Shown: positions 1 through 45,306, numbered from the stretch's first letter. The stretch: DNA of 45,306 bases from a virus (IMGVR_UViG_3300033146_001050:1-45306); one strand, 5' to 3'. The notes: a model not told the origin generated them from the sequence alone. Numbers and translations: made by a program.

Positions 1-114
1 CGGTACCATTCCAGTACATAACAAGTGCATCGGGATAATTTCGTGCGTCATGTATTACTTTAGCCTTGATGTTTTCTAGGCGCTGGTAGAAATCATCTTC
101 TTTGAGCTCCATAA
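1..114. repeat. terminal redundancy copy 1 (identical to 45193..45306)
   Basis: Direct comparison: cggtaccattccagtacataacaag...tctttgagctccataa occurs at both window ends, 114/114 identical. Confidence 0.95.
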
Positions 115-316
115 AGTCATTCATTTCGTTTTCAGGATGTAAGATTGTTAATCGTGTTCCCGATGGCCTTGTGATATGAATAAACGAAGTTTGAACCTTA
201 AACTCCATAATTTTAATTAAATCATGAATTTGCAAGTCGTCGGTAAACTCAGTTATCAGGGGCAAAGAATATCTTTGCACTTTACGATATAAGTCTACTT
301 TGTCAGAATATGTCAT
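1..316 (-). CDS. hypothetical early protein, N-terminal part of a gene that wraps the contig junction
   Basis: Hand translation of the minus strand from ATG (316..314) to base 1 is open (MTYSDKVDLYRKVQRYSLPLITEF...). Bases 1..114 repeat 45193..45306, so the full gene is complement(join(45050..45306,115..316)), 152 aa. No motif recognised. Confidence 0.5.
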   Translation of the reverse strand, partial: MTYSDKVDLYRKVQRYSLPLITEFTDDLQIHDLIKIMEFKVQTSFIHITRPSGTRLTILHPENEMNDFMELKEDDFYQRLENIKAKVIHDARNYPDALVMYWNGT

Positions 317-353
317 CTTTACGATATAAGTCTACTTTGTCAGAATATGTCAT
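280..353. repeat. perfect 2 x 37-bp tandem duplication (280..316, 317..353)
   Basis: ctttacgatataagtctactttgtcagaatatgtcat occurs twice head to tail. Each copy carries the ATG (as cat) and the first 12 codons of the wrapping gene. Confidence 0.95.
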
Positions 354-357
354 TTTC

Positions 358-759
358 TTAGTCATATAGTCTCTCCTTGGAAATTTCATACAAACTGTAA
401 GGTACTACCTTACAGTAGCCCGCATACTGCGGACAGCCGTCGTAAACACTCAAGACTTTTCCTATTTCTACTGGTAACTTTTGTGAATTACCAGTAGAAT
501 TGACGATTCTACCGTCTGAAAAAATCGTAAAGTTTTTGATGATCATAACTTCATCAGAGAAAACTCTGATGCTATTGAGATCATCTAAGATCTCAATAAC
601 TTGACATTTCAAATTGATATTTCTATCAATTTGAAATGATTTTTGTACAATGTCAAAGTGCTTTGCTAGTGACTTGTACTTAGCTTTTCTGACGAATGTC
701 ACGTGACATTCGTTATTCATTTCATAGTACTTGCCTATTGAATATAAATCATCATTCAT
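358..759 (-). CDS. hypothetical early protein (133 aa)
   Basis: ORF track. ATG start. Sits in the minus-strand early block downstream of palindromes 774..797 and 934..970. No family motif recognised. Confidence 0.5.
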   Translation of the reverse strand: MNDDLYSIGKYYEMNNECHVTFVRKAKYKSLAKHFDIVQKSFQIDRNINLKCQVIEILDDLNSIRVFSDEVMIIKNFTIFSDGRIVNSTGNSQKLPVEIGKVLSVYDGCPQYAGYCKVVPYSLYEISKERLYD

Positions 760-773
760 TTTCTTAGTCCTTT

Positions 774-797
774 GTAGTGGTCAATATTGACCACTAC
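774..797. promoter_or_regulatory. 24-bp perfect palindrome gtagtggtcaatattgaccactac (candidate operator)
   Basis: Self-complementary by inspection. Lies 15 nt upstream of the ATG at 759. Contains the GGTCAAT half-site, which recurs at 809..815 (ggtcaat). Confidence 0.5.
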
Positions 798-933
798 TAT
801 TTTAATCGGTCAATCATACAATTAACCGTAAACCCCTAATTGTAAAGTAATAACATCTATAAAATAAATGTCATTACTTTACAATCAGTAAAGCCCTACA
901 CTATTATTTTTCAATGATCATGGTTAATTATAC

Positions 934-970
934 CAGCTGTTAACGTCGACTACGTCGACGTTAACAGCTG
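934..970. other. 37-nt hairpin/palindrome (17-bp perfect stem, 3-nt loop)
   Basis: cagctgttaacgtcgac-tac-gtcgacgttaacagctg. Each arm is CAGCTG + GTTAAC + GTCGAC. It overlaps the stop codon of the 961..1107 small ORF. Confidence 0.9.
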
Positions 971-1107
971 ATCTGTCGAACTGACAGGTCAGCAAACATG
1001 GTAGTTTTGGCGATCTTATGACTCAGCAATTCTGCAGCGAACATTGAGTCCGCAACTACCAATAGAATTCCTTTAACAGAAAAAACACCGTATTTGATCT
1101 CATTCAT
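961..1107 (-). CDS. small hypothetical protein (48 aa)
   Basis: Below the ORF-track size cut-off. ATG at 1107 has GAGG 8 nt upstream and a TTGTAA-17-TATACT promoter at 1127..1155. Translation: MNEIKYGVFSVKGILLVVADSMFAAELLSHKIAKTTMFADLSVRQISC. The stop lies inside the 934..970 hairpin. Confidence 0.3.
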   Translation of the reverse strand: MNEIKYGVFSVKGILLVVADSMFAAELLSHKIAKTTMFADLSVRQISC

Positions 1108-1126
1108 TTTGTTAACCTCTATCTAA

Positions 1127-1155
1127 AGTATAATAAAAAGCGAAACTATTTACAA
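1127..1155 (-). promoter_or_regulatory. sigma70-like promoter, leftward (early)
   Basis: Minus strand reads TTGTAA (1155..1150), 17-nt spacer, TATACT (1132..1127), then GAGG and ATG at 1107. Confidence 0.45.
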
Positions 1156-1214
1156 GTACTAAGAGACTAATTTTAAGAAACTAATTAAAAATTAAGAGTA
1201 GTTTATTTTAATAC

Positions 1215-1330
1215 CTATTAACTTTAATGAGTTAGACCTAAGAGCAGTAAACAAAATAATAAACATCTATTAACTTTAATACGTTACAACTAATAATAGT
1301 TAATAGATATTAACTATGTTTCACGTGAAA
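1215..1330. repeat. iteron-like repeats plus 12-bp palindrome
   Basis: ctattaactttaat at 1215..1228 and 1267..1280 (52-bp spacing). Partial copy atattaact at 1307..1315. Palindrome tttcacgtgaaa at 1319..1330. Confidence 0.7.
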
Positions 1331-1524
1331 CTGTACACGTGACAAAAACCTATAATTTTTAACCGTTGGAAGTGTGCCCTATAGCTAATAAACTAAGTAA
1401 AGCCTAATATAGGGAGCATGCAGTAATGAAGTTAGTGTAATGTAACAGAACATGAAGCATAGAACATATATAATATAAACTAATATAATAAGTACAGTGT
1501 AACAGAACACGGGACACAGAACAC

Positions 1525-1638
1525 AGTAAGCATAGACTAACAGAGTTAGTACAGTATAACATAGTAAGTATAGACTAACAGAGTTAACATAGTATAACAT
1601 AGTAAGTATAGACTAACAAAGAATACAGTGTAAATTAT
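1525..1638. repeat. 38-bp tandem repeat x3 (third copy degenerate)
   Basis: agtaag(c/t)atagactaacagagtta..agtataacat at 1525..1562 and 1563..1600. The unit at 1601..1638 shares its first 19 nt. Confidence 0.85.
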
Positions 1639-1839
1639 TAACGTACATTAACTTAAGATAGTGTAACCTATTAAACATAGGCAGTGTTACGTAAAGAAGG
1701 AAGCAGCAACAAAATAAGTCGGGACTAAGGAACAAAGGGTCAACAAACTAAAGAAGGGGGGCCTGTGCCCAGCCTATATACACTATGACACAGGACAAAT
1801 TTCAAGTATTATTCGGTCATGTAACATTTCTACTACAGA

Positions 1840-1980
1840 CAGCTCTCTATTTCCAGCAACACATAGCACATAACACATAAAATGTATCCCATATCCCATA
1901 TCCCATATCCCATATCCCATATCCCATATCCCATATCTCATAACACATAAAATGTATCCAGCTCTCTACTTACAGTAACA
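1840..1980. repeat. (CCCATAT)7 microsatellite (1888..1936) nested in two pairs of flanking direct repeats
   Basis: Seven exact heptamers. Flanked by cataacacataaaatgtatcc (1869..1889 and 1939..1959), and outside those by cagctctcta.tt.cag.aaca (1840..1861 and 1959..1980). Confidence 0.95.
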
Positions 1981-2133
1981 AATAAACAGTAACATTTGCT
2001 ACGTTATTTAATTGAAATAATCATTTATTCTGTAGCAAAATAAAGATTTAATAGTATTATTACATCATGTTATCATTATTTTACCTAAGTAAGCGCATTT
2101 TCTGTTCATAAACCTGAATTGACATAAAACAGG

Positions 2134-2230
2134 TTTCAATATTCATTGACTAGACAACATTATAGGCATATTTGATGTAAGTGTATCTTCTGAAAACATT
2201 GTTTGTCAGTCAATGAAGAGCTTTGAAGAG
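2134..2230. repeat. ~96-bp intergenic element, copy A (TTCATTGAC ... GTCAATGAA)
   Basis: tttcaatattcattgactagac ... gtgtatc ... gtcaatgaagagctttgaagag. The 9-bp inverted repeat is at 2142..2150 / 2209..2217. It aligns with copies at 25327..25422 and 28792..28887. Confidence 0.85.
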
Positions 2231-2279
2231 TTATTCAGCCTGAAATCAAGGCGTATATAGTAATTTCACGTGATAATAC

Positions 2280-2308
2280 TTGTATTTTGATATGTTGTAT
2301 GCTATAAT
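2280..2308 (+). promoter_or_regulatory. sigma70-like promoter for the rightward structural (late) operon
   Basis: TTGTAT (2280..2285), 17-nt spacer, TGcTATAAT (extended -10; TATAAT at 2303..2308). Lies 54 nt upstream of the first late ATG. TCACGTGA palindrome just upstream (2266..2273). Confidence 0.5.
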
Positions 2309-2361
2309 AAGTATATATGGATTTATGCGAGTGCCTGAAATAATTGTAAGAGGAGGACTGA

Positions 2362-2724
2362 ATGGAAGACTACTACACTGATGATATTGATCAGCTAAAA
2401 GAAAGAGTGTTGATTAAATACAATGCTTCGTTGTCTCTTGATGTTGCCTTCTTACAGGCTGGAGCGTTGCCAGAGCAAGAGGCACTGATTCGTAAAGATG
2501 AGAGATTTAAACAGCGTGTAGCTTTTGCAGATGCAGATGTTAAAGCAGATATAATGGGTGTAATGCTTACTGCGTTACGTGGCCCTGATCCTAGGTTGGC
2601 TAGGACTGCTGCATTAGACTTAGCAAAACACTTTGACAAGGAACATTTTGAAAGCGGTAATGATAATAAGAATACTATAGTGCCTGATGTTATAATTCTT
2701 AAAGGTAAGAAGGTAGCATCGTGA
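2362..2724 (+). CDS. putative small terminase subunit
   Basis: First ORF of the late operon. RBS GAGGAGG. 4-nt GTGA overlap with the large terminase gene. Call rests on size and position only. Confidence 0.45.
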   Translation: MEDYYTDDIDQLKERVLIKYNASLSLDVAFLQAGALPEQEALIRKDERFKQRVAFADADVKADIMGVMLTALRGPDPRLARTAALDLAKHFDKEHFESGNDNKNTIVPDVIILKGKKVAS

Positions 2725-4004
2725 CACAGGAAGTAGAAATACTGGACAAGATTCAAGATGAGCTGGTAGAGAACTGCGACAAACGGCATAGGGGAGCTTA
2801 CGGTGGTCGTGGATCTGGTAAATCTTGGAGTATAGCACGTATGCTGCTAGTTGAAGGGATGTCAGAAGAGAAGTTCATAGTCTGTGTACGTGAAGTACAG
2901 AAATCTATTGAGCACTCTGTCAAGAAACTTCTTGAAGATACTATTAAACACTTTAACTGGCAGTACTTTTATACTATTCGTAAGAATGATATAGTAGGCT
3001 TAAACGGAACAAAGTTTGTGTTCTACGGACTACATGACCATAATGCTGATAGTATTAAGTCACTTGAAGGTGCTGATATTTGTTGGGTTGCTGAGTCACA
3101 GAGCATTAGTCGTACGTCAATTAACATACTCAGACCTACTATACGTAAGCCTGGGTCTGTTATATGGTGGGACTTTAACCCTAGATACTCTAGTGATCCT
3201 GTGTACATTGACTACATCAGGAACAAAGATCCCAATGCTAAGTTTGTTATGGTCAACTGGCCGGATAACCCTTGGTTCCCAGAAACTCTTAGACAAGAGA
3301 AGGAAGCAGACTACGCTAGAGATCCTGAAATGGCTAAGCATATTTGGGAAGGACAGTTAGCTGATGAGAATGTTACGTTTGTATGTCCAGCAAAACTTGT
3401 AGAAAATGCTATGAGCAGACGGATTGAAATCAATCCTCCTGGTATAGAAGTAACAGGAATTGATGTTGCGCACATGGGCGGTGATGAAATCACTATGTAT
3501 AAGAGAATAAACAACAAAGTTATAGCAACTTATATAACTAAGAAACAACGAATACCTGAAACAGTACAGGATATTAAAACTTTTGTAAATAAGAATGGTA
3601 TCATAAACATTGACAATGGGCACGTAGGCGCTGCTGTAGCAGACTTGTTAGAAGTTGAAGGTTATTCAGTAAACAGGATCAACTTTGGTGGAACTCCAGA
3701 AGACAAGGAACACTATGAGGATACAGCTACTGAAATGTACTTTCAGCTTAGAGATAAGCTCAATGTTATTGACATACCTAAAGATGAAGAGCTTGCTGTA
3801 CAGTTGTACACTAGAATGTATATGTATATAAATGGAAAGCGTGGTTACGAAACTATGAAGATAGAGTCTAAGCCAGACTTTGCAGAACATACACATGCTG
3901 TGCACAAGTCACCGGATAGAGCTGATGGCTTAGTTCTTTGTTTCTATGAACCTTATGCTTATCAAGATTTGAGTAGCTTAATGCAAAATATTAAAACTTA
4001 CTAG
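2721..4004 (+). CDS. terL: terminase large subunit (PBSX/XtmB-like, Terminase_3-type)
   Basis: Walker A context RGAYGGRGSGKSWSIARMLL near the N-terminus. 427 aa. GTG start coupled to the upstream ORF. Followed by the portal gene. Confidence 0.88.
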   Translation: MTQEVEILDKIQDELVENCDKRHRGAYGGRGSGKSWSIARMLLVEGMSEEKFIVCVREVQKSIEHSVKKLLEDTIKHFNWQYFYTIRKNDIVGLNGTKFVFYGLHDHNADSIKSLEGADICWVAESQSISRTSINILRPTIRKPGSVIWWDFNPRYSSDPVYIDYIRNKDPNAKFVMVNWPDNPWFPETLRQEKEADYARDPEMAKHIWEGQLADENVTFVCPAKLVENAMSRRIEINPPGIEVTGIDVAHMGGDEITMYKRINNKVIATYITKKQRIPETVQDIKTFVNKNGIINIDNGHVGAAVADLLEVEGYSVNRINFGGTPEDKEHYEDTATEMYFQLRDKLNVIDIPKDEELAVQLYTRMYMYINGKRGYETMKIESKPDFAEHTHAVHKSPDRADGLVLCFYEPYAYQDLSSLMQNIKTY

Positions 4005-4015
4005 GAGGCTAGAGA

Positions 4016-5533
4016 ATGTCGTCATTAACTTCTACGTTAAAGAATTTACTAGGTTCTTTCTTTAGCTTTAATTCTTTAGGAACACGTAGAATAGAACTTA
4101 ACATAAGAAATGGTAGTTCCGGGTCTTCTGATCTTAGAGGAGATAACAAGCTAAATGTTAAACTCTGTAGAGAAATTTATAGGAATACAAATAATAAGTA
4201 TGCTTTATCTGGACAGCTTGTAAGACCTATAATAAATAACAATGTTAATTTTATTGGTGAGCCTAAGATCTTTGGAAATAAAAAAGCTCTTAAGATACTT
4301 GAAGAGATTAAGTTTGAGTACAGAAGAGTGCATAAAGTGCTAGAAATAGATGGTAACGTTGCTGTCTGGCCTAAATGGGATATTAAGAAGCAGGAAATTG
4401 TTATAGAGCTTATACCTATAACAGCTTTAAAAGCTACATTTATAGATCCTTTGTCTAAAGAAGTAACAGGCTACAGATTTGAAGAGAATATTACTTATTC
4501 TTCTGTAAACAGTAACAGTGAATCAGCTACAATAACACATATAATTACAGCCGATGTGCATAAGACAACTGTTGTTGGTAGTGCACTAAATTCTTCTAAA
4601 ACTGTTGCTAATCCGTTTAACATGTTACCAGTGGTACTGTTCACTAATGACAGATTAGGTAATGAACTTATAGGGCATAGTGAACTTGAAGCTATTGAAC
4701 CTCAACTCCAGCTGTATCATGATCTTACGTATGAAGCTGCTGCTGCGCAAAAGAGAGATGGTCATCCTAAGCTTAAACTTGTTACTAAAAACATGACTTC
4801 TTGGCTGAGTAACAACTTCGGAGCTGGTACAGTGGCTAAGGTTCAGGGTGGTACAGAGACACTGAGTTTAGATAATAGAGACTTCTTTGTTAATGGCCCT
4901 GACGATTCTATTGACTATATTTACTTGAATAAAACTTCTGGAGATTTTAAAGCACTATCTGAAACTACCTTTACTAATATTGTAGAGGGATCGGAAACTC
5001 CAGAAATTAACTTCGGAGCAAACCTTGGTACTTCTTTAGCAAGTGTTAAGGAATACAGGCCAATCTGGATTAAGAAGATAGCTGCTAAGCAAGCAGAACG
5101 TGGAGAATCTTGGGTAGAACTTTATAAGTTAATTATTATGATTCATAACTTTGTTAATTTAGCCAGTGTAAAGGCAGATGACTTAGAGATTGTTTGGGAA
5201 AAACCTAATTTTGTAAGCACTAAGGAACAGTCAGAAATTATTTCTTCAGTAGCTAACGCAATGAGCAAGCTTAAGAATGATGGTGTATTGACAGATGAAG
5301 AAGTGTATGATACTCTTAAAGAGTTAAACATAGTCCAACTTGCTGAGACTTTTAAAGAACATGAAATAGAAATTAAAAGGACACAAGATGAAAAAGATGA
5401 AAGACAAGCTAAACTTGATGAAGTTAAAGCGAAAATGGATACAGACTCTAACACCGATGAAGACAGTGAAGGTGATGATTCATCTAAAGACAACAAAGTC
5501 AATGGTAAAGACGAGTCTAAAGAAACAGAGTAA
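4016..5533 (+). CDS. portal protein (putative)
   Basis: 505 aa immediately after terL. RBS AGGAGG. Highly charged, acidic C-terminal tail. Call based on position and size. Confidence 0.7.
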   Translation: MSSLTSTLKNLLGSFFSFNSLGTRRIELNIRNGSSGSSDLRGDNKLNVKLCREIYRNTNNKYALSGQLVRPIINNNVNFIGEPKIFGNKKALKILEEIKFEYRRVHKVLEIDGNVAVWPKWDIKKQEIVIELIPITALKATFIDPLSKEVTGYRFEENITYSSVNSNSESATITHIITADVHKTTVVGSALNSSKTVANPFNMLPVVLFTNDRLGNELIGHSELEAIEPQLQLYHDLTYEAAAAQKRDGHPKLKLVTKNMTSWLSNNFGAGTVAKVQGGTETLSLDNRDFFVNGPDDSIDYIYLNKTSGDFKALSETTFTNIVEGSETPEINFGANLGTSLASVKEYRPIWIKKIAAKQAERGESWVELYKLIIMIHNFVNLASVKADDLEIVWEKPNFVSTKEQSEIISSVANAMSKLKNDGVLTDEEVYDTLKELNIVQLAETFKEHEIEIKRTQDEKDERQAKLDEVKAKMDTDSNTDEDSEGDDSSKDNKVNGKDESKETE

Positions 5534-5759
5534 GTTCTTTGATACAAGAGAACAGTTATTATTAGATTTTAAGAAGTTTGCTGAAAGAGGGGAGCTGTAT
5601 AAAGTTCCTACTTCTTTACTAAAGAATCTACCTACTGATCTTAGAGTCTTGTATGAAAAGTCTTGGCGTAAACAGTCTAAAGTGAAATGGATTATGTTTA
5701 AAACAGCTCTTCTTAGAGCTTATCAGGAGCAATATGATGTCAGAGTCAAAGATAACTAA
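5502..5759 (+). CDS. small hypothetical head-module protein (start uncertain; frame is open from 5388)
   Basis: The ORF-track frame 5388..5759 overlaps the portal 3' end. The last in-frame ATG before the portal stop is at 5502. The 3' end overlaps the next gene by 26 nt. Confidence 0.3.
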   Translation: MVKTSLKKQSKFFDTREQLLLDFKKFAERGELYKVPTSLLKNLPTDLRVLYEKSWRKQSKVKWIMFKTALLRAYQEQYDVRVKDN

Positions 5760-6906
5760 GGAACAAGCTGCAAAGGGTGTTGAAATTACATTAAGTAGTT
5801 CAACTGTAATGGCTTCTTTTAAAGGTACTAGCCTTGAAGGTGTACAGAGTGTGCCTATAGGTAATACTCAAGCCTATAAAGATCTTGTAGGTAATACAGA
5901 AGTTTATGAGTTCATTAACACTGTAAAACTTGGGCCAGACTTTCAAGCACAGCTTGATCCTTGGACGAACATAGAGCTTACAGAAGAATGGGCACAGAGT
6001 TATGCTAAAGGTATAAACGAAGTTCCAGCACCTTTATATATTAGAGGACATGAGAACAGTGGTACTCATTACAAGATGAGAGCCGTAGGTCAGGGATATG
6101 TAGTAGGCGCAAGAGTAAAGGGTAATGAACTTCACTTGCGCAATACTATTCCAATAGTTGGAACTGACGAAGATATTGAACTTGCACACAAGACTGCAAG
6201 AGAGATTAAAGCTAATATGCTTAGCACTTCTTCTGCTGATTTAATTGTTATGCAATTAGAAATTGATGAAGACAAAGAAACTTCTCTGTATAAAGCAGTA
6301 GAGTCAGTTGGCCAAAGAAGTAATGCTCTTGTAGAATTTGATCAGACTGGATCTTATGCACAAATTACAGATACATCTTTTAAGAATGGTTCTTCGTATG
6401 AAGAGCCTAAAAATAATATTCAAGGAGCAAGCGAGATGGATAAAATGACTTTAGAACAGATGTTCGTAAGCATGAAAAATCAGCTCGAAACTGGCGCACT
6501 CAGTCTGACTGATGCAGCTAAGAATCTTGGTATCACCATCTTAACACAGGCGGATAAGCTCGCACTTAAACGCCTAACAGATGTTGAGACTGCAATGGGA
6601 GTTCCTGTAGATGTCTTCTACAAGAAACAGTGCGATGCACAGGAAGCTACTTTTAAGTCATTAAAGGAAGCTGCTATTTCTAAGAAGTTTGTCAGTGATG
6701 AACTTATTGAAACAGCTACAGAGTTATTTACACTTAAAGCCGGTACCGTTGAAGAAATTACAGCAGAAGTAGAACGAGTGGCTGCTTTTAAAGTCTTTAA
6801 AACTCTTCGTGGGAATGAGGCTGGTAAAGTAGGGGCTTCATTTAATGCAGACGGTGTTCAAGTTAATGGTGATGATAACGAAACTGTTACTACAATGGAG
6901 GGATAA
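5734..6906 (+). CDS. prohead protease / scaffold fusion (putative)
   Basis: The N-terminal half has His...Ser spacing like HK97-type S78 proteases (LYIRGHENSG ... ANMLSTSSADLIV). The C-terminal half is helical and charged like a scaffold. Sits between portal and capsid. Confidence 0.45.
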   Translation: MMSESKITKEQAAKGVEITLSSSTVMASFKGTSLEGVQSVPIGNTQAYKDLVGNTEVYEFINTVKLGPDFQAQLDPWTNIELTEEWAQSYAKGINEVPAPLYIRGHENSGTHYKMRAVGQGYVVGARVKGNELHLRNTIPIVGTDEDIELAHKTAREIKANMLSTSSADLIVMQLEIDEDKETSLYKAVESVGQRSNALVEFDQTGSYAQITDTSFKNGSSYEEPKNNIQGASEMDKMTLEQMFVSMKNQLETGALSLTDAAKNLGITILTQADKLALKRLTDVETAMGVPVDVFYKKQCDAQEATFKSLKEAAISKKFVSDELIETATELFTLKAGTVEEITAEVERVAAFKVFKTLRGNEAGKVGASFNADGVQVNGDDNETVTTMEG

Positions 6907-6909
6907 GTT

Positions 6910-7608
6910 ATGTCAATGACAAGTGCAAAACCTAATTACAATTTTGAAGAGAACTTTATTCATGTACAAGAAATCCTTGTGAGTAATAATCTTGGAAGAT
7001 CTGTAGAACACAATGAAATTGTGTATCTTGATGGTTACTTTGGTGAAATTAAAGACTTTGATGGTATAGCTGATGCAGCTGATGGTTACATTAACATACT
7101 AGATACAAGAGAAATCTCAACAACTCAGATTGAAACTACAGATACATTTGTAGTTGGCGGAATTGTATTTTTTGTTTCTGGTGGATCTTCTGTAGCTGGT
7201 TCCTTAAGAGCTGGTTACGTAGCTGATGGTGTTGCTATAGGTGTCTGTACTAAGATCAATAATGGAACTTCTGTTACATTTAGACCTTACAATCAGAAAG
7301 CTGGTGGTATTAAACAGACTATAGTTGAGGTCACAGCTTCAATATCTACACAGCAGCTTGTGCCTCAGATTCCTATAGGTGCTCAGATTCTTGATATGAG
7401 AATGATCTGTAGAGCTACTTCATCTTCTGCTTACATAGTTACTGAACAGAAAGATGGTACAGAAATTGCTAAGTGTGCTGCTGCTACAGCACAAGCTGTA
7501 ACGTCTGCATCAACTTGTGCAGTAGCCAACAAAGTTGGTACTGATGGCTTGTATATAAAAGGTTCAGCTGCAGCTGTACGTGGAATCCTTACTATTACTT
7601 GGAGGTAA
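6910..7608 (+). CDS. head decoration-like protein (putative, DUF2190-like N-terminal half)
   Basis: Directly precedes the capsid gene. Gly/Ala/Val-rich beta-type sequence. Resemblance recalled from memory only. Confidence 0.3.
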   Translation: MSMTSAKPNYNFEENFIHVQEILVSNNLGRSVEHNEIVYLDGYFGEIKDFDGIADAADGYINILDTREISTTQIETTDTFVVGGIVFFVSGGSSVAGSLRAGYVADGVAIGVCTKINNGTSVTFRPYNQKAGGIKQTIVEVTASISTQQLVPQIPIGAQILDMRMICRATSSSAYIVTEQKDGTEIAKCAAATAQAVTSASTCAVANKVGTDGLYIKGSAAAVRGILTITWR

Positions 7609-7610
7609 TC

Positions 7611-8828
7611 ATGAATATTGTTAGTCGTGAATCACTTGCAGCGCAGTTTCAAGCAGATCGCTTAGCTGGTAAAGCAATGAACGTTATGGATCCTGTCGAA
7701 CTTGTAGCTACAGGTTTTGGAGGGAAAGCACCTAAGTCTGGATCTATCTTAGATAGTAATTCTCTTGGTATTATTGACAGTAGAAAGGCTGTCTCAAGAG
7801 ACCTTGATCTTATTCTTAAAGGATCAGCAAAAAGCGGTTTTGATATTAAACAGTTTAAAGGCAACAAGTCTATCATGCAGATGATAAAGAAAGGTGAGTT
7901 TGCTGGTACAGCTAATTCCCTGAACGATAATTGGACTAATCTGATGGACGCTCTTCGTTTTGATCTTACGCTTAAGAAAGAAGCAAGACCTACTGTAAGA
8001 CAGTTTCTTTATAACGTTGCTGATATGCCTGATGCTACTAAAGATGTTAGACCTACAGAACTGTTTCCTTACGGAATAGTATTTGAAGAGAACAACGGTG
8101 AAGGCCAGGCTGTAAGAGCTGGTGGTAACCTTGGCGGTCAGCATGACACTATTGCAATGAAAATCTATGCTGCTATGTTTACATGGACACTATTGGCTAG
8201 ACTCTTTGATGGTTCTAATGACATACGTCGTTTGAACGATGGCGTTGCTCTTGGTTATTCTGCAAAACAGGATGATCTTGCAATCTCTCCAATTCTTGCT
8301 GATGTATATTCTACTGTAGGTACTACAAAGTGGACTGCTGCTTCTACTCAGGGAGATAACAGACAGGAGTACTTGTGGAATACTATATATAATGCTATAA
8401 ACGCATTGTGTGCAAGAAAAGACCCTGTTACTAAAAGACTTATCACAGCACAGGACCTTGTACTGCTTTGTTCTTCACAGGACGCAAGAGCCTTTGAGCT
8501 TATCAACGGTCTGCCTAGTGATCGAAACAGAAATTATCCTAATATTCCTGGCCTTTCAGGAATTGTAGCTTATGATGGTGAAGTGATTAACATGCCTAAC
8601 GAAACTATAACTTATGCTGGTTGTACAACTGGTATTGGATACATAGTTAAGAAAAATCGTTACATGACAATCATTAAGAAAACTGGTCTTGTTACTGAAA
8701 TTGATGAGACCCCTAATGTCTCGAATCTTTCACAGAAGGAACAGGCTTGGTACTTCTCAGAAGGAATCTATAATTCTGTAGGCATCAATAATTTTGTTCA
8801 GAAAGTAACTCTTCCTTGGGCTGTCTAG
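7611..8828 (+). CDS. major capsid protein (putative)
   Basis: 405 aa. The ORF-track start (7599) is TTG; the ATG at 7611 has GGAGG 5 nt upstream. Followed by a strong terminator at 8848..8875. Position is typical of HK97-fold capsid genes. Confidence 0.7.
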   Translation: MNIVSRESLAAQFQADRLAGKAMNVMDPVELVATGFGGKAPKSGSILDSNSLGIIDSRKAVSRDLDLILKGSAKSGFDIKQFKGNKSIMQMIKKGEFAGTANSLNDNWTNLMDALRFDLTLKKEARPTVRQFLYNVADMPDATKDVRPTELFPYGIVFEENNGEGQAVRAGGNLGGQHDTIAMKIYAAMFTWTLLARLFDGSNDIRRLNDGVALGYSAKQDDLAISPILADVYSTVGTTKWTAASTQGDNRQEYLWNTIYNAINALCARKDPVTKRLITAQDLVLLCSSQDARAFELINGLPSDRNRNYPNIPGLSGIVAYDGEVINMPNETITYAGCTTGIGYIVKKNRYMTIIKKTGLVTEIDETPNVSNLSQKEQAWYFSEGIYNSVGINNFVQKVTLPWAV

Positions 8829-8847
8829 TAGTTCTTATTTAACTGGT

Positions 8848-8875
8848 GGCACAGCTGTAACAGGCTGTGCCTTTT
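8848..8875 (+). terminator. rho-independent terminator after the capsid gene
   Basis: ggcacagc-tgtaacag-gctgtgcc followed by tttt. Confidence 0.75.
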
Positions 8876-8916
8876 CACAAGCTTTGTAGTGCAAGGCTTA
8901 TGTAAAGGAGATAGTT

Positions 8917-9267
8917 ATGACTTCACTAGAAAAACTAACACATTTTATGAAACCTAACTATCAGCTGGATAGTGACAAAACATTTTTAGAAGACTATATT
9001 ACAGAGTACACTTATCCAGAGTGTGCTGCTGCTGCTTTATGGGAAGAGATAGCTGGCTCGTTAGCTCCTAATGCTTCTGATGTTGGAGAAATAACTACTG
9101 GAGCTGAAAAGTTTAAGTTTATATCTCCTTTAACTACACAAAGTTCAGCTCTTGTAACAGCTAAAATATATAGTGATAGATGCGATATATTAAACAATAA
9201 TCTTGGATGTGCTATTCGTATAACACAGTCTGCTGTAGCTGGAATACCGGGTAAGCCAATTGACTAA
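8917..9267 (+). CDS. head-tail connector/adaptor (putative)
   Basis: RBS AAGGAG. First small ORF after the capsid terminator. Position-based call. Confidence 0.4.
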   Translation: MTSLEKLTHFMKPNYQLDSDKTFLEDYITEYTYPECAAAALWEEIAGSLAPNASDVGEITTGAEKFKFISPLTTQSSALVTAKIYSDRCDILNNNLGCAIRITQSAVAGIPGKPID

Positions 9268-9673
9268 CGAAATAGAGCTTCAAACAGTGAGAGCAGCAAT
9301 GCGAAAAAGAATACAACTTAACCCTACTGTGATTATAGCTTCAATAAGACCTAGAAAGATTAACTCTCAAGGTTACTCTGTAGAAGATATAACACAGGAC
9401 GCTGTAGATACAGAACTTGGAACAGTTACTTTGTCAAGAAGAAATATACCTGACAAAATTGTTACTAATGCAGAAACACCTTATGACTACTTAGATAACT
9501 ATTATTTAATAGCAGAGTTTGATGCAACTTGGTTACGTAAGGGGTTAAAGTTTTGGCTAGGTTCTGAAAGATTTAGAACTAAGATACCAGAAGCTAAAAG
9601 GATGTTTGGCGAAGTTGTTTACTTGCTATGTAATCTTGAAACTATTACACCGGCTAATCTTTCTGATTTTTAG
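9260..9673 (+). CDS. head-tail joining protein (putative)
   Basis: The ORF-track start is TTG, overlapping the upstream stop. Position-based call. Confidence 0.35.
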   Translation: MTNEIELQTVRAAMRKRIQLNPTVIIASIRPRKINSQGYSVEDITQDAVDTELGTVTLSRRNIPDKIVTNAETPYDYLDNYYLIAEFDATWLRKGLKFWLGSERFRTKIPEAKRMFGEVVYLLCNLETITPANLSDF

Positions 9674-9681
9674 GAGATATT

Positions 9682-9870
9682 ATGGCTAAAGAAGATCCTT
9701 TTAATAGGCCACTTATACAAGACGAAGATGAACTAGAAGAAGTAGACAATGAAGAAGCTGTAATAACTATAATAGTAGATGAAGAGATTCATAAATTAAC
9801 AATAAATCAGGGACTAGAATTAGCTACTAACATTTTAATTCAGGTGCGTTGTTATGACGACGGTAGTTAA
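9682..9870 (+). CDS. small acidic hypothetical protein
   Basis: RBS AGGAG 6 nt upstream. 62 aa, Asp/Glu-rich. Confidence 0.35.
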   Translation: MAKEDPFNRPLIQDEDELEEVDNEEAVITIIVDEEIHKLTINQGLELATNILIQVRCYDDGS

Positions 9871-10240
9871 GTTTGTTAATCAAGCTGTCGTAAAGAAGAA
9901 CATAATTAAAACTTTCGATTACTACGAACGTCAAGCTTACGAAATATTTAAGTACTACGCAGCAGAGTCTATGAGATATATGGCTTCTGTTCAGATTAGT
10001 AAAGGCAAGGAAGTTAAAGGCGAGTTCTGGACTAACCATACAATGAAAGCAGCAGAAGGCTACTATGCAAAAGCTTATGTGTTACCCGGTAAAATTGGGG
10101 TTACATTGGCTAACGATGTAAGTTACTCAGCATCTTTGGAGTCAGATTTTGGTAAGAAGTATGCTTCGTTTCCTACACTAATGAGAAGAATGGAGCCTAT
10201 GATAATGAGAGATCTTAGAAAGTTATATGAAAGTCCGTAA
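9854..10240 (+). CDS. HK97 gp10-like neck/tail-completion protein (putative)
   Basis: 128 aa. The C-terminal ...LANDVSYSASLESDFG resembles the gp10-family Y-A-x-x-V-E-x-G signature. Position in the neck module. Confidence 0.4.
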   Translation: MTTVVKFVNQAVVKKNIIKTFDYYERQAYEIFKYYAAESMRYMASVQISKGKEVKGEFWTNHTMKAAEGYYAKAYVLPGKIGVTLANDVSYSASLESDFGKKYASFPTLMRRMEPMIMRDLRKLYESP

Positions 10241-10255
10241 TAGGAGGTTACAACT

Positions 10256-10666
10256 ATGCGATTAAATGCTATTAAGTCTAAACTTCTTACTGGTTCTGTA
10301 ACTAATATTATTCTTAGTGGTGGAATGGAGATTTATCCTGAGTTACCTTGCATATTACTGTATGATGACTTTCCACTGAACACTTACTATACACAAGATA
10401 ACACTATAAATCCTTTCATAGTAGAAGTAAGGTATCCAGCAGGTTACATAGATGAAGTAGATAAGTACATTGAAGAAGAAGTTTTAACTTTACTAGATCG
10501 TAAAGTTCTGTATGATACAGAAAATGATTCTTATGTTCAAACATTCGCTACAGCTAATGTTACTAAGTTGAGTGAGCCTAATGATGACAGGGCACTGTCT
10601 AAGGGAAACGATGACGGTACTATTAGTAAAGCAAGAAGGTTTTTTACGCCTCGTAGAGGTTTGTGA
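10256..10666 (+). CDS. tail terminator-like protein (putative)
   Basis: RBS AGGAGG. 136 aa ORF immediately before the tail tube gene. Confidence 0.35.
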   Translation: MRLNAIKSKLLTGSVTNIILSGGMEIYPELPCILLYDDFPLNTYYTQDNTINPFIVEVRYPAGYIDEVDKYIEEEVLTLLDRKVLYDTENDSYVQTFATANVTKLSEPNDDRALSKGNDDGTISKARRFFTPRRGL

Positions 10667-10723
10667 TAACGTCTCTAATAGAGATAAACTTAATGCGCAT
10701 GGAAACATGCAATGGAGGAAATT

Positions 10724-11689
10724 ATGTCTTACGATTTTGATGGCAGGACTTCTTTTTCTGTCGAAGGGTCACGTTGGAGACGACTAAATCCCGATGGCTC
10801 TTATCCAGCTGTAGATAATCAGCTAGGTTTTGAAGGTACTGTTGATCTAACTGACTTAGCTGCTACTGATGTAGTATCTTATAGGCTTAATGGTACTGGT
10901 GACTTCACTGATATTATTGTTGACCTTACAGGTGCAGGTGTAGCTGTAGATGATACAGCAGCAAGCGTAGCAGAACTTGTAACAGCGCTTAATCTTGATT
11001 CTAATTTTAGTGCTGTGTTTACAGCTTCTGTTGACTCTAGTACGGGTAGACTTAAGGTAATTGAGACTGCTGACACTGCTACGTATCTTGAGCTTACTGG
11101 TGTTATCATAGTAACTCTTATGTTCGGTTCTTACACAGGAGCTACTACTGGTTTTGGTACTCAATGGGTTGATTGTTTCGACGATCAGGGTGCTGTAGGT
11201 CTACCGAAAGAGATTAAAGATTTTGAAGAGATTGAAGTAGAAATAGGCGACGGAACAACTCTTACTATGGTTACTGCTGCTTTACTCAAAGGTCTTAATC
11301 CTACATTGGCACTTGCTGATGAAAAGTTTGAACTTAAAGAACTTGTAATGGGTGGCTCTAATTCACAGACTGTTACTGGTGTGAATAACAGATACACTCC
11401 ACCTACTGAAAGTCAAATTTATCTTCCCGGTTTTGCCGGTGAAGTTTTTGAGTCAAGATACGGTAAAGGATCTAGCCAGAAGAGTCAGATGATTGGTTAT
11501 AAAAGACTTAATCTTAATAATTGTACTGGTATGGAAGGTGATTTGTCAGCTGAGGTTAAATCTTGGGCAACGTATGCTTTCAACTTACGTGTGCGTAGTA
11601 CTGTAAGTGGTGGTGTAACTGTTCCTGGTTATACAGAAGACGACTTAACTATTGCACAATTTAATAGTCTAGGAATAAGTTTTGGTTAA
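10724..11689 (+). CDS. major tail (tube) protein (putative)
   Basis: ATG at 10724 has GGAGG 5 nt upstream (ORF-track start is 10712). 321 aa. Followed by the terminator at 11695..11716, then the chaperone and tape measure genes. Confidence 0.55.
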   Translation: MSYDFDGRTSFSVEGSRWRRLNPDGSYPAVDNQLGFEGTVDLTDLAATDVVSYRLNGTGDFTDIIVDLTGAGVAVDDTAASVAELVTALNLDSNFSAVFTASVDSSTGRLKVIETADTATYLELTGVIIVTLMFGSYTGATTGFGTQWVDCFDDQGAVGLPKEIKDFEEIEVEIGDGTTLTMVTAALLKGLNPTLALADEKFELKELVMGGSNSQTVTGVNNRYTPPTESQIYLPGFAGEVFESRYGKGSSQKSQMIGYKRLNLNNCTGMEGDLSAEVKSWATYAFNLRVRSTVSGGVTVPGYTEDDLTIAQFNSLGISFG

Positions 11690-11694
11690 AAATT

Positions 11695-11716
11695 AGAGGG
11701 CTTCGGCCCTCTTTGT
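11695..11716 (+). terminator. rho-independent terminator/attenuator after the tail tube gene
   Basis: agagggc-ttcg-gccctct followed by ttgt. Confidence 0.65.
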
Positions 11717-11732
11717 ACTTAAGGATATTAAA

Positions 11733-12458
11733 GTGAAAGATACAAAAGATAATACTGCTATTGATGAAATAAGAGACCTTTTAGATGCAAGAACAGAAGT
11801 GCCTATTTTTGCACCTTGGTGTGGAGAGCCTATTCCAGTAACAGTAGTAATGTTGTCAACTGTATCTTTAAACTCATGTGGAGATTTTTCTACAGTAGAA
11901 TTACCAGCAGAAGGGTCTGCTAAAGCTCCAGAGCTTGCGGCTATGTTGAAAATAAAAAACATTCATGAAAACATTTTGAGACTATGCCTAGTAAGACCTA
12001 CTTTTGATGAGCTACATGACTACGTATTAGAGAAAGACTTTATAGCCTTACGTAAACATGAGCTTAGTGAAATTAGAGCAATGTTACCCCACGTAGAAGA
12101 CAATACTGAAAGAGCTGAATTAGAAGATCGTATCGAAAGATTAACTATAATGCTAAGCTTTTTACTTCCAGAAGACTTTATGGCCTATGTTGTAGCTTTC
12201 CAGTTACAGACAGATAAAACAGATATGAAAAAGCTTAATAAAGATATGCTTATACAAGCTGGTTTTTTAGGTGAGAAGTACGGTAAAAGACCTGCTGAGT
12301 ATATAGATGGTGTATTTACTAACAAACAGAAAATTGACATAGACGTAGCAGCACTAGGTCTGTTACAAGAATATAGAGAAATGCAAAAAATGGAAAAAGG
12401 AAGTACTAAAACTAAGTGGATTAGAGGCAAGAACCATAGAGGTGTAAAACATGGGTAG
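11733..12458 (+). CDS. tail assembly chaperone (putative)
   Basis: GTG start with AAGGA upstream. Lies between the tube and tape-measure genes and overlaps the tape-measure start by 8 nt. No productive frameshift site found. Confidence 0.4.
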   Translation: MKDTKDNTAIDEIRDLLDARTEVPIFAPWCGEPIPVTVVMLSTVSLNSCGDFSTVELPAEGSAKAPELAAMLKIKNIHENILRLCLVRPTFDELHDYVLEKDFIALRKHELSEIRAMLPHVEDNTERAELEDRIERLTIMLSFLLPEDFMAYVVAFQLQTDKTDMKKLNKDMLIQAGFLGEKYGKRPAEYIDGVFTNKQKIDIDVAALGLLQEYREMQKMEKGSTKTKWIRGKNHRGVKHG

Positions 12459-15400
12459 AAGCGTTGGCAAGGTTACAGCTGAGATAAGCTTAAAGTTAGA
12501 TAAACTCGATGCTAAAGCTGTAGAAGCTGTAAGCATCTTAAATCACATGTATACTAAAATGACTAAAGTTTCTAAGACAGAGACAGAAAAACAACAGCAG
12601 TATAATAAGTTGATGTTTGCTGCTATAGCTGTGTATGCTGCTAAAGCAGCTCAATCTATTATAGTTAATTTTAAGAAAACTATAACTGTATTTGCTGGTG
12701 TTGAACAGTCCCTTGCTAATGTTAAAGCTGTAACTAGGGCTAATGCTGAAAACTTTGCTAAGATGGAAGAGGCAGCTAGACGTGTTGGAGCTACTACTAG
12801 ATCTTCTGCTGCCGATGCAGCTAAAGCATTGTACTACTTAGGTTCTGCAGGATTTGATGCAGCAGAAGCCGTTGGAGCATTAGATGGTGTTAATGCCTTA
12901 GCTATAGCAACCAACTCAGATTTAGCAGAATCCACTAGAATAGTAGCTGTAACAATAAGACAGTTCGGTTTAGATTCTACACAGGCTACAGATGTAGCCA
13001 ATACATTTACTGCTGCTATACACAATTCACTAGCCAATATGGACAAACTTGGTAAATCTTTTGAGTATGCTGGGCCTATAGCAGCTGGTCTTGGTAGAAG
13101 TGTAGAAGAAGTAACAGGCACATTACAGGTATTGTACGACAAAGGTTTTAGTGGTGAGAAAGCTGGTAGGGCTTTACGTCGTGTCTGGATAGATCTTGCT
13201 GATGCTGGTAGTGTCGTAAATAAACGTTTGTCAAAAATGGGTATAACCTTTAATGATGTTAATCCTACTGTGCACAGCATGGCAGAGATTGTTGATACTC
13301 TTAATTCACATTATGTTGATGCTACGAATGTCGCTTCTATATTTGGTAAAATATCTGGTGGTCAGATGGCCTCGCTCTTAGCTGCTGGTGGAGACGCAAT
13401 AAGAGATTATCAAGAAAAAGTTACCAACACTTCTGCTGCTTTTGAGGCTATGGACATTCAGATGAACACATTGCAAGGTTCAATGGATCAGTTTAAAAAT
13501 GCTACGGAAGCTTTAGCTATTAGTAGTGGTAAGGGAATGACAAAATATCTTAGGGATATTATTGATACTGCCACTAGACTAGGTAGAAGCTTAAACAAAC
13601 TTCCAGAATCAGTACTAGCTGCTGGAACTGCACTAGGTGCGTTTACTGGTGTCGTAACATTAGGAACTATAGCTATTATGGCTTTTGGCACAGCTATAGG
13701 TGTTACTATGCTTCCTTTCTTATTGCCTATAGCTGCTGGAGTAGCAGCTGTAGCAGCTGGTATAGTTGGACTTGGTGTAGCAACTGGTGAGCTTGACAAG
13801 AAGCACATGGCTAGTCTCAATACTGAATATAAAGATTTAACAGAAAATACTAAGGGAACAAAAGAAGAAACAGACGACCTTTTAAGATCTTATGATAAAA
13901 TCCAGAATGTCATATCCAGCATGGTCATGGCAAACCAGTCATCTAGTTTACTTAACCTAAGCGGTTCTATAACATCTGCAACAGAGTTAAAGAAAGAGTT
14001 AGATAAAATAGCTAGATCTAGTAATCTTTCAGCAAAAGAAATGATAGTCTTAATAAGTAACAATAAAGGTTTAAATGCTGTATATAAAGAGCTTATACCT
14101 AGTGTTACAGCTTTATACAAAATCGACTTAAAAACTGAAAAGCAAAATAGAACTAAGTATAATGCTTACAAAGAATATATGAGTTTAATGAAGAGTGGCA
14201 GCATACAGCTAAATCAACAAGCTAGACTAGAACAAGCCAGAGCAGCAGCCGGTAATGAAATAAATGAACAGTTAAAAACTTCGTTTAGTGAAGCTATTAA
14301 AATGTCACAAGTTTTAGGTAAAAGTTATAGTATCAATGATACTTTAACTAAAGCTTACACAGAATCAAAAAAGAAAATGATATTAGCTGGTTACTTGCCA
14401 GAAAGTGAAGCTTTAAAAGATTTAGATAAACTATATATCCAGTTACAGAAAGATTATAAACTCTCACTGATTGACAGTGAGAGTGCTACTGGTAAGCGTA
14501 AGGCAATACTTAAAGATTTGAAACAGAGCTTATCATTAGTAGCTGAGCAAGAGAAAGTGGCTGCTGCTGAAGGCTTAGAGTTCAGTGGTGCTACAGAAAG
14601 AACAGGTCTTGCAACTAAAGCACTTAATGATATACTAGGTTTAGGCTTTAAAGCTAATAGTAGAGAGATTAAATGGTTCATGGATCTCTACGGAGATATG
14701 CTAACAAATACAGAAGCCGAAGATAAAGCAGCTAAGAAAATACAAGAAACATACGCAGCTAAGTACAGGACTATTAACTCTGGAATAACAGATCAAATAA
14801 AGTTAGAGCGTATAGCTAACGAGAAACAGAGAATAACTGCGTTAGAAACAATTCCTAAGACAACTGAGGGGTACAAAGCTGCTGCAGACGCAGTAAATGC
14901 TTACTTTGATGCTCTTGATAAAACAGTTACCGCCAAAGATGACAAGCAACAAGCTGCGGAAGTTCAAGAGTATATAGACATGTTAAATGGACTACATAAG
15001 ACAGAGCTTGAACTTATTGATGACGAAAGAGCCAGAGCATTAGCAGCATTAGACGGTAACACTGATGCACAAGAAGCCGCTGAAGCTTACTATGCTGAAC
15101 TTGTTGAAGGTGAAAAGAAAGCACAAGAAGAAGCTAAGAAGGCTAAGATCTTTGAAGAGCGATCAGCTAACATACAAGCTTCTACTGAGTTGTTATCTGC
15201 AATGGGCGATGTGTATGTAGCATACATAGAACGTAAGATGGAAGCAGATCAACTGGCTTATGATAAAAAAATGGAGCTTAGACAAGCTGACTATGACGCT
15301 GAAATGGATGACATTGATGCCCGTAAAGAAGCCGCTTTGCTCATGGCTGAGTTTGGCGTAGCTACTGATAGAGAACGTCTACAGCAGATACTAGCAGAAA

Positions 15401-15972
15401 AACAAGCTACTGGAGATGCTGAAGCAATAGAAGCTGCTGCATTAGCCTTAGAGCTTTTTGATATTGGTAAGATGTACGATGACTTATCTCTTGCACAAGA
15501 GAAAACTTATAAGGAAGAAACCGCTGCTTTAGACTTAGCACAGGCTAAGGAACAAGCTGACTTACAGTACAAGGCAGACAAAGTGGCTTGGGAAATGAAT
15601 GTTATACAAGGCTTAGCAAACTCAGCGTTAGCTATAACTAAAGCATGGTCAGAAGGGCCTTGGATGGTAGCTGCTGCTACTATAGGTTCTGCAGCTGCCA
15701 TGACTGCGTTGTATGCTGCTGAACCTCAGAAGCCATCGTTTGCTACTGGTGGTATAGTTCCTGGATCTTCCACTACGGGCGACAATGTAGAAGCTCTAGT
15801 TAATTCTGGAGAGCTTATTTTAAACAAAGCGCAACAAGGTTCTATAGCAGGACAGTTAGGTGGAAACGATAAGCCTATTATGATTACCATAAATACAACA
15901 CTTGATGGTAAAATTGTAGCTTCTAATTCAGCTAAGTACTTTAATAATGGCAAGGTGGTATTAAACAGATGA
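12451..15972 (+). CDS. tail tape measure protein
   Basis: 1173 aa. Central hydrophobic Gly/Ala segment (GAFTGVVTLGTIAIMAFGTAIGVTMLPFLLPIAAGVAAVAAGIVGLG). Long coiled-coil C-terminal half. Canonical position. Confidence 0.9.
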   Translation: MGRSVGKVTAEISLKLDKLDAKAVEAVSILNHMYTKMTKVSKTETEKQQQYNKLMFAAIAVYAAKAAQSIIVNFKKTITVFAGVEQSLANVKAVTRANAENFAKMEEAARRVGATTRSSAADAAKALYYLGSAGFDAAEAVGALDGVNALAIATNSDLAESTRIVAVTIRQFGLDSTQATDVANTFTAAIHNSLANMDKLGKSFEYAGPIAAGLGRSVEEVTGTLQVLYDKGFSGEKAGRALRRVWIDLADAGSVVNKRLSKMGITFNDVNPTVHSMAEIVDTLNSHYVDATNVASIFGKISGGQMASLLAAGGDAIRDYQEKVTNTSAAFEAMDIQMNTLQGSMDQFKNATEALAISSGKGMTKYLRDIIDTATRLGRSLNKLPESVLAAGTALGAFTGVVTLGTIAIMAFGTAIGVTMLPFLLPIAAGVAAVAAGIVGLGVATGELDKKHMASLNTEYKDLTENTKGTKEETDDLLRSYDKIQNVISSMVMANQSSSLLNLSGSITSATELKKELDKIARSSNLSAKEMIVLISNNKGLNAVYKELIPSVTALYKIDLKTEKQNRTKYNAYKEYMSLMKSGSIQLNQQARLEQARAAAGNEINEQLKTSFSEAIKMSQVLGKSYSINDTLTKAYTESKKKMILAGYLPESEALKDLDKLYIQLQKDYKLSLIDSESATGKRKAILKDLKQSLSLVAEQEKVAAAEGLEFSGATERTGLATKALNDILGLGFKANSREIKWFMDLYGDMLTNTEAEDKAAKKIQETYAAKYRTINSGITDQIKLERIANEKQRITALETIPKTTEGYKAAADAVNAYFDALDKTVTAKDDKQQAAEVQEYIDMLNGLHKTELELIDDERARALAALDGNTDAQEAAEAYYAELVEGEKKAQEEAKKAKIFEERSANIQASTELLSAMGDVYVAYIERKMEADQLAYDKKMELRQADYDAEMDDIDARKEAALLMAEFGVATDRERLQQILAEKQATGDAEAIEAAALALELFDIGKMYDDLSLAQEKTYKEETAALDLAQAKEQADLQYKADKVAWEMNVIQGLANSALAITKAWSEGPWMVAAATIGSAAAMTALYAAEPQKPSFATGGIVPGSSTTGDNVEALVNSGELILNKAQQGSIAGQLGGNDKPIMITINTTLDGKIVASNSAKYFNNGKVVLNR

Positions 15973-16682
15973 GAATACTAACAGACAACTTACTACTAGA
16001 TGCTTCTTTAAGTATGACTAATCCGTCTTCTACTTATCCAGTAGCAAACGTAGTTCATCCATTTAAGGCTAAAGTAGCTAAGTCTTCAGGTATAACAACT
16101 GTTGTTACTGGTTCTTTTGCACTAAATAGAGATATAAATTGTGCTTGTATTGGGAATCATAACTGCATATCAGTTGTTGTTAAACTGTATAATTCTAGTT
16201 CTACGTTGTTAGCTACTTTTACTAACAACGCACCAGTAGATAATGACATTATGTACTTTGCTACTACGTATGCAAACGTTGCCAGCATAACGTTTACGTG
16301 TACATCTATTAGTACTTTGGCAATAGGAGCTTTAAGCTGCGGTAAATATGTACAGGTCTATAACTTAGTTTCAGGTTATGAAGTTGAGTATGAAGATACA
16401 AGTTCTTATGAACAGTCACAGAACGGACAAGTAACACAGTACGCTGGTACTATACTACGCAGCTTTGGCATTAGTTTAATAAACATAAACGCTGAGAACA
16501 GAGGTCTTTTTCAAGATGCCTACGGTATAGTACTAAAAGGATTTCCATTCTGGCTAGATCAGTATGAAGGTGTAGTTAATACAATAGAACCTCCCATATT
16601 TGGGTACTTTACAGAGAGCATATTAGAGGTTAATAAACAAGGACTATATAGTTTGTCAACTAGCTTTAAGGAGGCTAAATAA
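15969..16682 (+). CDS. distal tail protein (putative)
   Basis: 237 aa ORF with a 4-nt overlap to the tape-measure stop. Position-based call. Confidence 0.45.
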   Translation: MRILTDNLLLDASLSMTNPSSTYPVANVVHPFKAKVAKSSGITTVVTGSFALNRDINCACIGNHNCISVVVKLYNSSSTLLATFTNNAPVDNDIMYFATTYANVASITFTCTSISTLAIGALSCGKYVQVYNLVSGYEVEYEDTSSYEQSQNGQVTQYAGTILRSFGISLININAENRGLFQDAYGIVLKGFPFWLDQYEGVVNTIEPPIFGYFTESILEVNKQGLYSLSTSFKEAK

Positions 16683-17734
16683 TGAGTCTAGTAAGAGTAA
16701 CATTTCCGTTAGATACACCAGTAGCAGGAGACTGGGCGCTGATCACAGAACTCGTTTCTAAAGGTTTCCAGAACGTAAACAGTCCTCTTCAAGTAATAGA
16801 TGGTGTAATTCCAGGAGGTGCTACGTTTCAAATAGGAGGAGTTGTTTATCATGGTAGTTCTGATACTACTATATCTGGTACAGCTTCTAAGTTTGTAAAA
16901 CTCATTCCTTCTACAGATGGTTCTGTTTTAACTGCTGAGTACTCTGCTTCATTAACAGGTGTTACTTGGAATAAGGTCTATAACGGTTACTATGACACAA
17001 GCTATAATCTTTACATCTTTAATGAATCCGAAGCCATGGCCGATGGTCTTGTTAGTGCGCTTACAAGTAAGTATCTTCCTCAGAATGAAGATGGTGATGT
17101 TATTGTTGGAAGAGATTTAGAGGTTAAGAGAGATTTGTCAGTGGGCGATGATTTAACTGTAACTGATGATGCTACAATAGGTGGAAATCTTGTAGTCACT
17201 GGCACTCTTGATGCACCTACACTCAACACTGGGCAAGGTGACAATGAACTTTATGACATGAATCAGAATGTAAAGACTACAAGTAGTCCTACGTTTAGTA
17301 GTCCTATATTTACTATAGCTAATACAGGAAGCTTTTATAGACGCTCAGATTTTTATGCTACTGTTATAGGAGGGGGAACAGTAAGCCAGTCGAATGCAAA
17401 AGGTTATTATATAAGAATAGGTAATTTAGTGTATGTATCTGGTTTCGTTCAGGTTAATAGCTATTCGGTAGGAGCTGACTATGTTAAGCTTACCTTACCT
17501 TTTGCAGTTAATGGTACAGGTACACAACCAGCTAACTTTTCGTGCAATACACTACGTTTTACAGTTAACAAAGTTATATACAACTTGCTTGTCACTGGAA
17601 GTACAACATACGGATATTTATTAGTTAGTAATGGGACAGATTATTACACAGAATATCTTAAGTTTTCAGACATGGGTATGTCTCAAAATGATCCTAGTAT
17701 ATCATTTTCTGTAATATATGAGTGTACTCCTTGA
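16682..17734 (+). CDS. baseplate/tail-fibre-like protein
   Basis: The segment DLEVKRDLSVGDDLTVTDDATIGGNLVVTGTLDAPTL resembles short fibre/collar repeats. RBS AAGGAGG. Confidence 0.4.
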   Translation: MSLVRVTFPLDTPVAGDWALITELVSKGFQNVNSPLQVIDGVIPGGATFQIGGVVYHGSSDTTISGTASKFVKLIPSTDGSVLTAEYSASLTGVTWNKVYNGYYDTSYNLYIFNESEAMADGLVSALTSKYLPQNEDGDVIVGRDLEVKRDLSVGDDLTVTDDATIGGNLVVTGTLDAPTLNTGQGDNELYDMNQNVKTTSSPTFSSPIFTIANTGSFYRRSDFYATVIGGGTVSQSNAKGYYIRIGNLVYVSGFVQVNSYSVGADYVKLTLPFAVNGTGTQPANFSCNTLRFTVNKVIYNLLVTGSTTYGYLLVSNGTDYYTEYLKFSDMGMSQNDPSISFSVIYECTP

Positions 17735-18111
17735 AAATACTTTTATTGTTTCTTACAGTTAATCTTTTTGCTATTTCAGGATATATAGAAACGGCTTTCT
17801 ATAGTCCTTATCAAGCAAGAATAGAATATGAAAGAGTAACAGAAGATTTTGTATTCTCAACTAATATTTACCTTGAAGAAGAAATAAGCTTTCTCACTAT
17901 TTATTCATTTACTGAAACAATGATGTTAAAATCTGATAGCATATTCTTTAAACCTTTCAACGTTCAATATCTTTTAGGCATTAAAGGCAATTTTAGTAAT
18001 GTTACATGTAGTTTAGAACATTCATGTAAACACCCTGTCACGCCTTCGGGCTTTGACAATATTTACATAGAAGAATCGTATAATAAGCTGTCAGTGAGGT
18101 ACAATTTCTAA
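17722..18111 (+). CDS. secreted beta-rich small protein (outer-membrane-protein-like signal)
   Basis: GTG start. N-terminal signal-like MYSLKILLLFLTVNLFAISG. Alternating hydrophobic pattern. C-terminus ...LSVRYNF ends in Phe like an OMP beta-signal. Confidence 0.4.
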   Translation: MYSLKILLLFLTVNLFAISGYIETAFYSPYQARIEYERVTEDFVFSTNIYLEEEISFLTIYSFTETMMLKSDSIFFKPFNVQYLLGIKGNFSNVTCSLEHSCKHPVTPSGFDNIYIEESYNKLSVRYNF

Positions 18112-20012
18112 TGTTTACAGTAGTAGAACTATCAAGAACAGCAGCCTCTGAATACTATTTTCCTCCTGGATTGTACCCTTTCTCTGTACAAGCGAAACTG
18201 TACTATGGAGAAACCAATGGAGACATAGCTGACTTTTGGACTACTACGTTTGGAGTAACAGAGCCAGTAAGACCTAAACGAACTATAACAGGTCTTGTTT
18301 ACAAGTATACTACAACTTACTCTTCTAAAGAATCTTTATTACAGAGTCTTGCAGATGAACAGAGTTTTTATTGGAACAATTCAGAACAAATATTAAGTAT
18401 TCATTTAGCTAGTACACATCAGTATGTTATAAAACCAGAACCAGTGTTCCAGTTTGGTGTAGCTATAGGTCTTACCAAAGACACACCTAGAGTGATTAGT
18501 GGGAGAGAGTATTTACCTTTTATTTCACAACTAGAGCCAGTAGCCTATGAAGTTGATAAGTTTAATTATAATCAACTTAACTTTATTGTTAATACTCTTA
18601 CTCTTAATAATCTTAGTGGTTTCTTTAATGAATTTAAAGATGCTCCGTTGTATGGTAACCTAGTACAGGTTTTTACAGGGGAAGATGGTGACACGTTTGA
18701 TGACCTTATATTAAGAAGAGAATACTATGTAGAAGATTATGACTTTAGTGTTAGAGAACTTATCATAGAGTTACAAGATCCTAGAAAGTCTTTGACTTCT
18801 CAGTTTCCAGAGAACTATTTTACTGTAAATGATTATCCTAATGTAGGTAGTAAAGCTGAAGGAAAGATAATACCTTTTGGATACGGGGCATTGCACGATG
18901 TGCCAGGTTACTGTGTTAATGAAGAAGCTTTAAGTGCTACAGTGTTCCCTGTCTTTAAGTTTTTAGAAGAACAGGCAGATAGCACTATGACGATTACTAT
19001 GTACGTAGATGATGTATGGATACCAGCTACTGGTGTTACTATTGACTCTGCTACATGGGAAGTAACTATAACTGGAGCTTTGTCTACGTCAGGAACATCT
19101 TACGGTGTGTATGATGTTAGAGCTGATCTTAATGGAATATCTAACGTATACGCCTCAGATATTATTGTAGACTTGAATGACAGATTTTTAGGGATACCTT
19201 ACGATACATCAAACTATGATACTACTGAATGGGCAATAGAAGAAGTCTATTTACAGCCTATAGCTTATTACGTAGATAAGGTTGACTATATTTATAATGC
19301 TATAAAAGACTTACAAGCATTGTCTAGTGTAGGTTTCAAGTATAGTATGATAAATGGCAAGCGTACTATAAGATGTGATAATCCTAATAGGGCACTAGCA
19401 GTTACAGTTCCGTTTATAGATGTGTTTAATATTGAAGATGTAGTAGCTGACTCTAATAAAGATAATATGTACAACTTTATTCAGATTGGTTATCATAAGT
19501 CTATTAAAGAAGGGACTTCTAATATTAAACAGAATAGGGAGTATCAAGAAGCGTCATTCAGACTGTACAGAATATATACTGTCTACGATGTAGAATCCGG
19601 CTTGACCTCTGCTACATGGGCACAGAACAGGGCTGACATACAGGCTGAAGATTTACATTTAATTAGAACCCTATATGAAGTAGTGCTTAGTGGTACTGCA
19701 TATCTGTCTATTAAGTTATATGATATAATACAAATAGAGCTAGATATGTACGACAGTAAAGCTACAAGTCAAAAGGTAATACAGTGTGGAAGAACATCAG
19801 CTGATGTTCTAATAGGAACTGATCCTACTGACTGTACTCACGTTATACAGTCAGTTGAGATTGATGAAGAGTATAAAATAGTACCAATTAAAGAGTTATT
19901 TGGAACTATTAGAGGCCAGGTTATATCTGTAATGCCTGACTATGACCTTGAGCTTACAACTGTAATAGTAAGAGAAAGACCTGTAAGTGAAGTATGGTCT
20001 GATATTTTTTGA
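18111..20012 (+). CDS. tail-associated/baseplate hub protein (putative)
   Basis: 633 aa. ATG overlaps the preceding stop (TAATG). Position after the distal-tail-type genes. Confidence 0.45.
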   Translation: MFTVVELSRTAASEYYFPPGLYPFSVQAKLYYGETNGDIADFWTTTFGVTEPVRPKRTITGLVYKYTTTYSSKESLLQSLADEQSFYWNNSEQILSIHLASTHQYVIKPEPVFQFGVAIGLTKDTPRVISGREYLPFISQLEPVAYEVDKFNYNQLNFIVNTLTLNNLSGFFNEFKDAPLYGNLVQVFTGEDGDTFDDLILRREYYVEDYDFSVRELIIELQDPRKSLTSQFPENYFTVNDYPNVGSKAEGKIIPFGYGALHDVPGYCVNEEALSATVFPVFKFLEEQADSTMTITMYVDDVWIPATGVTIDSATWEVTITGALSTSGTSYGVYDVRADLNGISNVYASDIIVDLNDRFLGIPYDTSNYDTTEWAIEEVYLQPIAYYVDKVDYIYNAIKDLQALSSVGFKYSMINGKRTIRCDNPNRALAVTVPFIDVFNIEDVVADSNKDNMYNFIQIGYHKSIKEGTSNIKQNREYQEASFRLYRIYTVYDVESGLTSATWAQNRADIQAEDLHLIRTLYEVVLSGTAYLSIKLYDIIQIELDMYDSKATSQKVIQCGRTSADVLIGTDPTDCTHVIQSVEIDEEYKIVPIKELFGTIRGQVISVMPDYDLELTTVIVRERPVSEVWSDIF

Positions 20013-20027
20013 TTAAGGAGAAATTAT

Positions 20028-21050
20028 ATGTCAACAGACTACGTTGTATTTAAACTTTGGAGAGAGACTCATACTAACTTAGCAGCTAGTAACCCAGTGC
20101 TAGCTGAAGGACAAGAAGTATTAGTTTCTGGTTATCCGTCTGCATCTCAAGATAGAAGAAAAGTAGGTGATGGTACAACAGCATACAACAGCTTACCTTT
20201 TTCAGAATTAAATGAAGACACTGTTTTTTCGTTAGGTCTAAAATTAAATAAAGACAGAGTAGCTATGCAGGAACTAACTTCAGGAACTTTAACAACATCG
20301 GGATGGTATACTATTGCAGAAATAGCAGGCGAAAGTTTAACCTACAGAGCAGTAACTGGGACACTGCATTGTTTAATACAATATAATTCAACATTATCGA
20401 TGGTTTTTGCAGCAGCTGGGAGTACTAGATCTAGAACCCATGAAAATACAACTATTAAAATAGAAAAGCGTGGTAATAGTTTTCTAAATGCTGACACTAG
20501 AGTAGATAGTTTCCGTGTTGCTAAATCAGATAGTGTTGCGACTGCTGGAATGAAATTACAAGTTCATTTAGTTATGTCAGTAAACAGGACATTGGTAACT
20601 CAGTTAGCAAATAGTTGTGCAACTAAAGGTAAAGACGGGATTGAATTAGTAACTCCATACTTAGACAATACACCTACTCTACCTGACGGCGTAACAGTAG
20701 GCACTTTCTTAGAAGCAGGGGCGGAGTTTAGTTGGAACTCAAACGCAATGTTTGTTCCTAACGCAACGTTTTCAAAAGCTACTAGTGATATTATCGCAGC
20801 AGCAGTAGTCTGGCCGGATATACCGAAACAAGGAACTGGATTAACACTAACACTCTCAAGCGTAAACATGCTTTTCTTTGATGGTGCTGGAACATCAGCT
20901 ACTCTTGGTAGTTTTACAATAACGAATCTTATATTTGATGGGAATACTGTGAGATTTGATATAAATCAGGTAGGTATTGCAATTAGTCTTAATGCTGGGC
21001 CTTTAGGGCTAAAAACGAATGGTTCTGGCGGAAAACTTACAATAACATAA
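20028..21050 (+). CDS. tail fibre protein with Mtd_N / hyaluronidase-N-type N-terminal domain
   Basis: N-terminus FKLWRETHTNLAASNPVLAEGQEVLVSG...RRKVGDGTTAYNSLPF matches the W-x-NP-x-L-x-x-GE...K-x-GDG-x-x-x-x-x-LP signature of that fibre N-domain (from memory). RBS AAGGAG. Confidence 0.5.
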   Translation: MSTDYVVFKLWRETHTNLAASNPVLAEGQEVLVSGYPSASQDRRKVGDGTTAYNSLPFSELNEDTVFSLGLKLNKDRVAMQELTSGTLTTSGWYTIAEIAGESLTYRAVTGTLHCLIQYNSTLSMVFAAAGSTRSRTHENTTIKIEKRGNSFLNADTRVDSFRVAKSDSVATAGMKLQVHLVMSVNRTLVTQLANSCATKGKDGIELVTPYLDNTPTLPDGVTVGTFLEAGAEFSWNSNAMFVPNATFSKATSDIIAAAVVWPDIPKQGTGLTLTLSSVNMLFFDGAGTSATLGSFTITNLIFDGNTVRFDINQVGIAISLNAGPLGLKTNGSGGKLTIT

Positions 21051-21060
21051 GGAGTAACAA

Positions 21061-21255
21061 GTGGAAGATGAAATAGTTTATACATTTATACTATGTAAGA
21101 CAGACGGATCTTATTTAGGTTGGTCAAAAGCTCCAGAGGTCACAGAAGCAGGAGCAGGGATGCAATGGATAGAATGGAATAAGCCATTGCCTGATGACAT
21201 AGACGAAGTGACATATAAATATGAAAATGATGAACTTGTTAAGTGCCACACTTAA
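21061..21255 (+). CDS. small hypothetical protein
   Basis: GTG start with AAGGAG 6 nt upstream. 64 aa. Followed by the hairpin at 21292..21323. Confidence 0.35.
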   Translation: MEDEIVYTFILCKTDGSYLGWSKAPEVTEAGAGMQWIEWNKPLPDDIDEVTYKYENDELVKCHT

Positions 21256-21291
21256 TACTTTAGTATGTGTGTTACTCATGTTACCTGTAAT

Positions 21292-21323
21292 AGTACTCTT
21301 TATGTTTGTACCTAAAGAGTACT
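21292..21323 (+). terminator. 11-bp hairpin (possible terminator/attenuator)
   Basis: agtactcttta-tgtttgtacc-taaagagtact. No clear T-run follows. Confidence 0.35.
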
Positions 21324-21349
21324 ATCAAGATTTATACTGAGGAGTGGCT

Positions 21350-21820
21350 ATGAAAGATCAAGAACAGTTTAGTAACATGGATGTTCAAGATTATGGGTGT
21401 AACCTAGTAACTATGGCACAGCAGATTCTTAAGGTGTTTGACTTAACTGATTTACAGGATGATCAGATGTCTGATGTTGTAGATAGAGGACAGAGGTCAG
21501 GTTGTCTAAGTAATAAGATAGCTGTACTTAACTATGCTGATATAGGTAACATCATTCTTAAAGTTATCGGTAAACCAGACTATGAATGTATTTGGATAGG
21601 AGGCTACAATCCTGACTGGAAGAAACCTTTTCATATGTCTAGTTCTAGTATGCACAGATGGTCACAGGCTAATGTTATCATATTACAGTATGAGCAGACT
21701 GGTAGAACTTCTGAAAAGTTCCATTTTGGTGCTAACGATTACAATCCTAACCTTGCTCTAAAAATAAAGAAAAGTCCTGTAGGTGTTAGATTATGTCAGA
21801 TTAAGAAAAGGGGTACTTAA
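21350..21820 (+). CDS. papain-like/C39-like cysteine peptidase candidate (possible endolysin)
   Basis: ATG at 21350 has GAGGAG 5 nt upstream (ORF-track GTG is at 21344). VQDYGCNLVTMAQ gives a Gln-x3-Cys context, with a later FHFGANDYNP His/Asn. Weak motif reading only. Confidence 0.3.
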   Translation: MKDQEQFSNMDVQDYGCNLVTMAQQILKVFDLTDLQDDQMSDVVDRGQRSGCLSNKIAVLNYADIGNIILKVIGKPDYECIWIGGYNPDWKKPFHMSSSSMHRWSQANVIILQYEQTGRTSEKFHFGANDYNPNLALKIKKSPVGVRLCQIKKRGT

Positions 21821-22179
21821 TGGAACAGCAGATAGAGATTGCTAGGAGGTTACAACACATGGAAGACAGCATAATAAACCTCACTAATAAAATAGAACAG
21901 AGTATGGCTCACTTATCTGAGATTGTAGAGACTAAGATCGATAATCAGACAGCTCTAAGCAACGATTCATTTAAGAGAATCTGGGAAGCTCATGATGATC
22001 TTAAAGATAATTGTAAGGAACATTCTAAGGTACTTAACTCTTTAAAAGATAGAGTTTTAGAACTTGAAAATCTTCCTGGCAAGACTTTAATGCACTATGT
22101 AGAACGTTTTGTTATGGTTGTAGTTGGAGCAATGGCCGTAGGGCTTGTAGCATTAGTAGTAAAAGTATTTGGAGGTTAA
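21820..22179 (+). CDS. coiled-coil protein with C-terminal transmembrane anchor (holin-like/tail-anchored)
   Basis: C-terminus FVMVVVGAMAVGLVALVVKVFGG. TAATG coupling to the upstream peptidase-like ORF. Confidence 0.4.
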   Translation: MEQQIEIARRLQHMEDSIINLTNKIEQSMAHLSEIVETKIDNQTALSNDSFKRIWEAHDDLKDNCKEHSKVLNSLKDRVLELENLPGKTLMHYVERFVMVVVGAMAVGLVALVVKVFGG

Positions 22180-22181
22180 GT

Positions 22182-23972
22182 ATGATATTATTAAAGGCAG
22201 ACACAACTGTAACAATTAAGTTAGGGCCTTTTAAAAATAGTAGTGGTGTGCCAGTAGACAGTTTAACAATGTCACGTGCTAATATTCTTTTGTCTAAGAA
22301 TGGTAGTGCATTGACTATGAAACATGAGACTACTGATCCTGTACACGATGCTATTGGCATGTACACTGTAGCACTTGACACTACAGACACTAACACAGAA
22401 GGCTCTTTGAACATAGCTTGTTATGTTGCAGGTGCTGAAGTTGTTGAATTAGATTGTATGGTTATGGAAGCAGATGCGTACAGTGCATTAGTAGCTGGTA
22501 CAGATTACTTACAGACAGATGTTAGAGAAGTAATTGGTGAGTTTACGACAGCTGAAAACCTACGTGACACGTACAACGGAACAGGTTACAATGATGATGC
22601 AGCTCCTTCACAGCAACAGCAACTCAATAGACTAGCAATAGGTACAGCAGGTATTTCGGTTGTAGTTGACAGTGTAGTAGTTACAGCAGGTACAGAAACA
22701 GGAACCTATGAGAATACTAAACAAGCTAACGGTGTCTTTCATCAAATAGCAAGTGTTTTAGATGAAACAGATCTGTACTATGAGTTTGATGTGTCTGGTA
22801 ACGGAGTACCTTCCTCAGTTACAATACTTGGTAGAAGCAATAACCATAATGATAATCTTGGTGTATTTGGTTACAACTGGGCTAATACATCCTGGGAACA
22901 AATAGGTGTTATTAAAGGTCAAGCAAACAATAAGAATAGTGAGAATACTTTTACGTTGTATGCAACACATGTAGGTACTGGAGCCAATCTTGGTAAGGTG
23001 CGTGTAAGATTCTTTGCTGATGATCTGACAAACGGAAACTTGTATATTGACCAGTTGTATGTGTCCTATGCCGTTGTTGCACAGACTGTAGGGTATGCTC
23101 TTGGTTCAATATGGATTGATACAGTTAATGGTATAGCAGGTTCCGTACCATACTATAACGGTGTAGCTGATAGACCTTGTTTACTTGTATCTGACGCTTT
23201 ATTGTTAGCTACGGCTATAGGTCTTAGTAAGTTTCAAGTAGCAGCTGGATCAGAGGCTACAATAGAAGTAGACTCAACTAACTTTGAGTCTTATGGCGAG
23301 AATTGGAAGCTAAACTTAGCTGGTTTTATAGTGTCCAATGCTACTTTTGTAGGAGCTTCTGTCAATGGCTTAGCTGACGCTTCTAGTGTTTCTACACACT
23401 TTAGAAACTGTAAGTTTGAAACGTGTTCTTTGTCAACGTGCTCAGCAGAAGGCTCAGCACTTACAGCTACTATTACGTTACTCAGTGCAGGAACTTATTT
23501 GTTTAGAAATTGTGCTTCTGCTGTAGCAGGAACCGGCTCACCTATAATAGACTTCGGTGCTGTAGGAGCTAAAGCTCTTAACCTTCGTAATTACTCCGGT
23601 GGTGTAACTGTTAAAAACATGAAAGATGGCGACACTATGTCTCTTGAAGGTAATGGTCAGGTTGTTGCAGACTCAACATGTACTGGTGGTGTAATAGCTA
23701 TAAGAGGATGCTTCCAGAAAACAGATAATTCTAACGGTCTTGTTACTTGGTCGGAGGTTGCAAGATATGACAGAACACAGTTTCTGCAAGCTGTAACAGC
23801 TGACGATGAAACAATAGTAGATGCTTTAACTTTAATTAGAGCAGCTATGTTAGGAACTTCTTCTAACGATAACAAAACATTTATGAGTAAGGACGGCTTG
23901 ACTGAACGAATTGTAGCTGTACTAGATTCTATTACTGGTGAACGTACTACTATAACTACGGATGCAACATAA
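22182..23972 (+). CDS. large tail fibre/spike-like structural protein
   Basis: 596 aa. RBS GGAGG. Ser/Thr/Gly/Ala/Val-rich beta-type sequence. Position in the distal tail module. Confidence 0.4.
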   Translation: MILLKADTTVTIKLGPFKNSSGVPVDSLTMSRANILLSKNGSALTMKHETTDPVHDAIGMYTVALDTTDTNTEGSLNIACYVAGAEVVELDCMVMEADAYSALVAGTDYLQTDVREVIGEFTTAENLRDTYNGTGYNDDAAPSQQQQLNRLAIGTAGISVVVDSVVVTAGTETGTYENTKQANGVFHQIASVLDETDLYYEFDVSGNGVPSSVTILGRSNNHNDNLGVFGYNWANTSWEQIGVIKGQANNKNSENTFTLYATHVGTGANLGKVRVRFFADDLTNGNLYIDQLYVSYAVVAQTVGYALGSIWIDTVNGIAGSVPYYNGVADRPCLLVSDALLLATAIGLSKFQVAAGSEATIEVDSTNFESYGENWKLNLAGFIVSNATFVGASVNGLADASSVSTHFRNCKFETCSLSTCSAEGSALTATITLLSAGTYLFRNCASAVAGTGSPIIDFGAVGAKALNLRNYSGGVTVKNMKDGDTMSLEGNGQVVADSTCTGGVIAIRGCFQKTDNSNGLVTWSEVARYDRTQFLQAVTADDETIVDALTLIRAAMLGTSSNDNKTFMSKDGLTERIVAVLDSITGERTTITTDAT

Positions 23973-24517
23973 TGAGTGGATACTTTGGGTCAATGTACGA
24001 GACAGATTACTTTGGGCCACTGTTTGACAATACAGACGATACTCCTATAGTACCACCTGTAACAGTCTTAGGTGGTCGTCGTATTACAGCAACGCCTATA
24101 GTACTAGGTATTGTAGAAGGAGACAGGGTAAGAAGCATGGCTACAGTTTTTATAGAAGAGGTAATTCCTGAAGGCGGAACTTTATTCATAAAGGATATAA
24201 AGTTTCGTAATACGTTAGATGAGAATGTTGTTCCTAACTCTAATCCTACTTGGTGTATGAAGAAAGAGGACAGTGGAGCTGTAATTGAAACAGGAAACTT
24301 TGGTGCTGCTTTAGTGGCATCCTTAGTTATTAAAGGGAATCAGTTAGTTCTGGATGACGACGAAAAGAATCATCTGTTCTTAGATCAAAGAGTTCAAAGA
24401 TACTTTGCTTATAGAAGAATTAAACTTACTGGTTTAATTGATGATGGCCTGTACAGTGATCTTCCAGAAGTCCTTGAGTACGTAATAAAAATAGCAGCTA
24501 TAAGTTGTGAGGAGTGA
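23972..24517 (+). CDS. hypothetical protein (possible fibre accessory)
   Basis: TAATG coupling to the upstream fibre-like gene. 181 aa. No motif recognised. Confidence 0.4.
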   Translation: MSGYFGSMYETDYFGPLFDNTDDTPIVPPVTVLGGRRITATPIVLGIVEGDRVRSMATVFIEEVIPEGGTLFIKDIKFRNTLDENVVPNSNPTWCMKKEDSGAVIETGNFGAALVASLVIKGNQLVLDDDEKNHLFLDQRVQRYFAYRRIKLTGLIDDGLYSDLPEVLEYVIKIAAISCEE

Positions 24518-24783
24518 CTATGCTTAAGTTTTTAAGTTTCTTTTTGTACTTCTTCAATATGATTAAAGAGATCATTGACAGAGTGCATGCTTTCTGTTCT
24601 AAGATGATATCGGTCAAGGGCCTTGTTCTGGTGATTACAGGAGTATTTGTTTACAAGCAAGTTTTCACTGAATGGTTACAGGTTATTGCTTGGTTCATTG
24701 TAATTGTACTAATCATAGGCTTACGTGAAGCTAAGAAATGGTTTGACATGTACATGGAGTATCTTAAAGTTAAGAAGGAGTAA
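24514..24783 (+). CDS. holin-like membrane protein
   Basis: 89 aa. Two to three hydrophobic segments (GLVLVITGVFVY, VIAWFIVIVLIIGL). Charged C-terminal tail REAKKWFDMYMEYLKVKKE. RBS GAGGAG. Confidence 0.5.
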   Translation: MTMLKFLSFFLYFFNMIKEIIDRVHAFCSKMISVKGLVLVITGVFVYKQVFTEWLQVIAWFIVIVLIIGLREAKKWFDMYMEYLKVKKE

Positions 24784-24785
24784 CA

Positions 24786-25286
24786 ATGTGCAAAAGAATA
24801 TTATCCTTATTACTATTGGTTTTGTTCTTTTGTTCCTTAGCTTCGGCGGAGGTTGGCTTCTCTGCGAAAGCAGAAATACAAAGTCACTTACTGATCTTAG
24901 AGACTCAAATAAACAACTCGTTGAAGCAAATAAGTCTCTTGGAAATAGAATTACAAAAGCGGAAGAGTACGGAAGACAGCTTGAAGTTATCAATAAAGAA
25001 CGTCAAGGAACAATTGTTAATCTCAGAGAGGCTAACAAGCGACAGACAGAAGTTAATAACAAAGTTAGTTACGAACTTGAAAGACTCAGTAAACTTAACG
25101 AAGAGTTTAAGACAGGAACTATCAGAAGTGAAGAGCTTGTTAAAGACGCAAAGGACTCTCTTGGAGGAGCAGGAGAAACAATTAAAGCAATTAGAAAGCT
25201 CCTCAATTCTTAAGATTGTTGGAGGTATAGGTTTAGGCATTATACTAGGTTCTTTAGGCACTATTATCTTAGAGAATATTAAATAA
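24786..25286 (+). CDS. alternative-frame ORF with unimolecular-spanin-like topology (signal/lipobox-like N-terminus, C-terminal TM)
   Basis: ATG at 24786, 5 nt after the same AAGGAG. N-terminus MCKRILSLLLLVLFFCSLASA..., C-terminus ...KIVGGIGLGIILGSLGTIILENIK. Atypical codon choice (many ttg, tcg, acg, cgg) across the overlap. Confidence 0.3.
   Translation: MCKRILSLLLLVLFFCSLASAEVGFSAKAEIQSHLLILETQINNSLKQISLLEIELQKRKSTEDSLKLSIKNVKEQLLISERLTSDRQKLITKLVTNLKDSVNLTKSLRQELSEVKSLLKTQRTLLEEQEKQLKQLESSSILKIVGGIGLGIILGSLGTIILENIK
24788..25213 (+). CDS. i-spanin-like protein (N-terminal TM + coiled coil)
   Basis: GTG at 24788, 7 nt after AAGGAG. Translation: VQKNIILITIGFVLLFLSFGGGWLL then coiled coil. 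Codon choice (ctt, aga, gtt, act) matches the rest of the genome better than the overlapping frame. The ORF-track frame is open from 24725. Confidence 0.45.
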   Translation: MQKNIILITIGFVLLFLSFGGGWLLCESRNTKSLTDLRDSNKQLVEANKSLGNRITKAEEYGRQLEVINKERQGTIVNLREANKRQTEVNNKVSYELERLSKLNEEFKTGTIRSEELVKDAKDSLGGAGETIKAIRKLLNS

Positions 25287-25289
25287 AAA

Positions 25290-25314
25290 CGGATTCCTGA
25301 AAATCAGGAATCCG
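25290..25314. terminator. bidirectional terminator at the convergence of the two blocks
   Basis: cggattcctga-aaa-tcaggaatccg (11-bp stem). Preceded by aaaaa, which is the T-run for the minus strand. Confidence 0.75.
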
Positions 25315-25326
25315 ATGTACAACGAG

Positions 25327-25422
25327 TTTCAATGTTCATTGACTAAGCTTAAAAAGTGACTAACTTAATATAAGTGTATCACTCAGGAACAATCTTCATC
25401 CGTCAATGAATAGCTTAAAGAG
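25327..25422. repeat. ~96-bp intergenic element, copy B
   Basis: tttcaatgttcattgactaagc ... aagtgtatc ... tcttcatccgtcaatgaatagcttaaagag. Inverted repeat at 25335..25343 / 25402..25410. Confidence 0.85.
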
Positions 25423-25425
25423 TGT

Positions 25426-25821
25426 TTATGTAGTCAAAATGAACCGGACTAAAGACTGCTTAGAATTAAGCTCTTCTGTAGTTCCTAAGAAGAAAGCTTC
25501 TAAGTCTTCTCTAGTATAAACTTCCTTTATATTATTTATGTCCATAAAAAACCAGCTGTCACCTACAGTTAAGACTAAGTAGTATGGCCCAGCGTTATGC
25601 CTAACGTAACGCTTGTACCATGCCATTTGTCCTGTTCTCCATGGAACTCTTAAGTCTCCTCTCCTGTAAGTATCAACTCTCTTAAGCTCCATAACACCTA
25701 GTCTGTTCTTATAGCCGAACATTCTGTCTGGTGTACCTAAACCTTCTAAGTTTTCTATTTTCTGATGAAAAAATGAAGGCAACCATTCTTCTAATTTTAG
25801 TCCCATTTCAGTTTCTTTCAA
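25426..25821 (-). CDS. VRR-NUC / PD-(D/E)XK nuclease (Holliday-junction-resolvase-like)
   Basis: GTPDRMFGYKNRLGVMELKR gives PD-x14-E-x-K. 131 aa. TTG start 9 nt after AAGGAG. Confidence 0.5.
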   Translation of the reverse strand: MKETEMGLKLEEWLPSFFHQKIENLEGLGTPDRMFGYKNRLGVMELKRVDTYRRGDLRVPWRTGQMAWYKRYVRHNAGPYYLVLTVGDSWFFMDINNIKEVYTREDLEAFFLGTTEELNSKQSLVRFILTT

Positions 25822-26122
25822 GTTTTAACACTCCTTTTGAGTAAAGGTAAGCTACTCGTAGAATCTCTTTTGAAGGGTTCAATCTTTCACGAATAGCAAT
25901 AGTAGCTAATAAAGGCGGACGTTTGTCTATTGCAAGAACATATTGAGTATTACTCTCAATATACGTTCTAAGTCCTAATTTAGCAAGAAGCTTGTCAAGT
26001 TCTTTATCGCTTCTAATTACTTTATGTGTGTAAAAGTTTAAGTCTCCAACGAACCTATGTGCTGAGTCACTAAGCATGTAGCTATTTGAACTTGCTTCTG
26101 TTATGATTAAAGGTGCTTTCAT
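25808..26122 (-). CDS. hypothetical protein
   Basis: ORF track. 104 aa. Overlaps the downstream gene by 14 nt. Confidence 0.4.
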   Translation of the reverse strand: MKAPLIITEASSNSYMLSDSAHRFVGDLNFYTHKVIRSDKELDKLLAKLGLRTYIESNTQYVLAIDKRPPLLATIAIRERLNPSKEILRVAYLYSKGVLKLERN

Positions 26123-26227
26123 AAGTCTTTTTCCTATTGTGAATCTTTATAATTGTAGTAATTAACATACGTACTGTGCAGTACACTATTACACAGTAGC
26201 TGAAATGTCTTAGAAAAACTTCCCCGT

Positions 26228-26419
26228 TCATTCTTTGTAAGGCTCAGGTTTGTTTAAAAAATTTTCAGATACCTCAGTGACAATGATTGTTATAGGATTA
26301 TTCGATAAGCATTTAAGAGGCATTGACAGCCAACTTAAAGATTTGCCTACCCACCATACCCATACTTCTGCATCCGGTTTAATATTTTCTACTGGTGAAT
26401 TGTCTAATGTTCTTATCAT
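26228..26419 (-). CDS. small hypothetical protein
   Basis: ORF track. 63 aa. Starts 3 nt after the polymerase stop. Confidence 0.35.
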   Translation of the reverse strand: MIRTLDNSPVENIKPDAEVWVWWVGKSLSWLSMPLKCLSNNPITIIVTEVSENFLNKPEPYKE

Positions 26420-26421
26420 CT

Positions 26422-28305
26422 TTACACTCCTAATAATTTGTAAGCATCCTTTGGATTCTTGTATTCTTTAAGCTCTGCCCAGTTACTGCCTAATTCCATG
26501 TCAGCTATAATTGGCACACGTAGTTTAACAGCTGTCTCCATAATATGTTTAGTTTCTATTGCTGCTTCTAAACCTTCTTTAGTCTTAGGAACAGATCCAT
26601 CTAGTTCATCATGTACTGTAATGTGCATGTTAATAACATCAAAGATACCTGCCGTATACACATCAAGCATTGCTTGCTTCATAAGGTCAGCAGCACTACC
26701 TTGATTAAGTCTACAGAACATAGTATAAGCTTTATTAGGATCGAGGAGCCTTGATCTTCTTTTTAAGAAAGTTCTTATGTACATTCTTCTCTTAGCAATA
26801 TCTTCAACCTTCTTTATTGTAGACTTAATAAATGGAGCATGTTTATGATAAGTATGCATTATATCATAAGCTACATCTAATGGCCATCTGTTTTCAAGAG
26901 CAAGTTTCTTAACACCCATTCCATAAGCTACTCCAAAGTTTACTACCTTAGCTTCTGATCGTTCTAAGCCTGTTAGATCCATAATGTACTGGTGATAGTC
27001 TGTGTAAGGATTATCATTGTAAGCAAGCTTAACAGCATCCGATCCTGGGCCTACTGAGAAGTGAGCCATGAACCTGTACTCTATCTGAGAATAGTCTATT
27101 TTCATCCACCAGCAGTCTTCAAAAGGTATAAAACATTCTCTAGCTTTTGTTCCGTAATACGTGCTTCTACTCTTAGCTGGTATCTGCTGTAAATTGGGAT
27201 TCGATGAAGAGAATCTTCCAGACCTTGTTCCGTTTTCGTCAGTTCTCATATTATTAAAGCTACAGTGTATAAGATTATTGATATCTTGAAAGTTCTTTAG
27301 GCTACCACCAACAAAGTTCTTACCAATTCTTGATGCTTTACCCATGTCAATTAAGTCTTCTACTATTTTCATTCCTACTGGATCTGTGTAGAACTGACCA
27401 TCTATTGTCTCAGCCTGTCCACCAGCTATTAAGTCTAAGAACTTACCTGTTATAGAAGGATTTCCCTTAGCTGTAATCTGCGGTGGTATGTCCATTTGCT
27501 CTAACATAAACATAAGATGAGCTTTTTTCTTATGATCCAGCTTGAAACCTAGCCTTTCGTTCAAAGACTTTTGATGATTAGCAGCACGATTCATTATTTC
27601 TAACTCGTTCTGTGCTCTTCTAGGTTCATCTATCTTAACACCAGTTCTTCTCATTTGTAATAATGGCCATAGCAAGTCACACTCTAAGCGCATAACAGGA
27701 ATTAACCCTTGGCTCTCAAGCATAGGTTCTTGCACCTTCCAAATTCTCATTGGTAAACCTATGTCCTGCATAACATAAGCTTCTACCATGTAGTGAGGCA
27801 TCTTCCATAACCATTTACGTGGATCACCTTCAAGGTTATTTTGTAAACAAAATGCTTTAGTTTTGTCGTCAGCTTTACCTTCTCCAAAGTATTTTGTACC
27901 CATGAAATCTAAGGTGTAGTGTCCTTGGTTTTCATCAAGTAAGGCTTCTGCTATTTCAATATCTACAATCTTCCCCTTAATAGGAAGCTTTAGCCAATTG
28001 ATACACCAGTCAAGATCATAGATTATGTGCTGACCTATAATAGTTACGTCATCTGGAAGTGATTCAAAGATAGCCACTAATCTACCGATGTTATTCTGTC
28101 TTACAGCCTCGGTACAATCATAGTGACCTAAGTTAATGTACTCTCTTTGCTCTAATTCATTCTGTAGACCTACGCCTAGTATATAACCATTGTTATTCCT
28201 GAAGTCTCTAGCTACACTCCTGTAAACTCCAGGCCCTCCGTTCTTTAGTTCTGGATCGAATGTTTCTATATCTAAGGATATAATTTTACTGTTCCTGAAG
28301 TTCAT
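26422..28305 (-). CDS. family A DNA polymerase with 3'-5' exonuclease domain
   Basis: Exo I ISLDIETFD. SSSNPNLQQIP. Motif A DYSQIEYR. Motif B EAKVVNFGVAYGMG. Motif C TVHDELD. Confidence 0.95.
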   Translation of the reverse strand: MNFRNSKIISLDIETFDPELKNGGPGVYRSVARDFRNNNGYILGVGLQNELEQREYINLGHYDCTEAVRQNNIGRLVAIFESLPDDVTIIGQHIIYDLDWCINWLKLPIKGKIVDIEIAEALLDENQGHYTLDFMGTKYFGEGKADDKTKAFCLQNNLEGDPRKWLWKMPHYMVEAYVMQDIGLPMRIWKVQEPMLESQGLIPVMRLECDLLWPLLQMRRTGVKIDEPRRAQNELEIMNRAANHQKSLNERLGFKLDHKKKAHLMFMLEQMDIPPQITAKGNPSITGKFLDLIAGGQAETIDGQFYTDPVGMKIVEDLIDMGKASRIGKNFVGGSLKNFQDINNLIHCSFNNMRTDENGTRSGRFSSSNPNLQQIPAKSRSTYYGTKARECFIPFEDCWWMKIDYSQIEYRFMAHFSVGPGSDAVKLAYNDNPYTDYHQYIMDLTGLERSEAKVVNFGVAYGMGVKKLALENRWPLDVAYDIMHTYHKHAPFIKSTIKKVEDIAKRRMYIRTFLKRRSRLLDPNKAYTMFCRLNQGSAADLMKQAMLDVYTAGIFDVINMHITVHDELDGSVPKTKEGLEAAIETKHIMETAVKLRVPIIADMELGSNWAELKEYKNPKDAYKLLGV

Positions 28306-28765
28306 TTAGTGGCTCCTTTTCAAAAAATGCTTTTGGTATCATCATACTAGGCAATATTTTTGTCTTCCTCTCTTTACTCTCTACAAGTTCTTCTGGAGTA
28401 CGTTTCTCTCTACGCACCTTAGCTGTCGCATAACATTCTTTGCAACAATACTTCTTATGAGGATGAGTTGTTGTGAAAGACGTTCCACACTCAACACAGG
28501 GTCTAGTTTTAGGTACAGGTTCTGGATGATAAGCTAACTGGTGTTCCTTGTAACATTCTTTACAACAATACCTTCTTTTATTATCGTTTGACTCAAACTC
28601 TTTTCCACAATGTATGCACTTCTTAGTTACAATAGGTTTCCTCTTATATTTATACAAGTGATCATTAACAGCGTTCCTACACTTATCACTACAATACTTT
28701 TGAGTTTGCCTGTAAGGTGTAAACATCTTACCACACTTAGCACAGCGTGTAAATAAAGTTCCCAT
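28286..28765 (-). CDS. triple zinc-ribbon protein
   Basis: Three repeats of C-x2-CG-x-x-F-x8-10-YC-x3-C (CAKCGKMF...YCSDKC, CIHCGKEF...YCCKEC, CVECGTSF...YCCKEC). The ATG at 28765 has GGAGG 6 nt upstream; the ORF-track start at 28804 lies inside repeat copy C. Confidence 0.6.
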   Translation of the reverse strand: MGTLFTRCAKCGKMFTPYRQTQKYCSDKCRNAVNDHLYKYKRKPIVTKKCIHCGKEFESNDNKRRYCCKECYKEHQLAYHPEPVPKTRPCVECGTSFTTTHPHKKYCCKECYATAKVRREKRTPEELVESKERKTKILPSMMIPKAFFEKEPLNELQEQ

Positions 28766-28791
28766 AATTCGCCTCCATGACTCATTCTGAC

Positions 28792-28887
28792 TTTCAATAT
28801 TCATTGACTAGACTATAAAATACCCTAGACTGGTACACTTATATCATTTTAAATTACTCTTCATCCGTCAATGACTTGTTTAAAGAG
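28792..28887. repeat. ~96-bp intergenic element, copy C
   Basis: tttcaatattcattgactagac ... acacttatatc ... tcttcatccgtcaatgacttgtttaaagag. Its right end overlaps the last 11 codons of the MazG-like gene. Confidence 0.85.
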
Positions 28888-29192
28888 CGATTCCTGTCAT
28901 GGGTGTTCCAATTAGTAATTCTAGTAGAAAGTCTTTTTAACTTTTGATCTTTACAATCTAATAAAACTTCTTCTTTTATTTTGAACAGTTCTTTAAGTTG
29001 TTCTGTCATGATTTCTACATCTGCAAGTTCTAGTACTAAGTAGCTAGTAGACCTGTTACAATCTGGTCTTAAGTACTTAGTGAGTTCTTTTATCAACTCA
29101 GCATACTCTTCTATAGCTACTACTATTTCAGTCTCTTTTCCAAAGGCAGCTACAGCAGCTTTGTATAGTTCTTTTCTACTGTCATAGTTCAT
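28854..29192 (-). CDS. MazG-like nucleotide pyrophosphohydrolase
   Basis: IEEYAELIKEL ... LELADVEIMTEQL gives the E-E-x-x-E and E-x-x-D helices typical of all-alpha NTP-PPases. Confidence 0.55.
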   Translation of the reverse strand: MNYDSRKELYKAAVAAFGKETEIVVAIEEYAELIKELTKYLRPDCNRSTSYLVLELADVEIMTEQLKELFKIKEEVLLDCKDQKLKRLSTRITNWNTHDRNRSLNKSLTDEE

Positions 29193-29374
29193 TTGTTCTC
29201 CTCCCTTCTACGCATGACTCCCCACCAAAGTATTTGACCACACTTACATTCTAGCATTTCAGTAGCTAGTACATCGAACTCAATAGTGTCCATTGCAGAT
29301 GGTCTATGCTTGTCTTCCAATAGTTTCATAGTATTTGACTGTCTACCACATTTAGGACAGTGATAAGTTGTCAT
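29189..29374 (-). CDS. small zinc-ribbon protein
   Basis: CPKCG ... CKCG. 61 aa. 4-nt overlaps on both sides. Confidence 0.45.
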   Translation of the reverse strand: MTTYHCPKCGRQSNTMKLLEDKHRPSAMDTIEFDVLATEMLECKCGQILWWGVMRRREENK

Positions 29375-30804
29375 TTCTTGTCTCCTAGTATATTTAACAT
29401 TTTAAACGTGTCACTGTACGAGTGTTTAGACTCGGAATGTATTATGTGTAACTTGTTCTTTGCCCTTGTACATGCTACATATAGACAGCGTAGCTCGCTA
29501 TCTGTCAAGTTGTCTAAGTTCTTATGAATAGTTCTTGTTACATCCATTAACAATATTACGTTGTCAGCTTCGCCGCCTTTTACTCCATGAATAGTATTAA
29601 CCATTATCTTAGAGTCTTTGAGTACTGTCTTGTTTTCAATTAACTTCCTGTAGTAGAAGGACTCGTCAGGTGTTAAAGATAGTGCATCATACCACTGTAA
29701 ATTTGACACATGTGTTTTAATATCCTTCTTAAGATACTGTCTAACGGAAATAACTTTGTTGATCTCTAAAGTTCCGTTTTTGTAAGACTCAAAGTTGTTT
29801 ATAGCTTTGACCATAGAAGGCGATATAGAAGCCTTAGTCTTAAGTGTGTAGTACATGGCTTGCTTTTGTAGTTCTTCTGTGTACCGTTTCAAGTGACAAT
29901 TATTACGTCCTAAACAATAGTAAGTTTCATCTGGATTAAACTTTACTTCACTCACATTGTTGTAATAATGTATTTCTCCTCCGTCTTCTACAGGGGAGAA
30001 GTCTTTCTCTACTCTATGCGAAATCATAGAACTTATTTGTTTACTAAAGTCTAAGAGATTTTTTTTCAGTCTCCAACTCTTATCAAGGATTGTTCTGTTA
30101 CCCTTAACATTTAAGAAGTAGTCAACGTCAGCTCCAGACCACTCAAAGATTGCTTGGTCATCGTCTCCTGCTATGTAAACTCTCTTAGCTTTATTGAATA
30201 AAGCACCACAGACCTTCCATTGTAATGTTGTAAGATCCTGCGCTTCATCTATAATTGCAACATCTACGTCTAGCTGTACGTTAGCTTTTAAAGCTCTGAG
30301 TAGCAAGTCACTGTAGTCAATCTTTTTTATATGCTTTTTGAACTTAGTATAGTTTTTCTCTACATAGTTTAATTGCTGTAAGTTAAGATCCATAGTAGCT
30401 AGCATCTTATGAAACATATGAGGATTATTTAGTTTCATTAAGTTCATGTGTAGATACCTGTCATCTGTGTTATGTAAATCTTCTGTGTAAAAGCCAGTAA
30501 AACTCATACCTACAGCTTTAGAGAGTTCTCTGTAGTCCTTCTTGGCTATCATATCTCCAGGTTTTATGCATAACTCTCTAAAGCATATAGAATGAATAGT
30601 CCTAAAATATCTAAACTCTTTAACAGGAAACTTAAACTTTTCTCTAGCTCTCTTAAGTCCTTCTTCTGAACCTTTCTTAGTGAAAGATACATAAGCTATT
30701 CTTCTAGGTTCTACTTCTTTTAGTTCTGTTTCTAGTATATCCATGAGCTTCCTAGTCTTGCCACAGCCAGGCGCTCCGAATATAATTTCTACTGCTCTAT
30801 TCAT
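29371..30804 (-). CDS. superfamily 1 DNA helicase (UvrD/Dda-like)
   Basis: Walker A GAPGCGKT. Walker B IIDEAQD. IAGDDDQAIFEW. TIHGVKGGEADNV. LYVACTRAKNKL. Confidence 0.85.
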   Translation of the reverse strand: MNRAVEIIFGAPGCGKTRKLMDILETELKEVEPRRIAYVSFTKKGSEEGLKRAREKFKFPVKEFRYFRTIHSICFRELCIKPGDMIAKKDYRELSKAVGMSFTGFYTEDLHNTDDRYLHMNLMKLNNPHMFHKMLATMDLNLQQLNYVEKNYTKFKKHIKKIDYSDLLLRALKANVQLDVDVAIIDEAQDLTTLQWKVCGALFNKAKRVYIAGDDDQAIFEWSGADVDYFLNVKGNRTILDKSWRLKKNLLDFSKQISSMISHRVEKDFSPVEDGGEIHYYNNVSEVKFNPDETYYCLGRNNCHLKRYTEELQKQAMYYTLKTKASISPSMVKAINNFESYKNGTLEINKVISVRQYLKKDIKTHVSNLQWYDALSLTPDESFYYRKLIENKTVLKDSKIMVNTIHGVKGGEADNVILLMDVTRTIHKNLDNLTDSELRCLYVACTRAKNKLHIIHSESKHSYSDTFKMLNILGDKK

Positions 30805-30805
30805 T

Positions 30806-32407
30806 TTAAAAATCCTCGTTTATATCGTAGTCATCAAAGTCTATTTCAAATAGATCCGGATCCGGATTAGTAAATTCTTCGTCTATATCATTCTTAGCTA
30901 TAGCCGTTAGTCTAATCATGCTAGCTGTTTCATCTCTTCTAGTTACTTTTCTTGTATGTAAATCTCTTAGTAGACCGTGAATCTGTGCCTGAGAGAAGTC
31001 TCTAAAGTTTTTAATTCCAAACAAGTAGTCTACAAGATCTTTTGTTCTAAACAAATACTCTTCCTTAGACTTATCATAGTAAACTCTCTTAGCCTTCACT
31101 TGTGCTATAGTAGTAGCCATTGATCTAGCTGTAAGAAACTCAAAGAATAGTCTTCTAAATCTAAGGACTGGAGATGTGTCGTCAGAGGAGTCTATATCTT
31201 CTATCTGCATCTCAATTAGGGCTTGATTAACTAACTTAAACCATTCTGACTGTTTTAGTTTGAATGGTAGGAAGCGAATCTCTCTCATACACAATCTTAA
31301 AAAAGCGTCTTGCTTAATTATTTCATCTTCATTGTCAAACCTTAGTCTCTTAAATTTATCTTCTTCTGAAACTTTTACTTCCCACTCGTAGTAAGGTGCG
31401 TATCCCTTGTACTGTGTCATATTACCAAAGATCAAGTTAGAGAATAAACCTCCGTCCTTTCCTATACCGTAGGCTCTTCTCTGACATATTTTCTTGTCGC
31501 AGTAGTCTATACATGGGCTTGCTGTACATCTGTAAGAGTAATCTTTTTTACGCAAAGATGACATTACAGTAGTCTCAAGTTCTTCTGGAGTTAACGGAAC
31601 TTCTAGCTTAGAGTTTATTTCTGCTAACTCTGCTTCAAAGTAGTTTTCATCTTTCTTCTTAAGATACACTCCGAATGAGAAAAGATAGTTATTTCTATTT
31701 TGTTTAGTTCCTCCTATTAAGTTTAGTGTTTGTAAACATGGCGGAGCTTCATTATATGGAAGTTCTGCTATGCAATCTTCAAATTCTACTATGGATGTCA
31801 GTTTATTACTAGCAAATAGTACTCCTTCGTCAAAGGATAAAGTTTTACCTTTAGATATAACTTTCTGTACAGAGTCGTCCCCACCAAAGTAAGGTAAGTT
31901 TATCCAGCTACCAGCTTGATTCGGAGATAACTTAATTTGCTTAGGAAATATTTCTAATGTTTCGTTCTTTACTTGCTTAACAAGCAAAGATATACCTAAA
32001 ACTAAAGCAGCTTTACGTGCTATACTTACTGCTGTTTTAGCCTTTATGAATGTCTTAAAGAATATGTAGAAATGCAAACCTCCAGACTTGCTATAGAAAG
32101 GAACTATAGGTAAGGAGAACTCATCTATAGCCCTTATGTACATGGACAAGTCACGGTCATAAATATCTACATCTAAAACTACAAACTTACAATTACTGTC
32201 TTGATCTATTGGTACTATACCTAAACCAGTTTTGCCTTCTATATGCTCTTTATATAAAGCTTCTGTTACTAACTTATTAGTAACAGTGGAACTAATACCT
32301 TCTTCCTTACTGCCACGAGTCACTTTTTTGTAAACATGTTTACCGTAAGCACTCTTGTTTCCAGTAAATAGTTTTTGGAATGTATCTAAGCTGACTATTC
32401 TGCCCAT
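30806..32407 (-). CDS. AEP-type primase-polymerase (putative replicative primase)
   Basis: FVVLDVDIYD (DxD) and YSKSGGLHFYIFF (sGGxH) motifs. 533 aa with a Cys-containing central region and a long C-terminal domain. Confidence 0.6.
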   Translation of the reverse strand: MGRIVSLDTFQKLFTGNKSAYGKHVYKKVTRGSKEEGISSTVTNKLVTEALYKEHIEGKTGLGIVPIDQDSNCKFVVLDVDIYDRDLSMYIRAIDEFSLPIVPFYSKSGGLHFYIFFKTFIKAKTAVSIARKAALVLGISLLVKQVKNETLEIFPKQIKLSPNQAGSWINLPYFGGDDSVQKVISKGKTLSFDEGVLFASNKLTSIVEFEDCIAELPYNEAPPCLQTLNLIGGTKQNRNNYLFSFGVYLKKKDENYFEAELAEINSKLEVPLTPEELETTVMSSLRKKDYSYRCTASPCIDYCDKKICQRRAYGIGKDGGLFSNLIFGNMTQYKGYAPYYEWEVKVSEEDKFKRLRFDNEDEIIKQDAFLRLCMREIRFLPFKLKQSEWFKLVNQALIEMQIEDIDSSDDTSPVLRFRRLFFEFLTARSMATTIAQVKAKRVYYDKSKEEYLFRTKDLVDYLFGIKNFRDFSQAQIHGLLRDLHTRKVTRRDETASMIRLTAIAKNDIDEEFTNPDPDLFEIDFDDYDINEDF

Positions 32408-32419
32408 TTGTTGCCTCTG

Positions 32420-33094
32420 TTAGTAACGATTAAACTTTGTCATGTAGGCTTTCTCTAAGTCCTTGTCAGCTCTTAAAAACTCAAGAACACTGTTTAGTTT
32501 ATTGAATATATCCTTTTCAAGTTTCTTAAAGTCTTCTACAATATATGTAACTTCTTGCACATCTACTAGAGTTTCTGTTTTATTGTCAAAAATGAATGAT
32601 AGATAAGAAAACTTAGGATTCTGTTTACAGTAACAATAGATCTTATGTTGCCATCCAGAAAGATATTGATTCTTACCTTTAAAGTTACCAGTAGTTTTAA
32701 TGTCCCATATAGGATAGTTTCCTTCTTTGTAAAGGTCAATCTTTCCATACAGTAAGAAGTCTCTTAAGTTTCCTTTACTATCAGGAACAGTTACTATCTG
32801 TTTAGCCTTCTCTTGATATAACATACCTTCACTGTTAATAAGCTTAAACATCTTATCGTATTTGTCTTGTGCGTCTGGATGTATTTTGTAACTACATTTT
32901 CTACCGTCACATATATCTTTCTCAAACTTCATTCCTCGTTCTATAGCAGCTTTACTCTTAGTATCAGGATCCCAAATTCTATTGAGAGTGTTACTCAGAC
33001 CTTTATATGCACTGCCCTTCCAACTTGGAGGACACTTCTCTAACCAATCTATACTATTCCACATTGTAGGGGTCATTAACAGTTGTCTTGACAT
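32420..33094 (-). CDS. PD-(D/E)XK exonuclease (RecB/Cas4-like fold)
   Basis: YGKIDLY ... IWDIKTT ... GWQHKIYCY gives D...D-x-K...Q-x-x-x-Y. Confidence 0.55.
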   Translation of the reverse strand: MSRQLLMTPTMWNSIDWLEKCPPSWKGSAYKGLSNTLNRIWDPDTKSKAAIERGMKFEKDICDGRKCSYKIHPDAQDKYDKMFKLINSEGMLYQEKAKQIVTVPDSKGNLRDFLLYGKIDLYKEGNYPIWDIKTTGNFKGKNQYLSGWQHKIYCYCKQNPKFSYLSFIFDNKTETLVDVQEVTYIVEDFKKLEKDIFNKLNSVLEFLRADKDLEKAYMTKFNRY

Positions 33095-33109
33095 AATACT
33101 TCCTTAAGT

Positions 33110-33136
33110 TGAAATAACCCACTGTCTCCAGTGGGC
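33110..33136 (-). terminator. rho-independent terminator after the SSB-like gene
   Basis: Minus strand reads cccactg-gaga-cagtggg followed by ttatttc. Confidence 0.65.
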
Positions 33137-33143
33137 TTTATTA

Positions 33144-33899
33144 TTAAAGTTCGTCGTCGTCTTCGTACTCTTCAGTACTTGCAGTAGACTTGTTCTCAAT
33201 TAAAGTGTAGTCAACAGTTTTGTCAGGAAGTGCCTTACGTTCTGCAACAATAAGCTCATACTGTGTCTCTGTAATGTAGTGACTCAGTTTGTAAGTAGGG
33301 ATAAACCACTGGTTTTGACCATCGTTCTTAAGAAAACTGTTCAGGTCAAATACTAAGTAGTAAGGAACGGCTTTAATTTTCTTAGATACACCTTCTTCAT
33401 CTTCAACAGTCATCATGTGAGTAGTCATCACACGATTAAGTTCCTTAGCTGACTTAAGAGCTGTACTGGTTACTGACCATACTATTGGACCTTCTTCTTC
33501 TCTACCTTCTACGAGTGTAAAGTAAGTAAAGTATTCTGTAAGGTCATTGCCATCGGCAGTTTTCCATTTACCAAAGGTCTTGTCTACGGCAAGTCTTGCC
33601 GCATTTTCAGGAGTGTGTCTATCTACAAGACCTCCTCTGTCTGCCTTCCATTCGAGATAAATATGCTCAAACTTAAGAATTATTACAGAGACAGAAGTTC
33701 CTAGAATCTCTTTTGTTATGTTGTTAAAGAACATACCAGGTTCCAGTCCTTCTATTTGTACTCCACTACTCTTACGAGTTTCTTGTGAAAGATCCTGTGC
33801 CAATTTGAGAAACGGCACAGCCATTGTGCTTAAGTCGATTCCTTCAAAACCATTCAGAGAATCTTCTGCTTTGTGAACAAAATTTAGTTTCTTAGCCAT
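33144..33899 (-). CDS. ssDNA-binding-like protein (putative)
   Basis: 251 aa with an acidic C-terminal tail EEYEDDDEL. Sits in the replication module and has its own terminator. The fold was not recognised. Confidence 0.35.
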   Translation of the reverse strand: MAKKLNFVHKAEDSLNGFEGIDLSTMAVPFLKLAQDLSQETRKSSGVQIEGLEPGMFFNNITKEILGTSVSVIILKFEHIYLEWKADRGGLVDRHTPENAARLAVDKTFGKWKTADGNDLTEYFTYFTLVEGREEEGPIVWSVTSTALKSAKELNRVMTTHMMTVEDEEGVSKKIKAVPYYLVFDLNSFLKNDGQNQWFIPTYKLSHYITETQYELIVAERKALPDKTVDYTLIENKSTASTEEYEDDDEL

Positions 33900-33937
33900 T
33901 TGTAGCTCCTGTTATTATATTTAGTCCTTAACAAGGA

Positions 33938-34486
33938 CTATTTTATTTTAGTTGTGCGTATGTCGTAGACTTTCATCCATTCAGGTAAAGACTCTTTACC
34001 TTCTTGTGCAATAAGTTCTTTGAAATACTTCTTTTTTGTCTGTGCATGAACACCTTCTGTTACTCCGTAGTCTATGTCATTATCTGCAAAGAAGTCAAAT
34101 ACCTTGTCCCGGTCTGCTTTGTCGAGTTTAGATATAATAAAGCTTGTTTTTACAATATCCATGTCATCACGTTCAGCTAAAAACTTCATAAAGTCAGCTT
34201 CCTTATTCTTAGGAAAACTTACGCTTGTATCGGTCTTTACAGTAACCTCTCTACCTCCCTTTAATTTAAGTCCTTCAAAACCAAACTGTAACAGAAAATT
34301 AGGAATAGCTTCCTGTGATAGTCTGTTAAATGCTTGTTTAGCTGTCTTTAACTCTGCTTCCTTGTCTGCTATAAGTTCTTCGGCAAGCTTGAACTCATGT
34401 ACAAGACCTTCTACTGTAGCCAATTCTGTTGCAGTTATTGATTTACTCTCTGTAACAGACCCTAAGAAACCTGGTGCCTTAGTCAT
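33938..34486 (-). CDS. hypothetical replication-module protein
   Basis: ORF track. 182 aa. N-terminal coiled coil. Confidence 0.4.
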   Translation of the reverse strand: MTKAPGFLGSVTESKSITATELATVEGLVHEFKLAEELIADKEAELKTAKQAFNRLSQEAIPNFLLQFGFEGLKLKGGREVTVKTDTSVSFPKNKEADFMKFLAERDDMDIVKTSFIISKLDKADRDKVFDFFADNDIDYGVTEGVHAQTKKKYFKELIAQEGKESLPEWMKVYDIRTTKIK

Positions 34487-34775
34487 CTTTTACCTCCGTA
34501 ATTTTATATGTTGATACCTTTTTAATACAAGGTATCATTTCATTAAGCGACAATTCTCTGCCTCTATCTTCCTTACTGATTCTTAAATCTACAGTTGTAA
34601 ACTTAGCTGTTAAGCAAGCCATATCATAGGGCAATATGCCTAGTACATGTCTGCCTATTACTTCGCTTTCTTTGACAAAACAGAATACTGGTGTGCCTTG
34701 TTCAGCATACCCCATTTCTATAAAGTAGTCGGCTAGGGCCTTGTGTCTAGTTACAATTATCTTTTCTAGTTTCAT
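34479..34775 (-). CDS. Csx16 / Cas_VVA1548-like small protein (tentative)
   Basis: IIVTRHKALADYF ... VIGRHVLGILPYDMACL ... RGRELSLNEM resembles my memory of the VVA1548-family consensus (VTRHpGA ... G-x-LP-x-x-LA ... RG-x-ELs). Confidence 0.35.
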   Translation of the reverse strand: MKLEKIIVTRHKALADYFIEMGYAEQGTPVFCFVKESEVIGRHVLGILPYDMACLTAKFTTVDLRISKEDRGRELSLNEMIPCIKKVSTYKITEVKDD

Positions 34776-34778
34776 AAT

Positions 34779-36503
34779 TTACTCCAGTAAGTCTCTAAGA
34801 GAATGACTCTTAAAGAACTCATTCATACTTCTTCCTGATGCTATTGACAAAACTACTTTTTCGTCTATAGTTCCTTTACAAATTAAATCTCTGTACAAAC
34901 AAGAACTCTTAACTCCTATTCTGTGTGATCTGTCTTCTGCTTGTAGTCTGTCTTCTACTCTAAATCCGTTAGAATAAAACTCCTGAGTTGTAGCATTTTG
35001 TAAGTTAAGACCGTAAGCTGCTGTAGCTGGATTGCCTAAGAAGATATCATACTCGTTATTCTTAAACGCTCTAAGAATCTCTTCTCTGTCTGACTGTGAT
35101 GTTTTGCCATAATACAAAGCTACATTGTACACTTTTTTCAGTTCTTTGTAAAGATATTCTAGTTCTGCATGGAATTGGCCCCAAATTATTACTGGAAATC
35201 TTACCTCTTCAAGATCTAACTTAAGAGCTTCTAGCTTAACATTCTTCTTACCTATAAGTTCTCCCTTAGCTCTTGTAAGAACTGATTGACCATCTTCTAC
35301 TTCTAATTGCATAGGATCTGTGTAAGGCACGTAGCACTTAAGATCGTGATCGTAAACTTCTTTAAGCGGAAAGAATCCACCGCATACTTGCATAAGTCTT
35401 GTTGTCAAGGCTATCTTATTCTGGACAGTAAGCTCCATACCATCATACTCGGCTATCATCTTAGTTTTAAGATCTTTATATACCTTAGCTTGTTCTTTAT
35501 TCATATCAACAAAGATCTGTTCATAAATCTTAGGCGGTAAATCAAGACACTGGCTCTTACTTATACTAAATGTAACAGGTGCTATTAACTCCTTAAGCTG
35601 TTTCAAGTTCTTAAACTTGCTGTACACTTCTTTACGTTCTATATATCGCACGTTACGCTCTGTTATGCTCATGCTCTGTGCAAACATATCATAATCATAG
35701 TCAGTAAGTTCATATTTGTACTCTTCTGTTGATTCCATGTGTTCTAGTGCATACTCAGCTTCTTTATCTGCTTTATACTTCTTGATTGAACTAAGTACAA
35801 TGCTCCATGTCTTCTCATCTATAAGAGTTTTGTATCTCATTCCAGACCGTTCATTAACACCAGTCATTAAAATACCGTATCTGTTCTCAAACTTGAAACT
35901 GTTCATCTCAAAATAATCATGCTTTAAGAACTCAAACATTGACCACAAACTGAATGGACTCTTAGTTACAGGAGTTCCTGTGAGTATGGCTCTCTGTCCA
36001 TACTTATTAAGCTTATGTATTAACTTACTTCTCTTAGCCTTTGGAGACTTGATCCGTGTTGCTTCGTCTACTACAATAAAAGGATTGACATTAAACGTCT
36101 TAACAAAATTAGCTACAAAAGATTCTATTGTTCCAGACTGAAAAGCTTCTACATTAACTGTAAGAATCTTAAGACAATCCATCTTCTTAGTTATGAACTC
36201 TGTAAGAGCGTTACCGTACACAAGACCATGAACCTTTGTACTGTTCCAAATAAAACACTTGTGCTCTACGTTAAGATGTTTCGGTATCTCTTCTAAGACC
36301 CACTGACTGTGTACATTGTTAGGTGCTATGATTAACATACAGTCTAGTAAGCCTTTACAATATCTGTAGCCAACTATATCAAGAGTAATCTTAGTTTTAC
36401 CAGTGCCCATGTCTGCGAACAGTGCAAAGTATGGTAAGTCCTTGAGTTGATTGAAAGCTTCAAGTTGGTGTTCATAAGGTTCTGTTTTGAACTCATACTT
36501 CAT
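34779..36503 (-). CDS. SNF2-family helicase/translocase
   Basis: FADMGTGKT (I). VVDEATRIK (II). LTGTPVTKSP (III). LQAEDRSHRIG (VI). Confidence 0.9.
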   Translation of the reverse strand: MKYEFKTEPYEHQLEAFNQLKDLPYFALFADMGTGKTKITLDIVGYRYCKGLLDCMLIIAPNNVHSQWVLEEIPKHLNVEHKCFIWNSTKVHGLVYGNALTEFITKKMDCLKILTVNVEAFQSGTIESFVANFVKTFNVNPFIVVDEATRIKSPKAKRSKLIHKLNKYGQRAILTGTPVTKSPFSLWSMFEFLKHDYFEMNSFKFENRYGILMTGVNERSGMRYKTLIDEKTWSIVLSSIKKYKADKEAEYALEHMESTEEYKYELTDYDYDMFAQSMSITERNVRYIERKEVYSKFKNLKQLKELIAPVTFSISKSQCLDLPPKIYEQIFVDMNKEQAKVYKDLKTKMIAEYDGMELTVQNKIALTTRLMQVCGGFFPLKEVYDHDLKCYVPYTDPMQLEVEDGQSVLTRAKGELIGKKNVKLEALKLDLEEVRFPVIIWGQFHAELEYLYKELKKVYNVALYYGKTSQSDREEILRAFKNNEYDIFLGNPATAAYGLNLQNATTQEFYSNGFRVEDRLQAEDRSHRIGVKSSCLYRDLICKGTIDEKVVLSIASGRSMNEFFKSHSLRDLLE

Positions 36504-36504
36504 A

Positions 36505-37101
36505 CTATTCTCCTATCAGCTTGCCGTAGTCTACAGCTAAGAGTTTCTCTGTCTTTGTATCTATCTTTCTTGATGACATATAGTCTGCAAGCATTACTAT
36601 TTCATTAAGAACATTCCTTTGTAAAGTAAACCTATAAGCTTTAACCTCTTCACATGACCACACTCCCATGTGCCCTGCTACTGCATTAGCTATATCTCTG
36701 TTCACGTAACTAGCTACTCCTATTGCACCTAGTTGTCCATGATGCTTGTACTCTTCTCTACTACCTTTGCCATTCTCATCTGCATGATAACCAAACTTTA
36801 AGATGTCATGTAACAGAGAAGCTGCTATTACATCGTTACTTGCTTCATTGTTTTGTTTTAAGTCAAAAGCAGCTAGTAGGTCTCTAGCTATCCATACTAC
36901 CATCTTCGTGTGTCTTATAAGCCCATGTCTTCCGTTATTTACAGCAGGATGGTACTTGCCTGATGTACTTGCCGGAGCTGTAAAGAAGTAGTCCTTAGAA
37001 ACTTTGTCAAAAGCTTCTAATACACTCTCTTTTACTCTTGGATCTGTTATCCAACTTAACTCTTCTGCAAAGACTGCTTGCGCTTTCTCTCTGTTAGTCA
37101 T
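36505..37101 (-). CDS. HD-domain phosphohydrolase
   Basis: LIRHTKMV ... SLLHDILK ... HH. 198 aa. Confidence 0.65.
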   Translation of the reverse strand: MTNREKAQAVFAEELSWITDPRVKESVLEAFDKVSKDYFFTAPASTSGKYHPAVNNGRHGLIRHTKMVVWIARDLLAAFDLKQNNEASNDVIAASLLHDILKFGYHADENGKGSREEYKHHGQLGAIGVASYVNRDIANAVAGHMGVWSCEEVKAYRFTLQRNVLNEIVMLADYMSSRKIDTKTEKLLAVDYGKLIGE

Positions 37102-37123
37102 TTTAACTCCTTAAAATAATTCA

Positions 37124-37348
37124 TTAGTAACTACCACCTTCCATTTGTCTTATTTCATCTTCCAGTTCTTCAATCCTTTTCTTAAGTCGTTCTATAGTTT
37201 CTATAGCTACTAGTAAATCAGCTCTTAATTCTGTCTTATCATTGTTAAGGCTATAGTTTATTAAGTCTTCCAATTCCTTAGCTGTATACTTAGTGCTGTT
37301 TATTTTGACACTTATACCTGTATCATCTACGTCAATTGTCACTGGCAT
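37124..37348 (-). CDS. small coiled-coil protein
   Basis: ORF track. RBS AGGAG. The C-terminus LKKRIEELEDEIRQME is coiled-coil-like. Confidence 0.4.
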   Translation of the reverse strand: MPVTIDVDDTGISVKINSTKYTAKELEDLINYSLNNDKTELRADLLVAIETIERLKKRIEELEDEIRQMEGGSY

Positions 37349-37416
37349 CTTCTAACTCCTATAGTGTATGTATATACATACACCTACAAATATTGCTACA
37401 CCACCAAAGAATAAAA

Positions 37417-37632
37417 TTATGAACAATTCTCCACCTCCATAACTCCAGTGATAAGTGAGCTTGTACAACCGGCACTACTATAGCGGTACTTTTCATCTCT
37501 TCCCCATACACGTCCTTCGTAATAGCTTGCGCACTTAGTTCCTAGACACTCTTTCCGAAACACTGGACACATAAGACTTAGTTGCTTAGCTCGTGACTCT
37601 AGTAATTCTACTGTAGCTTCATCTTTGTTCAT
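37417..37632 (-). CDS. small Cys-rich protein
   Basis: ORF track. 71 aa. Contains CPVFRKECLGTKC ... GC. Confidence 0.4.
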   Translation of the reverse strand: MNKDEATVELLESRAKQLSLMCPVFRKECLGTKCASYYEGRVWGRDEKYRYSSAGCTSSLITGVMEVENCS

Positions 37633-37657
37633 TTTCTAACTCCTAATAAATTTGTTA

Positions 37658-37730
37658 TACCACTAACAGGGCTTGAACCTGTAACCGCACTATTGCTAGC
37701 TACGTATGTTTCCAGTTACATTATAGTGGC
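37658..37730 (-). tRNA. tRNA-like element (73 nt; loop CUAGCAA would give anticodon AGC; defective anticodon stem)
   Basis: Minus strand: GCCACTA TA ATGT AACTGGAA ACAT A CGTAG CTAGCAA TAGTG CGGTT ACAGG TTCAAGC CCTGT TAGTGGT A. It has a 7-bp acceptor stem (G1-U72 wobble), a perfect 4-bp D stem with GG in the loop, and a perfect 5-bp T stem with a TTCAAGC loop. The anticodon stem has only 1 Watson-Crick pair plus 3 GU pairs. Confidence 0.45.
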
Positions 37731-37735
37731 TTACG

Positions 37736-37984
37736 TTACGACACTTTATTTCCGCACTTAATACACTTACGACTCTTATCTAAAGCCTCAAATCTCTTAC
37801 AATTTTCACAGTAAAAGAACAAGCTCTTAAGTTCTTTTAAACAAAATAAACAAGTTACCTCATTTAAGTTTCTAGTCCAGCCTAAATGCCTACAGTTTTG
37901 TTTATAGCCACATAGGCACTGTATGGTATTCTTAACTTCATCTGTGTAATGAACACAAGAATACTCTCTTCTATACCCTGCCAT
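37736..37984 (-). CDS. zinc-finger protein (H/C3 module + CxxC..CxxC module)
   Basis: HYTDEVKNTIQCLCGYKQNCRHLGWTRNLNEVTCLFCLKEL, then CENCKRFEALDKSRKCIKCG. Confidence 0.5.
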   Translation of the reverse strand: MAGYRREYSCVHYTDEVKNTIQCLCGYKQNCRHLGWTRNLNEVTCLFCLKELKSLFFYCENCKRFEALDKSRKCIKCGNKVS

Positions 37985-38258
37985 GTTTGTAAATCAAATA
38001 GGCCGATTGGGTACTAAAAGCAGTATAGTCCCTATCTCCTGAAGCTTTGTCAAAGTCATAAAACAAGTGAAGCTCACGGCATAACTGTTCAAAGCTATTC
38101 GTATTATGCTTAGGTTCAGTGACTTCTGGAAGCTTAGAACATAGGTCTATAATAGCAAAATAATTTTCTGTTTTAGGGCTTAATACAGTTGATTGTATTA
38201 AGCTGTTAATACAGTTAAGTCTTACCTTAAGTTTAAAAATTACTTCTTGTTCAGTCAT
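37971..38258 (-). CDS. hypothetical protein
   Basis: ORF track. 95 aa. Confidence 0.4.
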   Translation of the reverse strand: MTEQEVIFKLKVRLNCINSLIQSTVLSPKTENYFAIIDLCSKLPEVTEPKHNTNSFEQLCRELHLFYDFDKASGDRDYTAFSTQSAYLIYKHGRV

Positions 38259-38406
38259 CTAAAAAGTCCTCCGCTTCACTAGCTTTACGCTCTTCTTCAA
38301 GTATATCCTGATAAGTACAATAAGCTTCATACTCTCTATCATCTAAGATAAGTTCTTCATCTTCTGTTAAACTGTAAGTCTCTATATAATTATCTAGTCC
38401 TTTCAT
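38251..38406 (-). CDS. small acidic protein (51 aa)
   Basis: Below the ORF-track cut-off. ATG at 38406 has AAGGAG 7 nt upstream. MKGLDNYIETYSLTEDEELILDDREYEAY... ATGA overlap with the next gene. Confidence 0.35.
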   Translation of the reverse strand: MKGLDNYIETYSLTEDEELILDDREYEAYCTYQDILEEERKASEAEDFLDD

Positions 38407-38498
38407 CTTAATATCTCCTTTACACACTTCCAGAATATACCACTAAGTACTACAAGCCCTATGACCAGTGCGATACAACCACCTATAAAGTCAGGCAT
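38403..38498 (-). CDS. tiny membrane peptide (31 aa)
   Basis: Hand-translated MPDFIGGCIALVIGLVVLSGIFWKCVKEILR. The ATG overlaps the upstream stop and the TGA overlaps the downstream ATG. Confidence 0.25.
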   Translation of the reverse strand: MPDFIGGCIALVIGLVVLSGIFWKCVKEILR

Positions 38499-38949
38499 TG
38501 AGTTCCCACTTGTTATTACTATAACATTTAAGGCATACTGGACACTGCTTACGGTCTCCATATCTACAGTTATCACAAGTCTTACTCTCTTCCTTGTTGA
38601 GTAGCTCTCTACACTTGTTACAGTTCACACGGCTCTTGTTCAGTGTCGTAGCACACACAAAGCTTTTTAACTTTGTACCGCACAATGTTTCTAGTCCATT
38701 TTTTAAGTAATGTATGCTCATGTTCTTTAATTCCTTTCTTAATTCTAAAATATCTTTAAACAAATTGTTTCTTTGGTCTTGTTTAACAGTACCAAAGTCA
38801 AAGTGTAACTGTTTAGATTCTAGTCTTCTCTTACATGTAACACATGTCACGCGCTCTGTAAGAAATGTTATTTTTATTTTGTTTAAAGGTAAACCACATA
38901 AGGTCTTTTTATTGTCAGTAATATAATGCGTAAATCTTAGCTTGCTCAT
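38491..38949 (-). CDS. zinc-finger protein (two H/C3 modules + CxxC..CxxC)
   Basis: HYITDNKKTLCGLPLNKIKITFLTERVTCVTCKRRL. HYLKNGLETLCGTKLKSFVCATTLNKSRVNCNKCRELL. CDNCRYGDRKQCPVCLKC. Confidence 0.5.
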   Translation of the reverse strand: MSKLRFTHYITDNKKTLCGLPLNKIKITFLTERVTCVTCKRRLESKQLHFDFGTVKQDQRNNLFKDILELRKELKNMSIHYLKNGLETLCGTKLKSFVCATTLNKSRVNCNKCRELLNKEESKTCDNCRYGDRKQCPVCLKCYSNNKWELNA

Positions 38950-38959
38950 TCTCTATCTC

Positions 38960-39508
38960 CTAAAATTCTTTCTCTCTATGCCAACCTGTTTTGTATTCAG
39001 TCATTAACTGCAACAGTTCTTTACTGCCTTCATTAGACAATTCCATTATTCTTAGAACATGTGCTACAATCTGTTTACAAATATGTGCATCTGCAATAAA
39101 CTGACTGCCGCACCATAAAGGTAATACTGAACAAGCCAGAGTAGCACCTCTAAGATCAGTTCCATTAAGTTTAGCTCCTGTAAGATTAGCACCTCTAAGA
39201 TCAGCTTCTTTGAGTTTAACACCTGTAAGATTAGTACCTCTAAGATCAGCTTCTTTAAGCTTAGCTCCTGTAAGATCAGCTCCTGTAAGATCAGCTTTTC
39301 TAAGATCGGCACTTCTAAGATTAGCATATCTAAGATCAGCTTTTCTAAGATCAGCTCCTTTAAGCTTAGCTACTGTAAGATCAGCTTTTCTAAGATCAGC
39401 TTCTCTAAGATCAGCTCCTTTAAGCTTAACTCCTGTAAGCTCGGCACCTCTAAGATTAACTCCTGTAAGATCAGCTCCTGACTCTATTTTGTATCCGTTT
39501 ACTCTCAT
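38960..39508 (-). CDS. pentapeptide-repeat protein
   Basis: About 22 consecutive A(D/N)LxG/K-type pentapeptides (ADLTGVNLRGAELTGVKLKGADLREADLRKADLTVAKLKGADLRKADLRYANLRSADL...), followed by a ~60-aa non-repeat C-terminal domain. Confidence 0.85.
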   Translation of the reverse strand: MRVNGYKIESGADLTGVNLRGAELTGVKLKGADLREADLRKADLTVAKLKGADLRKADLRYANLRSADLRKADLTGADLTGAKLKEADLRGTNLTGVKLKEADLRGANLTGAKLNGTDLRGATLACSVLPLWCGSQFIADAHICKQIVAHVLRIMELSNEGSKELLQLMTEYKTGWHREKEF

Positions 39509-39518
39509 TTTCTATCTC

Positions 39519-40043
39519 CTATTCTCTTCTTATCCCCTGTTCATCCATCATATTAAGGCATAGTTCACAGGTTACTTCTTTTGTTATATCTGTCTTAAAC
39601 ACTGTATGATCTCTACTGTATCTACAATTAACTCCATTGTAGTGTGTTTTTCTTAGTGCTCTTAACGAAGGCGGTAAGCCATCTACGTAACCTAAGTGTT
39701 GCAAACACCTTATGCAGTCTACTTTGTGCTTGTCGTTAGTTAGCATGTTATCAGCATTGTCATTAGTCATGTTACAAATAGAAGTTTCACCATCTTCAGT
39801 GAAGTGTTTCTTAACTAACGTAGGTGCTAACTTGTAAGTCTTCTTAGTTTTTACTCTTCCAGTAGCTATCTCAAAGTCAAACACAGATCTTACTAATCTG
39901 TCCATAGTGATACATTTTACTTGACTCGTGTTACGCTCTGTATCTATAAGGACTATTGTCACTGACTCTTCATCATCATTAAACTCAAAATTGAAATCGT
40001 ACTTATCTGCAAGTGCTACTTTATCTTTTCTCGGTTCCATCAT
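39519..40043 (-). CDS. zinc-finger protein (two H/C3 modules)
   Basis: HFTEDGETSICNMTNDNADNMLTNDKHKVDCIRCLQHL and HYNGVNCRYSRDHTVFKTDITKEVTCELCLNMM. Confidence 0.5.
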   Translation of the reverse strand: MMEPRKDKVALADKYDFNFEFNDDEESVTIVLIDTERNTSQVKCITMDRLVRSVFDFEIATGRVKTKKTYKLAPTLVKKHFTEDGETSICNMTNDNADNMLTNDKHKVDCIRCLQHLGYVDGLPPSLRALRKTHYNGVNCRYSRDHTVFKTDITKEVTCELCLNMMDEQGIRRE

Positions 40044-40076
40044 TTTAGTACCTCATTGAACAAGCTATAGTTTTAA

Positions 40077-40110
40077 CTCTCTGTCTCTGTCTCTGTCTCT
40101 GTCTCTGTCT
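40077..40110. repeat. (CTCTGT)5 hexanucleotide microsatellite
   Basis: Five exact units at 40079..40108 plus partial units. Lies 34-67 nt upstream of the ATG at 40043. Confidence 0.95.
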
Positions 40111-40131
40111 ATATGGGGCAAGTGACATTGT

Positions 40132-40722
40132 TTATGCACTACATATACTCCCATCTTCATAAAACCAGTAGTCATTAACTTCACAGTTCTCTGCTACGCT
40201 CTCTCTACTTATACAGTCAGCATAATACCTTCTAAGCTCAGTATGTAGTATAGTACATTGCAGTCTATACCAATCAGTTATCTGCTCTCTGAACTTGTCT
40301 ACCATTTCTTCAAACTTATTAGTATCATCTGTAAGATCGTAGTTCTCTACTGCTATGTCAATATCTCTTACATAAGCATGGCAATAACGTGAAGCGTAGC
40401 TATTACTTATTGTCTGAATGTATAGATCAGCATCTTCTAGTAAATCTATGATATCAAAGTTAGCAAAGAACTCAGCAAACTTTAATACATTTTGCTCGGG
40501 GACTGTAAACGCAAAGTTTGAACCGCTTCCCTGACTACAACTTAAATCATAGTAGGTTCTTGTAATATGTATGCCTGTTCTTTTTTCGATGTCAACTATA
40601 AAATCATCTGTGACTACATCTGATTCAAAGTCTAAGTATCTTTCATAGTCACTTACTACTTTATCCTGAGCTTCTTTGTTTAGCTCATTAAACTGGTAAA
40701 CCTTAATTGTTACATCTTTCAC
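40132..40722 (-). CDS. hypothetical protein (conserved-looking phage/plasmid family, function unknown)
   Basis: GTG start after AGGAGATAGAAA. N-terminus VYQFNELNKEAQDKVVSDY. C-terminus NDYWFYEDGS. Confidence 0.45.
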   Translation of the reverse strand: MKDVTIKVYQFNELNKEAQDKVVSDYERYLDFESDVVTDDFIVDIEKRTGIHITRTYYDLSCSQGSGSNFAFTVPEQNVLKFAEFFANFDIIDLLEDADLYIQTISNSYASRYCHAYVRDIDIAVENYDLTDDTNKFEEMVDKFREQITDWYRLQCTILHTELRRYYADCISRESVAENCEVNDYWFYEDGSICSA

Positions 40723-40740
40723 TTTCTATCTCCTATTATC

Positions 40741-40793
40741 TTGTTTAGCTCTCTATAAGCTTGAGCAGTAGCTCTTGAAGCTACCGCCTAAAC
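40741..40793. repeat. 53-bp intergenic repeat, copy 1
   Basis: ttgtttagctctctataagcttgagcagtagctcttgaagctaccgcctaaac. 49/53 identical to 41298..41350. Confidence 0.9.
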
Positions 40794-40982
40794 CTACAAT
40801 AACTCTTCTAAGTAGTCAGCTTCTAGTCCAAAGTACTCTTGACAAATACACTCAGCTCCGTCAAGATCTTCTTGTAACAAATACTCTTCAAGTGCTGTCT
40901 CCGCTTGTCCTATAAGTTCCAGTGCCTCTTGTTCTGTCATTCCGTCTCTACGTATCAGTATATCTTTGATTGTCTCTGGCAT
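40794..40982 (-). CDS. small acidic protein
   Basis: ORF track. 62 aa, Glu/Asp/Leu-rich. Confidence 0.4.
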   Translation of the reverse strand: MPETIKDILIRRDGMTEQEALELIGQAETALEEYLLQEDLDGAECICQEYFGLEADYLEELL

Positions 40983-41038
40983 GTTACTTGCTCCTTGTTA
41001 TATCCTCTGCAAAAGTTGAATAAGCGTTATTCACACTG

Positions 41039-41275
41039 TCAATTACTTTCATTGGTTTCCTCAAACATACTATAGTTCTGACATGCATTGCAAGGATGAT
41101 CGTTACCGCTTTGACCACTATGTTTACAGACAAAACATCTGTCTGCTCTCTTACAGTTCTTACATGTTACTCTATCCATTCTCTGTGTCACGTGCCATGC
41201 ACCACCTTGTTCTTTATACCGTAAGCCGCAAGTTGTTCTGTCATTGTCTTCCAGAAAGTGTACTACTTTACTCAT
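41039..41275 (-). CDS. zinc-finger protein (H/C3 module + CxxC..CxxC)
   Basis: HFLEDNDRTTCGLRYKEQGGAWHVTQRMDRVTCKNCKR, then CFVCKHSGQSGNDHPCNAC. Confidence 0.5.
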   Translation of the reverse strand: MSKVVHFLEDNDRTTCGLRYKEQGGAWHVTQRMDRVTCKNCKRADRCFVCKHSGQSGNDHPCNACQNYSMFEETNESN

Positions 41276-41297
41276 TTTCTTATCTCCTAAAATATTA

Positions 41298-41350
41298 TTG
41301 TTTAGCTTCCTATAAGCTTGAGCAGTAACTCTTAAAGCTACCGCCTAAAC
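41298..41350. repeat. 53-bp intergenic repeat, copy 2
   Basis: ttgtttagcttcctataagcttgagcagtaactcttaaagctaccgcctaaac. Confidence 0.9.
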
Positions 41351-41356
41351 TGATAA

Positions 41357-41584
41357 TTAGTTAAGATTCTCTAAAGTTATTGTGCCTTCTGCTATTAGTT
41401 TCTTTCTCTCTTTGCTGTCAATACCAGTAAACTTTGTTATGTGCTTATTAGTAGTAACACTATAATTGTAGTACTTTTTATCTAGTACTATGTAACTACC
41501 ATGCTCTGTTAATTTGTTCATTGCTACACAAACACCGTAACTATAACATCTGTTTCCTACTACTTCCATGTTACTCTTACTCAT
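41357..41584 (-). CDS. hypothetical protein
   Basis: ORF track. RBS AGGAG. 75 aa. Confidence 0.4.
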   Translation of the reverse strand: MSKSNMEVVGNRCYSYGVCVAMNKLTEHGSYIVLDKKYYNYSVTTNKHITKFTGIDSKERKKLIAEGTITLENLN

Positions 41585-41616
41585 CTTAATATCTCCTATA
41601 TCTTTGACTTGTTTGC

Positions 41617-41886
41617 TTAACCTACACTATCGCATAAACTAAGTATGTTATTCATGTGATATTCTTCTTGAAACTTCTCTATTTTTATCATTAACTCTTC
41701 TAGTCCCTTAAACATATTAAAATCGCAAGAATCTATTTCATCATTGTTGTATTTGAAGCTAATAAAAGGATTATCATTCCTAAAGCTTACACCAGTCTTT
41801 ACAAACAAGTTGGTTAATTCTTGTTCCAGATAATACTTAACTGAACTATTACAAAACTCAGCTGTCAATTCTAATTCTCTATTCAT
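41617..41886 (-). CDS. hypothetical protein
   Basis: ORF track. RBS AGGAGATAGAAA. 89 aa. Confidence 0.4.
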   Translation of the reverse strand: MNRELELTAEFCNSSVKYYLEQELTNLFVKTGVSFRNDNPFISFKYNNDEIDSCDFNMFKGLEELMIKIEKFQEEYHMNNILSLCDSVG

Positions 41887-42158
41887 TTTCTATCTCCTAT
41901 GCAATTGTCTAACTTCATTAAACAATTCTTACAGGTTACTTGTTGCTTGCTCATTGTACAACTTAATCCAGTTGCTCTTCTGCCACAGATCAACTCTTTG
42001 TTACTTACCCTGTAGTGCACAACACTGTTCTTCATCTGAATACAGGATATACTTTCATACTGACTATGCTCTTTACAATTTAAACACTTTCTCTTGTCTA
42101 TGTTATATCTGCAAGTCTTACAACTTCTCTTAATCTCTACAATCATACCCCCTCCCAC
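41883..42158 (-). CDS. zinc-finger protein (CxxC..CxxC + H/C3 module)
   Basis: CKTCRYNIDKRKCLNCKEH, then HYRVSNKELICGRRATGLSCTMSKQQVTCKNCLMKL. Confidence 0.5.
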   Translation of the reverse strand: MGGGMIVEIKRSCKTCRYNIDKRKCLNCKEHSQYESISCIQMKNSVVHYRVSNKELICGRRATGLSCTMSKQQVTCKNCLMKLDNCIGDRK

Positions 42159-42403
42159 TTACTGTACTCAGTAACACTCACCGGATCACAATTCTTACAC
42201 GGTTCAGCTCCTATACCCCGCCAACCGTGTACACATGTTACACACCTGTGCTGATCTCCCAATAGCTTTAAGCACTTGTCACATGTCACATTGTCCAATA
42301 AGTTACTTGAAAAGTTTTCTTTGCTACCGCATAAACACGAATGTAAATTGTTTACATACACATTGTAACAAATCTGAATATCTGCCTTGACAATATTACT
42401 CAT
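42143..42403 (-). CDS. zinc-finger protein (H/C3-like module + CxxC..CxxC)
   Basis: LHSCLCGSKENFSSNLLDNVTCDKCLKLL, then CVTCVHGWRGIGAEPCKNC. Confidence 0.5.
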   Translation of the reverse strand: MSNIVKADIQICYNVYVNNLHSCLCGSKENFSSNLLDNVTCDKCLKLLGDQHRCVTCVHGWRGIGAEPCKNCDPVSVTEYSKWEGV

Positions 42404-42708
42404 AGAAAATACCCGTAAGTATCAAGTACTACTTTTACCATTTTAAAGCTATCTAAGATAATAACCTTTTTAGGTGTCTCTTTTCTATGGCTTATGTAGT
42501 AGTCATAAGCGCTGTCAGTGGTCAGGTGTATAAGCCCTTCTGTTGCTAGCTCTTTGTACTCATTATTCTTGAATATAAGCTTTAATGAATTGATTTTACA
42601 GTCAATAGCTACGTAACAAAAATGTTTGTGTAGCTTCCCATCATCTTCTTTTTCTTCACTAAAATAAGCTTTTAGGTCTTTAATTTCATTGTCAATTGTC
42701 GTTTTCAT
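42400..42708 (-). CDS. hypothetical protein
   Basis: ORF track. 102 aa. First gene after the 42828..42975 operator/promoter region. Confidence 0.4.
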   Translation of the reverse strand: MKTTIDNEIKDLKAYFSEEKEDDGKLHKHFCYVAIDCKINSLKLIFKNNEYKELATEGLIHLTTDSAYDYYISHRKETPKKVIILDSFKMVKVVLDTYGYFL

Positions 42709-42827
42709 GCCTTATTTCCTTCATTTTCTAGTTTTTATGCTTAACACTACATATAGTGCTTTCTTATTATACATAGTGCACTAACTTTTTTAGGTCGATT
42801 TATAGTCGAAGTTAGTTAACTGCACTC

Positions 42828-42883
42828 CGTCAATCAATTTATAGAGTTATTCAAGGACACATAACTCTATAAATTGATTGACG
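42828..42883. promoter_or_regulatory. 23-bp perfect inverted repeat (candidate operator or 5' leader hairpin)
   Basis: cgtcaatcaatttatagagttat (42828..42850), 10-nt spacer, ataactctataaattgattgacg (42861..42883). Confidence 0.85.
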
Positions 42884-42915
42884 ATTTTTACTTTTAAGCT
42901 TGACTTTTGCTATAT

Positions 42916-42944
42916 TTTATATTTTTCATGAAAAAAACGTCCAA
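42916..42944 (-). promoter_or_regulatory. sigma70-like promoter, leftward
   Basis: Minus strand reads TTGGAC (42944..42939), 17-nt spacer, TATAAA (42921..42916). Flanked by the three cgtcaatcaatttatagagttat copies. Confidence 0.4.
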
Positions 42945-42949
42945 ATATT

Positions 42950-42975
42950 CGTCAATCAATTTATAGAGTTATTCA
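42950..42975. promoter_or_regulatory. third (direct) copy of the operator-like sequence
   Basis: cgtcaatcaatttatagagttattca, identical to 42828..42853. Confidence 0.85.
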
Positions 42976-43010
42976 CTTTTCCTGTTTTCAAAAGTGAATA
43001 TTTTAAGCTA

Positions 43011-43274
43011 CTAGCTTGTTGTAGTGTAATATTTCACCCCATTTTTGTCAAAACGATACGCTCTAGTGGTGTTACCTACTACACAGAAGGTATATTCTGT
43101 TAATTCGTTCACTGGTATGTATACGTTTCGGCCTAACAATAAGCTTTTAAGCTTACCAGTTTTGTTTCCGACGTGCACTAAGCGTCTTAGTGCTGGTTGT
43201 TTAACTCCTGTTATCTCACTAAACTGTTTAACTGTATAATACTTCTTATTTTCTATGGTTACTGTCTTATCCAT
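43011..43274 (-). CDS. helix-turn-helix DNA-binding protein (excisionase/MerR-type HTH)
   Basis: YYTVKQFSEITGVKQPALRRLV is an HTH_17-like segment. 87 aa. RBS AAGGA. Confidence 0.5.
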   Translation of the reverse strand: MDKTVTIENKKYYTVKQFSEITGVKQPALRRLVHVGNKTGKLKSLLLGRNVYIPVNELTEYTFCVVGNTTRAYRFDKNGVKYYTTTS

Positions 43275-43307
43275 TTCTTTTTCCTTGCCCTGTGAGGCGC
43301 TTTGTTT

Positions 43308-43379
43308 GTCAATGACTGTCTATACACTTTTTCTGTGCCGCTTGCTCTGGCAGACAATATGACTCTTTAAATCATTGAC
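43308..43379. repeat. GTCAATGA ... TCATTGAC inverted pair (related to the ends of the ~96-bp element)
   Basis: gtcaatga at 43308..43315 and tcattgac at 43372..43379. The minus strand reads gtcaatgatttaaagag, like the right ends of copies A-C. Confidence 0.6.
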
Positions 43380-43425
43380 TGCTGTCCGTCTCGCTGGCTG
43401 GCTGACTGTCTCTCTTGACTATATT

Positions 43426-43453
43426 ATTATATCACATAATAGCTAGCTTGCAA
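43426..43453 (-). promoter_or_regulatory. strong sigma70-like early promoter, leftward
   Basis: Minus strand reads TTGCAA (43453..43448), 16-nt spacer, TGaTATAAT (TATAAT at 43431..43426). Shares the 13-nt block TGTGATATAATAA with the promoter at 44693..44723. Confidence 0.55.
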
Positions 43454-43460
43454 CATTAAT

Positions 43461-43500
43461 TTTCATTTATTTTCATTTATTTTCATTTATTTTCATATAT
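43461..43500. repeat. 10-bp tandem repeat (tttcatttat) x3 plus a degenerate fourth unit
   Basis: tttcatttat tttcatttat tttcatttat tttcatatat, immediately upstream of the -35 at 43448..43453. Confidence 0.95.
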
Positions 43501-44046
43501 CTGAAAAATAAAATGTGTCTTTATCTGTTGCTTAGCTTACTGGCTAAAGGCTTAAATGTTAGAATGTATAATTTCACTTGACATTTATTACGTGACAGAA
43601 GTTAATCCGCATTAACAGTTTGTAACTTTTGTAACATCTGTATAAAGCTAGATGTTACAAAGTGTGTTCTTTTAATTTGTTTCTGTATATAGAGTTATTT
43701 GACCTGTTACACGTGTTACACTGAAACAGGTGGAAAAAGTATCGAGGCAAAAGTGTGGACTTTTGAAAAGTGCGTTTTCAACTGTTTATTTGTTACGTGT
43801 ATTTTTAACACTCTAATTTCTTTCTCTATAAGCATTTATTTTGTAACACCTGAATACAGTGTGTACCTACGTTAGACCCCCTATAGGTCTAGAACATAAG
43901 AATACTTTTTATAACTTTGTTAGGCAAGCCTAAAAGTGTATACGTACTTTAGACAATATGTTGTTTACTTCGTAACCATAGTGCAATTGAATATCTACTT
44001 TTTGTTATATATGTTTAGTTGAATATATGTACTAGTTTTAATAGCT

Positions 44047-44108
<62 letters not shown>

Positions 44109-44140
44109 CCTAATAGTACTATTACATGATGTAATAATAC

Positions 44141-44180
44141 TATAAGAAAAATAAGCCGGTAAGCTCAAAACTTACCGGCT
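44141..44180 (-). terminator. rho-independent terminator after the 44187..44654 gene
   Basis: Minus strand reads agccggtaag-ttttgag-cttaccggct followed by tatttttctta. Confidence 0.75.
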
Positions 44181-44186
44181 AAACTA

Positions 44187-44654
44187 CTAGAGTGTTTCAG
44201 ACCGGATATGAACATATCCGGTCCAGTCTTCGGGCTGAGTATCTATACCCTTAAGAGTGTAAACCTTATTTTCGTAGCTGATCCACACTGGCTTGTCTGA
44301 GTTAATCAGTTGTCTGATTCTTTTTGCCATTTCTGGCGCTCCGAACTCAAACAATTCAAAAATCTCAATACTGGTAACTTCACCAGCAATGCCACGATCA
44401 AGGAACAAAGATCTAAGAGCATCATTAACGCCCGGTCTTTGCAATCTACCTTCTTTAAAGGCACCTGTCAAAGCTTTGAAAGCTTCAAAAACGTCAGGGG
44501 TCATGTTCTCTTTTTCAGCGGTTAAATAGCTCTTACAAAGTGCTTTTTGAGCGTCACGGATAATTTTGTTTTCTCTGGCAGTTTCTGACTTCTGTACTGC
44601 TAATTCTGCTTTGTTCATTCTGTTTTCCTTAAAGTAGTCGTTTTGATTTATCAT
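44187..44654 (-). CDS. hypothetical early protein (155 aa)
   Basis: ORF track. Has its own promoter (44693..44723) and terminator. No motif recognised. Confidence 0.45.
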   Translation of the reverse strand: MINQNDYFKENRMNKAELAVQKSETARENKIIRDAQKALCKSYLTAEKENMTPDVFEAFKALTGAFKEGRLQRPGVNDALRSLFLDRGIAGEVTSIEIFELFEFGAPEMAKRIRQLINSDKPVWISYENKVYTLKGIDTQPEDWTGYVHIRSETL

Positions 44655-44692
44655 TTCTGATAGACAACTACCTTTTATTTAACTGTAATTTT

Positions 44693-44723
44693 ATTATATC
44701 ACAATATATAACTCTTGTGTGAA
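44693..44723 (-). promoter_or_regulatory. extended -10 early promoter, leftward
   Basis: Minus strand reads TGaTATAAT (TATAAT at 44698..44693). The best -35, TTCACA, sits at a 19-nt spacing. The TGTGATATAATAA block is identical to that at 43426..43438. Confidence 0.4.
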
Positions 44724-44766
44724 AAATGTTCATTTATTTTTCAAAAAACAGTAAAATATTGTAAAT

Positions 44767-44788
44767 TGACATTTTTCAAAAAATGTCA
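44767..44788. promoter_or_regulatory. 22-bp palindrome tgacatttttcaaaaaatgtca
   Basis: 10-bp arms with a 2-nt centre. Overlaps a TTGACA hexamer. Confidence 0.5.
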
Positions 44789-44829
44789 GAATAAAGTAAT
44801 TTGACAGATTCTAAAATCTGTCAAATTAC
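44786..44829 (-). terminator. rho-independent terminator (15-bp stem)
   Basis: gtaatttgacagatt-ctaa-aatctgtcaaattac. On the minus strand it is followed by ctttatt. Lies 7 nt after the stop of 44836..45057. Confidence 0.7.
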
Positions 44830-44835
44830 TGATGA

Positions 44836-45057
44836 TCACATGTCAAACAGGACAAACGACTGGTTTTTGTTGTGTCCCTTACCTATCACTGAATAACCTT
44901 GAGACAAACAGTAATTTTCATACTGTTCATAGTACTCCATAGCATCCGGGTAGAACCTAACATTTTTGTTTAAGTAGTTATCGTAAACACTCATGTAATT
45001 ATTGCCACCTGATCCAGTTCTGTAAGAAACGGTTAACATATAGTATGATTTAATCAT
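44836..45057 (-). CDS. small hypothetical early protein
   Basis: ORF track. 73 aa, Tyr/Asn-rich. 8-nt overlap with the upstream gene. Confidence 0.4.
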   Translation of the reverse strand: MIKSYYMLTVSYRTGSGGNNYMSVYDNYLNKNVRFYPDAMEYYEQYENYCLSQGYSVIGKGHNKNQSFVLFDM

Positions 45058-45306
45058 TCAATACCTCTTCTATAAAACCGTTAACCGAACTTGTCAAGTC
45101 GGCTAGCTTTTGCTCTTCATAACTTATTTCTAAGTCTGAGCAATAACAATCAACCAGATTCAAGGCATCCTTGAAAGTGATTTTTAGAAGTCCGGTACCA
45201 TTCCAGTACATAACAAGTGCATCGGGATAATTTCGTGCGTCATGTATTACTTTAGCCTTGATGTTTTCTAGGCGCTGGTAGAAATCATCTTCTTTGAGCT
45301 CCATAA
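45050..45306 (-). CDS. hypothetical early protein, C-terminal part (gene runs off the window end and continues at 115..316)
   Basis: The ORF-track frame is open to the window edge. The same frame continues through the duplicated 114 bp to the ATG at 316. Confidence 0.5.
   Translation of the reverse strand, partial: MELKEDDFYQRLENIKAKVIHDARNYPDALVMYWNGTGLLKITFKDALNLVDCYCSDLEISYEEQKLADLTSSVNGFIEEVLND
45193..45306. repeat. terminal redundancy copy 2 (identical to 1..114)
   Basis: See 1..114. Confidence 0.95.

Follow-up and report, generated by a model that had tools for sequence, protein, structure and literature searches.

A phage-enriched family of His/Cys3 modules, most likely zinc-binding, in six accessory genes of a 45-kb phage genome

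In a complete 45-kb phage genome, six neighbouring small open reading frames (ORFs) of the minus strand (37736-42403) contain eight copies of one module of about 40 residues, here called module 1, with one His and three Cys as putative ligands. The window, to which all positions refer, is the whole stretch of 45,306 nucleotides. The explanation that we favour, with a probability of roughly 45% when taken as a whole, is that module 1 is a zinc module of a phage family, that the proteins carrying it would bind their targets through variable surfaces, and that they would be made early as accessory cargo; zinc, timing and binding are the components that we infer. The domain-family and accessory components, considered by themselves, are very likely to be correct.

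Six genes and eight copies of module 1

Gene A (37736-37984; 82 aa) encodes module 1 at residues 11-52 (37829-37954), followed by a Cys4 ribbon (residues 59-77; 37754-37810). Gene B (38491-38949; 152 aa) encodes module 1 in duplicate (38821-38931 and 38599-38715) and, after it, a second kind of module, module 2 (38524-38577). Gene C (39519-40043; 174 aa) has a module-free N-terminal half, lacks module 2 and carries module 1 at 39693-39809 and again, as a copy (C2) with a short His-Cys spacer, at 39546-39647. The minimal two-module architecture is that of gene D (41039-41275; 78 aa), with module 1 (41147-41263) followed by module 2 (41081-41137). The order is reversed in gene E (41883-42146; 87 aa), where module 2 (42075-42122) precedes module 1 (41910-42020). 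Finally, gene F (42143-42403; 86 aa) encodes a divergent module 1 devoid of the canonical His (42260-42361) and then module 2 (42188-42244); V-Y takes the place of His-[YF], and an additional His21 and Cys23 are located just upstream (LHSCLCG). All six ORFs, reported in a preliminary description of this DNA, exist on the minus strand at the positions given there, with a probable correction at the start of gene E. Specifically, the ATG at 42146 is more likely than the GTG at 42158 (which would give 91 aa), because it is preceded by the Shine-Dalgarno sequence GGGAGGGGG and overlaps the stop codon of gene F in an ATGA arrangement. Shine-Dalgarno sites and ATGA coupling are features of the module genes.

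Module 1 can be written as [VI]-H-[YF]...C-G...T-x6-V-T-C-x2-C. Across the eight aligned copies, the C, V, C and C positions are invariant, His-[YF] is found in seven, and all four putative ligands (His and three Cys) are likewise present in 7/8. The regular expression originally proposed for the module was over-specified and, taken literally, matches just two of the eight copies; its core is recognisable in the looser form H-[YF]..C-[GNR]..[VI]-[TDN]-C-x2-C, which matches seven copies and nothing else in the window in any frame. The claim that one His/Cys3 module recurs eight times in six ORFs is borne out by the alignment and by two kinds of profile. When one protein at a time was left out of the profile, each omitted protein outranked every non-family ORF among 531 six-frame ORFs, with E-values from 6e-8 to 0.04. 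A profile built exclusively on 66 modules of unrelated metagenomic proteins, with the window sequences excluded, placed the six ORFs at ranks 1-6 of the same 531 (B, 5e-18; D, 1e-12; E, 2e-11; A, 2e-9; C, 1e-7; F, 2e-3), matching six copies of module 1 in full, and C2 and the copy in F partly.

Module 2 (CxxC-x6-13-CxxC) is present in proteins A, B, D, E and F, in agreement with the sequences quoted in the preliminary description, which had correctly assigned a second, Cys4 module to five proteins. Elsewhere in the genome it occurs just in a 41-aa antisense ORF and in no other credible ORF. Its pair of C-x2-C knuckles, separated by 6-13 residues, recalls zinc ribbons and the double zinc ribbon (DZR, PF12773); E and A match PF12773 weakly, with at best 15.6 bits against a curated cut-off of 27.3.

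Module 1 family: distribution, predicted fold and known families

A family search of 1.84 billion proteins at E<=1e-3 returned 58 representatives, 55 of which come from outside the window. The outside representatives match module 1, as many as 7 copies being detected in a single protein, with the exception of P0006 and P0055, which are repeat or Cys-rich proteins and were set aside, and of P0031, which matches module 2 through eight module-2-like repeats (C-x2-C-x-[YH]...P-C-x2-C). Overall, the module 1 family is widespread and phage-enriched, with 1-8 copies per protein: using the same DNA pattern, profile-confirmed loci amounted to 26/119 in IMG/VR versus 1/120 in cellular genomes. Members are found in cultured phages under the annotation 'hypothetical protein', namely in Pseudomonas Cruim01, Rhodobacteraceae LS06-2018-MD05, Vibrio phiVP505 and Flavobacterium MaF61; the Streptomyces phages Shady and AbbeyMikolon gave marginal matches, and the 'HNH endonuclease' of Escherichia phage muut, matched by the consensus in tblastn, is not a family member. 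In a word-index search of 5.8 billion proteins the sole match of protein B was itself, and 50,697 phage records returned no match to the region by megablast or to B by tblastn. A Pfam scan of 147 genes at 26 viral loci revealed no conserved partner gene, the flanking genes being heterogeneous. Module genes occupy variable regions, sometimes near HNH genes.

Some family members combine the module with other domains. P0038 joins DUF3310 to two copies of module 1, and DUF3310 is also the partner of the module-2-like repeats of P0031; P0037 carries three copies of module 1 behind a weak N-terminal GIY-YIG match, below the Pfam threshold, and MaF61 ORF159 couples module 1 to a multi-pass membrane domain. 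These fusions are adaptor-like. Linkers in tandem arrays are of irregular length (median 11 aa, range 0-146).

Conservation over 131 modules is concentrated in few positions: H 99%, Y/F 89%, C 100%, G 83%, T/S 90%, V 84%, T 88%, C 100% and C 100%, the remaining columns having an entropy of 3.5-4.0 bits. An AlphaFold2 model of the first module of protein B (B1), computed with 71 sequences, reached a pLDDT of 94.3; positions 2-5 and 21-23 form strands, and positions 32-39 a helix. Module 1 is thus confidently predicted to be a small two-strand-plus-helix fold. In the full-length model of D, the module 1 region has a pLDDT of 82-90 and the module 2 part is of low confidence (pLDDT about 50). The His is located on the first strand, the first Cys in the C-G turn and the C-x2-C in the first turn of the C-terminal helix. 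Since these four residues hardly vary across the family and are so placed on a fold predicted with a pLDDT of 94, each module 1 most likely holds one Zn(II). Conservation is confined to ligands and core residues. The loop following C-G and the surface of the helix, by contrast, vary greatly and are rich in Lys/Arg, which account for 29-49% of positions around C-x2-C. The mean net charge of the module is +2.1, and 71% of modules are positive.

Two alternative explanations can be considered here. One is that the similarity arises by chance among Cys-rich small ORFs, or that the ORFs are not genes. The shortness of the modules and the poor fit of the literal regular expression would speak for it, but the external-only and leave-one-out profiles pick out exactly these six ORFs, the family search found its 55 matches outside the window, the fold is predicted with confidence and translation signals are in place; this explanation was therefore rejected, and the probability left to it is negligible. 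The other is that these Cys-rich proteins bind iron-sulfur clusters or buffer metal or redox state, zinc not being the structural ion. Cys does reach 8-12% in A, B, D, E and F. However, what is conserved in each stretch of 40 residues is a set of one His and three Cys, with C-x2-C at the helix start, an arrangement typical of a structural zinc site, and the family is devoid of ferredoxin-like motifs, weak Fe-S matches falling far below cut-offs, which makes this alternative extremely improbable.

With respect to named families, the six proteins have no significant match in Pfam, PHROGs or NCBIfam, and module 1 is covered by no family in the Pfam and NCBIfam copies scanned, nor by any PDB entry, in line with the preliminary description, which could not place it in a named family. 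Foldseek searches with the B1 and D models gave no PDB match and, in BFVD, weak matches to uncharacterised phage proteins only. Among 53 external family members scanned, six match phrog_7505 (best E 1.5e-7) and five match phrog_15583 (best E 2.1e-12), each match spanning one module; these are the only PHROGs matched by family members, both of unknown function and without name or structure, and they very probably represent the same domain as module 1 in sequenced phages. The window proteins themselves remain below significance against PHROG profiles, with F alone matching phrog_7505 at E 0.089. The literature searched on phage zinc fingers, HCCC and DUF3039 contained no relevant report.

Several known domains recall parts of module 1. 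DUF3039 (PF11238, actinobacterial) has the putative ligands in the same order, H-Y...L-C-G...V-C-P-x-C, with similar flanks. In a single-sequence comparison by hhalign, with a DUF3039 test sequence that scores PF11238 at E 2e-32, C-G and C-x2-C align in register (probability 34%, 29 columns), but the His-Tyr part remains unaligned, its spacer being of about 20 residues versus 5-12 in module 1. Neither the window proteins nor the family members match PF11238, and single-module proteins and the consensus do not match it even at E<=10; according to its Pfam description, DUF3039 is restricted to Actinobacteria and is not a phage-borne repeat. PF27025 (DUF8336) has a 'faint' precomputed match on P0012, which may lie on the module or else on the C-terminal part of that protein, and is absent from the results of our Pfam-copy scans, even from that of P0012 at E<=10. 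A PDB sequence search retrieved only a local motif of TRIM-type RING domains, E-E-V-T-C-P-I-C-L-E-L-L, resembling V-T-C-x2-C-L-x2-L of module 1. RING/TRIM was discarded, as 13-15 residues align at E>=0.03 and the eight-ligand C3HC4 cross-brace is absent, with four ligands per module; the likeness is a coincidence of knuckle and helix. Similarly, the C2H2 zinc finger (C-x2-4-C ... H-x3-5-H) is ruled out by the order H...C...C-x2-C. With eukaryotic tandem zinc-finger arrays (C2H2, LIM) module 1 shares the concept of tandem repeats of a small scaffold, held by zinc, whose surfaces vary for binding. Unlike in C2H2 and LIM, however, its His lies on strand 1, its Cys at a turn and its C-x2-C at the start rather than the end of the helix; moreover, module 1 arrays have no fixed linker, and no sequence or fold match was found.

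Accessory block and its surroundings

The six module genes belong to an accessory block of 5.3 kb on the minus strand (37124-42403), in the leftward arm of the genome. The block also holds a pentapeptide-repeat gene (38960-39508), a tRNA (37658-37730) and eight further small ORFs, none of them with module 1. In none of five syntenic relatives, whose helicases are 50-63% identical, does the block have a counterpart, save for a weak match in one of them to the non-module ORF at 37417-37632. Module 1 is absent from all five, and the number of copies in this phage is far above that of any relative examined. The replication and regulator genes flanking the block are conserved in these relatives, and this combination of a missing block and retained flanks marks the module genes as accessory, which upholds the earlier view that they do not serve housekeeping. 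A search of IMG/VR and of JGI contigs with the helicase alone retrieved nothing.

Upstream of the gene chain lies an intergenic region (42709-43010, minus strand) with a perfect 23-nt inverted repeat (42828-42850 and 42861-42883) and a third copy of 26 nt (42950-42975). A weak promoter-like site (42943-42914) is found among the three copies. No minus-strand terminator is predicted from about 43.0 to 37.0 kb. The proposal of a single leftward operon behind an operator-flanked promoter fits these data, the genes sharing one strand with no predicted terminator and the repeats surrounding the promoter-like site. The HTH gene at 43011-43274 is conserved in relatives.

Proposed role, alternatives and divergence of the copies

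The six small proteins would be assemblies of two kinds of zinc-binding mini-domain, module 1 and the Cys4 knuckle pair of module 2. As the conserved positions are all ligands or core residues and the surface is variable and rich in Lys/Arg, we read them as zinc-stabilised binding modules, in which a fixed core may present variable, mildly basic surfaces. Nucleic acids, or proteins that handle them, would be the most likely targets, even if a nucleic-acid-directed role falls short of even odds; the near-neutral or acidic proteins C, D and F (pI 6.2-7.6) do not speak for general nucleic-acid binding. Judging by gene order, the six proteins would be early products of the leftward transcription unit, made ahead of those of the replication genes or together with them, and would be dispensable cargo of one phage lineage, not core machinery. 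A role in host takeover or counter-defence would be plausible. The stronger proposition, that module 1 is a new, essentially phage-specific zinc-finger fold used as a re-targetable scaffold, equivalent in phages to the zinc-finger arrays of eukaryotes, and that the six proteins are inhibitors or nucleic-acid binders, each with its own target, serving host takeover or counter-defence, is doubtful.

A competing reading is that the proteins are protein-binding inhibitors, each variable surface being directed against a different host protein, for example a defence component, RNA polymerase or a nuclease. The genes do sit in a hypervariable block missing from relatives and encode full-length orphans with a conserved scaffold and a variable surface, C, D and F are not basic, and the same block encodes a member of the pentapeptide-repeat family, which acts as a DNA mimic. 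On the other hand, there is no homology to known anti-defence proteins, the module shows no association with defence-related genes at the 26 viral loci, and the present data fit inhibition and nucleic-acid binding alike; we regard inhibition as rather unlikely. Less probable again is that they are sequence-specific DNA-binding regulators of the phage temporal programme, that is, housekeeping zinc-finger transcription factors. Tandem small zinc modules recall the eukaryotic arrays, the helix is enriched in Lys/Arg and a repeat-bearing regulatory region is nearby, but the genes are missing from five relatives with the same replication and regulator genes, the linkers are irregular and the conserved HTH gene is a more obvious candidate. 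Finally, the weak GIY-YIG match of P0037 and the occurrence of modules in variable regions, in some cases near HNH genes, could point to mobile homing-endonuclease genes, of which the modules would be free-standing remnants or DNA-binding parts. Pfam scans detect no nuclease domain in any of the six or in the majority of family members, the GIY-YIG score does not reach the threshold and the muut match was a false lead, all of which leaves this origin very improbable.

Small domains that bind zinc are familiar components of proteins. Module 1 is frequent among phage genomes, but the Pfam and NCBIfam copies scanned contain no model of it, and it has no solved structure. Given the confident fold prediction and the clear ligand signature, it can readily be defined as a family, and its eight copies in six genes of one 45-kb phage form a compact natural set with which to ask what it binds. 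Should the variable surfaces be directed at nucleic acids of the host or at defence proteins, many early phage genes now labelled 'hypothetical' would gain an annotation from this family, which might also yield small, stable binding scaffolds.

The copies of module 1 in this genome are as distant from each other as from those of unrelated phages (30% identity in both cases), and at about 30% amino-acid identity the synonymous sites of the paralogues are saturated. The idea of a family expanded by local duplication would apply to a single pair: the copies of A and F, with 52% identity, are closer to one another than to any other copy and look like the product of a local duplication, the sole such pair in this genome.

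A His/Cys module repeated in six small genes

The window begins and ends with the same 114 bases (1-114 and 45193-45306, an exact overlap) and is therefore complete, a closed genome about 45,192 bp long; an ORF at 45050-45304 is probably continued across the contig junction. On the plus strand lie tailed-phage genes for the large terminase, the portal and a tape measure protein of 1173 aa; replication genes on the minus strand encode DNA polymerase A, a UvrD-type helicase, an AEP primase, an SNF2 helicase and an HD protein. Polymerase and terminase share at most 35% protein identity with their closest isolates, and no DNA-level match of the window to deposited phages was found.

The six small ORFs singled out in the preliminary description are all present on the minus strand: A (37736-37984), B (38491-38949), C (39519-40043), D (41039-41275), E (41883-42146) and F (42143-42403). 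For E, the ATG at 42146 is the most likely start, because it is preceded by GGGAGGGGG and overlaps the stop codon of F in an ATGA. Such start/stop overlaps join four consecutive minus-strand genes between 41617 and 42708, namely 42400-42708 upstream of F, F, E, and 41617-41886 downstream of E, an arrangement that suggests translational coupling.

The preliminary description had read in these ORFs eight copies of one His/Cys3 unit, here termed module 1, and this reading is confirmed by alignment and by profiles. In the eight aligned segments one Cys, a Val and two further Cys are invariant, and His-[Tyr/Phe] is found in seven. Profiles built with one protein left out each time still rank that protein over all other ORFs in a set of 531 six-frame ORFs. 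Moreover, a profile made only of 66 external modules, all from unrelated metagenomic proteins, returns as its top six ORFs exactly the six genes (E-values of 5e-18 for B, 1e-12 for D, 2e-11 for E, 2e-9 for A, 1e-7 for C and 2e-3 for F), the next ORF scoring about 1. Chance resemblance is excluded. What did not hold is the literal pattern proposed at first, which matches two of the eight copies; a looser form of its core matches seven, with no other match in any frame.

Two copies are weaker. The second copy of C has a short His-Cys spacer and keeps all four putative ligands. The copy in F lacks the canonical His and contains a His at position 21; an additional Cys precedes the conserved one by two residues (C-L-C-G), as it does in the closest paralogue, A. 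In F, either the extra Cys or His21 could substitute as fourth ligand. The second module announced for five of the proteins, a Cys4 unit of the form CxxC-x6-13-CxxC (module 2), is indeed found in all five (A, B, D, E, F), and elsewhere only in one 41-aa antisense ORF. Module 1 precedes module 2 in A, D and F and likewise in the C-terminal half of B, the order is reversed in E, and C contains two copies of module 1 without module 2.

Module 1 as a domain family

A two-module profile, run with HMMER against the whole of a set of 1.84 billion representative proteins, found 58 at E<=1e-3, 55 of them from outside the window. Apart from P0006 and P0055 (repeat or Cys-rich proteins, set aside) and P0031, which matches module 2, the external proteins all carry the unit of about 40 residues, in up to seven detected copies each and with the consensus KVHYVEDGNKTLCGRKKKKSGIKVTTDKEEVTCKKCLRILK. 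Over 131 modules, the first Cys and the two C-terminal Cys are conserved in 100%, His in 99%, Thr/Ser in 90%, Tyr/Phe in 89%, Thr in 88%, Val in 84% and Gly in 83%; all remaining columns are near-random, with an entropy of 3.5-4.0 bits. In the same 131 modules Lys and Arg make up 29-49% around C-x2-C and 19-25% after C-G, and 71% of modules are net positive. In the window, the pI is 9.0-9.5 for A, B and E and 6.2-7.6 for C, D and F.

The preliminary description could not assign module 1 to a named family, and none was found here. In Pfam and NCBIfam no family scored above its cut-off, either for the window proteins or for 53 family members, and PDB sequences gave no match other than a TRIM RING motif of 13-15 residues. 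PHROGs 7505 and 15583, both of unknown function, match external members; PF27025 (DUF8336) is listed as a 'faint' match on P0012 in a precomputed table, and the model occurred in none of our own scans of Pfam copies. By motif, the closest named Pfam family is DUF3039 (H-Y...L-C-G...V-C-P-x-C), itself uncharacterised like module 1. A DUF3039-like sequence that matches PF11238 at E 2e-32 could be aligned with the module profile at a probability of only 34%, C-G and C-x2-C falling in register, and no family member matched PF11238; module 1 is not assigned to DUF3039 here. Module 2 resembles an ordinary Cys4 ribbon or pair of knuckles, with scores under the Pfam cut-offs.

An AlphaFold2 model of the first module of B, based on a 71-sequence alignment, has a mean pLDDT of 94.3; residues 2-5 and 21-23 form strands, and residues 32-39 a helix. 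Strand 1 of this model bears the His and the C-G turn the first Cys, and the helix begins with C-x2-C. Foldseek searches with it retrieved nothing from the PDB, and BFVD gave no more than weak matches, to uncharacterised phage proteins. In a full-length model of D, module 1 has a pLDDT of 82-90 and module 2 of about 50; a structure search of the PDB with this model gave no match. We regard module 1 as a new, as yet unnamed domain family of zinc-finger type, not as a new kind of system; each copy presumably holds one structural Zn.

One degenerate DNA pattern (H-Y...C-G...V-T-C-x2-C) was run on IMG/VR and on 185,579 cellular genomes, and its matches were checked by profile. Among the matches listed, 26 of 119 loci were confirmed in IMG/VR versus 1 of 120 in cellular genomes, which points to a mainly phage-borne module. 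Four cultured phages also encode it in genes annotated 'hypothetical protein', namely Pseudomonas phage Cruim01 gp41, Rhodobacteraceae phage LS06-2018-MD05 gp23, Vibrio phage phiVP505 pA_0041 and Flavobacterium phage MaF61 ORF159. The module is not strictly viral, since the three-module protein P0017 is encoded in a cellular contig of 59% GC (10001-10714 of locus L011, MAG GCA_964418665.1), where its gene adjoins a PIN-domain gene, with metabolic genes around. In the viral sample, again among the matches listed, 27 of 28 ORFs (43-321 aa, most below 135 aa) have a single module, and 24 loci have one module gene and two have two. The window phage is an outlier in module copy number.

Fusions look adaptor-like. 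P0038 joins an N-terminal array of two copies of module 1 to DUF3310, and P0031 an N-terminal array of eight module-2-like repeats to the same domain; P0037 combines a sub-threshold GIY-YIG match with three copies of module 1. DUF3310 is a phage domain, and relatives of P0031 and P0038 are labelled 'nucleotide kinase' in PHROGs. In MaF61 ORF159 (2006-2617 of locus L007), a predicted membrane protein with several passes, one copy is fused at the C-terminal end, which gives a membrane-anchored version of the module. Linkers in tandem arrays are irregular (median 11 residues, range 0-146), and the 147 module-flanking genes of the 26 viral loci among the matches listed contain no recurrent family.

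An accessory block and its possible role

Five syntenic relatives were recovered via the SNF2 helicase (50-63% identical). Module 1 has no match in them, neither in the 10 kb upstream of the helicase nor in the rest of the retrieved sequence. In tblastn searches of every leftward gene, most genes between 25.4 and 37.1 kb have counterparts in the relatives, as do the HTH gene (43011-43274) and the gene 44187-44654. The stretch 37124-42403 has none, except for a weak match of ORF 37417-37632; the six genes therefore lie in a 5.3-kb accessory block. The excepted ORF (minus strand, 71 aa, five Cys, no module) is 32% identical to its weak counterpart in the relative L138.

The term 'expanded', taken as a recent local burst, is not borne out: mean module identity is 30% within the window, 30% between window and external copies and 29% among external copies, and A and F (52%) are the sole mutual best matches. 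A word-index search of 5.8 billion proteins gave no full-length relative of B.

The analysis establishes the conserved ligand and core signature, the confident small fold, the hypervariable surface, the tandem and fused forms, the phage enrichment and the accessory status. A housekeeping regulatory role, which the preliminary description had disfavoured, is unlikely, because the module genes are absent from all five relatives. The module proteins would rather have a binding role, and we rank first the binding of nucleic acids or of nucleic-acid enzymes. Inhibition by protein binding, in anti-defence or host takeover, ranks second, and the same data fit both. The earlier interpretation stands as regards a real, unnamed and accessory family, and as a whole it is only partly supported.

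Within the block, a gene for a 182-aa pentapeptide-repeat protein (38960-39508, minus strand; Pfam Pentapeptide, E 9e-42) separates B from C and has no counterpart in the relatives. Pentapeptide-repeat proteins include known DNA mimics, and this gene may hint at host-interference cargo. Five nucleotides downstream of A, a minus-strand tRNA gene (37658-37730) is predicted by ARAGORN as tRNA-Ala with anticodon AGC, unusual in bacteria, and scores 41.4 bits with the Rfam tRNA model.

Putative regulatory regions upstream of the block

From about 43.0 to 37.0 kb no terminator is predicted on the minus strand. The module genes would be expressed earlier than the replication genes or together with them. 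The gap of 302 bp at 42709-43010, just downstream of the conserved HTH_17 gene (43011-43274), contains a perfect 23-nt inverted repeat, CGTCAATCAATTTATAGAGTTAT (42828-42883), and a third identical 26-nt copy 122 bp away (42950-42975). The copies flank a weak promoter-like site and look like an operator set; the 'operator-flanked promoter' proposed earlier is compatible with this layout, which falls short of proof. Further upstream, a 0.9-kb non-coding stretch (43275-44186) may be an origin or regulatory region. It comprises the 10-bp unit CATTTATTTT in four to five tandem copies (43454-43505), a (CTGT)n microsatellite (44040-44109), a related CTG-rich stretch (43382-43415) and several inverted repeats.
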